The translations under genes and the position numbers were made by a program. A DNA stretch of 64,000 nucleotides from Parasitella parasitica NRRL 2501 (Eukaryota; Fungi; Mucoromycota). Positions 1 to 64,000 of this stretch are shown in pieces. Location of the stretch: contig MU619245.1 in NCBI GenBank assembly GCA_025201805.1, forward strand, positions 192,697 through 256,696, in the 5' to 3' direction. Below the pieces are notes generated by a model. The model had not been told where the DNA came from, did no database searches, and saw only the letters and a program-made list of their open reading frames with translations. Numbering within the stretch: position 1 is the stretch's first letter; every line of letters starts with the position of its first letter.

Positions 1-2
1 AA

Positions 3-1264
3 ATGTATACAACAGACAGTAATTTGAATGGTTGGCTTGGTGTGCTTCTATCATCTTCAGCGTGTGTAGTGGGAGGTAGGCTTTTTTCTGCTCACATTTG
101 CACATCATTAGGAACTGACATTTTATATAAGCTTCCATCGTATTCTTGGATAGGTTTTGTCGTATATCGTTATTAGATAATAGAGCTTTTATGGCATCTT
201 CTATGGCTCTTGCTTCGGGTGTTCTATTATTCTCGTCACTATCAATACTATTCCCACAAGGTCAAAAACGATTAAACAACGACGCATTATTATACTCATG
301 TTACTTTGGTGGTGCGACTTTTACACTTTTATTGACTAAATTAATCCATTACATGATGCCAGATGCCATCCACGCTTGCGGCGATGCATCTGAGAGTTGT
401 CATCATACAGAAGAGAATCAAAACCACCAGCACAATCATACTCGCCACCATGACTCACATCAAGAGAGACAAAAATTAAACAATCATCCATGCGACGTCG
501 AATACGGTGCAATTCGTTCGAGTGAATCCCATTTCAGATTTCACCATCATGATCTTCTCCATAGCAACGAAACGCCACATGAAAACGGCCAGGGCGATGA
601 TACTGCCAGCGAATGCTCTAGCACGCATCATCATAATCATCACGAATCAGTAGAACAAACTGTCAACAATAATCCTGGACATTGCTATAGTATTGGAATT
701 CAGACCGCCATTGCCATTTGCGTGCATAAATTTCCTGGTGAGTAATACTACTTTGGTGGTTATTGTGGGCGAATTCAAATTAACCAATTAACTAGAGGGT
801 CTTATAATGTTTATTTCTACCAAAGCATCTGCTGCACTTGGTTTAAGTGTTGGCATTGCTATGTCAATTCATAATTTGACCGAGGGCTTTATGATAGCTT
901 TACCTTTGTATTACGCTACACGATCGCGTGCGACAGCATTTACATCTGCTGCTATAATGGGTGGTTTCTCTCAGCCATTAGGTGCATTGATTGGCCTGTT
1001 TTTAATTAAAAACATTTCCAAGCAAAGCGAAGATCTGTTGTTTGGTATTGTATTTGGTTGTGTAAGTGGAATGATGTCCCTTATTACCATCCAGGTATGT
1101 TGCTACTGTTTGCATAAGGGAGTTCATATACTAACACCGATTATTTAAAACAGAGCATGCTGCCTCAAGCAATTAGAGCCGATTCTCACCAGCATTACGT
1201 CCTCATTTTTTTCTTTTTGGGTATATTTTTGGTTGGACTTTCTTCAGTCCTTGAAGCTATTTGA
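3..1264 (+). CDS. ZIP-family zinc/iron transporter (Zrt3-like), 4 exons
   Basis: ATG at 3 (MYTTDSNLNGWLGVLLSSSACVVG). GT-AG introns join the ORFs 146-745 and 807-1148 to a last exon ending SSVLEAI-TGA at 1264. Has a His-rich loop, HKFPEG and HNLTEG TM4/TM5 ZIP motifs, and multiple TM segments. Confidence 0.9.
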
Positions 1265-2680
1265 AGCCTTTTACATTGGTCTTTTGTAAATATATTAGTA
1301 ATACTATATCCTAATAATCTGCACTTCTTATCGTCACTTCAACAAATGAAATAGAATAAAAATTTGGATATTTCTGCAAATTGTCTGCCGCCTCTCTTGT
1401 ATTGACAATGCTTATCTATATATTATTAGAAGCCATAATACTGAAAACTAGACTATTGGATATAAGAGCATTAAGGTCAAGTAATATTACAATTCGTCAA
1501 GATCACAGGGACGAGCGCTAACATACAGGTACCTTTGTTACCACTGTAATCAGCCTTCAATCAGAGTGACCTTACACATACTTTGTTTGGCACAGGTGGT
1601 ACAGTGCTTTGCGTTTAAATTTACGTGTATTTTTTTTTAAACAAGTAACACAAGCTAGATGGTCGCTGCGTATGTTTTCTTTCTGCTGTGATACTTATTT
1701 CTTGCGCAAGGCGAATCTTTGATCAAACGTTTGAAGAGGTTAATATGGTGTAAATAGGAACAGGGGAAGGTAAATGCTGCTGTCAAAGTCAGAGACTTAA
1801 AGAAAGGGGATGGTGGATCAGGCGATAAGGAACTAGAAATTCTAATCTTATGCCGCCGCCACAGTGAGTGAACTTTTCTCGTGTTCTGCATGATTGATGT
1901 ACCACAAACTGTGGCAAGGTGCACATCTCCGTATAGTGATTTATGAAAGGTAATTGGCTAGTGCTCTGGCAAATTGGATTGAAAAATAGGGCACAATATA
2001 TTCATATTGCCATTAAATAGTGTGCAATATTTTGAGCTACACAATTATTACTTTTAAGTTTGTATTTTAAGGCATCCTGGCTATTGAATCATACCAAGAC
2101 ACGGTTAAGTTGTCTATGATGTTCATGTCTTGCTTGTCAATTCAAAATGGTCATTCACTGACAGTGATAATGTGAATAAACACAGTGCAGCCTTATCACC
2201 AAAAATTCGTAGTTGGGTTTTTTGTGAAATTTTTTTTATTGCTTAAAAGTTCAATTTTTGCAATAACCACCATCTTTCAGAATATATTTTATAAATATAT
2301 AGAAGTAATCAATGAACCTCGATTACCCTACAGCTGACTATTGAACATCCATAATGTATTTCGCGTGCTCTTTTATTCTTTCTTCTTGGTATTTTTTTTT
2401 GTTGTTGTTGTTGTTCTAATTACTACCGGATACCATTTAATACTGCAATTGACACACTTTCTCATAAGAAGAACGCCTAATGTGAAAACTATTAGCGATT
2501 CCACAACAAAGACCCGAATTTGACTCACAGGGTGATAACTTTTGTTTTTGTATATCATTTGATTTTCACCACAGTGTAACCAGTTACCATCATGAGCGAA
2601 GTTGAACGGAGAAAACTTTCAACTTTGGAGTGATTTTTCTTGTATCCATAGAATACCATGGTTACCGCTATTTTAACTCA

Positions 2681-2694
2681 GTTGTCATGGCAAC
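2681..2694. promoter_or_regulatory. RFX X-box-like palindrome GTTGTCATGGCAAC
   Basis: Near-perfect match to the RFX/Crt1 consensus GTTGCCATGGCAAC. Intergenic, target gene unclear. Confidence 0.35.
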
Positions 2695-3129
2695 CGTTCC
2701 TGATCAGATCTAAGGTTAAATGGCATCGATTATTCTATCTAGTAAATAGAAGTATTCAATAGAATGTCTTGTATAAGGAACCATCTATTTGGGTTCTACT
2801 TATTCTGAATTGCGAAGCTCAACTTATCGATGAGTGATTCACATTCATTAATAACGATTAGTTGATTAAATATAGAAATAGGTTTTGCTCTGACTACTAC
2901 TGTGTTAAAATCTTGTTTGGTAATAAAATGTCCAACATGACCTGATTGTATTCTATAGATTGATTCAGATAGATTTATTCTAATATAAATAGACAGCTTC
3001 TTGTCAATCAATAAATCAATAGTTTTGTATCTGGCAAATTAAGTCTTTATTACTTTTTTATATTCTTTATATCACATACAACCACCTGCTGTGCTCGTTT
3101 TCAAGACCTGGCACAACAATTTTTAGGTA

Positions 3130-4559
3130 TAGATTTGGGGTCCAAACTAAGAATACAGAGTAATACTAATACGATGACTGTACCTCATGACGTTTCCTAA
3201 ATTCCAATATCTATCATTGCTGTCAAGATATTGCCAAAACTTGATTTTTTTTGCTAATTTTGCTGATTTTACAGCATATGTTCCTATAACAAGTACCACA
3301 TTTTGCAATTAATCATGTTCAAATCCTCAAGTAAAGTAATTAAGCACGTTTTTTATATCTACTGGTATTAAACAAGTCTTAGTGAAGCTCGAATTTGACA
3401 AGCTTGAGCCAATTTTGTCTTTTCACATTAAACTTTGTCCGCCTGTTTCTCAAGGAACCGTTAAGACACCGTGGCTTGAGTGATTATTAAAATCTGTTTG
3501 AAACTGAACTCTCTACTAACTGTGTTAATTTTAGATAGATAGGTAGAAAAAAAATTTTTCGTATGTTTTTAGCAGAAGCCTGATTCATTTTCATAACTTT
3601 CAAAGCAATGAATATTATTATAAAAAGACACATGATAAAGCAATTAAAATATAAAGCTACAAAATAGCTACCAAATTTTTTTTGTTTGATTGAAAAATAC
3701 AGATTTTTGAGCGAGATAATGGCGAAAAACAGTATGGTCAATTACCCTTTTGAACAGCTCCATTTTGGCCCTGTAAGTCTAGGGACGAAAATTTGTAGTT
3801 TCATTTTGGTCGAGACAAAATTCTAATTTTTGGCAGCAATAATTAAGCTACAGTTATAAAAAAAATATTGATAAGTAGGTATTGACATGATGGTTTGTTT
3901 GGTTAACTTTATAGAGCTAAATGTGCTCAAAATATGCTTGATTTTACTCAAAAACCATCAAAAAAGGCGTTTTTTGAATATTTGAAGATTGGTTATAAAA
4001 AAATATGCTTTTATAGTCTTGTAATCTATATGGTTAGATGCGTAATTTATTCATTGTTATAAAGCATTTAAGATGCATATCCGGTATACCTAGTGTTTTC
4101 TTGAGATATCTAGCAATGAATTAATGCAAATGTCCCTCGATTCTGGTTTGGGTCAAATGGAAACATACCGCTGAGATTGAATTTACAGTCTCTTTTCTCA
4201 CTGTAAATGAATGCACCACCTATTCTCAATTAAGGAGCAAAAAGCCTGATCCTAATAGGTAACTTGGGTATGTCTCAATATGAATCGATAGCTGAGATGC
4301 TGTATAATACGGCCTCAAAAATTATTTTTACATACCTTATTTTATGGATGAATTAAAAACTACCAAATCTAAAACATTACTCTGCTTCCTGCGTAAGAAT
4401 GTAATCTGCAAGCTCTAATATCTTTGCAAACTATTAAACGATACAGATACAATCTTTAGCTAAAAAAAAATTTTTTAAACCATTCTCTACAACATATCCA
4501 AGACTCATGTACCTCTGACCATTTTCCAGGTTTTGCTTTTTTTGGACCCCAAACTTCTA
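3130..4559. mobile_element. Candidate non-autonomous DNA transposon remnant (about 1.4 kb) with short terminal inverted repeats
   Basis: TTTGGGGTCCAAA at 3134-3146 and its exact reverse complement at 4541-4553, extendable outward to TAGA/TCTA with a 2-nt gap. The interior is very AT-rich and non-coding. No clear TSD other than a possible TA. Confidence 0.4.
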
Positions 4560-5212
4560 ATTATAACGCATTGACTCTCGGACCAATGCTCCATTCATGA
4601 GAATCGATTTACGACAAACTTGATCTTATAAATACCAAGATGCTTTGTTTAAGATAAAACTTTAGAATACCTTTATAATAAAGACCCCAGACTTGATTAT
4701 AATTGATTTTCGTCAAATTTACTACATTCATGTGTGCATATTATAATAGAGCTGCTGCGCGTTCTTAATTATGAATAAGTAGCAAGGTATAATGGCACAC
4801 AATAGCTTTGAAAAGCGAGCTATGCATATGACATAATCTCAAAAGATGGTGATTCTTATAGGTAGCATCTAGTAAGTAAATTTATAAAGAATGTCATATG
4901 CAAAATAAAATAAAATATACTGTAGCAAACGCACAGAAAGACGACAGCTGTTCGAGCCTGTGAACGCTTTTGCTCTTGAATCTTTTATATATCTTGTCTT
5001 GCTTTTTATCTCGTTTATGGACTCTTTGAGTGATATCCCGTTTCATAATAATTGGCCAATGGTAGGGTATCAATGCAGTCAACTGTGATGTGCGTTCATG
5101 TGGCACCAAGAAACCCAAATGTGGATAAATAATCTTATACAGCTTCGACTCCTAAAAAAACTTTTTTTCTTTCATTACTTTCTCTTTTTTCTAAACCGGT
5201 ATATACCCCTAA

Positions 5213-8149
5213 ATGACAGCTGAAACAAAGGAATCACCTAAACTGAATGGAGGAAACTCACCGTCACTACGGCCAGGAACACTTCGAGTAAAATGAGAAG
5301 CGAATAGTCATTAAACAAAGCCATTGACTAACCCATTTCCCTCCTCCCCCAAGATAACAATCAATAGTTGCTTTCTTAATTCACCCGTAAAACGCCCATA
5401 TGTTACAGTAACTCTTGGAGGTATGAAGCTTCTCATTTACGTTTTTGATTTGGACATTTGGCTTAATAATCTGTAATAGATCAGTATCATAAAACCTCTA
5501 TTTCAGAGTACTCACAAGGATCATGGAACGAGGGATTTGAACTCAAGGTGACCTACCACAACCAATTGTTTGATACTATTCAGCTTGATCTGTATGATAG
5601 CAATACGTTTTTCTTGGACAAACATGTCGGAAGAGCAGAGATACGACTCAAAAACTTGGAAGGCATGCCAGAAATCTTCACCAGCTATTATGAAGTGTTG
5701 GAAAAAAGATTATCCCTTGGTGCGACCTCACAAGTTAGTCGGAAAGCCTTAATGACATCAGGTGTAGGCGCTATCCAGGCCGAAATTGCATATCAATACT
5801 GTTGCACAAAAAAGGAACAGTCGGCAGCAACAGTAGACAGGGCCATGTCTGTCGATCTCTCCGAAATGAATTGGCTCATAGATCAGCACAAGAGAGCTCT
5901 GTCTTCAGCGTCAATAGATAACATAGACAATACACTCAAAGATGATAATGACGATCAGGGCTTGGACGAGGAGTTCAGAAGACAGCTGAAAAGTCAACGA
6001 AAAAACGATGATATCAAGTTCAAAAAGTTCGAGTACAATAAAGCCAACGAGGGCGATGATGACAATGTGATGGAAGACTATCCAGATGATAGCGACAGCG
6101 AAAACGAAGAACTGGCCAACAAAACCTCTTGTTTGCCATCGAGCAGACTACCCCTGACGTATTCTGTATCACGCGCAAATAGCACTATCAGCACCAACAC
6201 CAACACCACAACAACATCAACAGTAGCAGTGGAGGAAAAGAGCGCAGATGGCAGTGGTAATGGTGGTATATTTGGAACTTTTTCTTCCTTCTTTGGCTAT
6301 GCAACAAGCAAAAGTGTGAATGAACCTGTAAATAGAGAACTACGGCCATCAGTGAAATCTAACGAACACATCGACACTGATGACGATACATTAAAGTCAT
6401 TTCCGATATTGGACACGATCGGTTCCTGGACAATGGCCAAGGAGACCAATCAAGTGTTCCGTGCAATTGGTAAATTATTAGTAGCTTTTGTAAGTTGACG
6501 TATACATATCGTACAAATTTCACTTACACACACACACACACAAATACGTAGGGCCAAGGGTTCGAATTGTCGAATTTTCAAATACTATCAGGATTCAATG
6601 TAGTAGAAAAGTTTTATAGTGATTTACCCAGAGAAAGGACATGGGATCTGGTCGAAGACGTCTCTGAAATCGCAACAGCTTCCTACATGTGGCGATATGC
6701 CATGGCTTCATATGGCTGGAAAGGCCTGAATTTCATTGGAAAAGGCAACGGCATATTTTCAGATGCCGTAAGGTCTCAATCTGATGCTTTATCAATTATT
6801 GAGCATTTAGAGATACCTAAAGAGGACCTGTTGGCTTATGAATTTAGAGCAAATGCCGCATTTAGACCAAGCTATTTCATTGCTAGAGATAGAAAACTGA
6901 ATGCGATCGTGCTGAGCATCCGAGGCACAATGGTATGTGGGATGGCAATATCCAGCGCCCAAATCATTGTCGCTCTGCTAACGAATAATATTTGCATAGA
7001 GCACTTTTGATACAATGACAGACCTGGTTTGCGAATACGAACCCTGGAAAGGTGGGCTCGTTCACAAAGGAATGAAGGTGCGTATGTTCTACTGTGACAT
7101 TATGCAAGCTGTCTAATGCACGTAGGATAGTCATCAGCAACTTGGTTCTTTCGACATATTGCACCAAAACTGATTGCCTATGTAAACAAGCACTCTACAA
7201 CCTCATTGTACATTGTCGGCCACAGTCTTGGGGCGTCTACCAGTGCTATTTTAACCATCATGTTGCTAGACTACATAAATGAATTCAGACAGGGTAAAGA
7301 TGGCAATTTCTCAATATATAGTGTTGGTTATGCTCCTGCCTGCGGTTTGAGTCTTGACTTGGCAAACCGATACAAGGTACATTTTTGAGTCCCTTTGAGG
7401 CCAGAAAGAGTATCTAATCACAACAGTATGCGCATAGGATCAAATTCAGTCGATAGTGTTTGCAGATGATTTTGTTAGCAAATTGAGTTATGGGTCGATG
7501 ATGGACGTCAAAGAGCTGATCATTGCTGGCGCTGAAGCCGCAAAGGATATAGGGCTTGGCCAACTCATCTGGGCAGGTGAAGTAGACAACAAGATCTGGA
7601 AAGCAGCTTTTGAAAGAGTGGCAGAATGTCGCAAAAAGTGCTTGGAAAGTATGTCGAACCCAAGAGTATGTATTCTCTTCTAGTACAATAATGGATATTG
7701 CGATTATTTAACATTTCGGCTTCTAACGGCCATATAGTTGTATGTTGCAGGAACTGTTTACCAATTCTGGCTAGTGTGTACATGGCGAATTAAACCTCTA
7801 AATGGAATCTAATAATTTTTGTAAATAGGACCCAACCCCTAAAAACAAATCTCGTATTGTGATTGAAAGAAGCACCCCTGAGAAGGTGTCTACCGAACTA
7901 ATCCTTCGTATGTCAATCTTGCTTGACCACTTGCCTACCAATTTTGATGTTGCTTTCAAAAGAGCCCTGGAGTCGTTAAAGAACGATGATGAAAGAGACC
8001 AAAACAGCAATGTTAGTTTAGAAAGCAGTGGTACGGGAGGAAAGCAATCTATGGATGAGCGGATGTTCCAATCTGTCGCAGAGGCTGGATTGCAAAGAAC
8101 TACCACGAGAGGTGGAGGGGAAGGCACAGTGCTTGATAGCCAGCAGTGA
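5213..8149 (+). CDS. C2-domain, class 3 lipase (DAG-lipase-like), multi-exon
   Basis: ATG 5213. C2-type segment (WNEGFELKV...LDLYD...HVGRAEI), then lipase-3 motifs IVLSIRGT, GLVHKGM, YIVGHSLGA and DDFVSKLS. Stop TGA at 8149. About 9 GT-AG introns. Confidence 0.85.
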
Positions 8150-8373
8150 TTACTAAACTAAATTTTGTATAAAAAAAAGTCTATTTAAAAGCACATGCAT
8201 ATGTCCGCATTAGATTATTAAAACATCATTTTATATACGTGTATCTGTAGAATCTAGGAGATATTTTGGATAGCAAAAATTGCTAGCGTAGTATATTGAC
8301 CAACATTTAGAAAAGGACAAGGATCAAGCTGATTATGGTTTAATATATTTGATATATAGTTTGTATTAAAGGT

Positions 8374-9955
8374 TTAATATTCTTCGTTTTCTTCCATCTC
8401 GGAATCACCCAAAGAATCAGCGCCAACCTCTTCATAATCCTTTTCAAGGGCGGCTAAATCCTCACGAGCTTCTGAGAATTCGCCTTCCTCCATGCCCTCA
8501 CCTACATACCAATGCACAAAAGCGCGCTTGGCGTACATCAAATCAAATTTGTGGTCAAGGCGGGCCCACGCTTCAGCAATGGCAGTGGTATTGGAGAGCA
8601 TGCAAACAGCACGTTGAACAGTAGCGAGATCGCCTCCAGGAACATTTGTAGGAGGTTGATTATTGATGCCCACTTTGAAGCCAGTAGGACACCAATCAAC
8701 AAACTGGATTGACTTTTTGGTCTTGATGGCAGAGATAGCAGCGTTGGTATCTTTGGGCACAACGTCGCCACGATACAATAAACAGCAGGCCATATATTTG
8801 CCATTACGGGGGTCGCATTTTACCATTTGGTTGTTGGGTTCAAAACAAGCGGAGGTAATCTCAGGTACAGACATCTGCTCGTGGGAGGCCTTGGGAGTAG
8901 AGATAATAGGAGCATATGTTACCAATGGGAAATGAATTCTAGGATAAGGCACTAAATTGGTTTGGAATTCGTTCAAATCCACGTTGAGAGAACCATCAAA
9001 ACGAAGGGATGCAGTGATGGACGACACCACCTGAGCAATCAAGCGATTCAAGTTGGAGTAAGTGGGACTTTCAATATCCAAATTGCGGCGACAGATGTCG
9101 TAAATGGCCTCGTTGTCTACCATAAATGAAACATCCGAGTGCTCCAGGGTGGTGTGTGTGGTCAAAATGGAGTTGTAAGGCTCAACAACAGAGGTCGAGA
9201 GCTGAGGAGCAGGATAGACAGAGAACTCGAGCTTTGATTTTTTGCCATAGTCAACAGATAAGCGCTCCATTAACAGGGCACCAAAACCAGAGCCAGTACC
9301 ACCGCCGAAAGAGTGGAAAACCAAAAATCCCTGAAGACCCGAGCAGTTATCAGCCAACTTGCGAATGCGATCCAATACATTGTCGACCATCTCTTTTCCA
9401 ACAGTGTAGTGACCACGAGCATAATTGTTTGCAGCATCTTCTTTACCGCTGATCAATTGTTCTGTATGCAGACACTTGTTTATGATCATGTTGTAAATGT
9501 TCCTAAATCAACTTACCAGGATGGAAAAGCTCACGGTAGGCACCAGTGCGAGTCTCATCAATGACGGACGGCTCCAGATCAACCATAACTGTGCGAGGAA
9601 CATGTTTGCCGCCTTCAGTCTCTGAGAAGAAGGTTTCGAACCTTGAGGTTTTTATGAGAACAATGAACTAGTCTCGGGGATAAGACTATACTTACGAGTG
9701 ATCATTTACATGAGTTCCTTCTGGGAATCGGCCATCAGGCAAGATGCCGTGTTCATGGCAGTACTAATGAATACAGCAACGTCTCAGCTACGCAACCAAA
9801 CACAATACAGATATAAATAACTTACCAATTCCCAACAGGCGTTACCAATCTGGACACCTGCCTGGCCTGTTATGAAAATGTTAGCCTCCATGACGAAACC
9901 CTTTGCCTGCTGTGCCATAAGACTTACCAACATGAAGCGAAATGACTTCTCTCAT
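8374..9955 (-). CDS. TUB1: Alpha-tubulin
   Basis: [23 protein letters not shown] in short 5' exons, GGGTGSG signature, [11 protein letters not shown]-terminal EEY. Confidence 0.97.
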
Positions 9956-11048
9956 TTATTGTTTTGAATTAAAAGTGATGGGTGTTTGCAAGAGTTAAGA
10001 TTTGGTAAAAGCTAAGGTACCAAATACTCGAAAGAAAAAAATTAATAAAGAGGAAAAAGAAAAAAAAAAAAAAATATCTGTGATCCCCAATTAAATTGCT
10101 GTGGAATGAGATATTTTTTTTTTTCGCGCTGCTGGCTTGCGTTTAATCGCGCACCTCGTTCTTGAAATCACGACTTGTCCCTTTCGTCTCTATTATGTCC
10201 AATTGATGCTAGGAGGAGGAAAGAAAAAAAAAAAGGGTCTCTCTGATCCATGATTAATTGGCTTCAGGGGATACAATTTGATTAAACAATAAGGTAACGG
10301 TTTATGCAAGTTTAATTTGTATTATTCAACAAGGAAAGTGTAACATGAAGCCTTTTTTTTTTTTTTTTTTTTTNNNNNNNNNNNNNNNNNNNNNNNNNNN
10401 NNNNNNNNNNNNNNNNNNNNNNNNNNNNNNNNNCAAACTCGTAGACGGGATCAAATCATCATCGATCTGCTACGAGAAAACGTATCTAGATTCCTGGAAA
10501 AAACAAGATTAATTACTGCTAATTGCCCTACAGGCTCTGACTCATTATGTTGTTGGACGGCATCGTAACTATGGCAACTACAATTTTGCTGGCAACAAGG
10601 TATGATTATCTTTCTTGTAAAAATCACTCGAGGTTTTGGCAGGAGATGATTGCACCTTACTTGCGCTGTGGAAAAGGTAATACAAGGCTATCAAACACAA
10701 TGATTCTGCAGTATGACTGGAAACGGGCTTGGGGATGAAGGCTATTATACGTTACTGATGCCCAAGTTGTTTGGGATTTACATTTGTTGATTTTGCGTTG
10801 AGAAACGTGACCTGAAAAACCTCCAATCAAATGTAGACTTGTGAGAGCATGTGTAGATGTTTACCTAAACGAGGGACAGAAGATCCATGCCATTTCATTC
10901 TAAATGATCATTGGTAATAATATGTAGGACCCCTCACGTATTTATAACAGAAATCACACGTACTTGTTTACACCTCTCTTTCTTCTTCTTATCTTTCAAA
11001 GATACATACACACATACACACATACACACATATATATTTATATACAAA

Positions 11049-12245
11049 ATGACAGCATCACCAGAAACAACCGGCAAAAGAAAAAACTCGGTAGTCAAAG
11101 ATGAAAAGACAGGTCAGACGCCCAAACGTCAAGCAACAGAAGAGAATTCAGCATCTGCGTCAACGCCACAACCACAGCCACCCTTGGTAGCTCTTCCACC
11201 ACCGTTAATGCAATATCCAAATGGACAGTTTGTGTCTGTTGTTCAGCAGCCGTATTACCACATGTATCATCCACAGCAGCCTATTTATTACCCTATTAGT
11301 CCCCAGCAGCATCCGTTTCTAAGCCCTACTATGCCACCAACTCAGGAAACATCTTCTAATGTAAAGAAATCAACCACACCACGCATCCTGCCCAAAAATC
11401 CAGAGTCTCCAGGCATGTATCCTCTGCAACCACCGCATCAACAATCACCCATGTCGCCAATGTCACCATTTTATCATCCCTACAGCCTACAAATGTCGCC
11501 CACGTTAATGCCTTCGTCTTATGTCTCGGGCAGACACAGCTCTATCTCGAGTTCGCCTGGGCTTGGACCAAGCGCTGCTGCTACGACACAAACAATGACA
11601 ACTGCAGATCAAAGAGAAAAGGCACGAAAGGTGTCCCACAGCGCCATCGAACGGCGAAGAAGAGAGCGTATCAATGACAAAATCCTTCAGCTGAAGCAGC
11701 TAATACCATCCTGTGTTGAACAAGACAATCTTCATAAAATGTCCATCCTGCAAAGTGCAATTGACTACATTTCCTACTTGAAGGACATTGTCAAGAAACT
11801 GGACGAAAAATCCGGTGGGGACGAGCTGCTTAAAGGCGACCATCTCAAGGTGAAGACTCAAAAGTCCATGCTGCCGAAAGAAGTGGAGCCATTCACAAAC
11901 CAATTTTCAGTCTACCCTGCTGCGACCATAACAAAAACGCAGGAAGCTGATAAGGACCTTTTACAATCTGATCTTGTTATTGTGGAACATCAGAAGGGTT
12001 TAAAGCCAATGGATATCATCAAATCTGGCACACCTATTATTTCTACTGGCGCAACCCCTTTGACTCCTCCACAGGAGCCACAGCAAGATGGTTTAACAAG
12101 TGCAACTAGTACAGATACCAACTTTAAAACAAACGCACCAAGCGAATCTCCTCCCCCACCTCCTCCATCTACCACCACCACGGCTACAGCCACAACATCT
12201 GACGAGACAAAGCACATGAGTTTACGGAATATTCTGTGTGAATGA
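11049..12245 (+). CDS. bHLH transcription factor (E-box binding class)
   Basis: KVSHSAIERRRRERINDKILQLKQLIP...KMSILQSAIDYISYL. P/Q/S-rich flanks. ATG 11049 is in good AAAATG context within ORF 10911-12245. Confidence 0.9.
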   Translation: MTASPETTGKRKNSVVKDEKTGQTPKRQATEENSASASTPQPQPPLVALPPPLMQYPNGQFVSVVQQPYYHMYHPQQPIYYPISPQQHPFLSPTMPPTQETSSNVKKSTTPRILPKNPESPGMYPLQPPHQQSPMSPMSPFYHPYSLQMSPTLMPSSYVSGRHSSISSSPGLGPSAAATTQTMTTADQREKARKVSHSAIERRRRERINDKILQLKQLIPSCVEQDNLHKMSILQSAIDYISYLKDIVKKLDEKSGGDELLKGDHLKVKTQKSMLPKEVEPFTNQFSVYPAATITKTQEADKDLLQSDLVIVEHQKGLKPMDIIKSGTPIISTGATPLTPPQEPQQDGLTSATSTDTNFKTNAPSESPPPPPPSTTTTATATTSDETKHMSLRNILCE

Positions 12246-12479
12246 ATCTGTTAAATAAAGATATATTTATATAAAAAAGGGCCTTGTATACATCAGTTCA
12301 TGTGCTCCTCGTTACCAAATGTTCATTGGCTTTTCGAGCGACATGATACGGGTATAATATGCAAAATTGTGTGCTGGTGTGATACTAAAACCCACCGCAG
12401 TTGCTATAAATAGAAATAAATTGAAAGCTTGATATTACAACATGCTTGAATAGCACGTAGCGTTGGAGCTTTGTTGTGT

Positions 12480-13290
12480 TTCCATGAAAGACTCTCTACC
12501 TGTATAAATATGGACCAGCATAATGACAAACACACCTTGCGAAATACAAATCAGGGCTGTCGACATCAAATCACAGCATCAGGGTTTTGGTTGACAAGAG
12601 AGGAGGGTTTAGTCTCATCCAATGGACAATCTGTTCAATGACTTGACTTGAACGTTTTGTCGGAAGCAATGCAAGTAGAAATTCGGACTATTAGGATCTG
12701 GAAGCAAAATTGCGATTCTTGCACCGTCAATTTTGCAGGCATCAATATTACCTTGCGCACACGAAATGTGTGCAAACGATAGACACTCCCGGACGAATAC
12801 GTGCGTTGACATACACGGCAATAATGGTTGGTATCGTAGACGAGAGGTTTCGGACCCGACCTCCTCGCATTTTCCACAATATTTGAAGTCGCATGACCGA
12901 CAACAGGAATTGAGGCCAGTTGGATCATCTATTTTTTTTTTTTTCATTTGAAATCTCAAAGAAAGTTGAAAACTTTGATTTGCACGCTCTACAATAGCAG
13001 TTTGGATCATGGGCATCTGGCTACAAACTCAAGCACTTTGAACATTTTTCATCGAGAAACGTGTAATGAATTAGCTCGCGATGCTTTAAAAGTAATTCGA
13101 TATTTGGCAGTTGTACGTTTGCAAATGTCGCAACGACAGCCGTATTCAATTTTCAGTTTGGCTGTAACTGCAATGAAAAATTGTGTTTTTTAACAGATCC
13201 CAAAATGTAATATATACCTAGATTTGGCTTAAAAGGCTTTCATGCTTTGTCGTGTTCTCTTGCTTGACTTGAATCTTCTGGTTAGTTTCA
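12480..13290 (-). pseudogene. Decayed tandem C2H2 zinc-finger gene
   Basis: Fragments in shifting frames: CRCDICKR...KHRELIH, PDAHDPNCYCRACKSKF, DDPTGLNSCCRSCDFKY, YDTNHYCRVCQRTY, PDPNSPNFY/CIASDKTF and DVDSPDLYFARC. Frameshifts, stops and lost Cys/His ligands. Ends are approximate. Confidence 0.65.
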
Positions 13291-13412
13291 ATACAGTTTT
13301 TTTTTTTTTTTTTTTTTTTTTTTATGGCTCTACAAGGTACTTGCAAATATCAATAAACCACTTTTTTACGGATAAGCATTTGAGATAAGCTAGTATAGTG
13401 AGGATGTCTTGA

Positions 13413-13426
13413 GTTTCCATGACAAC
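13413..13426. promoter_or_regulatory. RFX X-box-like site GTTTCCATGACAAC
   Basis: Matches the RFX consensus. Lies about 600 bp upstream of hmgA, next to two GATAAG motifs. Confidence 0.3.
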
Positions 13427-13520
13427 CCCACCTTGGGGCAAGGAAAATCAGTATATCAGAGATTCAGCTACCCAGATCATCCAATAAACAGCTTTTTAGT
13501 GCCCCTCGCTTGTATCTAAC

Positions 13521-13567
13521 CAAGCGCTGACAATGATATTTACAAGCGCTGACAATGATATTTACAA
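13521..13567. repeat. Perfect 22-bp tandem duplication
   Basis: CAAGCGCTGACAATGATATTTA x2 plus CAA. Confidence 0.9.
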
Positions 13568-14020
13568 TGCGTGACAAAAGATGTACGAATGAAAAGTTCA
13601 GTTCTCTTGTTGACATGTTTATGTGGACATGGCTGCAATCCTCAGAATCCGCTTTTACCTCCCCCCCCCCAATGTCCATCTGACTGCTCTGTGAACGTTG
13701 ATAACGGAAAGTGTGCATTTTGATGTCATTTACAAGACCCAAGACCATGCTATTGACTCTACAGACGGCTTCAAGTCCTGTGCCTAAAACACTCTTAAAA
13801 CACTCGTATGATACTCATAGAAAACGCTATAATGTTTTGTACGGTCTACAGGAAATAGTCTTACAGTCATCGGTTTGTAAATTGCATAAATGGGGGGGTG
13901 TGTGCGCGAAGATCATGATTCCCACGCCTGGTGCGCCTGAGAGATTGCATTTCTTATTTAAACACGCTGAAACCGACGACGACATTGCCACCTTCCATTT
14001 CTTCTCTATAGTCCTCAATT

Positions 14021-15407
14021 ATGACCTCCAACTTGAAAAGCGACTACGAATATCACGAAGGCTTTGGCAACCATTTCTCGTCAGAGGCATTGAAGGATGC
14101 ACTTCCAAAAGGCCAGAATACCCCACAGAAATGTCCTTACAATCTGTACGCCGAGCAGCTATCAGGAACGGCCTTTACAGTGCCTCGTACGCACAATCAA
14201 AGGACCTGGCTCTATCGCATTCGTCCGTCTGTTGTCCACACGCCTTTTGCCCGCAACACATCAGTCAATGATTTGTTGGTTTCCAAATTTGGCGGTGAGG
14301 ATCTATTGATCACACCTACGCAGATTCGCTGGAGTCCGTTTGATTTACCTGGCCCCGACGAAAAGATCAACTTTGTCCAAGGCCTCAAATCCCTGGCTGG
14401 AGCTGGCGATCCAGCCTGCCGCAGCGGCCTCGGCATTCACATCTACTCTGCAAACACGGATATGGGTAAAACTGCATTCTACAACTCTGACGGCGACTTT
14501 TTGATCGTGCCTCAACAGGGTGTTTTGGATATATTCACAGAATTCGGCAAGATGAAGGTGGCGCCTAACGAGATTGCTGTTATTCAAAGAGGCGTCCGTT
14601 ACAGCATAAGTCTTCCAGATGGAAATTCTCGAGGCTATGTGTTGGAAGTGTTTGGTGCGCACTTTGAGCTGCCCGATCTGGGACCCATAGGCGCAAATGG
14701 CCTTGCAAATCCTCGAGATTTCTTGACACCTAAAGCTGCTTTTGAAGAGGAAAATAATGTAGACTGGCAGATTGTGACGAAATTCAATGGTCAGATGTTC
14801 AGTGCAACACAAAACCATACGCCTTTCGATGTCGTTGCGTGGCATGGCAATTACGCTCCCTACAAGTATGATTTGGCCAACTTTTGTGTGGTCAACAGCG
14901 TCTCGTTTGACCATATTGTAAGTTGTGAGCATGTATTTGGCCGTATTTCTTGCTAACAATTCGTCATAGGACCCGTCCATCTTTACCGTGTTGACAGCTA
15001 AATCAGATACACCCGGCGTTGCAGTCGCAGACTTTGTGATTTTCCCTCCTCGCTGGGCTGTAACCGAAAAGACGTTCCGTCCACCCTATTTCCATCGTAA
15101 CTGCATGTCTGAATTTATGGGGCTGATTGCTGGTGATTACGATGGCAAGTCAGATGGCTTTTCACCTGGAGGCGGGTCTCTGCACAGCGCCATGACACCC
15201 CACGGACCTGATGCGGCAGTCTTTGAAGCAGGATCCAATGCAGAGCTAAAGCCTGTGTACGTAGGAAGAAATAATCAAGCGTTCATGTTTGAAACAAGCT
15301 TTATGCTTTCATTGACGCATTGGGGTCTTGAGACGTGTGGCAAGGTGCAAGAAAATTACTATAAAGCTTGGCAGGAACTTGAACATAAATTCAATGGCAC
15401 CCCGTAG
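14021..15407 (+). CDS. hmgA: Homogentisate 1,2-dioxygenase
   Basis: [47 protein letters not shown] across intron 14918-14969, and Fe-ligand motifs [14 protein letters not shown] and GGSLHS. Confidence 0.97.
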
Positions 15408-15426
15408 AGAATAAACTTTTTTTTTT

Positions 15427-16464
15427 TTATTGATTTTGATGAGGGTCAGGCATCCAGTCTGGCGCTACAACCCCTTCCTTCCTTAGATGACGGACCATAA
15501 TTTCAAACGTATCCTCGTAAATGTTGAAATGACCCAGCGCCATCATTTGATCCGCTAAACCAGTGATTGTCTCTACGGTTTTGCGTCTCGCTTCCTCCTC
15601 CTGCTCGCTCAGCTGCGGCTGTGATGTTGCTGACTCTTTGCCCCTTTTGTTTTTGTTTTTCTTGTCGAGCATCTTTTGTTTCCAGGCCGGCAGCTTCTTG
15701 GGTAACGAATTCGCCAAGGACGTTAGTGCCTCCTGCACTGTTTGTCCAGGTTTCAAGTATTCCACTAGCGCAAGATAGACATCATTCTGTGATTGAGGGA
15801 CGTTGGATTGGCGCTCTGCTTCTTTCAAGGCTTCGTCTCGTTCACGCTGCTCATGCGCTGCCTTTGCCTGGTTCATATCTTTACGCGAGATGCCCTCCAT
15901 CCACTTGTCGTGGAATGCTTGAGGATCGACTTTATTACGAATATAGTTTCCCTTTTCATCCAGACTCCCTTCCTCCATCTCTTGCTTCATGTTGAATGCC
16001 GATATTTTAGACTCTTTCTTCTGGCCATCCTCGATGTCAGACTCGTCTTCAGACTCGCGATCGTATGAATTGAATTCTTGGCCTTCGATTTCTTGGTTGC
16101 GGTTAGCCTTTTCTTTTCCCTTGTCCTTTGAGGGCTCGGGTTCCCCGCCAAACATGTCAAAATCTTGTCCTGCCGCAGTCGGAACCACTTCTTCTTCCTC
16201 TTCCTCTTCCTCCTTTCTCCTTCTGCCATCTTCGTCGTCAGAATCACTACTGTAGACACCTCCACCCACTTCCTCGTCGTCGCTATCGTAAACGTCAAAA
16301 TTAACTGCTCCACGGCGGTTTTTTTTGTCCTCCAATTCGTCTTCATGGTTAAACTCAAAATCAGTTTCCCCATCATTCTTTTTTAAATTAGACTTTTTGT
16401 CAAATCTAACGCGTTTAAAAGATGCTTCTCCTTTTGAATCGAGACCTCTTTTCATTCCAGACAT
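15427..16464 (-). CDS. LIN1: LIN1/Snu40/CD2BP2-like U5 snRNP protein
   Basis: RRGAVNFDVYDSDDE, IEGQE, ISAFNMKQEMEEGSLDEKGNYIR, DKWMEG, LKPGQTVQEAL and ITGLADQMM..G...IY motifs. Start MSGMKRG follows a poly-T leader. Confidence 0.85.
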   Translation of the reverse strand: MSGMKRGLDSKGEASFKRVRFDKKSNLKKNDGETDFEFNHEDELEDKKNRRGAVNFDVYDSDDEEVGGGVYSSDSDDEDGRRRKEEEEEEEEVVPTAAGQDFDMFGGEPEPSKDKGKEKANRNQEIEGQEFNSYDRESEDESDIEDGQKKESKISAFNMKQEMEEGSLDEKGNYIRNKVDPQAFHDKWMEGISRKDMNQAKAAHEQRERDEALKEAERQSNVPQSQNDVYLALVEYLKPGQTVQEALTSLANSLPKKLPAWKQKMLDKKNKNKRGKESATSQPQLSEQEEEARRKTVETITGLADQMMALGHFNIYEDTFEIMVRHLRKEGVVAPDWMPDPHQNQ

Positions 16465-16500
16465 TTTTTTTTTCTTTGTATTGTATAAAATGAAACGAGG

Positions 16501-16539
<39 letters not shown>

Positions 16540-18398
16540 AAAATCGCTATAAAGCCTCTTTTTTACACCTAAATCAAGACACTCCAACCGGAGTTACCAA
16601 GCATCGCACTGTCTAAAATGGCATTTTGCAACCTATCCAGGATGCTATTGTTTATGATAATATCCAAGAAACAAATTGACTCTAGTAAATATTTGATGTC
16701 AAACTTTCAATCTACTTGATGCAATCGCATTGCCGCCAAGTTGTAAAAATAACCTGTTGTGCTAATACAATATAATTGCAAAATTTGGACTTTTTATCAG
16801 GATATGTGTTTTATTTTTTTAATGTTAAAAAATAGCATTTGATTCTTTTTTATTTATCTTGTTGGTATACTCTTGTGAAAAGGTATCAATATTGCAAAGA
16901 TATAATTAGGTGAAAATGTTTGCTTGAGCTTATGTGGAATGACTGACCAAATGTGCAATGGCAAGGTCTTGTCTCCTACTTATGGCAGACATATCGTTTT
17001 CGACCAAGCAGAAGGGAAAAAAAAAACTAAGGAACAAACCAAGAGTCTTGATAAGTTCCTGTATATTAAGTAATTTGATCCAAAATATGGAACTATAACT
17101 TTCATTTATGGAAACCACTTCATTGTAAGGCCCCAAATGTTAACTCTTATAAGTTACAGAAAAGAGATTATATTCACCAACCCACGCTATTATTCGTAGC
17201 TTTTTGAATAATTTACGGCCATTTATCTTACTTTAGAATAAGATATTTAAAAGCAATTTGTGCTGTCGATCTGCTTATTTAATCAAGGTGTGTAGAATTC
17301 CTATAATTCATCAATTACCAAACGCATCAAGGCTATTGCAGATATTGAGACACATTAAGACTGATTCTTGTTCAGCATCAGATCAGCATTTTACTTTTTC
17401 TAGACTTTCTAGACTTTCTACAATTAAGCACACCGCTAATTATTCATGCAATCATTAAATCGTGTCATTTCTTTCTAGATGTAAACAGATTGACAGCATT
17501 AACGTAGCATACTAACTCGAAGCAGTAATTCGATTTTCATACGGATCTGGGCAAATGACTTTAAAGAGCATGTGGCATCACCAACATGATGGCTAATGTC
17601 TAGTTCCGTACGTCCCAGGCTCGGTACATATTGCAGTGTATATTTAGTTGCAATGATAGTACTAATTTTACGGATAAACAGTTTTATGCAAGATCTAACC
17701 TCCTGCTCAATAGCAATTCATCTTACTTGCAGACCAAGGCAAAGAACTTTTTCTGAATGACGTTGCCAAGGGGAACATAAATGACATGATTTGGATAATG
17801 ATGGTTTAATACTTTTGCAGCAGAGGCTGGTGGTAAATTATAAGCGAGCTGAATAAAGTTAGTCTGCGATATATGATGCTCACGATAGTTGGTGCAATTG
17901 TACATAGTCATGGTGCATAATATAAAAAAAGTTGTATGCATGTAGCACAATCAAATTCAAAGTGGATGTAAGGTTAGTAAGTTTTCACAAAGATTTTCAA
18001 TTAATAATGCCAACTATTACTTGATTGATTGGCGAGTCTCGAGACAAAAGAGCTGCTGTAAATAATTCAGAATGATGGATTTCACCAACTACATGGATTG
18101 CCGAGTCTCGTGATAATCAAATTATGTATTTGATAATAAGATGAAACTACTTTGTCTCTTTAACTGCAATGCATGATTATATGCTGAAAACAACAAACCG
18201 AAATGTTTTCATTGGGTCGATGGCAGCATCAAAAAACACAGGAAGCGCGGTGTTTACAGAAACAAAATCGGCACAAGCTGAACATAGCGAGCAGTTTAGT
18301 AATGGCAGCATTTCATTTTTCTTTCATCCTTTATATATATACTTTTCGATTTCTACGTTATTTAGAGCATAATATATAATTTCTCGAGGCTATTTTAA

Positions 18399-18412
18399 GT
18401 TTCCATGGCAAC
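18399..18412. promoter_or_regulatory. RFX X-box GTTTCCATGGCAAC in the RasGEF promoter
   Basis: 13/14 match to GTTGCCATGGCAAC, about 170 bp upstream of ATG 18583. Confidence 0.45.
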
Positions 18413-18582
18413 CAGATCAAATTTCATTCAAACAACTTTGTATTAAATAGTGTGTGCCACAAAAACAAGACTGAAACTATCTATCTCTTTACTTCTTTTT
18501 TTTTCTTCTTTTTTTGTTTTTTTTCTTTTTCTGCACCATCGTTCTTACATATATACCATTACATCCTGTACATATCTTCAAA

Positions 18583-21231
18583 ATGAATTCAACTTTAAAC
18601 TATACCAACGCAACGCAACTTTTGGAGCAAGGAAAGGCAAAGGTAAAGCATCTTGTAACCGTAATCTTGACAAGAAAATAGGCTAAAAAAAAAGACTCAC
18701 GCCATTCTTCTACACCACCCCCACCACCACCCCCACCACCTGCAAAATAGGATGCATATGCAGCGTTTCTTTCTATAGTCGAGCTGTCCACCCAGCAATT
18801 GTACGGAGTCAAATTCGTCCATCAAAGTAATGTCTACAGATGCACCATTTCATGATGAAAAGCATTCAGACTGACTTGTTTTCTAGCCATTGTATCGAAG
18901 CCAGAAGAATACAATCAGTCTATTGCCTTGCTTAGATCTAGTCTTGATCAATTGGAGAAAATTGCTATCCATAAATTGCCTGGTGCAATCACGAATATCA
19001 ATAGTAGCCTGCAAAAAGTCAAACCCCCGCCGCCACCTGTACCACCTAAACCATCTACAATCAATGGCAAGCCGACGGTTCCGCCTAAACCGAGTAGGAT
19101 CATACCAAAGATTGAGGACGCCAAAATGACACAGCAGCAAAAGAGAACCAGAGGAAGCTCCGTAAGCTTTGCAGAAGATTCAAAACTGCTTCATATGACC
19201 ATCATTGAAAATGACGAGGAGGAAGACAGACGCAATGACACAAGATCCACAGAACTTGCGACTGACGCTGAAGAAGAAGATGATGAGGAGGAGGAGGAAG
19301 ATACTGTAGTGGAATTTGGAACAAATCAAACAAAGCCTGCCTCACCGACACCTATATCGCCCGTAAAACGACCTACAACAGCTACTTTTGACGAACCAAG
19401 CAACATGAAGCCGTACGCAAGGCGGAGGAGTCAATCATGGATGGTCCAAAGCGACACTGGCAGCAGGAGAGATTCAATTGACGTTCTGCTCGAAACTGTT
19501 GTTGATCCGCGCAACCTTGTTCCAGCGCAAACCAACACAGGCGACAGCATATCGCTGCCTAGCTCTACTGAAACGACGTCTCAAACAAACTACGTGCCAA
19601 ATATACCAGCTCCACCATTACTGGCTACACATCGCAGGCTGCAGCAGCGCCTGAACGAACTTGAAACAGATCCAGAGTCGATATCAGATAGACTACCATC
19701 AAGGGCAGAAAGATCGCACAAAGCGCACTGCGCCAAACAAACGCTGGAGAAAGTGCGCACCCTCTACATGAGCGCCATGACCATTCCGAGCATCCTCCAG
19801 TTTTCACCACAGCTGATAGCGTATCAGCTCACACTGATAGAGTCGTCTATCTTTCGTGGGATCCCGCCAGAGGCGCTGCTCTCCCACTCTGCTCGCACAC
19901 CCCACAAAAAGATTGTAGCTTCAACTGACTTTTTCAACTTTATCACTCGATCCATCGAGCACTCGATTTTATTGCCTCAGGAAGCGTCCAGAAGAGCAGA
20001 AATCATACACAGATGGATCAAAATCGCCACCAAGCTGCTAGCCATCAATAACTACCAAACGCTCAAGGCCGTGATTTCTGCTCTAGGCACGCCGCCAATT
20101 CAGCGGCTACGGCGCACATGGGAGTGCATTCCAAAGAAGCGAACGGGAAGGCTGGAGCTTTTAAACACGCTCATGTCAGAGACCAACAACTACTGTAAAT
20201 ACCGAGAGCATATGAGGCAAGAGGGGAAACGGTTATGGACCAAACCCGTTGTGCCCTTTCTGGGCGTGTATATACACGATGTCACCTATCTGTATGCTGC
20301 AGCCAAAGGAAACCAGCGCGACAGTCGTGTACAGGATGTTTTGAGCTGTGTCCAGCATTTTCAACGAGCTCCTGTATACCCTCAATGCCCTCCTCCCGCA
20401 TTTGCCAATGTGCAAAAGAGACATTTGTTCCGTCCCATGCTGTCAGACGCATTGCATTTTGGCTCCTCGTCAAAGAAGAGCAACAACAAGGCAGCAACGG
20501 CCGCCTTGATGGGCGATGATGAGGGGCAGGAAACAGAGGTGGAGCTAGAGCAGCAGCTGATCGTACAGTATCTGCTAATGAGACCCTGGGTCAGTGAAAA
20601 GGTCATTGATGCTCTTAGCAATCTGCGCGAACCGCCCAAGTCAAGGTCAATCTCGTCGCCCACATCAAGCCGGTACAGCAGCGACTCGACCGTTAATTTG
20701 TCCATTACGACTAGCATGGCAAACTATGGCAGCGGTTCTACGCCAAAGACAGTGTCTCCTTCTACCGCGAATGCTGGTAATAATAGCAGCTCGATTCTTG
20801 GCAACGCAAGCTCGTTTATAAGGTTCAGCAGCAGCAGCAGCAGCAGCAGCAACCACCACCACCCTCAAAACAGCGAAGAAGGGCACGCAGATGACGAAAA
20901 CAAAAAGTCAATTGTAGGCGGATTCTGGCCGTTCCGAAAAAGCATAGACACGAGTCGTAGCTCTGTCTGCACGGACGATCCGCCTTTGTGGAACGAAGAC
21001 TATAATGATGAGGAAGACGATGATGATGACGAGGAAGACGACGACGATGACGAAGAAGAAGACAAAGAGCAGGATATCCAGGCACTGATAGAAGAGGCCA
21101 GTAAGCACGCACTGCTCAACATGAGGAAAAGGCCCTCGACCATGGTGAATCCATCCAGCCGAGGCCATAACCGATCAATTTCGCTGCCGTCCAAGTCGAT
21201 CCAGGTATCAGAGCTGTACCATCCATCTTGA
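18583..21231 (+). CDS. RasGEF (CDC25-homology domain) protein with a Pro-rich N-terminal region
   Basis: IAYQLTLIES, RAEIIHRWIKIA, NNYQTLKAVISAL, IQRLRRTW and VPFLGVYIHD. Two short 5' exons start at ATG 18583. PPVPPKP SH3-ligand-type motifs. Confidence 0.9.
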
Positions 21232-21339
21232 GTTTGAATAATGTTTACCACTGCAATTATCAAATAAATTTTTAAGAAAAAGAGCTTTTGCACTTTTCCA
21301 CACACATACACACCACTACCCAAAAAAACCCCTCCCCCC

Positions 21340-22243
21340 ATGAATAACAATAAAAGAAAATCAAGCATTCATGCTGCTTCGCCTCCACCGTCAAAAAGAT
21401 CACCGATGCACGCCTTTTCGCCTCCACGTATGTCTGCAACAAGCCCGCCAAACTATTCCTACCAGCAGCAAACACAGAGCCGTCCACTGACGACAGCAGC
21501 AGCGGCTGTGGCTGCCATGAAGCGTAGCAACAACCCCCCCAGCCTCCACCAACAGCCGCCGTCATCGCAATACAGAAGACAAAGCAGCAGCACAGCTCCT
21601 CCCTCACGCCAAGGGTCCGTGGAGACGGATCGCGAGGGAAGCATCGCCGCGAGCACAGCAGCAGAGGACGAGTCAGCCGCCAACAAGGAAGAGGCAGGGA
21701 AGGAGGCAAATGCCAAAGAAGAAGCAGAGGCAGAGGACGATGAAAAAGACGACGTGGTGGTCGACTTTAATGCCAACATGCAAGCGCAGATGGAAAAGGC
21801 CAAAGAAGACATGAAGGTGTTGCTAGAGAACTTTTCAGACGACCAGCTGCAGAGATACGAGGGCTACAGACGCTCAGCGCTAAATCGAACCAATGTGAAA
21901 AGGGTGGGGGGCAGTTGATTGCACTTGTTTTCATGTGCAAATAAGACTAATATGGTGATGTATATTTATAGCTTGTGAGCCAGGTACTTAACCAGCAATG
22001 CTCGCAAACAATGGCATTCGTTGTTGCTGGTTTTTCCAAAGTGTACGTTGGAGAGATTGTCGAGAAAGGTGAGCTTTATGTCCAATCATGTAGTCCAGTA
22101 GATTCATTTGGCCTTGTGTAGCAAAGGAGATCATGGAGGAATGGGGAGACCATGGTGCAATCAGGCCAGAGCATCTCAGAGAGGCACACCGACGATATAA
22201 GATTGAAAAAGTTAGTAACGCTTCATTAGGAAGAAGACTTTAG
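21340..22243 (+). CDS. TAF11: TFIID subunit TAF11 (histone fold)
   Basis: FSDDQLQRYEGYRRSAL, VAGFSKVYVGEIVEKA and AIRPEHLREAHRRY across two introns. Stop TAG at 22243. Confidence 0.92.
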
Positions 22244-22490
22244 TAGCATTGTTACATTTTGGGACATCTGCAAAACAACAAATTTTAATTTGATTTCCTA
22301 ATATATTCGCTCTATCGTATATAATCACGCCTGCGTTTTTTTACCATTTCTTTGTTGTTGTTGTTATTATTGCCCAAATTCTGGCTGTAATATATGTATA
22401 TATATATATACCTGTGTTTAATCCATTCTTTCATCTTGTCCATCTCTTTCTCTTTTTCTTTCTGGTTTTACAAATATTATAGATACAAAA

Positions 22491-23667
22491 ATGTACGGCC
22501 CACTGTCAATGCCATTCCCTCCTTCAGCGTCATCGCCCAAATGCTGTGGCTGCATATCACTGAGATTTGGATGTGTGATTATATGTATTATATGGGCGGT
22601 AAAGTCAATTGCATAAGAAATATACTTGGGGAAAAAAAAAAGAAAAAAAAAATACTGACGCAAAGATACAGGCCTTCTCGATGTATATGTCAGTGCTATC
22701 TTTTCAAAGTTCAAGCTGTAAGTCGAGACAAGAAACACTTTGTAGCGTATGAAACTAACTTGACTACGACAGTGTTCTTCACCTACATGATAAACGGACC
22801 AATTATCGCATACGGCCTCGTGAATCTTGGGCTATCAATAGTAGCTATGGGTGGCATCGCTGTACTTGTAACCGTATGTATTATCAAAGATAGCAATCCA
22901 GGCACATGTAACTCACTTATCCAACAGGGCTCCTTTCATCATATCAAGACCCTTTCTCATGCAATCTTTGTCGCTGTCTTTGGCGTGATTGTAGATGCCT
23001 TTGCCAATATCGTTGTATTCATCACGCAGAAAGACAACTACCAAACCCAATGCGTCGCCCAAGCATCGACTACCATGAGTGCAACCCTTAGCAACGCATC
23101 GTTCGATAACAAAATCGACTATTACAATTGTGACAGTCTGTGGCAGAATGAATTGAAATTTAGCATCATTTTCTTTGCACTGCAATTCGCATTCTATGTA
23201 AGTAGTAAAACACTATTGAGCCAGACCACATTGACTCATATTTCGGACAGTGTTATTGGTCGCTGTGCATCTATAGCTTCTCCTTGGTGTTAAGAGGTTT
23301 CATGCAAGAGCCCTATGGTGGTGAGCCCATGATGGCAGGACCACCACCACCAGCAGCACCTGGCATTTCAATGCCGCCCAATGCTATGATCAACACACCC
23401 GCTGCTGGTGGCAATGGAGCCCCCTTCCCCAACAACGACCGCCAAATTATCGTTCTCAACAACGCAAAGCCTTCATCAAAGACAAAAAGACGCATTGATA
23501 CATTCTCGTTTAGAAACATGAAGCGATCATCTGCTGCCACAAGGCCCATGGAAGAGTTGCATTCACCATTTAATAGAGAAGGTGCACACTCGCCCACTCC
23601 CACATTCACACATCAGCAACTAAAGCGAACCCCAATAGCAGAAGATGAGTTCAGGTGCTTTTATTAA
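22491..23667 (+). CDS. Uncharacterised multi-pass membrane protein (CCGCISLRFG N-terminus, Pro-rich tail)
   Basis: ATG 22491, GT-AG introns, about 4 hydrophobic segments and a Cys-containing loop. Last exon corresponds to ORF 23284-23667. Confidence 0.65.
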
Positions 23668-24038
23668 GCCTACTCCCTCTTTCCTATATATACATTTACA
23701 TATACATAAATAAATCCATCTCTCGTTTATAAAAAAAAAAAAAAAAAAAAAAAAAATTATACTCTTTTTGCCAAAGGGATTGGGCCTGATTCCATATGTA
23801 TACAAGCTGATCAGCTCGATCCTATTGGTTCGTCTGCATTTGCAATCTTTAATGCGTAAAATAGACATCTCCTCTGACATGTCGCATGTTGTATTTCGTT
23901 AAGATAGAAATGCCAATTTTTTTGAATCAAACGTGCAAATACGCTGATATATATGCCGTGGATAGGTAACCGCTGTCTGTCAACCGCAGGAACCGTGAGA
24001 AGTTTGTTTGTGCCATCACAAACAAGCCCTGTGTCTTC

Positions 24039-24062
24039 AGAGAGAGAGAGAGAGAGAGAGAG
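24039..24062. repeat. (AG)n microsatellite upstream of BCAT
   Basis: About 12 AG units, read directly. Confidence 0.9.
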
Positions 24063-24209
24063 GAAGAGATGTTTGGATGCGACTCCGAGTGAATCACCGT
24101 GACTAGACCATAATTCATTTGATTAGTATTTAAATGCCCCTTTGGCCATTGAATTTGGTGATGCTTCATCTTTTTTTTCTTTTTTTCCTTTTCATTCTTT
24201 TGATCCAAC

Positions 24210-25648
24210 ATGCTCGCCTCAAGAATTCTGCCTTCGCTCAAGCGTAGTGCTTATTTTCAAGCCAAAAGATTTACATCAGAACTAAGCGTAAGATGAAGCC
24301 GGGTATGACAGCTTGGGAATCTAACGCACGCTTGAATAGGCAAGCAAGCTTCACTTCAAGAAGGCTGATACTCTCAAGCCCCTAGTTGCCAACAATGAGC
24401 TCGTTTTTGGCAACACCTTTACGGATCACATGTAAGTAGCCTTTGTAGAAATGCACAGCTTCAATTGTATATTGATGCGGCGCGGAACAGGATCTCTGTT
24501 GATTGGGATGAGAAGAAGGGCTGGGCTGCTCCTCAAATTCACCCTTACGAGAACTTGAGCTTGGCACCTAGCGCTGTTGTCTTTCACTATGCGTCCGAGG
24601 TATGTTGTCTTGCGAGATACATTTTTTTTTTTTTTTTTTTTTNNNNNNNNNNGCTGTGGATATTGAGATTTTGTGGCTAGTGTTTTGAAGGTATGAAGGC
24701 GTACAAAGATGCACAGGGAAAAATCCGTCTTTTTAGACCTGACATGAACATGGCTCGTATGAACAGATCGACTGCACGCATTGCGCTTCCTGTAAGTTTG
24801 ATTTTTTTTTTCTCACGGTACTTGAGAATTTTTTTTTTTCAAACCGTTTTTTGTTGTTTCTATAGCAATTTGATGGAGACGAGTTGATCAAGATCATTGG
24901 CGAGTATTTAAAGGCAGACGAGAGATGGATTCCTGAGGGGAAAGGCTACTCTCTCTATTTGCGTCCCACTATGATCGGCACACAGGAAATGTTGGGCGTC
25001 AACCCTCCTACATCGGCCAAGCTGTTTGTCATTGGATGCCCTGTCGGCCCCTACTACAAGACTGGCTTCAATGCCGTCCGTTTGCTGGCCACTACCGAGT
25101 ACGTCCGTGCATGGCCTCGTGGTACCGGTGAAGCCAAAATTGGTGGCAACTATGCTCCTGGATTGTTACCTCAACGTTTGGCTTCTCAGCAAGGCTATCA
25201 GCAAAACCTATGGCTGTTTGGCGAACAACATCAATTGACAGAAGTCGGCACCATGAATCTGTTTATGTTGCTAAAGAACGACGACGGCGATTTGGAGCTG
25301 GTTACTCCTCCTTTAGATGGCTCTATTCTGCCCGGCGTCACTCGCGATTCTATTATCGGTTTGGCCAAAGAATGGAAAGAGTTTGAGGTTAGCGAACGCA
25401 CCATGACGATGCCTGAGCTTCGTGAATTAGCCAAGGCAGGCCGTGTTGTCGAAATGTTTGGTGCTGGTACTGCTTGTGTTGTCAGTCCTATCAAGGAAAT
25501 TGGGTACATGGGCGAAGATATCAAGATTCCCCTTGATCCCAAGGACCCTAATAGCCAAGCTGGTCCTTACACAAAGCGTTTCAATGATGCTATCAATGCT
25601 ATCCAATATGGCGAGGTTGAACACCCTTGGTCTATTGTCGTCAACTAG
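24210..25648 (+). CDS. BAT1: Branched-chain amino acid aminotransferase, probably mitochondrial
   Basis: Arg/Ser-rich presequence [47 protein letters not shown]-lysine [14 protein letters not shown] and ILPGVTRDS. Confidence 0.95.
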
Positions 25649-26145
25649 ATGTATTATTATATAAAATCATTTACCCCTCTTCTTTTATCATAAATTAATG
25701 TGGTTCACTTTATTTAATTTTTGAAAAAAGCATACATGTGTATGTCTTATGCTTTTAAATGACATTATTAGCATGAAATCCAGCAAAAGATCCGTTCCTG
25801 AATCTCTAAATCTCAGATTTCAGTTGCAGTTGCAGTTGCGGCGTGTATCGCTCAAGAGCAGTAAGATGCTATTCCAAACTTACACACTGCGGATTTCATT
25901 ACGGGATAGCGTGTGTATAATATGACACTGAGCAAACCAACTGTTGCTATTTGTATCGTATCAGTATGTTTTTAATGATATAATAAAACTTGTTTGCAAC
26001 TTCTCCTTTTTTTGCATATATATCCATCAGACATTATTTCTGTCTCCTTTAACATCAGGATATAAATTATATATGTATATATAAATATGTAAATGTGTCT
26101 CATTGATATGCGAAATTCGAAAATACTTTTTGAATAAATTCCTGG

Positions 26146-27576
26146 ATGCAAATACACGGCAGAATCAAAAAATTTCTCGAATATGCCAGTGCTAAACAAC
26201 CTGCAGATGATAGCAATCCAAAGGATCCTCAAGTTACAAAATCTACACAAGATGTTATGTCAAGCCAAATAAAGACTCCACAGGATAAAAGCATCATCCA
26301 TTGTACTACGAGCATAGTCTTATTCTTTATTCTACTGGTGGAAGCTCTTGCAATGACAGCCATGGAAGGCTACATCGTCTATTATCACACACTCATTTTT
26401 GCTCATTGCGATCTTTCATTGCGCACATTGGGCCTAAGCCAGGCGGATCTGGTGTACCATGGCATCTTCATCATGTCCTTTGTATATCAGCTATTCCTGT
26501 ATATGGACTCAATAAGGCAACGCAATGTTTTTCAATTGATAATGTTATTGCTATATGGTAAGCGAGGGGCTTTTATTTTTATTTTTATTATTTTTATTTT
26601 TATTTTTTTAATATACAGTTTATTAATTTCATTGTGAAATGCAGGCATTCTACTTGTCATATATACAGGCGTCCAAACAATCCAGCACCAAATGTTTGTA
26701 AAAGTAGGCTGCGACTTCCCTCCTTTGGTAACAGCAGCTGGCAATACGACAACAACATTGCCTAATTCAAGCAATGTTACTGGCACCGCGAGCAACAAGT
26801 TATTACACATGAGTGTAGTCATTAGCAACAATACCGATAGATTTCAAGATAGCATCGATGATTACATCTCCAATATAAAGCCATTCGAATATGCAATTCT
26901 GGTGTTTGTTCCTATATGTTTTCTGATCATGGTTGGCTGCATGATCAAGCTATATTCTTTGTTCAGATGGAGTCGGTACAAAACCCACACTCTGGTATTG
27001 GACAATGGCACTCGGCTGCATACAACATTGCTAGCTTGGGCTATACTAACCGGTCTTTTGAAGCTTGACTTCTTTTTTGTGTTCTCGTTTGCGGTACAAT
27101 TAGTGCCTTCGCAATTGATGGAGTACACTATACCTTCTTACGAAAGCCCTGTGGTGTTCTGCTTTGGTCTGGCCGCTTTCTTGCTGGCTATCCAGAGTAC
27201 TCGCACTGAAAATATAAGGCTGATGTGGCTCTTTTCTCTTGCCGTACTCGGGTCCATCGGCTACTTTGGATATAGACTATTTACGTTTGGCATTCCCAGA
27301 CTTGGTACAAATGATCCATATATGGTAAATGTTGTTGTTGGCGGATCAGTTTTAAGGTTCTAATTCGTTAATCTTATTTATGCTTTGCAGTTGACAAGAT
27401 ATAGCCTGCTGTTTACCACATTAACATTGACTCTGCTGATGATCATGACATTGTGTACATGTCTTGTCTGTATTAAAAACGTATCATTTCACAAGGTACA
27501 TATCAATGACACATTTCACTGCGTTTGTCCCACATGCTATGCTGTTGCGTTTACTATAAACGATCCCCAACAATAA
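26146..27576 (+). CDS. Multi-pass membrane protein, UPF0658-like
   Basis: About 7-8 TM segments over three exons, with ADLVYHGIFI..YQL...DSIRQRN and LLKLDFFFVFSFAVQL motifs. Both ends are uncertain. Confidence 0.65.
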
Positions 27577-27715
27577 TAAAAACTGCAAGACAAGCAGATA
27601 TTAAATCAAGGAGGATGTAGCAGCAGTAGCAGCAGCAGTAATAATAGTATTAATATCTTGACAAAATAAAGAAATCTAATTTTATTTTTACAAGCAACGC
27701 GTATAATCACATTTC

Positions 27716-29270
27716 TTATTCAGGCATCTCGAAACCCTCTTCCGCCATCCAAATGGATACAATACGGATACAAGCTTGTGCAATCATGTGGTCCTCTAGA
27801 TCGTCTTTGGTCCCCTGCATGAATTTCAGTAGTTCCATAACGACATCCATCATATCAGAAAGCGTCGTGCGAATCTTTAACAGCATCTCGGAATCCATGC
27901 CGTTAGATTCGCAATTCGCTGCTAAATACTCCATTGCTGCTTCCAAAATCTCAAAATAGACAGGCACCATAATTTCTTGTCGCTGCTGCTTTTGTTTATT
28001 TGTGATCGTCTTCTCTTCGTTGTGCTCTTGGATCACTCGGTCATTGATGTTATCAATCATGATTTTGGCTTCAATTGCGACGAGATGAATCAAAAGGGCA
28101 GGGAAATTGGCAGCAGCATATGCCTTGTTGGCAGCATCGTTCATGTTGTCTGATGAAGCTTTCTCTTTTCTGCGTTTGCTCGATTTTGTGTCTTGCAAAC
28201 TCTTAAATAACCACTCGTTTCCAAAGTAGCGCAATAAGCATGCGATCAATAAGATTGCTTGGTCTCTTTGCGAGTCGTCTGGTTTGTACCGGTAAAATAT
28301 CAGCGATTTTGTCATGAACTCTTCATCCTAAATTTACTTACGCAGCTTGCTGCTCATGATCTGCCGTAATCCACCTAATAGATCATCCAGCCATCCATCG
28401 ACCTTTTTTTCTTGTTCTTGTTTAAATTGTCTCATCAGCTAGGTGAAAAACAGATCAAATTAGAGCCATGTCTAGACCTACAGCAAGCCAACCTACCTCG
28501 CTAGGAATACCTGGTAAAACAGTAGAAAGAATGTTCAACGCTTCAAACTTCAGTATTTTCTGATCATTATTGAGCGTTCTCGACAATATCGCAACCAAGG
28601 TGGTTAGAGAGTATTTCAGAGCAGAAGACAAACTGGGGATTTTCTCTGAATGCAGTAGTTGACAAGATCTCGTATACACCGAATTTATCAACTGCGTGCA
28701 CATTTCTCTTTCCATGTCCTTGGATGTCTGCAACAGTACTTGAAAGATATTCCTCAATACATCAGGATCCAACATTTTCACAAGCCCTTCCTTCTTGACA
28801 GCAGCATGCAGCAGAATTTGCATGCTTTCTAGTGTGATGTCTGATTCGTCGTTTGGCGTTAAATGTGATAATGCGGGTATTCTATCCACCATCGGCTGCT
28901 CTGTAGCTAACGCTTCAAAACGTGCAAAGCAGCTCAACACATTAACAGCAATATCCTTCAACACTGGATCCGGCACTTCAGCATCTTCATTATGTGCTGG
29001 TGGGGGGGGGGAAAGAAATTGCGTCAAAAAGCTAAAACAACACACCATTAAATGCACACACATACTTGTTCGAAGTAACCGCTCAATAAACTTGAAGTTC
29101 ATTCCTTTAAAGACTCGCTCAATGTTTTCTGGATCGTTGTGCTCCAAAAGTTTGGGGAGGATCAACATGCCCACAAACTTCATTTCATCAGAAGCAGATG
29201 GCACAATCATCGATAGGCATCTATCAATCTCGGCAGATCTGTCGCGTGCTGAACTGGTCACTGTTTCCAT
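27716..29270 (-). CDS. Neurochondrin-family ARM-repeat protein
   Basis: EIDRCLSMI...SDEMKFVGMLILPKLL, FIERLLRT, IAVNVLSCF and C-terminal ACIRIVSIWMAEE. Three introns. Confidence 0.8.
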
Positions 29271-29298
29271 TTGGTTTATTAGAACTATGTATAGGTTA

Positions 29299-29543
29299 CA
29301 GGTGAAGAAAATAGGTTGGGTCAGTTTTTTGAAAATGGGTCACTTTTTGAAAATGGATCACTTTTCTGAAAATAGGTCACTTCTTCATACTGGCGTCTCA
29401 ATTTCATATTGCTGTCCCATTTTCATACTGATATCTCACTTTCATTGCGACGTCCAAATTCAATTTTAAAATGACCCAAATTTTTCTTACTGGCCCAACC
29501 TAGTTTCGTCGACTGTAGTGACCCAACTTATTTTCTTCACCTG
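29299..29543. mobile_element. MITE (245 bp), Tc1/mariner-type, TA target duplication
   Basis: TA-CAGGTGAAGAAAATAGGTTGGGTCA ... TGACCCAACTTATTTTCTTCACCTG-TA: 25-bp TIRs with one mismatch, TA at 29297-98 and 29544-45, and internal subterminal repeats of GGTCACTTTTTGAAAAT. Confidence 0.9.
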
Positions 29544-30684
29544 TAAACAACTTGTCTATTTCTTGGAAGTAAGTCGGATTTAGTGGGTGACAAAAGATTG
29601 TGACATTTTTATGACCGGGAGTGGTTTACAGGTGCACGATTCATTTTTCTCGGCTTTCTCTCTTGACTTTATAGGGTGTGTGTGATAACTTCAATTACTC
29701 CATTAAAAGAGAACATCTGTCACGGCAAAAGCTCTGATCAAGGATTTAATTATTATTTGAGAAAACTACCACAGAAGATTAAGAAATTATCAACTACGAG
29801 TATAGTAAAACAGTGTATGTACAAGCAATCTCGGGGAGATGTAGTAACAATACAAAATTATATTTCTTTCAAGCATAATACTTTGGTACGAAATAGAATT
29901 AGCAATATTAAAGGCGGTGTTGATTATTATCGCCATGGCAACAAAAACAAATTGGATTTTGTTTTTACCCGCTATTATATTTCAGTCAAAAAACCAACTA
30001 CTTCCGTAGATAAGTTTCGATATGTGCGTCGCCCAGTAGAAAAAAAAAAGTATGTTTCAGATAGCCCTAATCATGACAATGTTAGACAAATAGAGAACAT
30101 GGCTTAGCTCGTTCTTTACGTTAAGCTACAGGTGTTTATGTGCATTTTTTGCATGAAAGTAGGTATTTAGGCAGCCAAACGCTCGTTTATATAGGCCATG
30201 CAGTGGTTTTGCTGAACAAATGTTTATGCTTTCTGTACAGATAAACGACTGTACAACTATAATCTTTATATGTATGCATTTAATGATTAATTGTGTAAAT
30301 AGTAAATAGTGAGTCCCAAACCAAATAATCACTTTATTTAGTATGTGATGTGAGGCAAAAACGTATAGTTGCTCTTTGATAAGCTTGACAAAGAGTAAAT
30401 TTTTAGTTGCTAAAGGCATACCTGTCAATCTTTTCTAATTGGTTCCTGACAAAGGAGAGGACGGGTGAGCCATAGATTTAAATAAACTTTTTCTAATCTA
30501 TGGTATCTCACTTTCCTTTCCCTTTTACTTTTTTTTTGGAAGAGAAAAGAGCCAAGTTAAAGAGAGACCCATTGACACAACAACTTGAAAGACATCGATA
30601 AAAGAACCTAGACATCTTAGTAATAAAAGCAATTTTTATCAACTTTTTTACAGAGAGGGATAAAACAAGAATCGAAAAAAACAC

Positions 30685-33000
30685 ATGGACAAACCTTCTC
30701 AAACCAAACCTTACGCTGGATTAGTTATATATCGTATACAGAGAAACGTAGAGTTTTTATTGTTGAACGACTCTTTTTCAAATAAAAAGCATTGGTTCTG
30801 TCCCAAAGGACAAGTGATTGGAAATGAAGATGAGATCAAGTAAGTTGTTATGGAGAGGGGGATATTTCTACTTTTACTTAGTAGAAAACATAGATGCGCA
30901 CTTCGCGAGACACACGAAGCCACAGGCCTTGGCCCTAAAGAATTAAATATAGAAGAAGGATTTGCCATTGAACTCACGTATTTATCAGGAACAAAGTACG
31001 TATGCAATGGCGACCGACGCTCGCAATTCGATCTAATGTTTTCCTTTTTACTAGACCAAAGAAAGTCAAGTATCATTTGGCTCAGTTGACCGATAGCCAT
31101 GTAAAACTACTGCCAGCAGAGGGTGTTTATATGCAATGGTTCAATCAAACAACTTGTTCTGAAAAAGTTGTATTCAAGACAATGCAAGAGGTCTTTAAAC
31201 ATGCTCAGACTTTTGTTGATTCGAAAAAAAAAAAGTTTTCCGGCCGCAGTAACCATAGCCACTACAGTCAACAGCAACAGGAAAAGTCTGAAGTAAAGTC
31301 TTTGTGCATTAGCGGTGAAGATGGTACTAAGGCTATGTATAAGCCCCGTCATAAACAGTTTCCACAGCAGACCCATCAGTTGCAGCCACCGCAGCAGCCA
31401 TTAGATGCTCATCAGCAACCGTCCCCGTCCTCACAAAATCAACAGCAGAACTCGCCGCTCTACAAGACAAGGTTATGCGAAAGATTTGATACAGAAGGAA
31501 GTTGCCCCTATGGATCTAAATGTAACTTTGCTCATGGTATCGTTGAATTGCGTGGTAGAGTAGTAATGGATGTGTCACAACCACAATCACATCAACAGCA
31601 CCAGCAAGATAACAACGATGATCGTATCAATAACGATGATTCAAACGGCAATCAGCTGTTTAAAACAAAGCTTTGCGAGAAATTCATGAAAGATGAATTC
31701 TGCCAATATGGTCCAAAATGTCATTTTGGTAAGTTTTGAGCACAACATTACTAGACTATTACTTACAAAATAAAAGCTCATGGTGAAGAAGAGCTGAAGT
31801 CGAGGCCAAAGAAAGAGGAGACAGCACCTATTGCGGATCGACGCCCTTCTCCTCCTTTGCAACAACAACGTCACCAACGTACAGTATATGCTGAAAATGC
31901 AACGAAGCATGCAGCGAGTGATACGCACAATGAGGAAGTATCTGATGCGGATAGACGTACGAATTGGAGATTGACTGCAACTGACAAGCACGAGCACATG
32001 TATGTATATATTTACATGAATAGATTAGATACAAGTAACCAATTAATGTTCAATTTAGTGACATCTTGAAGAAAACTGAGCTTGCTGCTGAAACTAACAC
32101 TCAAAAGCTGTCAGATTTATCTGTTCACAAAGCTACCAAATTTAACGAATTGAGATCTGTTAATACCAGCGAAAAGAAAGAAGATCGTTCATCTGTTGCT
32201 GCTGCACCTATTTCTGTAGAGGAGCTCCGCCGACCAGCATTTGTAGAACATCAACGTGGCAGTAATAACAACAAGACATCAGCAGCAATAGCTACTTTAG
32301 CTATTCACAACAATTGCAATACTAAAGAGAAGAAACATGCTCCAAAAGTTGAAAACAATGAAAAATCATGGATGAGGATTGTCAAATTATCCAAAGAAGA
32401 ACAAGATGAAATGGAAAATCTATCCAACAAATCTGCCAACACTCCAGACATTTCTAAATTAACTCAAAAAGAAGCCATTATTACTGACTTGAAAAAATTC
32501 TTCTCTTCAAATCCGCCTTCAAGCGCTAGTACTAAGGGCAAACTTAAAGATGACGTGAAAGAAGTAACGAAAATTGAAATGCGAAATGATTTATCAAAGA
32601 AGCAGCTTTTGTATATTTTATTAGTGAGCCTTTTGGAGGACGAGTCAGATCAAACCATGTTGAACATCTTGAAATCAAGAGAGCATCTCTTTAAAACCGT
32701 AAGTTCGTATGCAGCCACCTGTGCAATTGTATTGATCCACTTTTAAATAGCTTGTCAAAACGAATGCTGATCAGAAATTACTACTGAAAGCCTGGGAAAG
32801 CTTTGTTACTGTTCGCAAACCCGTTATGGTAAACAAGACTGCAATTGCTTTATCTCATTGGTATGACCGTGAAATGGTTGAAGAAGAAGCATTTTTAGAA
32901 TGGTTTCAAACACTTGAGAAAGCTAGTGCGCTGGAAAAGAAAAGCTTCAAGTTCATCGAGTGGCTGAATGAATCAGACAGTGAAGAAGACGAAGAATAAA
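30685..33000 (+). CDS. Fusion protein: NUDT2-like Nudix domain + two CCCH zinc fingers + C-terminal W2 (eIF5C) domain
   Basis: Exon 1 30685-30839, exon 2 30894-30995 and exon 3 from 31055 splice in frame to give [14 protein letters not shown]...[29 protein letters not shown]...[10 protein letters not shown]. Then YKTRLC-x8-C-x5-C-x3-H and FKTKLC-x8-C-x5-C-x3-H. Ends [15 protein letters not shown]...[18 protein letters not shown] at 33000. Confidence 0.88.
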
Positions 33001-33079
33001 AAATAATACCATTGTATGTTGTTGATTACATAGTTTTGTTTGCACAGACGAACTGTTATTATTATTATTACAACATTAT

Positions 33080-34566
33080 TTATTGCTCGTTATTAGGTTT
33101 GGCGCCACCCATAGCTTCTTGGGCCCTATTTTTTTTTGAAAATAAATCTTTTTAGTTGCATAGTTCAAAATGTTCTGAATGTCACCTACAATCTTCTCAT
33201 TTCAGGGTCATTCATCATTTCTTCGATATTGGGTGTTTCTCCATTACCACCACCCATCATTTGTTGGGCCCTACATGTGTGCATGCGTTAGTCTAAACAA
33301 ATAGTGTCATAACTCTTAAAATACTTTACATTCGAGTAATATTAGGGTTGCTCATCAAATTGTTTAGAGCGCCTGATTGCATCATTTGTTCCGCCATTCT
33401 CATCAAACCAGGATTTCCAAGCAAAGAGCTAAGATCGGGCATACCACCAGCGCCACCAAAGTTAGGCATCCCACCATTGTTAGATTCAGGAACAGCACGT
33501 TCAACACTGCCAGAGCCCAACTTGGATTTAGCAGTAGCTAAAGAATTTTGAAGAGTAGCATTATTGGGATCAAGTTCCAAGCCGTTTTCGTACGCCTTGA
33601 CAGCATCTTGATACTTATTTAAACAGAAATAAGCGTGGCTATTATGAACATGATCAGGGTAAATACATCATTTAGTATGAAATAGATACAATAACACTAA
33701 CCCCATACGACTATAAGCTTTACTATACTTGGGATCGACTTCAATGGCCTTTTTAGCATCATCGACAGCCTTTTGGTGATCACCTTGTTGACTATAAGCG
33801 GCAGCACTAAAATGTCATGAGTATATGCATAACTCGACATGTCCCTCTTTCTCAGCCCGTTTATTCTCTTACCGGTTAGCATAGTATACAGCATTACTAC
33901 CATTAAGAGCAATCGCCTCAGTGTAAAACTTGATGGCTTCAGGGTAATTACGTTCTGCAACCTTACGGTTACCCGCAGCCTTCTTCTGCTCAGCAGCTTC
34001 CTTGTCTTCTTCACTAATTGACGTCTGTTTCAAATATGTGTTAGTGTTCAATCTTGTGCAGCTTCTACAAAATATTTACATCTATCAAACAGAAGAAATT
34101 CATGTGAGACACTTTGTTGTACATGCACTGTTACAAATAACAATAACAAAAACTTACTTTCAACCTTGGGGGCAGTAGAAGCAGCGGATGCAGCAGCAGG
34201 TGACTGAGAACAACGCGTCAGATATGTAGCTAGTGTTTGATCTTGATTTTCCATTTTATTTACCTTGGTAGACTTTTTTGTGTTAAGATAAACATCGAAA
34301 ATGGAAAGCAAATTAGCAGGCTTAGTGGTATAGAGCTCCTTTTGTGCTTCATCAGCAACATCTACACCAAAAGCTTCGCCAATACATTGCATGGCAACTA
34401 AAACAATGTTATTTTCGACTTTCTCTCATTTACAAATGAATAAGTTATTAAATTTACCTTCAATACCCTCAGAGTCATCCTTGCTGATGGTTCCATCTTG
34501 GCAAGATTTCTGCAAGAATTCCAGGATAGAATAGACAAGAGCCTTCTTATTTTCAGTAGCAACCAT
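33080..34566 (-). CDS. SGT2: SGT2/SGTA small glutamine-rich TPR co-chaperone
   Basis: [12 protein letters not shown]...[16 protein letters not shown] dimerisation domain, three TPRs ([19 protein letters not shown]) and an STI1-like Met/Gln-rich C-terminus. Confidence 0.93.
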
Positions 34567-35349
34567 TTTATCTCAGTATTATACTAACAAAAGGAGTAAG
34601 AAAAAGAGATTGTGCCCAAAAAGTGCCAGAAAATTCTTTTTTGATATTATTATTCAATATTTTAAATGTCCACCTGATGTGAAAACTGCCAGTATTGCTG
34701 TTGACTATACATTGTAAGCTTTGCCAAAGAAAAATGACACAACAGTTTGCTGTGCTGATTTCAAAAGAACTTCAATAGTTGAAGCAAGCATACACGAAAT
34801 AGGATCTTGAACTTCATACTAACTAGATCAGCAGCAGCAGTAGCAGCAGTGGTAGTAGTAGTAGTGGTAGTATATTAGTACAATAGCAATTAGAATGAAG
34901 CGGCGATGAGTATTTGCAGATCTTGTTCAAATACGCACATAATCAACTATCTTTGTAAATCATATTTGGGGGCTGAAAAAATCAAGCTATAAACCTATGA
35001 TGCTGTAAATGATTTCGAATAAAATATATGCTCATGTGGTCGCAAGGATTGGATGATGGCATCAATACAGTGATACTTTATTTATTCAAACAGGAACTAA
35101 ATTTGCTACTAACCGAAATAGCTGTTATCTTTATTCTGATACCATTGAATCAAGTTTTTTTTGCAAATATTCAAAAACAGTAATTTGTAAGATTTTATTG
35201 GCTAAGATAAAGACTTTTTTTTTATATTGTATGTATGAAATTTTGATAGCAATGTTAAACTAAAAAAAAACAAAAAAACTATAAAAAGTCTCCTCAACTT
35301 TTCTTTTTTGTTTTACCTTTTTTTCTCTCAATTTTCATCATATAATAAA

Positions 35350-36463
35350 ATGTGTAAACAACAAGCTGGGAAAGGATCAATCTTTGTATCTGGAGCTGAC
35401 GGTGATAAAGGCGTAGCAATTGTTCAACAACTGTTGCAACTACCTGCACAGCACAAACATTTGTGTCCTCAACATGTCTATGCTGGTTTACCTGATGCCA
35501 CTACGCCTCGAGCTAAATCAATCAAAGGCTTAGGTGCTCAAGTAATCGCATTTGATATATTTAATGACCATGAAGCTGCTGTAGAGGCTCTTACTGACAT
35601 CACCAAGCTTTGCTTATTGATTGATCCACTGAGCGAAAGGATGCAACGATCAAACGCCTATTCGTACGGCAAAGCGTAAGCCCTTTATTTGTTTTTGTTT
35701 ATCATTGATAATTAACTCTGGAGCTCTTAGTTTTATCGATGCTGCGAAGGAAGCTCATGTAGAACATATCATATTTTTAACACCTTTCACACCACTTGAT
35801 GCTGTTAGCCCACCTGCTTCTCCTAACAGTGAGCAACAGGCTACTCCCGCACCCGTCAGTTATGGCTCTTACCGATCTCAATTTATGCTTATTGAGTCTT
35901 ACTTGCACTCACAGTTTGATAATAATCGCATTACTATTTTGAGGTATCCCGGCGTACTGCACCAACATTTGCTCGTTTTTAGCAAATACATCGCTCAACA
36001 CAATGCTTTCCCATTACCTGATAAGCATTTGGAAATTACAGTTGAATCTTGCAACATGTATGACATTGCGCGAGCAACGGCTTGTGTTGCTCATTCGCCA
36101 ACTTTGCGTCATAGTAGAAATGCCTACAAGATTTCATCTAGTTTATTGACTCTGGAGGAAATGGGCCAACGTGTTCTTTCTGGTTTGCAAAGAGAAAACA
36201 CTATTAATCGCATGGATAGCGCTACTTTGCAGCAAATTATCTGTGATAGCATTGGAAATGAAGACCAAGCTATCTTTTTAATGGAAATGTGGGGCCTTCA
36301 ACAAAAGTTGAGCGGTCGACGTTTAGAAATAACAAGAGACCTGGAAGCACTTACGGGACAAAGCGGGAAATCGCTGAACGAATATTTTGAAGAAGACGAA
36401 GTACGCGATGCCTTCTTATCTAGCCATAAAAATGGTGAATTGTCTTCATTCAAAGTAGCTTAA
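35350..36463 (+). CDS. NmrA-like atypical short-chain dehydrogenase fold protein
   Basis: IFVSGADGDKGVAIVQQLL Rossmann start, YGKA/FIDAAKEAHVEHIIF across one intron, and DLEALTGQSGKSLNEYF C-terminus. Confidence 0.75.
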
Positions 36464-37328
36464 TTGAACCAAAAGCCCAGGTCTTATCATCATATATACA
36501 TATCACACACTTTCTTCACATACTTTTATTGTACATAAACTTTTTCAAATAAACAATTATCAAGTTACACATTCATCGTAACACAACCAACCAATACTAA
36601 TAATTTGACATACGATGTAGTTGCAATAAACATCCATTGGCCAAAGATAAAAAGAAACTTAAAAAGGTCAGCTGAATGTGTATATTTGAGGCAAATGACC
36701 AAATATATTAACTGATAAGAAAGAATGAGGGGGCATCAACATTAGAGCTCTTTTTTTTAAGTTTTTGTGTATCGTTTGACTTTCTAATAAAGTGTCTTTA
36801 TGTAATGATAGTTAGCTGTAATGCCGATGTTATACATAGGGGTTAAAATGGTTACTTTCTCACACAAATTGTCTCTTAAAATTGTTAACGGCTTGATTAA
36901 ATTTTGCTCTCGATTGGTACATCATCAACTTTTTCAGAATGTGTCATCAATGAATAATACATATTGTCATTGGTTCTTTCATCAAATCAATTCCGTTGCA
37001 ACCTTGCTCATTTAACTTATGTTAGATCCATTTGAATTGTTCACCCACGACAATCTTTTTGTGCTATTAAAGTTCTGATTTTCTCAGGCATATGTAAAAA
37101 TCCAATGAGTAAATCCAATGAAATGAATATGATTAAAGTTATCGATGTATCATCGGCTGAAAAAGCGCTTATCTTCAGGCAAAATATAAAGCAAATAACT
37201 ATACGCAGCATACCATGTTGGTTCAATTTCCATTACAACTTAATAGGCATTATGACCTCAGAAACAAAGCAAAAGAAAAAAAAAGCCTTATAAAGGTCTC
37301 ACGGAAATGATATAAATTCAAAAAATTA

Positions 37329-37401
37329 AGCCGAACGGGGGGGTCGAACCCCCAACCTTGAGATTAAGAGTCTCACGCTCTACCGATTGAGCTAGCCCGG
37401 C
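37329..37401 (-). tRNA. tRNA-Lys (CTT)
   Basis: Reverse complement GCCGGGCTAGCTCAATCGGTAGAGCGTGAGACTCTTAATCTCAAGGTTGGGGGTTCGACCCCCCCGTTCGGC folds as a cloverleaf with anticodon CTT, followed by a T-run Pol III terminator. Confidence 0.96.
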
Positions 37402-37691
37402 AATTCTTATTTTTGGCAGTTTAAAAATTAAATACTAAGTGATTAGTAAAAATAAAATAGAACAACAACACGTGATATAAACTTTGCAATGCTCGGGCAA
37501 AAGTTGGAATAAAGATGGCGTTTATTCTTTTGTGTTTTAGTTGATATTAATAATAAGTAAAAGGGTTACACGCAAAGTCTATCTGTACCTCACACTCTAA
37601 ATCATACGTCTCCGCACGACAATACACATAGACTCACATAAAAGTTATGCAGGTCTGAAAACGTCTCACTTTATTTTGAAACAAAAATTTG

Positions 37692-37762
37692 TGCGTATAC
37701 GGGGAATCGAACCCCGGTCGCCCGCTTGGAAGGCGAGCATTCTGCCACTAAACTAGACACGC
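37692..37762 (-). tRNA. tRNA-Gly (TCC)
   Basis: Reverse complement GCGTGTCTAGTTTAGTGGCAGAATGCTCGCCTTCCAAGCGGGCGACCGGGGTTCGATTCCCCGTATACGCA has anticodon TCC, a GTTCGATTCC B box and a TTTTT terminator. Confidence 0.95.
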
Positions 37763-38047
37763 GTTCTTACGTTGTAACTAGACCTTTCTTTCACTTTTCC
37801 AATTTTTTATTACGTTTTGACCTCAGAATTCAGGTACACGTGATATTAATATTAGACAAGGAAATCCATAGCAGTAAACAGCCAAAGCAACAACCGTCAA
37901 TAGAATATACATTAAGTGTTAATATCTTAAAGTATATTCTGTTCAACTTTCAAAACGATTGATCAAGTATTTACCTGTTTTACAAAAAACCCCAAAAACA
38001 CCGCAAATATTTTTTCACTCGATCATCTAGCAACCGGTAAACAGACC

Positions 38048-38971
38048 ATGGAGCCAGAACCATCCACTCTTATGTCGCAACTAGATTTGCAGACGTTAGT
38101 CATCAGTATGCAGAAGGATATTTCTGTTCACCGTACCGCCCTGGAAGAGTTGAACACTCTTAAAAGTGCCATTTTAGATCTGAAAAACAAAAATTTTTCT
38201 TTGACTCAAGAAAATGCCAGTCTTCGTCAACAGATTGCCGATCTTACTGCTTCCCCTTCAGCTGTCAAACATAACCCAGCTTCCTTTGCAACCAATCAGC
38301 AGCCGCAGCACAGCAAGGCAGCAACTGGCACCCCCAAGACCACCTCCACTTGGACTGAAATTGTCCAGAAGAAGCACAGATCAAGAAAGATCAAAGCTCC
38401 CTCTGAGGTGACTGAAAAGCACCGTCAGGCTATTACCCGTGGCTTTAATGCCCAAGCAGACGGACCTAAGGGCTATGAATGCCTTTATATCAACCGTTCT
38501 CGCCGCTTCACCAGAACTGAAGTTCGCAACAACTTGCACCTCATCGGTGCAGAGGCATCTCGCATCATTGATGTTACCTTCCCCGCTCGCAACGTTATTG
38601 GCATTCTGATCCATGTCCAATACAAGGAAACCCTTCTGGACCTGTTGTCCAAGAACAAAGTTGCAGTTGTGGCCAACTTTGACCCTGTTGACCCGCAGCA
38701 CGTTGCTGATCCCAAGTACCGTGAGCTCTCAATCTCAAAGCGCGAGGATATTGCCTTTGAGTTGCAGATCAAGCGCTGCACACAGTCCCTCCGTTACTTG
38801 GCATCTCGCCGTTCCCGTCTCTTTGCCTCTGTCGCTGCTTACTTTCAGACTGCAGGTTGGATTACCTCTGAAGACATTGAAGCCTTGGCCCCTGAGGAGG
38901 GTCTCTTTGGCTACCGTCGCCCCGTGGATGGCGATGCTGCCATGCATGACTCCGAAGTGGAAATGTTATAA
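38048..38971 (+). CDS. LINE ORF1 (coiled coil + putative RNA-binding domain)
   Basis: Heptad-rich N-terminus (LEELNTLKSAILDLKNKNFSLTQENASLRQQIADL), basic linker and a globular C-half. Lies directly before the EN-RT ORF. Confidence 0.8.
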   Translation: MEPEPSTLMSQLDLQTLVISMQKDISVHRTALEELNTLKSAILDLKNKNFSLTQENASLRQQIADLTASPSAVKHNPASFATNQQPQHSKAATGTPKTTSTWTEIVQKKHRSRKIKAPSEVTEKHRQAITRGFNAQADGPKGYECLYINRSRRFTRTEVRNNLHLIGAEASRIIDVTFPARNVIGILIHVQYKETLLDLLSKNKVAVVANFDPVDPQHVADPKYRELSISKREDIAFELQIKRCTQSLRYLASRRSRLFASVAAYFQTAGWITSEDIEALAPEEGLFGYRRPVDGDAAMHDSEVEML

Positions 38972-41900
38972 TGATTGAGTGTGAACTCAATCATTATAAC
39001 CCAACCATGTCTCCCAACATCACTGCTACAACTACTACTACTCCAACTACATTCCTTAATAACAATAATCCTACAACTCCTCCCGGCCTTTCGGCCACCA
39101 TCATTAATAGCGCCTCCCTCACCCCACTCACAATTGGTCTCTGGAACGCTCGCGGTCTTAGAGACACAACAATTGATGATGTCCTCCGATACTGCCAATC
39201 CTTTTCAGTTCTCTTTATTACGGAAACATGGCTACATCGTCTTCCGGTCCATATACCCACAACCTGGCAGCAATTCCACTTGCCTGGAATTCCTGTCGCT
39301 GGTGGCGGTCGAGGCTCAAGAGGCATTTCTTGCCTGATCAACCCCTCTTGCCCTCTTACCGCGTTCCAAACACCTCTGCCCTCTGCCTTGCATGAATTCG
39401 CACTTGGGATTCAACTGGGTCGTGAGCTTCGGCTCATCTGCCTGTATATACCGCCTGAACAGGCTGGTCTCTATACAGCTGAGGTCTCTGCTATCTTGAA
39501 TGCGATCCCTCTGGATCACGATACTATTATCTGCGGTGATCTTAACGCTAGAATGGGTGCATTTGTTGGTGATTATGCCACCAATTCCCGTGGCAACCTT
39601 TTGCAAGAATACTGTGCTGACAACGAGTTAAATGTTCTGAACTGCCAGTTAGCCCACGGCACACCTACTCTAGAGGATCGTCGTCGTGGGCAGAATGTAA
39701 GTAGCATTGTCGATTACTACATTACGAATGTAGCGTCATTGTCTTCTGCCTCTCTGGGTACCTCATCTTTATCTCTTTCATCCCCAAAAATTAGTATTTG
39801 CTCTGATTTGTCCCTGGGATCTGACCACAAACTGATGTCGTTGTCTTTTGACTATCACTCTGTTGACGCTGCTCCTCCTCGACAAGTGACTTCCTCACCT
39901 CGGATCCTCTGGAAGCTCTCTCGTCTGCAGGAACTGGACATCCACAACCTATATGTTCAAAAGTTTGAATCTTTGTCGGCGCCTCTGTTGGCGAAATTGA
40001 TCGCCCTTGTCAATTCCCCTCCCGATACCATGCCTCCCATTGACTCCCTCAACAGCCAGCTGAATCAATGCATTTACGATGCCCTCGATGCCTCGGCCAC
40101 GCGCCAGACACAGCGCTCATCTAACTGGAAAAAGTTCTGGACGCCTGATCTTCAACGGCTAGCAGATCATCGCGAATCGATGTATCGCCGATACCGTCAT
40201 TGTCCACGTTCCCTCGACAAGGCGTATTTTTGGCAACAGCATCAACAAGCTCATCAACAATTCAAACAGGCNNNNNNNNNNNNNNNNNNNNNNNNNNNNN
40301 NNNNNNNNNNNNNNNNNNNNNNNNNNNNNNNNNNNNNNNNNNNNNNNNNNNNNNNNNNNNNNNNNNNNNNNNNNNNNNNNNNNNNNNNNNNNNNNNNNNN
40401 NNNNNNNNNNNNNNNNNNNNNNNNNNNNNNNNNNNNNNNNNNNNNNNNNNNNNNNNNNNNNNNNNNNNNNNNNNNNNNNNNNNNNNNNNNNNNNNNNNNN
40501 NNNNNNNNNNNNNNNNNNNNNNNNNNNNNNNNNNNNNNNNNNNNNNNNNNNNNNNNNNNNNNNNNNNNNNNNNNNNNNNNNNNNNNNNNNNNNNNNNNNN
40601 NNNNNNNNNNNNNNNNNNNNNNNNNNNNNNNNNNNNNNNNNNNNNNNNNNNNNNNNNNNNNNNNNNNNNNNNNNNNNNNNNNNNNNNNNNNNNNNNNNNN
40701 NNNNNNNNNNNNNNNNNNNNNNNNNNNNNNNNNNNNNNNNNNNNNNNNNNNNNNNNNNNNNNNNNNNNNNNNNNNNNNNNNNNNNNNNNNNNNNNNNNNN
40801 NNNNNNNNNNNNNNNNNNNNNNNNNNNNNNNNNNNNNNNNNNNNNNNNNNNNNNNNNNNNNNNNNNNNNNNNNNNNNNNNNNNNNNNNNNNNNNNNNNNN
40901 NNNNNNNNNNNNNNNNNNNNNNNNNNNNNNNNNNNNNNNNNNNNNNNNNNNNNNNNNNNNNNNNNNNNNNNNNNNNNNNNNNNNNNNNNNNNNNNNNNNN
41001 NNNNNNNNNNNNNNNNNNNNNNNNNNNNNNNNNNNNNNNNNNNNNNNNNNNNNNNNNNNNNNNNNNNNNNNNNNNNNNNNNNNNNNNNNNNNNNNNNNNN
41101 NNNNNNNNNNNNNNNNNNNNNNNNNNNNNNNNNNNNNNNNNNNNNNNNNNNNNNNNNNNNNNNNNNNNNNNNNNNNNNNNNNNNNNNNNNNNNNNNNNNN
41201 NNNNNNNNNNNNNNNNNNNNNTACCACTGGCCCACTGTCTGCTTCTTGGATATTAAAAGTGCGTACGACGTTGTCGATCGGCGTGTGATCTGGCAATCCA
41301 TGCTGTCGGCTAATGCTCCAATACCAGTCGTTTCCTTGCTCTCAAATCTGTTTGATGATGTGTCGATCTCGGTTCTGAACCAAAACTGCGTATCTGATGA
41401 ACTTTCCCTTGGCACCGGATTGCTTCAAGGATCCAGTTTGAGTCCACATCTCTTCAGTATTTTTATCAATTCGTTGCCTGCGATGTTGCGCCAAGCCGCC
41501 ACTGCCTCAACGACGAGGGTTTTGTCCACCTCTGCTGCTTCTGCTCCCGCTCCACTTTGGTCACCTCTCCCTGCTGGGTCCCCTAATAGCATTCCCATCA
41601 ACTCTTTATTGTATGCTGATGATGTTGCTATTATCGGATCAGCTCGTGAAGTTAAGCATATGCTCGAGCTTGCTGAATCCCATTCTCTGTCGCTTGGTTA
41701 CCGTTGGGCCCCTGCCAAATGCGCGTTGATCAACCCGCCATCACCGACTTCATCGACCTATGTAGACCTATGTCTATATGGTGAGTCCCTGCCTGTAGTC
41801 GATGAGTTTGTTTACCTGGGTGTTCCCTTTGACCGCAAGGGCATCTGCTCGTCGTCCATGGTCAAGAAATGTCAGCGTGGCGCCCTGGCTTCTATGTCGC

Positions 41901-42796
41901 AACTCAATGCCATTGGATGCAATCGCTCTGGTTTTCCTCTGTTGTTTTCCACAAAACTGTACTCCTGCTTTGTTCGCCCAAAGCTTGAATATGGTTTAGG
42001 TATTACGCAGTTGAAACTTGCTGATTTCCGCGCTTTGGAGAAAATTCAAGATACCTGCCTGCGCATGATCTTTGGTGGTCATCGCGCTGCCTCTACAATG
42101 GTGTTCCGGCATCTGACAAATCTGCCGTTGATGAAGCAACGTGCTGCGATACTCGTGTCGCAGTATTGTTTGCGTTCCCAGTTCCTGCCCGAAGATGGTT
42201 TGATTTCTCTGCTGTCAGCCTCACTCTCGCATTCTTCTTTGTATCAGTTGAAAAAGCAAAAGATGGCAACCCGCGCTTTGGACGAAGTTCCCGTGGCAAA
42301 TAAAGGCCAACTGAAAAAATGGTTTTTCGAGCAACGACAAGACTGGCATTCCGAGTTCCTGGAGAAGACTGATAAAGTCCTGATACGTGCCTGCCTTCCT
42401 ACCATTGGTGTTGACCCTGTCATGTATGTTCCTGCCAGTAGACCATGCCGTAGCCGACTTGTTCGGTACCGCATGGGCTGGCTACCTGGTAAACCTCGAC
42501 CTTGTGTCTGCAACACGGATCACACCTCTCGCCGTCATCTTGACGAATGCCCCTCTCTCCCGCCTCTCTTGATTTCGTCCTTGCCAACACCACCAGATTC
42601 TTTTCATGGTACAATTATTGACCATGCACTGAATCTGCTGCCGACCTCCCCCTCCTCCTCCAACTGTCCACCCTGGTGGACTGATCTCTGTACTCTTCTT
42701 TGGCATTTCGACCAACTTTGTAATCCTGATGGGGATTACACAACGGATCCTCCGCCTGGACAATTGTGGGCTTCCCCGGCCTTACAAACGTCCTAA
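38971..42796 (+). CDS. LINE ORF2: APE-type endonuclease, reverse transcriptase, C-terminal Cys/His knuckle (interrupted by an assembly gap 40272-41221)
   Basis: EN motifs WNARGL, ITETW, GDLNAR, SIVDY and SDHK. RT motifs FLDIKSAYD, GLLQGSSLSP, LLYADD and YLGV. Knuckle CVC...HLDEC. Confidence 0.92.
40272..41221. other. Assembly gap (about 950 N) inside the LINE
   Basis: N run. Smaller gaps occur near 10374, 24643, 46909 and 54532. Confidence 0.99.
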
Positions 42797-44729
42797 TACT
42801 TTCCTGATCTATGGTGAACCGGCTGTGATTTGCTCCCTCTGTTTGTCCCTCCACTGCTACAATCTTTTTTCTATGCACGATGCGAGGGCATCCATGTTGT
42901 CATTGACCTTCCTTATTAGCCATATGCATCCCCTCCACCACCCTGACCATCCTAGATGTCATCGTTGGTCTGAGATATCTTTTGCTTCCTTTTTTTCTTT
43001 TCGGACATAGTTCCTGATCCCAACTTTTTGTTTCCCAATGCTTGCAATAATGATCAAAAGATCGAATGCAATATAGCATTTGTTTTATTAATTCTTCATT
43101 TCATATTAATAAACATCCTAAATTTTCGCCTGAGCTACATCCCCAATGCCTATATAAGGGAGACCATTTACCTGTCCATATTCTGACTGTCAAAAATAGC
43201 ACCCTATACACACACTTTTACCTTATTTGGAAATAAATTTACTATAAAGGGAACCTCTCATTATGTAAGCTAAACGCTTGAGCGACCTTGAGCTATTTCT
43301 GATTATTGCATGAAAAAGCATTAAAATAATTGTGTTGAAATTTATATTGTTTTATATAACTTGCACACATAATTGGATTAGTATAATATTCTACTCAAAC
43401 AAGAAAATCTATTGCTCTTTAGCTCTTAGCTAATAAAATAATAATATTCAACATTACATTTGTAGTTGTCCAATTTGTTTTGTACAATATCAGCTTCAAA
43501 ATTTACAATGTCTCAATGCAACATACCAAATGTCGAACGAGCTTTCTCTTTACATGTTATTTTTATTGATCAACTTTCAATTCAAACGAAAAATTCATGT
43601 AACTTTCAAGACTCTATCCTAGTAAAAATAAAAGACAAACCAGGTGTAAATCAAGCATGAGATGAGTAATGATGAACTTGTTGGTACTGTACACATATCA
43701 CACTAGCTTTAAAGGGCAAAGAGTCACAGGTAAGTTAACAAGGGGCATAATCCATCCAGGTACAATAGCTTTTGTTCCCATCTAATACCGTATCTCATAA
43801 TATGGCTTTATTTGTTCCAGTCATCGTTGGGCTCCCGATTGGATACTTTACATGGGCCAAAGTGTTTGACAGTGTTGACAGCGGCGTATATCAAATTACT
43901 CAAAAGTTCTCCAGCGCAAAACAAGGTATTAAATAGCCACGTGCAGTCTCTCGCCTGCTCACAAGTATACATTAGATGGCAATAGCAACATATCAGCAAA
44001 GCCTCCGAATTCCAAAATTGCAGGAAGTCTAGGTACTTTAGTGTCAGTTGGTCTACTGAGCAAAGCGACATTCACACCTCGAACTAGACATCGATTATTT
44101 TTTGCTAAAGCGCCACCCAACAGCAACATTCGGATCATAACATTGAAAATGGGGATTAACTTGTTGATTAGATCAGGCATTGTGTTTTATGGTGGTGCAT
44201 CTGGGGGTGCTGTGGCAGGTCGATTAGTAGCCTCATTCTTCTAACTTGGTAATCGTGCGATAAATATACCTCTTGATATAACAATGTATCCATCGAATTG
44301 AATACAGAGCAATCAACTTCTTTTTTTTAATGAACCATCTCCCAAATTCGTGTATCTGATAATGCGAGCCGCCGAAACTCATAATATTATACGACGTGCA
44401 AAAAATCAATGTTTGATGCATACAAGAAAGCTTTGACAGGACATGCTAGATTAAATCAGCCCAAAAAGTGTGTATCATTCATGAAGGTTCTAACAATATG
44501 TTTTAAATTAAAGTATTTGATATTTTATTATAAACGAATCAGTCTATATTTATTTTACAAGGATGTATTTTGATCAAGAAAAAAATGCAAAAAGGAAAAA
44601 ACCAACAGAAACAAGATACTATGTGCAAATGGATATGTAGATGTGAGAATGCTTGAATTTACAATGTGAGAAATGTGTATAATGAAAACTGCAATGACGA
44701 TTAGAGGATAACAATAAATCAAAAAAGCT

Positions 44730-44944
44730 TCAAGCAGCAGGGGCAGCAAAACCAGACACCCAGCCAAGAGGATGCGAGTCGCTATGAGTCCAGCAACCCG
44801 TGGCGTTATCAACCCGTTGTATGATCTCAACAGCTGATGCATTCTCGAGACAATAACGTAACAATAGTTGACGAAGACGCTGATAAGAATTTCTGCAGCC
44901 GGCCTATTTTAATTGTGTTAACAGAGTGATACCAATGATACAAG

Positions 44945-44982
<38 letters not shown>

Positions 44983-46863
44983 TACAGTGGCAGCACGCTC
45001 AAACCATTTTAATGCTTCTTCCAGGTCAACAGGAGTGCCTAAACCTTTCTCGTAGCACAATGCCAAGTGATACTGTGCAGCCACCTGATCTTGTTGCGCA
45101 CTGAGACGAAAGTAATGCACAGCCAGTTCAAAGTTTTGGCGACATCCGATACCAGCTTGAAGATGGACGCCAAGTTTATCTTGAGCACGAGCATGATTCT
45201 GTTGAGCTGCTCTACGGTACCAGTAAATTGCTTTTTTAGGGTTTTCAGGAACCCCAATGCCACTTGCATAACAGAACCCAAGATTGCATTGAGCCCATGG
45301 ATTGTTTTGCTTGGCAGCTTTCATATACCAGTAGCAAGCAAATTTCGAATCTTTTTTAACACCCAATCCTTCTTCATAACAGAAACCAAGAGAATTTTGA
45401 GCTAGTGGATTACCTTGTAATGCAGAAAGATGGAACCATTTACAAGCTTCTTCTTCATTCTTCTCCACGCCCATGCCATTACGGAAACAAAAGCCCAGAG
45501 AGAGTTGAGCAGGCGCATGATTCTGTTTAGCACTGCGGAAGTACCAATAACAACTTTCTCTAAGGTTCACCTGAACACCAAGACCATTTTGATAGCAATA
45601 ACCTAGAGAGTGATAAGCAAACATGTTACCCTGGTTTGCTGATCTCTTGTACCAAGCGACAGCCATCTGCAAATTTTTGGCGACGCCAATACCATTTTGA
45701 TAGCAAAAGCCCAAATTATGTTGAGCGCGAGCATGTCCTTGACGAGCGGCCTGTTCATACCAATACGCACCTTTGACAGTGTCTTTTTCAGCACCAATAC
45801 CGTTTTGATAACAATAGCCCAAATTGCACTGAGCCCAAGGGTAACCTTGTTCAGCAGATTGACGATACCAGCTCGACGCAATAGTTTTATCCTGGGAAAC
45901 CCCAATGCCATCTTCATAGCAGTAGCCCAGCGAGTTTTGAGCAAATGCGTTTCCTTGCTCAGCAGCCATTCTGTAGAATTTGACAGCCTCAGCGTGATTT
46001 TTGACAACACCGATGCCATCCTCAAAACAGTACCCAATATTATAAATAGCTACGGTTTCTCCTTGAGCAGCAGCACGACGATAGTATTCCATTGCAGTTT
46101 GTTCAGACTTCTTAACGCCAAAGCCTTCACCGTAGCAATAGCCCAAGATGCCTTGTCCTCTACAGTTTCCTTGATCTGCGCTCCTCTTATACCAAAGAAA
46201 GGCATTGTGCTCATCTTTTGGAACCCCAATTCCGTCATGATAGCAAACACCCAGACAATACTGGCTTGCAGAACAGCGATCTTGTTCAGCAGCAAGACGT
46301 ATCCACTCGATTGCGTCAGGACCCACATTCTGTATCTTTGCTTCCCAATATTCTGCTTCTACGCGATTGATTTGAACGCCAGGACGACCATACTTTCGAA
46401 GGAAAGCTAATCGTGTCATGCCCATTAGCGTTGCTTTGTCGAGCTGTGATTCATCCACGGTATCTTTTGTCAAGGCGGTTTTAACAGACATAACGTAATA
46501 GCGCCCTGCCAGTTGAAAATTGAGTGAAATGCCGAGTCCAAACTCATAGCAAAAGCCCAATATGGCCTGGGCTCCAGAATGGTGATTAGCAGCTGCTTCT
46601 TGGAGACAAGAAACAGCGTAGCTTTCGTCTTTTGTTTGGCCATTGCGACCAAACAAGTAGATCTGCGCTAATTCGAACAATTCATCATATGCAATGCGAG
46701 ATGAGATAGATGAACTACGCGGATGGGCTGATTTATTCAATATCAAAGCTCGTTCAGCGACTGCCAGGTTCTTGCTTTGCGACTGACGTAGTAGATTTTT
46801 TCTATTGAATTTTGATAGTATGCGTCGTGAAGTAAGCACAATGTGTGAAAAAGTAGTTGCCAT
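44730..46863 (-). CDS. SEL1-like repeat protein (about 15 repeats; Skt5/Chs4 chitin-synthase-activator-like superfamily)
   Basis: Repeated AQxxLGxCYxxGxGVxK...A..WY..AAxQG units. Start MATTFSH at 46863. One 3' intron, last exon ends GFAAPAA-TGA at 44730. Confidence 0.9.
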
Positions 46864-46918
46864 AGCAGACGTCGAAATGATATAAGGAGTAAAAGAAAGA
46901 CAGGGCAANNNNNNNNNN

Positions 46919-47010
<92 letters not shown>
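46919..47010. repeat. Long poly(dA:dT) tract (about 92 bp) upstream of the SEL1 gene
   Basis: A run adjoining an N gap, so the true length is unreliable. Confidence 0.7.
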
Positions 47011-47012
<2 letters not shown>

Positions 47013-48543
47013 AAACTCGCAGGTACTTATATACAATGCTCATCTCCAACAGCGATCATTGATTTCTACTCGACTTCCCCTTAATTCTCTCGATAACAAT
47101 AATATTAGTGTTTGTTTGCCAAAGCATGGTTTTTGTCCCTCGTAAAATTAAATCTCCTCAAATTTTATTGCCTAAAGAGCTATCATGTGGGAACACACGG
47201 TGATTCTTGTGCAATACATAACGGAGTGGGCTATTCCGAACAAACTACGAGTCATATCATGCTACATGTCAATTTTGCCATTGTCTGCACCTAACAAGTG
47301 AACCCTTCAACCTGTACGATTGGTTCAAGGCACAGAAAGGAGTGAGTGTTTGTTTGTTATTGTTATCTGATTGTATTCGTTTGTCTAAACATGAATTCTC
47401 TCAAATGGACATCATCATGTCTAGTTGCTTGTAACTATATATTCATGATACTAAATGGCACAATAATGACCGTGCGCACCAATTCAAATCATTACTATTA
47501 TAACATGATCTTTATACATTGCAACCTATGATTTTCGTATAACTTCGGAATACGCGTCTCCATAACTGTCCAACGTTTCACGCTTTTATGGAATTAAGAA
47601 AATATTTGCTCACATATTGTCGTTCTGAAAACAAAAAATCTGCAACTACTATTTTTAGCGACTGGCTCAATATCATATCGACAATTGGTTGTGTATTGAG
47701 GGAGGTGGTTAAACTGACATGCTGTTCGTACAATAATCACGTTTCAACTTGGGCTTCGTATTGTTGTAGTGTGGTATGACAAACAAGTGTTGTTCTGGAA
47801 AAAAAACCTGTTCATGAGTACGACAGCCCCTTCTGAATTTTACACTTTTATCGAGATGTTTTATGAAGTGGTATATGTTACACGGCGTGATTATATGCAA
47901 AATATAAGTCTCCTTGCAATTTGAAATATTTCATTGATTCCATTTCATCTGAGAGATGAAGACGTGAATTGCATTTCAGATGAAAAGAAAACCAGAGGCA
48001 ATTATATATGCTATAGATTGGAAGATTGAAACGTTGAAAGGAGAGGCACCGAGTTGTTTGTTATTTAATGTAGTAACCGGAAATAATGATCCCGAACATG
48101 TATTCGACAAGAAAGAAATTTTGTAGATCGCAACTGATAATGGGCAAAATGTTTGCCAGTATCATGCCAACCTTTTTATAAAATAGCCTCATGGACCTAT
48201 TTAATAGGAAACCATGTCAATTGATATATCGTTCTCGATAAGAGATTTTTTAACACACTGGGGATAATGTAAGGCCAAAGATTGACGCATTCACCCCTTG
48301 TAGGCCCCATCTGTTTTCTTATTTTTATCGTACACTAGATTGGCAACTAAAAGGGTCTACAAAGTTACACATATGATATGCACATCTGTCAATAAGCTCT
48401 GCTAGTGGTATTTGTTTCAGAAAGTGTTGTTTTAATGTCTAACCTGAGGATTTTGGCGTACAGTACACTGTTTCCCCTTTGAGATCTCGTCTTTTAATGA
48501 AAAGCCAGAAAACTTTTATTATATATACAGTGCAGGACGGACA

Positions 48544-51500
48544 CTACATAATACCTATAAGCTCATGCTTTTTTTTGGCCAGAGCAACAAGAGTCTCATA
48601 TTCTCCTGAATTTTCACACATCTTGCTGAATATCGAGTTCGGTGTATTTAAAAGATCTAAAGGGCTTGCAAACTCTGCAATTTCACCTTGATCAAGCACC
48701 AATATCTTGTCATACTCTATCACAGTACGAAGACGATGAGCAATACACAAAATGGTACAGTCTGCAAATTCGGTTGCAATGGTCTTTTGAATAGCTTCAT
48801 CTGTTTCGAAATCAACGCTTGCTGTCGCCTCATCCATGAGGACAATACGGTTTCTTTTTAGTAACGCACGAGCAAGACAAAGCAGCTGTCTCTGACCTTG
48901 GGAAAAGTTATGTCCTCCCTCGCTCACTGGAGACTCCAGGTCAGCAAACACATTTGAAGTTAAATCTTCTGCATGGTGGCTATCGCCCTGCTCTGGTACA
49001 TCCACATCTTCGTCTGAGGGTAATAACTCTACTCGTTTTAACGCTGCCATAATGCTTTCTTCATCAAATTCTTGGAAAGGGTCAAGATTGGATCGAAGAG
49101 TTCCTGAAAATAACACGGGATCTTGTGGTATAATTGTGATGTTACCACGAAGATCTTCTGTTCCGATTTGACAAATATCAATACCATCAATAAGAATAGT
49201 TCCTTCTGTAGGTTCTACAAATCTAAAAAAAGACAGTGCCAAAGTGGATTTACCACTGCCTGTTCTACCGACGACGCCAACTTTCTCTTTGGATTTTAAC
49301 GCAAATGTAAGGTCTTTCAAAACAAAGTCCAAGTCTGGAGCGTAACGCACTTTGAGATTTTGGACATCGATTCTACCCTCAACTGGCCACTAGTGGGAAA
49401 TAGATTCAGTGTGATGTTGCGAAATAGCGTCCCGGGTGCTCTACTTACATGCGGAGGAGGTCTCAAAGCTGTAGTTGCTGGTGATTCTTGTTCGATTTCC
49501 ATAAACTCTACCACTCGTTCAACAGCATTAAAGCTCATTTCTACACGAGTATATCGTTTGATAGCCATTGTCATCTATAAACGCGCAGGTTAAGCTTTAA
49601 TAAAATAAAAAATAAAAAAATCATGCACACACTAAAAGTTTACCTGAGTTGTATAAGATAAGACAAAGCTCAAACAAAAGCCTGCTAAAGAAGCGTCCAT
49701 GTAGCTCAAGCTCAACAAAATGAATACACCGGTGCAAAAATTGACAGCAGCCCCGAGGAAAGAAAATCTGACGCCTACCCACCTATTTGCAATCTAATGC
49801 AAGAACCACATTAAACAGGAATCACTGAAAAAATACATTTCTATCTTTTACCCAAACGTAATAGAATGGCCTAGCATTTGCATCCACTCTACGTAACATT
49901 TCATTCATAAACTGTCGAGTTACTCCGTAAGCACGAATGGTTGCCACACCAACCAGAGTTTCACCAAAATGAGTGAAAAGAGGAGATCGAGTAACAGAAT
50001 CCATACGACGAAGCTCTCTGGACGCGGCACTGAATCGCTTTCCGATAATAACGTTCAAAAATGTCACTAGCGCCATAGGAATCACAAATGCAGGAAGCAC
50101 AATACATACTGTCATGATGGCAGAGATTATGACCAGCCACTGAATCAAGAAATACATCAAATCGTTGGGCACCCCAGAATCAATAAATTCGAAATCTTTC
50201 GAAAAACGGTTGAGGATGCGACCAATAGGCGTTGTGTCGAAGAACCGCATGGGAGCACGCAAGACCCGCCTCAAAAGTTGCTGATATAGGTTTTTGCTAG
50301 CCCTTAACGTACCGTAATACAGCGAAGCAAATCGGCCAGCACCCACTACGATGTTGGTCATAGTAATCAATATGTAGATGGTCAGGTACATATCTAATTG
50401 ATCACTTCCCTCGGTAGAAAATAATCCAAAGCCTCGGCTGTGAGAAGCAGGTTTAAATGTTGCAGCTTCGCCATCAATCGATGTCTTTTTGAGTGATGAT
50501 ACTTGTTGCTGTATAAAGAAATACTGTGCCTTTTGAATTACACTGATGGCCGTATTGACAATGTTTTTTACTTCATTCGATGCAACCCACTTTTTGATCC
50601 ACCAACTCTCTGCTACATCCAATGCTCGAGAACCAAAGACAAATGCAAATACAATAATCCAGTATACAGAGCCACCCAAAGCACGAAAGTATAGCTTGTA
50701 CAATCGAAGCTTAATATGACCAACATTTCGAGCTTTTTTTTTTTTTTTTAAAAAAAACCAAAAATCTTAGTTAATGTTATAGCACTTGCTTCAAGACTTA
50801 CTTTCTTCCTTAATCAGCACTTTTGGTCCTGCGTTATCACTAGGTCTCTTGACATCAGCAGGTTTCACAAGCTCTGGATCAAGCTGCTGGGCTTCTTCTT
50901 CAATGGTGTCTTCCTGATCTTCGTCTGTAGGTGCTACTACGTCATCTAAAATGGATTCCAGTTTCCCTTCTGCTTCAAGTTCTTCAGGTGATCCGCATAG
51001 ATTAATGCGACCATTTTCGATATGAATGACATAGGATGCTTCATGGACACATAGTCCAACATGGTGTGTAATCAGAATACGAGTACGGCCCTCCATCAAT
51101 GGACCAACCAAGCACTTGTCATGCAAATGTCTAGCAGTATGAGCTGTATATAGAAAATCAGTAAAAGTACAAGTCATGTAAGTTGATGATTTATATATAC
51201 CGTCCACAGCACTGAGAACATCATCTAGCAACACATTTCTGGCTCTTGAGTATACAGCTCTAGCCAGAGCAACGCGAGCCCTTTGGCCGCCAGACAGAGT
51301 AATGCCCTTTTCACCTACTTCTGTAAGATCTCCATCTTCCATGTTATCCATGTCCTTGTCCAAAGCACAAGCATACAGTGTTTCCTTGTAGCGCTTTTCG
51401 ATAAAAGGCAACCCAAACAGAATATTATCACGGATAGACGCATTTCGAAGCCAGGCATTTTGAGAAACATACGCAACCGCATGATCTAAAATCCAATCTT

Positions 51501-53996
51501 TTCGAGTGATATTGGCAGGAATTTCCATATCTGCATCCAATATATCCGCTACGGCTGTGCGAGGACAAAAGCTCTCACCTTCCAACAGCACAGTTTCGCC
51601 CAACAGGCTCAGCATCATCAATGTCTTGCCAGAGCCTGTGGCCCCACAAATGATACTGAATTTACCATTAGGGAAATGGGCATCTAAATTGTGTAAAATA
51701 AACGTGTCGGCTTCTTGGTATGTGGAGGGAGCAGGTGTGACAGATTGAAAAGTTACAGTAGAGGTAGATCGAGGTATCTGCAAGCTGTTATTCCCGCTAT
51801 TGACGGCAGTGGCAGTGTTTACATCGTCCTCTTCGTCCTCTTCGTCATCGCTTGGGACATCTACCCATGATACCGTTGCATTTCTGAATCCAATTCTGAC
51901 TCGACAATTAGGATCCAAGTTTGTAGTAGGGGGTGATATTTCCTCTTCATTTAGATACGATTCAATGCGACGCACGCTGTAAGTGACGATGAGTATCCAT
52001 GAAGGGAAAAAAAATCAAATGTGTATGCATACATACCTAATAAGAGCTTGCAAAGTATCAACAAATGTCTCGGGCAGACTATTTAATGCGGATCTCAATT
52101 CTGTAAACACTGTGATTGCGGTAAATGCGATTGGAGCTGTAAGTTCTTGCCCCTGAATCTTGGTGAACGTAAAAAAAGTAACAATTGTAACCAGCAAAGG
52201 CGTTCTATATAAAAGTTAGTTCCATGGGATAATAATCTATCTCAAACACTTACCCTTGCCATAATAAATTGAATAAAACTTCGCTAAGAAAAGTCGTTTG
52301 CAAATGCTTGATTTCGACATCTCTTGCTTCCATAACTCGCTTTTCCCAGTTCAACTCCCAAGCAAAAAACTTGATCTGCCGAATACCTTGAAGGACTTCA
52401 TTCATTAGTGATACGCGCTTATCTCGAGCCTCCATCAGCTTTTCTTGAGTTTTGGCAAACATGATAGAATTAAAATGGTTCAAAGGGAGAGTGATGATCA
52501 TAACAGATAAACCGAGTAGGCAGGATGACCCAAGCAGCGAGTACAAAAATGAAATGCCAACAATTAGCTCGATGGGAGACTCAATAATGACAAACCAAGA
52601 AGTTGTGAAATCCGAGATACGTTGAGAATCAGTGCTCATGAGGTTCACAATGGTACCGATGGTGTTGGTATGGCCTTCGCCTGCTGCGTTATTTTCGTTG
52701 GCAGTGTCTGCTGCTGCTGTTGCTTCAGTTTTGGGGACTAACTCATCGTCGTTGTCGTTTGCTTCTCTATGCATATCTGCAGTTCCAATTCGACGAAGAG
52801 TTTTGCGATATAATTCGATATTCAGCATTGATTTTACCTTGACTCGAAGGGACGATGAACCTATATTAGTTGTGAGATAACTTTCTTTCTGTCATCCCGC
52901 CTTCTTTACTCGGCAGAAACTTACCCCAATAATAAAGCTGACCAACGACAATACTAAGAACCATCAATGACAATGATAAGCCAGAAACAATCATCAAGCC
53001 TTTTATCAGATAGAACTCATCTTGCTTACCAGAATCAATGTCTTGAATCAGGTTCAGCAGCTTGTTCAGAAAATAGGCAGGACCATAGTACAAAGCAGCC
53101 GATATGGCAGTGGTGATGGATTGCAATATAAGAGCAGTCATGTTGGCATGAATCAAACGGTAAACCAGAGATCGATCTCTCCTAGCACCAAACATGTAAT
53201 ACAGATTATGGCCGCGATAAGTAGGAGGCAGGCTTGGTAAACGAATATTCTGTGCATTATTGTACACGCCAAGAACGATAGGAGTACCCCAATTAAAATA
53301 CAACAAGCTAAAGATAGATGCTACAGTTATGCCCGCCACCGGGGCAGGCTTTCCGTCTTTGTAATCGTCGTTATCTCCATCGACATCCAAGTGTGGCGGA
53401 CCCTGCTCGATGGATCCAGTGGTATAAAAAAGGTCGAGCGAAAATAGTATGTCGAGCACTAGTGGGAGTCCTTGAGCCAGTGTCAGTTGGCTGTGGTGTA
53501 CTCGGAATGCGTCCCATAGACAATAGAGCGACACACACAATGATGTCATGTAGTAGACAAAGAGGTGGATGTTGAGAACAAAGCCCCACTTGTTTGGCAG
53601 TTGATAGTGTCGTGAAACGATTGCCAGTGCCAATATGTAAAACCACGACACACACACGAGTGAGATGCATATGATGTTGTACACTGCCCCGTCACTGCGA
53701 TTGCCATGTAACAAACGAGATGAAGCGTCGTAGAAATCATACACCTTCAATGCTGTCATCACAATGGTGCCAAATAGTACACGAGTTAGTCGAGTATCAT
53801 CTGCAAATGGCACAGTGTAATCTCGCAAGTGATCATATTTTAATGGCGATCTAGTTGTTGACAAATCTTCTTCAAGCCGAATGCCAGCGCTGTGATGGTG
53901 GAAACGGCGTTGGACAGATAGCACAATTGAGCCAAGACATGCTGTACCAGCTAAAACTGCTGCTGACCATATGGAAACAGGCAGTTCATGCTCCAT
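48544..53996 (-). CDS. Full-length ABCC/MRP transporter (Ybt1/Bpt1-like) with N-terminal TMD0
   Basis: NBD1 GATGSGKT, LSGGQRARVALARA and LLDD. NBD2 GRTGSGKS, FSQGQRQ, MDEATAS and IAHRL. FFDTTPIGRILNRFSKD in TMD2. Start MEHELP at 53996. Multiple introns. Confidence 0.95.
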
Positions 53997-55032
53997 GTTG
54001 TCAAAATGCAAAGAGGAAGGAAAAGAGAGAGAAGGAGCGAAATTAAAAATGTTTCGGGTAAAAATGTGTTTGATGGAATAACTTCCTAGCGTAGAACCAG
54101 TGACTACTAGAAGCCCAAGATCCCAACTGTTGAGCTTTGCTTGCATTCGAATAAAAGCATCCTACATTTGCATATATATGAATGTATTGTATCGCATGTG
54201 CATAGTAGCACACCATAATTTATCATGCTGACCATGTGCATAAATAAGCAGAAAATTGTTGCCAGAAAATATGTAACACAACAGCTCTATATTTCGGCAA
54301 AGCTCTCAAGTACCGCCAGTCTATGGGTAGTTGGCAGACACAAGTGTAAGCAGACACCAATAGAATGATAATAATAAAGCATCCTAAGACTAAAAATTTA
54401 CCCAACAGTGATAAGAGTGTAATCTGTCGCTTTAGCATACCGTACCATAACCGCTGATTTCATCGTAGTTTGATGTAGAAATTGCCTGCTTTTCTTGTAT
54501 TAACAGTGAATATGTTCAAAATTACAAGTTTNNNNNNNNNNNNNNNNNNNNGATGGTATACAAACTCATCTGCTTGAACAATGCTCTGCTATCTTGATTT
54601 GCTCAAATTCCGTGGTTTACTCAAACTAAACTGCAAAAACACAAACTTCAACAGCCCATTTCTCAAGATGCAAAGGGATTTACAGACTTTCATGCCGATA
54701 CTTACTACCTTGTGGACCAACAAAATGTAGGGATTTGTACAGAATTAGCTGTAGAAAAGCAGCACAGGGTGAGGACATGAATGGTCCATGACGAATAGTT
54801 CAGGAGACTACTTGGAGTACCTTTTCTGCAAGTATACTCCCTTCCCACATTGAAAAGCCACGGCCGACATCTAGCTGGATAACGAGTACTTTTGTCATCC
54901 ATTGTGCCCGGGTAACTGCATTGATCAAAACCTGCGTTGAAAACAAATTATACTTACTGCGTATTCAGACACCAATTTCAGAATCGTGTGAAGCTTAAAG
55001 GCAGTATTCATACTGGAGTTATTAAAAATATA

Positions 55033-57352
55033 CTGTCATTTTGCAGTTTCTGAAAAAAAAAAGTCCAAGTAAATGAGGAAGGTCATGGCGATTGTGGTTA
55101 ATATATTAAGGTTTTTGGGTAGTAAACTTTTTATTTCTGATAAAAGCCAAAAAGTTTCTGAGGCATAAGAGTAATTACTTCATTTTATTCATAGTGAAAA
55201 TACAAAGAGAATGTGTTGTAAAATAAGCTATCTGCATCATATCTTCAAGTTTAAGACATTCTTGAAAAAAAGATTACGGTTGTCTATTGACAAACATCTG
55301 TGATTCTGGGTGTAAGTGTGTCCGTTGACTTTGAAACAAAGACCTTTAATTGGATTCTGGAGTGGAGAGTAGGGTTGAAGATAAGCTTTATATATGTCCT
55401 TGGTTTTCATAAATTTCTATACAGATATTTTTTTTTTGAATGGGTGTATTATCCTGATGGCAGATTGTTTCCTTTTCTCTGGCATTTTCTTATTCCTTCA
55501 GTTGATCTGGCGTCTTTTTAGTGTAGAAGGTCTCGTCAGACAAGTACCGAGCAGGATTCTCTATATCCAGTTGTACGGTAGAACAGCTAGTCAAGCCTGT
55601 GCCATCTTTTCCATACATAATATTGGAATGGTTCAAAAGTGTATCTTTGTAAAGCCAGCGTAGATTTTAGGCGTCTGATTTTTTTTTTTTTTTGGTCTAT
55701 GCGGACTTCATTGTGGTATTGTCAGAAAAAAGACAAAAACTGTAAGAAAACAATGCATAGCGATTTCAAATACAAAAAAAGTAATTCAAAGTAATGCATT
55801 AGACCAAAAGGCATCTTTTAATTACATATTTGAATAGCTTAGAGCAAGTTTCTGTACTTTTTAAGTTGACATCAGATGAAGATAGCTACTTCTCTGACGT
55901 TTTTTCGAAAAAGTATATTCGAAAATCGGAGCGTGAGATCGTCAGGCCAGGTAGAGACATTTAATAGACTAAATTCCAATTGTTTTTATTTTGATTTGGG
56001 TAAGTTATCGTTTCTCAAAGGTAATGCTTTCATCAAAAAACACACGATTTCTCCTTGTTAGCGGAGATTAAATGTGTCCAAAACCAGGAAGAAAAGATTC
56101 TTTCAGAAACTCCATTTGGATAATTCGAAAACAAAATTACTCTTTGAGGCAAGATATCATCCTCTGATACTATGCACACCACGGCTGTCAGTCTATGATA
56201 ATAGCTGTATATTTGGGCACGCTACACGATGGTGTTATTTTCATAATGCCAGTATGCCTATGGAAGGAATTCTGCCAAAAAATCTCGAAAACAAATTAAG
56301 CGGGAAAAGTCAACATTTTGCTCAATCAGAGCGCATTTCCACTCTTTCAGATCATTGAATGGTCTTTTACGATCATTTTCCTCTAATCTATGATATAGTA
56401 AAAAGTTGCATTTTTGAGGTCAAAATCGAGGATAATGCATAATCAATGAGTTTGGATGCGTGGATACAAGGAAAAAATCGAAAAAATCTGTCATTTTGCA
56501 TTGAAAAAAAAATCATGCTCAAATTGCACCAAAATCATATATAATATGGTTTTTTTTCCAATGGATACTATTTCCAGTGATTTCAAGGCACTTTTGGTTA
56601 TGAAATCAATCGAAAAATGACATATGAATCTAAATTTCTTGCTTTTAAGCTGTAAAAATTATCTACTTCGAGGTGATATCACGTCAATATCACTTTTGGT
56701 ACATGATACAGCTCTATAAAGTAAGTGTTTTTGATGCCACAAGTATACTTTTCTTCCTAGTAAAGTGATAAAACAGATGTGGCTCTTCGAGTTGGAAGCA
56801 TTTGGCAGATACGTAAAAATTAATGCCTTGTTAGTATATGCAGTTTGATACTTTGATGGTTTTGTTGTTTAATAATTTTAAGTTCAAATACCTATGCAGT
56901 TTTATATACTTGTCTAAATATTTGAGCTTATTTAGATGTCTAATATCTAACGGATATATCTGAAATAATTTATCAATTATGAAATTCAAACAATTCTGTG
57001 TTTTGGCCTCTTCGTGATTATTCAGTTTCAGGTATCTGAAGTACATGTCGATAGTGTTGATAAAGAATCTTCATTGTATTGAAAAATGGGATAATAAAAA
57101 ATCCAAATAGTTATCCATTTAAAAATACTTAATGTTCCTGCAACAATGGCTGTTTGATTAAAAATAAAATAATTCAGACGAAGTAATTTCGCATATCATT
57201 ATAAAATGTTCTCTATTCTTAGCCATCTCTGAAACTTCACAGCTTTTATCAGAAATAAAAGGTTTATTATAGAAACCTTAATAGATAATCACAAACACCG
57301 TGATATTTTCTCATTTACTTGAACTTTTTTTTCAGACATCATAAAAAGACTG
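55033..57352. mobile_element. Old non-autonomous DNA element (about 2.3 kb) with long degenerate terminal inverted repeats and TA flanks
   Basis: Left TA-CTGTCATTTTG...CTGAAAAAAAAAAGTCCAAGTAAATGAG...TTTTATTTCTGATAAAAGC mirrors right GCTTTTATCAGAAATAAAA...CTCATTTACTTGAACTTTTTTTTCAGA...GACTG-TA over about 140 bp. No transposase ORF inside. Confidence 0.7.
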
Positions 57353-57678
57353 TAGAATATTCGAGTCAGGTACAGGGAATACAAGGCAGCTTGGGAACGT
57401 TTCAAAAGATGCTTGACTCAAATAATTCAAAGTGATTACTATAACGCATATTGCCATACGGTTGACTTGATTTTATGCTGACTTTGCTTCTATTATTTAT
57501 CAAATCAGATCGATTCTATCATGCAGGGAATGCATTCAACAGGAAACCACAAATGACACAGGGACGAGACGCGACATTCAGAACGTCACGAGCAAAGATC
57601 AAGACTTTTTTTTTTACATACCGTATTTCAAATGCAACAGCTTGACGTTTTTAACCACTCAACTTTACCAAAGCAAAA

Positions 57679-59105
57679 ATGGGTATCAAAGGGTTGACTA
57701 ATCTTATATCTGAATATGCTCCTAATGCAATCAAAAGCCACGAAATCAAGAGCTATTTTGGCCGTAAGGTTGCTATTGATGCCTCCATGTGCATCTATCA
57801 ATTCATGATTGCTGTGCGCCAACAAGATGGTCAAATGCTCCAAAACGAAGAAGGTGAGACCACTAGCCATCTGATGGGTATGTTCTATCGTACAGTCCGT
57901 ATGGTGGACCACGGTATTAAACCTGTATATGTATTTGATGGTAAGCCCCCTATGCTCAAATCCGGCGAGGTAAGTTTTTCAGCATCCTTGAACAAGCAAG
58001 CCTGATTCAAGCCGTTTCCGTATAGCTGGCCAAGAGAAAGGCTCGTAAAGAAGAGGCTCAACTGAAAATGGATGAAGCAACTGAATTGGGCAACCAAGAA
58101 GATATCAGCAGATTTTCCAAACGTACTGTCAAAGTGACACTACAACATAATGATGAATGCAAGGAATTGCTGAGGGTGATGGGAATCCCCTATGTGGAGG
58201 CCCCTTGCGAAGCCGAGGCTCAGTGTGCTGAATTGGCAAAAGCGGGAAAGGTGTTTGCTGCTGCATCTGAAGATATGGATACGTTGACCTTTGCCTCGCC
58301 TGTATTGCTCCGTCATTTGACCTTTTCTGAAGCAAGAAAGATGCCAATTGATGAAGTTCATCTAGGGAAAGCATTGGAGGGGTTGGAGTTGACTATGTCT
58401 GAGGTAAGCAAAACAACTTAAGATGGAGTTTTCAGGACATTGACACACCCTAGTTTATTGATCTTTGTATTTTAATGGGTTGTGATTATACTGAGACTAT
58501 CAAAGGTGTTGGGCCAAAGAACGCATACAATTTGATCAAACAACACAAGACAATCGACGAAGCAATCAAACATTTGACGCCTAGATTACGAGACAATATA
58601 CCTGCAGACTGGAACTATGCTAACGCTCGTGAATTGTTTGTCAGCCCAGAAGTGCTACCAGGAAAAGACGTTGAGGTGAGTTTTTAATATGGAAAAGGTC
58701 ACATTGCTAATTTAAACGGTAGCTTACTTGGAACGCACCTGATGTAGAAGCTGTGGTGGATCTGATGGTCAGAAAAAATGGGTTTTCGTATGTATAGACA
58801 AAAGTTTGGTGGGCATGGTCAAAGTTTAATATTTGTTGTCTACAGCGAGGATCGTATCAGAAGTGGCTGCGCAAAACTAGAAAAAAATTTGAAGACGGCA
58901 ACTCAAACTAGAGTACAAGACTTCTTCAAAGTGCTGCCTTCATCCAGTCCTTCTAAAGCAGCCCCCAAGAAGGTATAGTAGCTTGGTGTCTTTTTTTTTT
59001 TTTTTTTTTTTTTCAATGCTAATAAAATACCTGTAGGATAATAACAAGAGAGGTGGCAAAGACACAGGTAAAAAAGCCCCTGCCAAGAGAGGAAGAAAAA
59101 AATAA
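57679..59105 (+). CDS. FEN1: Flap endonuclease 1
   Basis: [49 protein letters not shown] box QTRVQDFF and a basic tail ending KRGRKK-TAA at 59105. Confidence 0.97.
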
Positions 59106-59146
59106 ATATTTGCACTGATTCACACTATAATAAAACGTTTATTTTT

Positions 59147-61740
59147 TTAAAGAATAATATCTTGATCGTCATCTTGCTCAATCAGGCCAAGATGCTTGCT
59201 CAATTTTCCCTTTGAAAGCATCGATTGTGCATTCTTGAGAATAGAGACCAAGACCGTCTCGGTTTCTTCTACTTTCTTTAGATCTTTGAGCTCTCTTGAT
59301 TCAACAATGCTTGGGAAGGCTTGCAACAAACCAGATTTAGCAGAAGGACCATAGATGGCATGCTTGTACCAAGGTCTACCGAAAAGTAAGCCTTGGTGCT
59401 CGACAAACATTCGCTCAAACTTGACGAGACGATCGTTAGCGTGCCTGACTTTCTTGAGCCATTTCTTGTGGCTATTATGCTTGCTCTTTGCGATGCCAGC
59501 AAATTCATTTAGGTCTTGTACCTTGTTATTGAATTTTAATGTGGCCTTGTACAACGAATCCAGGGCAGATGCAAGCTTGGGCAATTCGTTTTCTGATGTT
59601 TTGTTGTCGTTGGTATGTTTTTTTGTTGCACCAACCTGGTCATCACATGTCAACACATCCAGATATTGTTTCATAGTCAATGCATAGTCCATAGGGTACA
59701 ACGGCAAAAGAGTGTCGCTTGATAAGCGCAGTGTAAGCAAGCCCCACAGTCTAACCATAGTTTGGTGGTATTCGTAAGTTGGGTCTCCTACTTGTTCCAT
59801 CCAAGAAATGTCGTCAAATGTGCTGTGAAGAAGGTTGTTGTCGCCCTCAAAAGACATGGACAGACTAGAGATACCAGCATGCTCAAAGAAGGCCACAGTA
59901 TCTCCACTGGACGGTTTACCTAAAAGAGATATTAAACTGTCTTGGTCATCTTGATCTTGCTTCTTATTGCGATGAATCCATGACTCATAGACAGACTTGC
60001 TTGTACGAGGATCAATTACCCTAGAAGCAACGTCGACCAAGACACGGTTGAGCAAGGGCGAAGCCTGAGCATTGAAGTGAGGGCCCGTAACAGCATGGTC
60101 CACATCAAGGTAAGCAATGGCATTTTTGCTCAACCACGCCAGATGATCTTCAACATATTCAGTAGAGCCGATATTTCCAAATTCATTGGCATCCCAGGAG
60201 GCCAGGATAATGGTGCGACGGGGCTTCCATCCTTTTTCAAGCAAAATACCAAATACTCTTGCTAGTTCAAGCTAAATGATTTTTTTTTGTTAGTTTACAG
60301 CTATCGTTTCACTTTAATTATGCATGGGTTTATTTACCAAAACAGCCGAACCAGAGGATGGATCTGCGGCACCTTGGTCCCAGGCATCACGGTGATTACC
60401 AATAATGATAGCCTTTTCATCTTCTTCGTCTCCCGGAATGCGCGCCATGACATTCCAAATAGGCTTTGTTTTGAATTCGTTATAATTGACTAGATTGCAC
60501 TGAGCCAAGCTGGGTCCTGAAAAATAATCAATCTCTTTGATGCCGCCCACCCAGGAAGGATCAGCAAAGCCTAATCCTTGAGTAGCACGAAGTAAAGGCA
60601 GAGCATCTGCCCAGGATATTGGCAGCGAGGGGATTTTAGGCAGGTTGGTAAACGTTTCATTGCGAGTAGCATTCAGAGTTGCAGCAAAACCAGGCGTAGA
60701 TGGATCTCCTGGATGAACAAAGTCGTATTGAACACTGGCTCTGCGGACACCAGCGGGACCAAGGCCTTTATTATCTGCAGGGTCCGTGTAAACGAGGGCA
60801 CCGACACAGCCAAATGCTTCAGCATGTTGCACTTTGACGCTACTAGGTACAACACCATCACGCATCAATGCAATAGAACCCTTGAGCTCGATATTGTTCT
60901 TGGTGAGCAAAACAAAGTCTTCAAGACGACCATAATTAACGTATACAACGCTGCCAGTAACATTACCATCCGCAGAGTAAGCTATATATTCAGCCGATAA
61001 ATGCCAATGCCAATTAAAAATCGACTCCATTTAACTTACCATGGAAAGTAGGGGTACTATCTTTAGATTCTTGGAGATCAGCCAAGAATAACAAATCTGG
61101 AGTTCCAGTAACAATGCCCAACTTGCGCTCAGTGGGATAGTTCATGAATGGATAGTATGTTTCGATAGTAGCGTTTTTGAGACCAAACTTTGTAAATTGG
61201 TCGCGGGTCCACTTTGCCAATTCATGGTCATTGTGAGAACCAGCAAGATGGCCTTGAGAGGCATAGTGGTGCAGCATGCCACGAATAGATTGTGAGGATG
61301 GAATATCCTTGATCAAATCAGCATAATTTGGGGTTAACTCTTCAAATCCATCAATAACAACATCTAATTTTGATACAAAGGCATATAAGCTAAACAAACA
61401 CACACGCACACGCACACGCATACAAATAAACTGTACCTGCTTGAAACATGTCAGAAGCCATAAAAGTACGAGCACCAAAAACAACCAAAAGCATAAACAT
61501 AACAGAGGCCAAGAACAAGTGAATAACACTAGGCTTTTGGCGAGCCCTGAATGTTCTTTGTTTTTCATGAAAGACGCCAAATTTGTCAGAACCCAGGATG
61601 TCAGTAACCCAAGTTACATGTCGCTGGAAGCTTTTGTCAGGGACAGTTTCATCATCATTGATCAGAATAGGCTCAATGGATGAGTAAGATTTCTTGCTCG
61701 ATCTTTGATCCAAGTCTGGCCTTTGATATGCTTGATCCAT
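59147..61740 (-). CDS. Type II membrane M28B glutamate carboxypeptidase II / transferrin-receptor-like protein (Vps70/Tre-like)
   Basis: N-terminal TM, HLAGS, PA domain (YVNYGRLEDF, PGDPSTPG), GNHRDAW..GAADPSSG, WKPRRTIILASWDANEFG and TfR-dimer domain GRPWYKHAIYGP. Start MDQAYQ at 61740. Confidence 0.92.
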
Positions 61741-64000
61741 TGTACATAAAAGAAAGAGAGATTGGGAAGTTAACGCAGTGAACAAGTTTGAGGGGTTTAT
61801 ATATATCTGCTTTTTACGATGTTTCTGAAACAGACATCTGCAGTTCCATTTTGCTTTTCCATGAAAATAAAGAGCAAACAAATAAAGCGATTTTAGAAGG
61901 TAGCCTGATGTAAATACATAAGCATTAAGCTTTTGTGTGCAAATATATCCGCATATGTCCTTGACCTTATACGTTTCAATTTTATTTGCATTGTTACTTG
62001 TATATCTCTGACACGCACCCGTTTCCCCCATTTCGGATTATTGCTTGGTCGTGGTATCACATGTATTGTTTATCATGCAACAATACAAATAAAAGATAAT
62101 TGCTGCAAAGAAGATTATCAAGAATCAGCGTTTCATTATCAAGGCGTATCTTTACAACATAATCGCAGTTCTTTCGCATTTTCATTGATAAAGGCGAGCA
62201 GTACTGGATTCACATATAGTCGTATTCATGAGACAATAGAGATGTTGCTTATTTTTTTTTTTGAATTTTGTCTCTAACATGAAAGCCTACCGCAGATACG
62301 GTAGAAACATACAGGAAATTAAAACGTGTAGTTCATTATAAATAAGCTTTGACTACAGGAGCTTTGCCTTGCCAGTGTATCCCTATTGATAAAAGCTGAT
62401 TACCTTGGGTATTGTATGTATATTATACTATGATATATAAGCTTGGCGCGAATGTGTCTTCTCGGCTGAATACACCATAAATTGTGTTTTCTCATGATGC
62501 ACATGTGTAGTGACTTATAACGAAAACTAACGTTGCTGTGGTGCTAGATACGGTACTGCCCTTGAGATCTGGAGCACTAAGGCTATTACAGACATATTTC
62601 AACACAAAATTATGCTTGTGCCGTAGCCAGATCACAGTGAGCATTACCAGAAATCAAATCATTATGGTTCATACAGTTTCGGCTTTGGCGTTTTACCTTA
62701 ACAGGATCAAAACCTGTCATATGACTGTGAGTGAATTGTAATGAGCCTTGCTGCTTCTGTAGTCTTTTAATGAGAAAAATCAGCATGCCATCGTTTTCGA
62801 GAAGGCCACAAAAATCTTTACCCTGCACGGACTCGAGATTACCATTAATGAAGAAAACATTGCAAAAACCATCCTTGTATTGTCGCGCATGACATTGGCT
62901 CAGTTGGGAAATGTGGCAAGACATCTTCTTAGCCATAAGGGAGAGTTTTTGTACGGAATTGCTAAATTTATGAAACAAGGGAGAAACTCTGCGACTACTG
63001 GTTCCGTTCAGTGTGTAGCGCGTATGATGTGGTATTTTGGCTACAGTTTTTAGACAATCTACTTGTTACATTCGGTGGTAAATATTATTGAATAACGATT
63101 GATCTGGTTTGCAAGAAGCATTTAAACTTAATCAATTTTGCGCCAATTTTTTAATTACAAGCGTTGACGATAGCGTAATGTTAGTGAAGTCCTAACGACA
63201 AGTTTTCATTCCAATTGATTGATGTATATCTTTCTGATCAAACAATGATATAGATTTACTAAATATATTTAAACTGCACCAAGATCATGATCTGCAATCA
63301 GTACCTCTAATAATTAATCAAGTGATATTCACAAGCAATTTTGACTTTAATTTTTCAACAAGCAATTAATCTATCAAGTATAATTAAGCTTTATTTCTAT
63401 AACATAATAAATCCTGGTCGTTTTATGTATTACGATTTGACGAGAATTGTGTGGTATATTGCTTGATTGTTGAAAGCCTCAAAATTTGTGTCGTTACACA
63501 CTTGGTGCAAGCTTTGGTGCTATGTTTCATTACAGATGACGTGTGAGTTGAGCATTAAAATAGACCGAGACAACACAGAATAGTACTAGAAGCACTTTTC
63601 TTTTTCTTGTACTCTTTTCTTTCGACAAAGAAATCTATTTGAATAGCATCAGCATGAATAGAGGCACACTTGTATTGTAAGTTTACTTCAAATGCATCTT
63701 GTTGAAAGAGATTCAAACTCCACTAAATTTTAACGATTGAAGGGATATCGATGAGGCTGAATACTTGCTGGATCAGTTAGGAGCACCCGAAAAGGACGAG
63801 GAAAAGTTAGTTACAAAGCTGCGAGAAAGATTGAAGCTATTTTTAACAGAAATTCGCAATGGAGCTGAAGGTAGTCATAATGTATGAACAAAGTTTAAAG
63901 TCTCTAAAGCTATAAATGTAGGTGCTGGCAAAAGAGATTAAATAGCAAATGCTTCACATATGAAGTGTAAACTTGTGGCCTAGATTTATGGTCTTTTTTT

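Follow-up and report, generated by a model that had tools for sequence, protein, structure and literature searches.

A subfamily A Nudix-CCCH-W2 gene of Parasitella parasitica and the degenerate Nudix box of its fungal family

A six-exon gene with one reading frame

The window analysed here is a stretch of 64,000 nucleotides from contig MU619245.1 of Parasitella parasitica NRRL 2501. At 30685..32999 on its forward strand it carries a six-exon gene whose 680-residue product combines a Nudix domain, two CCCH zinc fingers and a W2 domain, the composition of fungal NUDIX subfamily A; the spliced frame and a database record both support it, and all parts of the gene given below lie on the same strand. 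The gene is flanked upstream by a neurochondrin gene (27716-29270, reverse strand) and downstream by an SGTA/Sgt2-like TPR gene (33189-34566, reverse strand). The order neurochondrin, subfamily A gene, SGTA is identical in Mucor circinelloides, where there follows an NmrA gene that probably matches window open reading frames at 35308-36463 (forward strand).

Exon 1 (30685..30839, aa 1-52) encodes the N-terminal part of the Nudix domain with the pocket residues His36 and Lys41 and the first half of the Nudix box; exon 2 (30894..30995, aa 52-86) the Nudix helix and Tyr81; exon 3 (31055..31728, aa 86-311) the C-terminal part of the Nudix domain, a Q/N-rich linker, finger 1 and most of finger 2; exon 4 (31777..31999, aa 311-385) the end of finger 2 and a variable linker; exon 5 (32059..32698, aa 385-598) more linker, a conserved Trp motif and the N-terminal half of the W2/HEAT domain; and exon 6 (32751..32999, aa 599-680 and the TAA stop) the Pfam W2 region. 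The five introns are all GT-AG and 48-59 nt long, and all have counterparts at matching positions and phases in M. circinelloides. Intron 1 (30840..30893, 54 nt, phase 2) falls within the Nudix box at a position common to Mucor, Rhizophagus and the chytrid Cladochytrium; intron 2 (30996..31054, 59 nt, phase 2) and intron 5 (32699..32750, 52 nt, phase 0) are kept in Mucor and Rhizophagus; and intron 3 (31729..31776, 48 nt, phase 1) and intron 4 (32000..32058, 59 nt, phase 2) are matched in Mucor.

The sequence-only reading had proposed that the fragmentary open reading frames hide a single GT-AG-spliced frame, and this is what we find. Joined for a local frame check, the six exons give 2043 nt, i.e. 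680 residues and a stop, with no internal stop, and retention of any one intron creates a premature stop. The peptides of all six exons occur one after another in the stored P. parasitica protein BD408DRAFT_410223 (P0001), which likewise has 680 residues. Beyond the frame check, the window was searched by single exon; full-length searches, folding alignments and structure predictions used homologues of other species, and the stored 680-residue record served in local alignments and in the tree.

The proposal of one Nudix-CCCH-CCCH-W2 chain holds as well: although the Nudix exons singly miss Pfam NUDIX, eight of ten full-length homologues reach it alongside CCCH and W2. Three homologues, moreover, have frames of 671-723 codons without interruption, on assembled contigs of seven sequencing runs. 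Two such contigs also carry, in convergent orientation, a neighbouring homologue of the SGTA/Sgt2-like gene that lies downstream in the window; it too is free of introns, whereas the window copy has them, and the contigs are thus best read as spliced transcripts. The case for a single transcript encoding the whole chain is indirect but strong, and the domains are joined by low-complexity linkers in one spliced chain. Separate genes for the Nudix, CCCH and W2 parts are rejected on the uninterrupted homologue frames and the conserved introns, and a broken pseudogene on the intact frame and the conserved splice sites.

The architecture was already in print. Pasterny et al. (2025, BMC Genomics 26:606, PMC12210691) described fungal NUDIX 'subfamily A' as 84 proteins, most with a W2 domain and two zf-CCCH fingers, related to NUDT2 and expressed in Mucoromycota, Mortierellomycota and Glomeromycota, in a proteome set that includes another P. 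parasitica strain. The window gene is an ordinary member of this catalogued subfamily: it has NUDIX, two zf-CCCH and W2 in one chain; it carries W37, P40, G42, Y81, K88 and F75 at the NUDT2-type Trp38, Pro41, Gly43, Tyr82, Lys89 and post-box Phe; and its box fits the published consensus in having a non-acidic residue at the last glutamate (Ile in the consensus, Ala61 here). The homologues as a set agree with the published proteins in architecture, box consensus, phyla and NUDT2 ancestry, with no structural difference. The earlier description of the architecture as hidden and new therefore fell, and its novelty is largely removed; the accompanying statement that no protein of this architecture had been characterised is right as regards experiments but not as regards the literature. 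The paper does not discuss the RNA and eIF2 modules.

Our profile search, with 8000 candidates scored, retrieved 118 proteins. Named members come from Mucorales, Umbelopsidales, Endogonales, Mortierellales, Glomeromycota, Basidiobolus, Dimargaritales, Kickxellales, Olpidium, chytrids and Neocallimastigales, and eroded members, which Pasterny et al. do not report, are present in Blastocladiomycota; among the named matches of the search, none was from Dikarya or from outside the fungi. The Nudix tree (midpoint-rooted, with no rows removed, and whose deep forks should not be read) groups Mucorales, Glomeromycota and Mortierellales each together, so vertical descent fits. Two Coemansia records (P0221 and P0267) have a quinone oxidoreductase fused at the N-terminus, which is probably a merged gene model because the two are adjacent, separate genes in sister strains. 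Homologues bear automatic names such as bis(5'-nucleosyl)-tetraphosphatase, NUDT2, Cth1p and even acyltransferase, which are probably misleading.

The zinc fingers and the W2 domain

Finger 1 (31461..31535, aa 222-246) is of the C-x8-C-x5-C-x3-H type with a YKTRL lead-in; finger 2 (31659..31781, aa 288-312), with an FKTKL lead-in and its His encoded beyond intron 3, follows after 46 residues. Exon 3 matches Pfam zf-CCCH above cut-off in two stretches (E 1.3e-15), and the nearest PDB structures to the single fingers are those of TTP/TIS11d. As in the Tristetraprolin (ZFP36/TIS11/Cth2) family, there are two C-x8-C-x5-C-x3-H fingers, and they share the Tyr and Phe stacking positions that are established in RNA binding by TIS11d; given these conserved positions, the fingers likely bind RNA. 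The ZFP36 family has an 18-residue spacing and a YKTEL lead-in (PMC12710939), whereas the subfamily A spacer runs from 26 to 102 residues among homologues, and Arg or Lys stands at the corresponding place of the lead-in in all homologues shown. A TTP-type NOT1-binding pattern occurs in just 1 of 111 homologues, and the motif is absent from the window protein. The two TIS11/TTP-type fingers of the sequence-only reading are therefore TTP-like singly but do not form a TTP tandem domain, membership in the TTP family is rejected on spacer and lead-ins, and the TTP nonamer cannot be assumed as their target motif. Elsewhere in the genome (L051:199-1026, G000:C18) there is a canonical tandem zinc-finger gene of the TTP/Cth2 type, whose fingers are 18 residues apart.

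Upstream of the W2 domain, the otherwise variable linker holds a conserved short motif, K-S-W-M-[KR]-[VI]-V with a short helix (32363..32413, aa 487-503), whose strict pattern is found in 52 of 111 homologues. Its identification with the DWEAR motif of eIF5 was rejected by inspection, and a pattern search found neither eIF4E-binding nor PAM2 patterns conserved among homologues.

The W2 HEAT domain itself (32468..32996, aa about 522-680) comprises a helix with K552-E553...E558, AA-box 1 around the W648-equivalent region, and AA-box 2 with W669 and an acidic tail. A W2 domain with both acidic-aromatic boxes had been claimed from the sequence, and this is confirmed: exon 6 matches Pfam W2 above cut-off (E 2e-13), the box tryptophans are invariant (108/108 in AA-box 1 and 107/107 in AA-box 2), and a model of a homologue C-terminal domain (pLDDT 87) matches the C-terminal domains of eIF2B-epsilon, eIF5 and DAP5 over 136-158 residues. 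The fold search places the eIF2B-epsilon domain at the top (Z 17.7, rmsd 2.6, 158 aligned, and Z 16.5), followed by eIF5 (Z 15.3, 15.0 and 14.0). Signals of W2 ancestry are split, with structure pointing to eIF2B-epsilon and sequence profiles putting eIF5 first.

Having a W2 fold is not enough to establish the binding partner, since the W2 domain of eIF4G1 binds MNK and not eIF2-beta. Like eIF5, eIF2B-epsilon, 5MP/BZW and DAP5, subfamily A has a complete W2 HEAT domain with both boxes at the extreme C-terminus, and its AA-box 2 Trp is the equivalent of eIF2B-epsilon W699 and eIF5 W391, two residues important in binding eIF2 (PMC3877758). Because the C-terminal domains of eIF5, eIF2B-epsilon and 5MP1 share a common mode of K-box binding on eIF2-beta (PMC12439599), eIF2-beta is by analogy the default candidate partner. 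Unlike these proteins, subfamily A lacks a GAP domain, a DWEAR motif, an LbH domain, the N-terminal HEAT of 5MP and MIF4G, and it has a family-specific conserved face on the helix corresponding to that of yeast eIF2B-epsilon E569. There, Glu553 (conserved in 101/110) aligns without gaps with the glutamate of the genome's own eIF2B-epsilon that matches E569, and the neighbours of this residue are altered (R574 to an invariant Glu, L568 to Lys, S576 to Arg or Lys); a Lys-Glu pair occupies this position in human eIF5 as well. The genome encodes separate eIF5, eIF2B-epsilon and 5MP, beside which the subfamily A W2 is an extra W2 domain. A fifth W2 locus, distinct from all of these (L018:340-2133, G000:C2:267371-270613), has its W2 domain internal to a 598-residue open frame and corresponds in the Atlas to an unnamed 928-residue cluster commonest in Zoopagomycota (score 0.90).

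A degenerate Nudix box and a conserved pocket

Homologue alignment and fold place the NUDT2/Ap4A-hydrolase-derived Nudix domain at 30706..31217 (aa about 8-140, exons 1-3). The ancestry that the sequence-only reading assigned to this domain is confirmed: exon 1 has five PDB matches, all to asymmetric Ap4A hydrolases (best E 2e-4); the homologue domain matches human NUDT2 with E 3.8e-17; and structurally its model (pLDDT 86) comes nearest to the C. elegans Ap4A hydrolase (Z 21.0, rmsd 1.6, 131 aligned), with the Plasmodium enzyme at Z 19.8. The likeness to the human, C. elegans and Plasmodium proteins includes the HWxxPKG motif and the equivalents of Tyr82, Lys89 and Phe128.

The Nudix box (G42-L64, 30808..30930, across intron 1) is degenerate. 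It keeps E48, R56, E57 and E60 but has Ala61 (30919-30921) at the last glutamate; in human NUDT2 numbering, Glu57, Glu60 and Ala61 correspond to E58, E61 and E62. Of 111 aligned family domains, 109 have a residue at position 61, and in none of these rows, which are not independent of one another and count near relatives and incomplete records among them, is it acidic (Ile 56, Leu 15, Ala 14, Thr 12, Val 9); the complete GX5EX7REUXEEXGU box is accordingly absent from all 109. An alignment-free motif count gives the same answer, with an acidic last box residue in 0 of 97. All five stand-alone NUDT2s compared (human, worm, Plasmodium and two from arthropods) have EE; this control set is small because, apart from the two arthropod proteins, the search for stand-alone relatives yielded mainly fragments. 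The E58 equivalent is lost in 34 of 109: it is replaced by Asn in Glomeromycota, Ala in Umbelopsis, Val or Ser in Dimargaritales and Val or Ala in Spizellomycetales, and is also lost in one Mortierellale. Human NUDT2 E58A is inactive (PMC8616924). A further difference from NUDT2, beside the fusion to RNA-binding and W2 domains, is that its Glu130 is Ser, Thr or Asn in subfamily A.

The pocket, by contrast with the box, is kept: His36 in 89/106, Lys41 in 104/107, Tyr81 in 110/110, Lys88 in 111/111 and an aromatic residue (Phe or Tyr) at 126 in 110/111, positions whose NUDT2 counterparts have phosphate- and adenine-binding roles (PMC4734340). What is new here is the family-wide loss of the last glutamate and the repeated loss of the E58 equivalent, with the adenine/phosphate pocket retained. 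The consensus on sheet S3 of PMC12210691 has Ile at the last glutamate and agrees with the homologue consensus that we computed; the conclusion of a pseudo-enzyme was not drawn there. From these substitutions the Nudix domain looks catalytically disabled, and the published and database annotation as Ap4A hydrolase is probably wrong. Against a dead enzyme, the window protein keeps E57, E60 and the E110 equivalent (E108), and Asp29, which is specific to the family (100/105), could substitute for the lost metal ligand. The Paraphysoderma member (Blastocladiomycota) has lost box and pocket alike while retaining the fold signature, so that ligand binding is not universal in the family.

A precedent for a non-catalytic Nudix domain in an RNA-processing protein is CFIm25/NUDT21, which lacks the second and fourth glutamates (Leu and Ile, the latter at the last box position) and binds Ap4A at 2.4 uM without hydrolysing it (PMC2425470). 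CFIm25 belongs to another Nudix lineage, stands alone and acts in nuclear 3'-end processing, and is a functional analogue only. As for Ap4A metabolism, no stand-alone NUDT2 was found in the genome, where the remaining weak matches belong to Nudix proteins of other kinds whose boxes are complete. At L047 (G000:C115:7176-7544) it encodes an Apa1/Apa2-type Ap4A phosphorylase (PF09830; motif HxHxQ); in yeast, an enzyme of this type takes the place of a Nudix hydrolase (PMC7705103).

Candidate roles in translation initiation

The reading that we favour over the others, at about even odds, is a pseudo-hydrolase that would link bound mRNAs to eIF2-beta and whose Nudix domain would bind either a nucleotide or the 5' end of an RNA. 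Such a protein would act on translation initiation and not as an enzyme, and would have been passed on by vertical descent among early-diverging fungi. The sensing and eIF2-engaging arm of the sequence-only reading, which this resembles, is thus the part of that proposal that remains most plausible. Its fingers may recognise short single-stranded A/U-rich elements, and may do so semi-independently because the spacer between them is long and variable. The AA-boxes of the W2 domain would bind the K-boxes of eIF2-beta in competition with eIF5, eIF2B-epsilon and 5MP, and the supply of eIF2 to the bound mRNA would thereby be changed. By analogy with CFIm25, the Nudix domain may hold Ap4A, ATP or a triphosphate or cap-like RNA 5' end uncleaved, serving as a sensor or as a 5'-end clamp. 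As to the effect on targets, 5MP-like repression by competition is slightly favoured over DAP5-like help, since neither a domain for binding eIF3/eIF4A nor a GAP domain was detected in the subfamily A protein. A stronger version, which we regard as unlikely, sees an ancient fungal receptor in which the dead NUDT2 domain recognises Ap4A (or else the cap-like 5' end of an RNA) and the W2 domain gates eIF2 on mRNAs chosen by the fingers, a system lost or not detected in Dikarya.

Other readings of the Nudix domain turn on what the conserved residues are for. Pasterny et al. suggested, from conserved pocket residues and docking and with no experiment on the protein reported, that subfamily A maintains Ap4A levels like NUDT2 (PMC12210691); an active hydrolase of this kind would keep Ap4A low, with fingers and W2 placing it near translating mRNA. 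The conserved pocket into which Ap4A docks, the standing of the gene as the sole NUDT2-subfamily gene found in the genome and the three acids left in the window protein speak for it, but docking shows binding and not catalysis, the genome has its Apa1/Apa2-type phosphorylase, and the last box glutamate is gone from 109 of 109 sequences, the E58 equivalent being lost repeatedly as well. The former corresponds to C. elegans Glu56, which we take to be the most critical catalytic residue, and we judge an active hydrolase quite unlikely. Alternatively, the domain may be a protein-binding or dimerising scaffold that senses no nucleotide, making the protein a plain RNA-to-eIF2 adaptor. The many family-specific invariant positions outside the NUDT2 pocket (Cys53, Arg/Lys103, Gly109, Gln130) and the Paraphysoderma member, with its fold but no pocket, would suit this; Tyr81, Lys88, Lys41 and the aromatic 126, near-invariant from chytrids to Mucorales, rather fit a ligand site in use, and a mere scaffold appears unlikely too.

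Two further readings start from the other domains. In a TTP-like decay factor, the fingers would pick AU-rich mRNAs and the Nudix domain would decap or dephosphorylate them for Xrn1, for which the TTP/TIS11d-like single fingers and the trimming of PPP-RNA for XRN1 by NUDT2 (PMC8616924) offer precedents. This matches the decay or decapping arm of the sequence-only reading, which is weakened by the loss of the catalytic glutamate across the family, by spacers of 26-102 residues in place of 18 with KTRL/KTKL in place of KTEL, and by the missing NOT1-binding motif; with a true 18-spaced TTP gene on contig C18 besides, we find it very unlikely. A W2 domain derived from the catalytic domain of eIF2B-epsilon could instead make the protein a mini exchange factor tethered to mRNA that recycles eIF2-GDP locally. 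Glu553 is the equivalent of yeast E569, the E569D change in eIF2B-epsilon abolishes exchange and the C-terminal domain alone is the minimal exchange unit (PMC3877758), and the fold search puts this domain first; yet the equivalents of R574, L568 and S576 are all replaced, human eIF5 shares the Lys-Glu, and sequence profiles favour eIF5, which leaves a local exchange factor highly improbable.

The main value of the analysis is a corrected reading: the label Ap4A hydrolase, which databases and PMC12210691 give to these proteins, stands against the family-wide absence of a catalytic glutamate. If the pseudo-hydrolase reading is true, the fungi that carry the family possess an unusual sequence-specific RNA-binding protein with its own eIF2-beta docking domain. 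If Ap4A is bound but not cleaved, the long-standing problem of how Ap4A acts as a signal in eukaryotes opens to direct test in a fungus amenable to genetics, and if the receptor reading is true, one protein would link the alarmone Ap4A to transcript-specific translation initiation.
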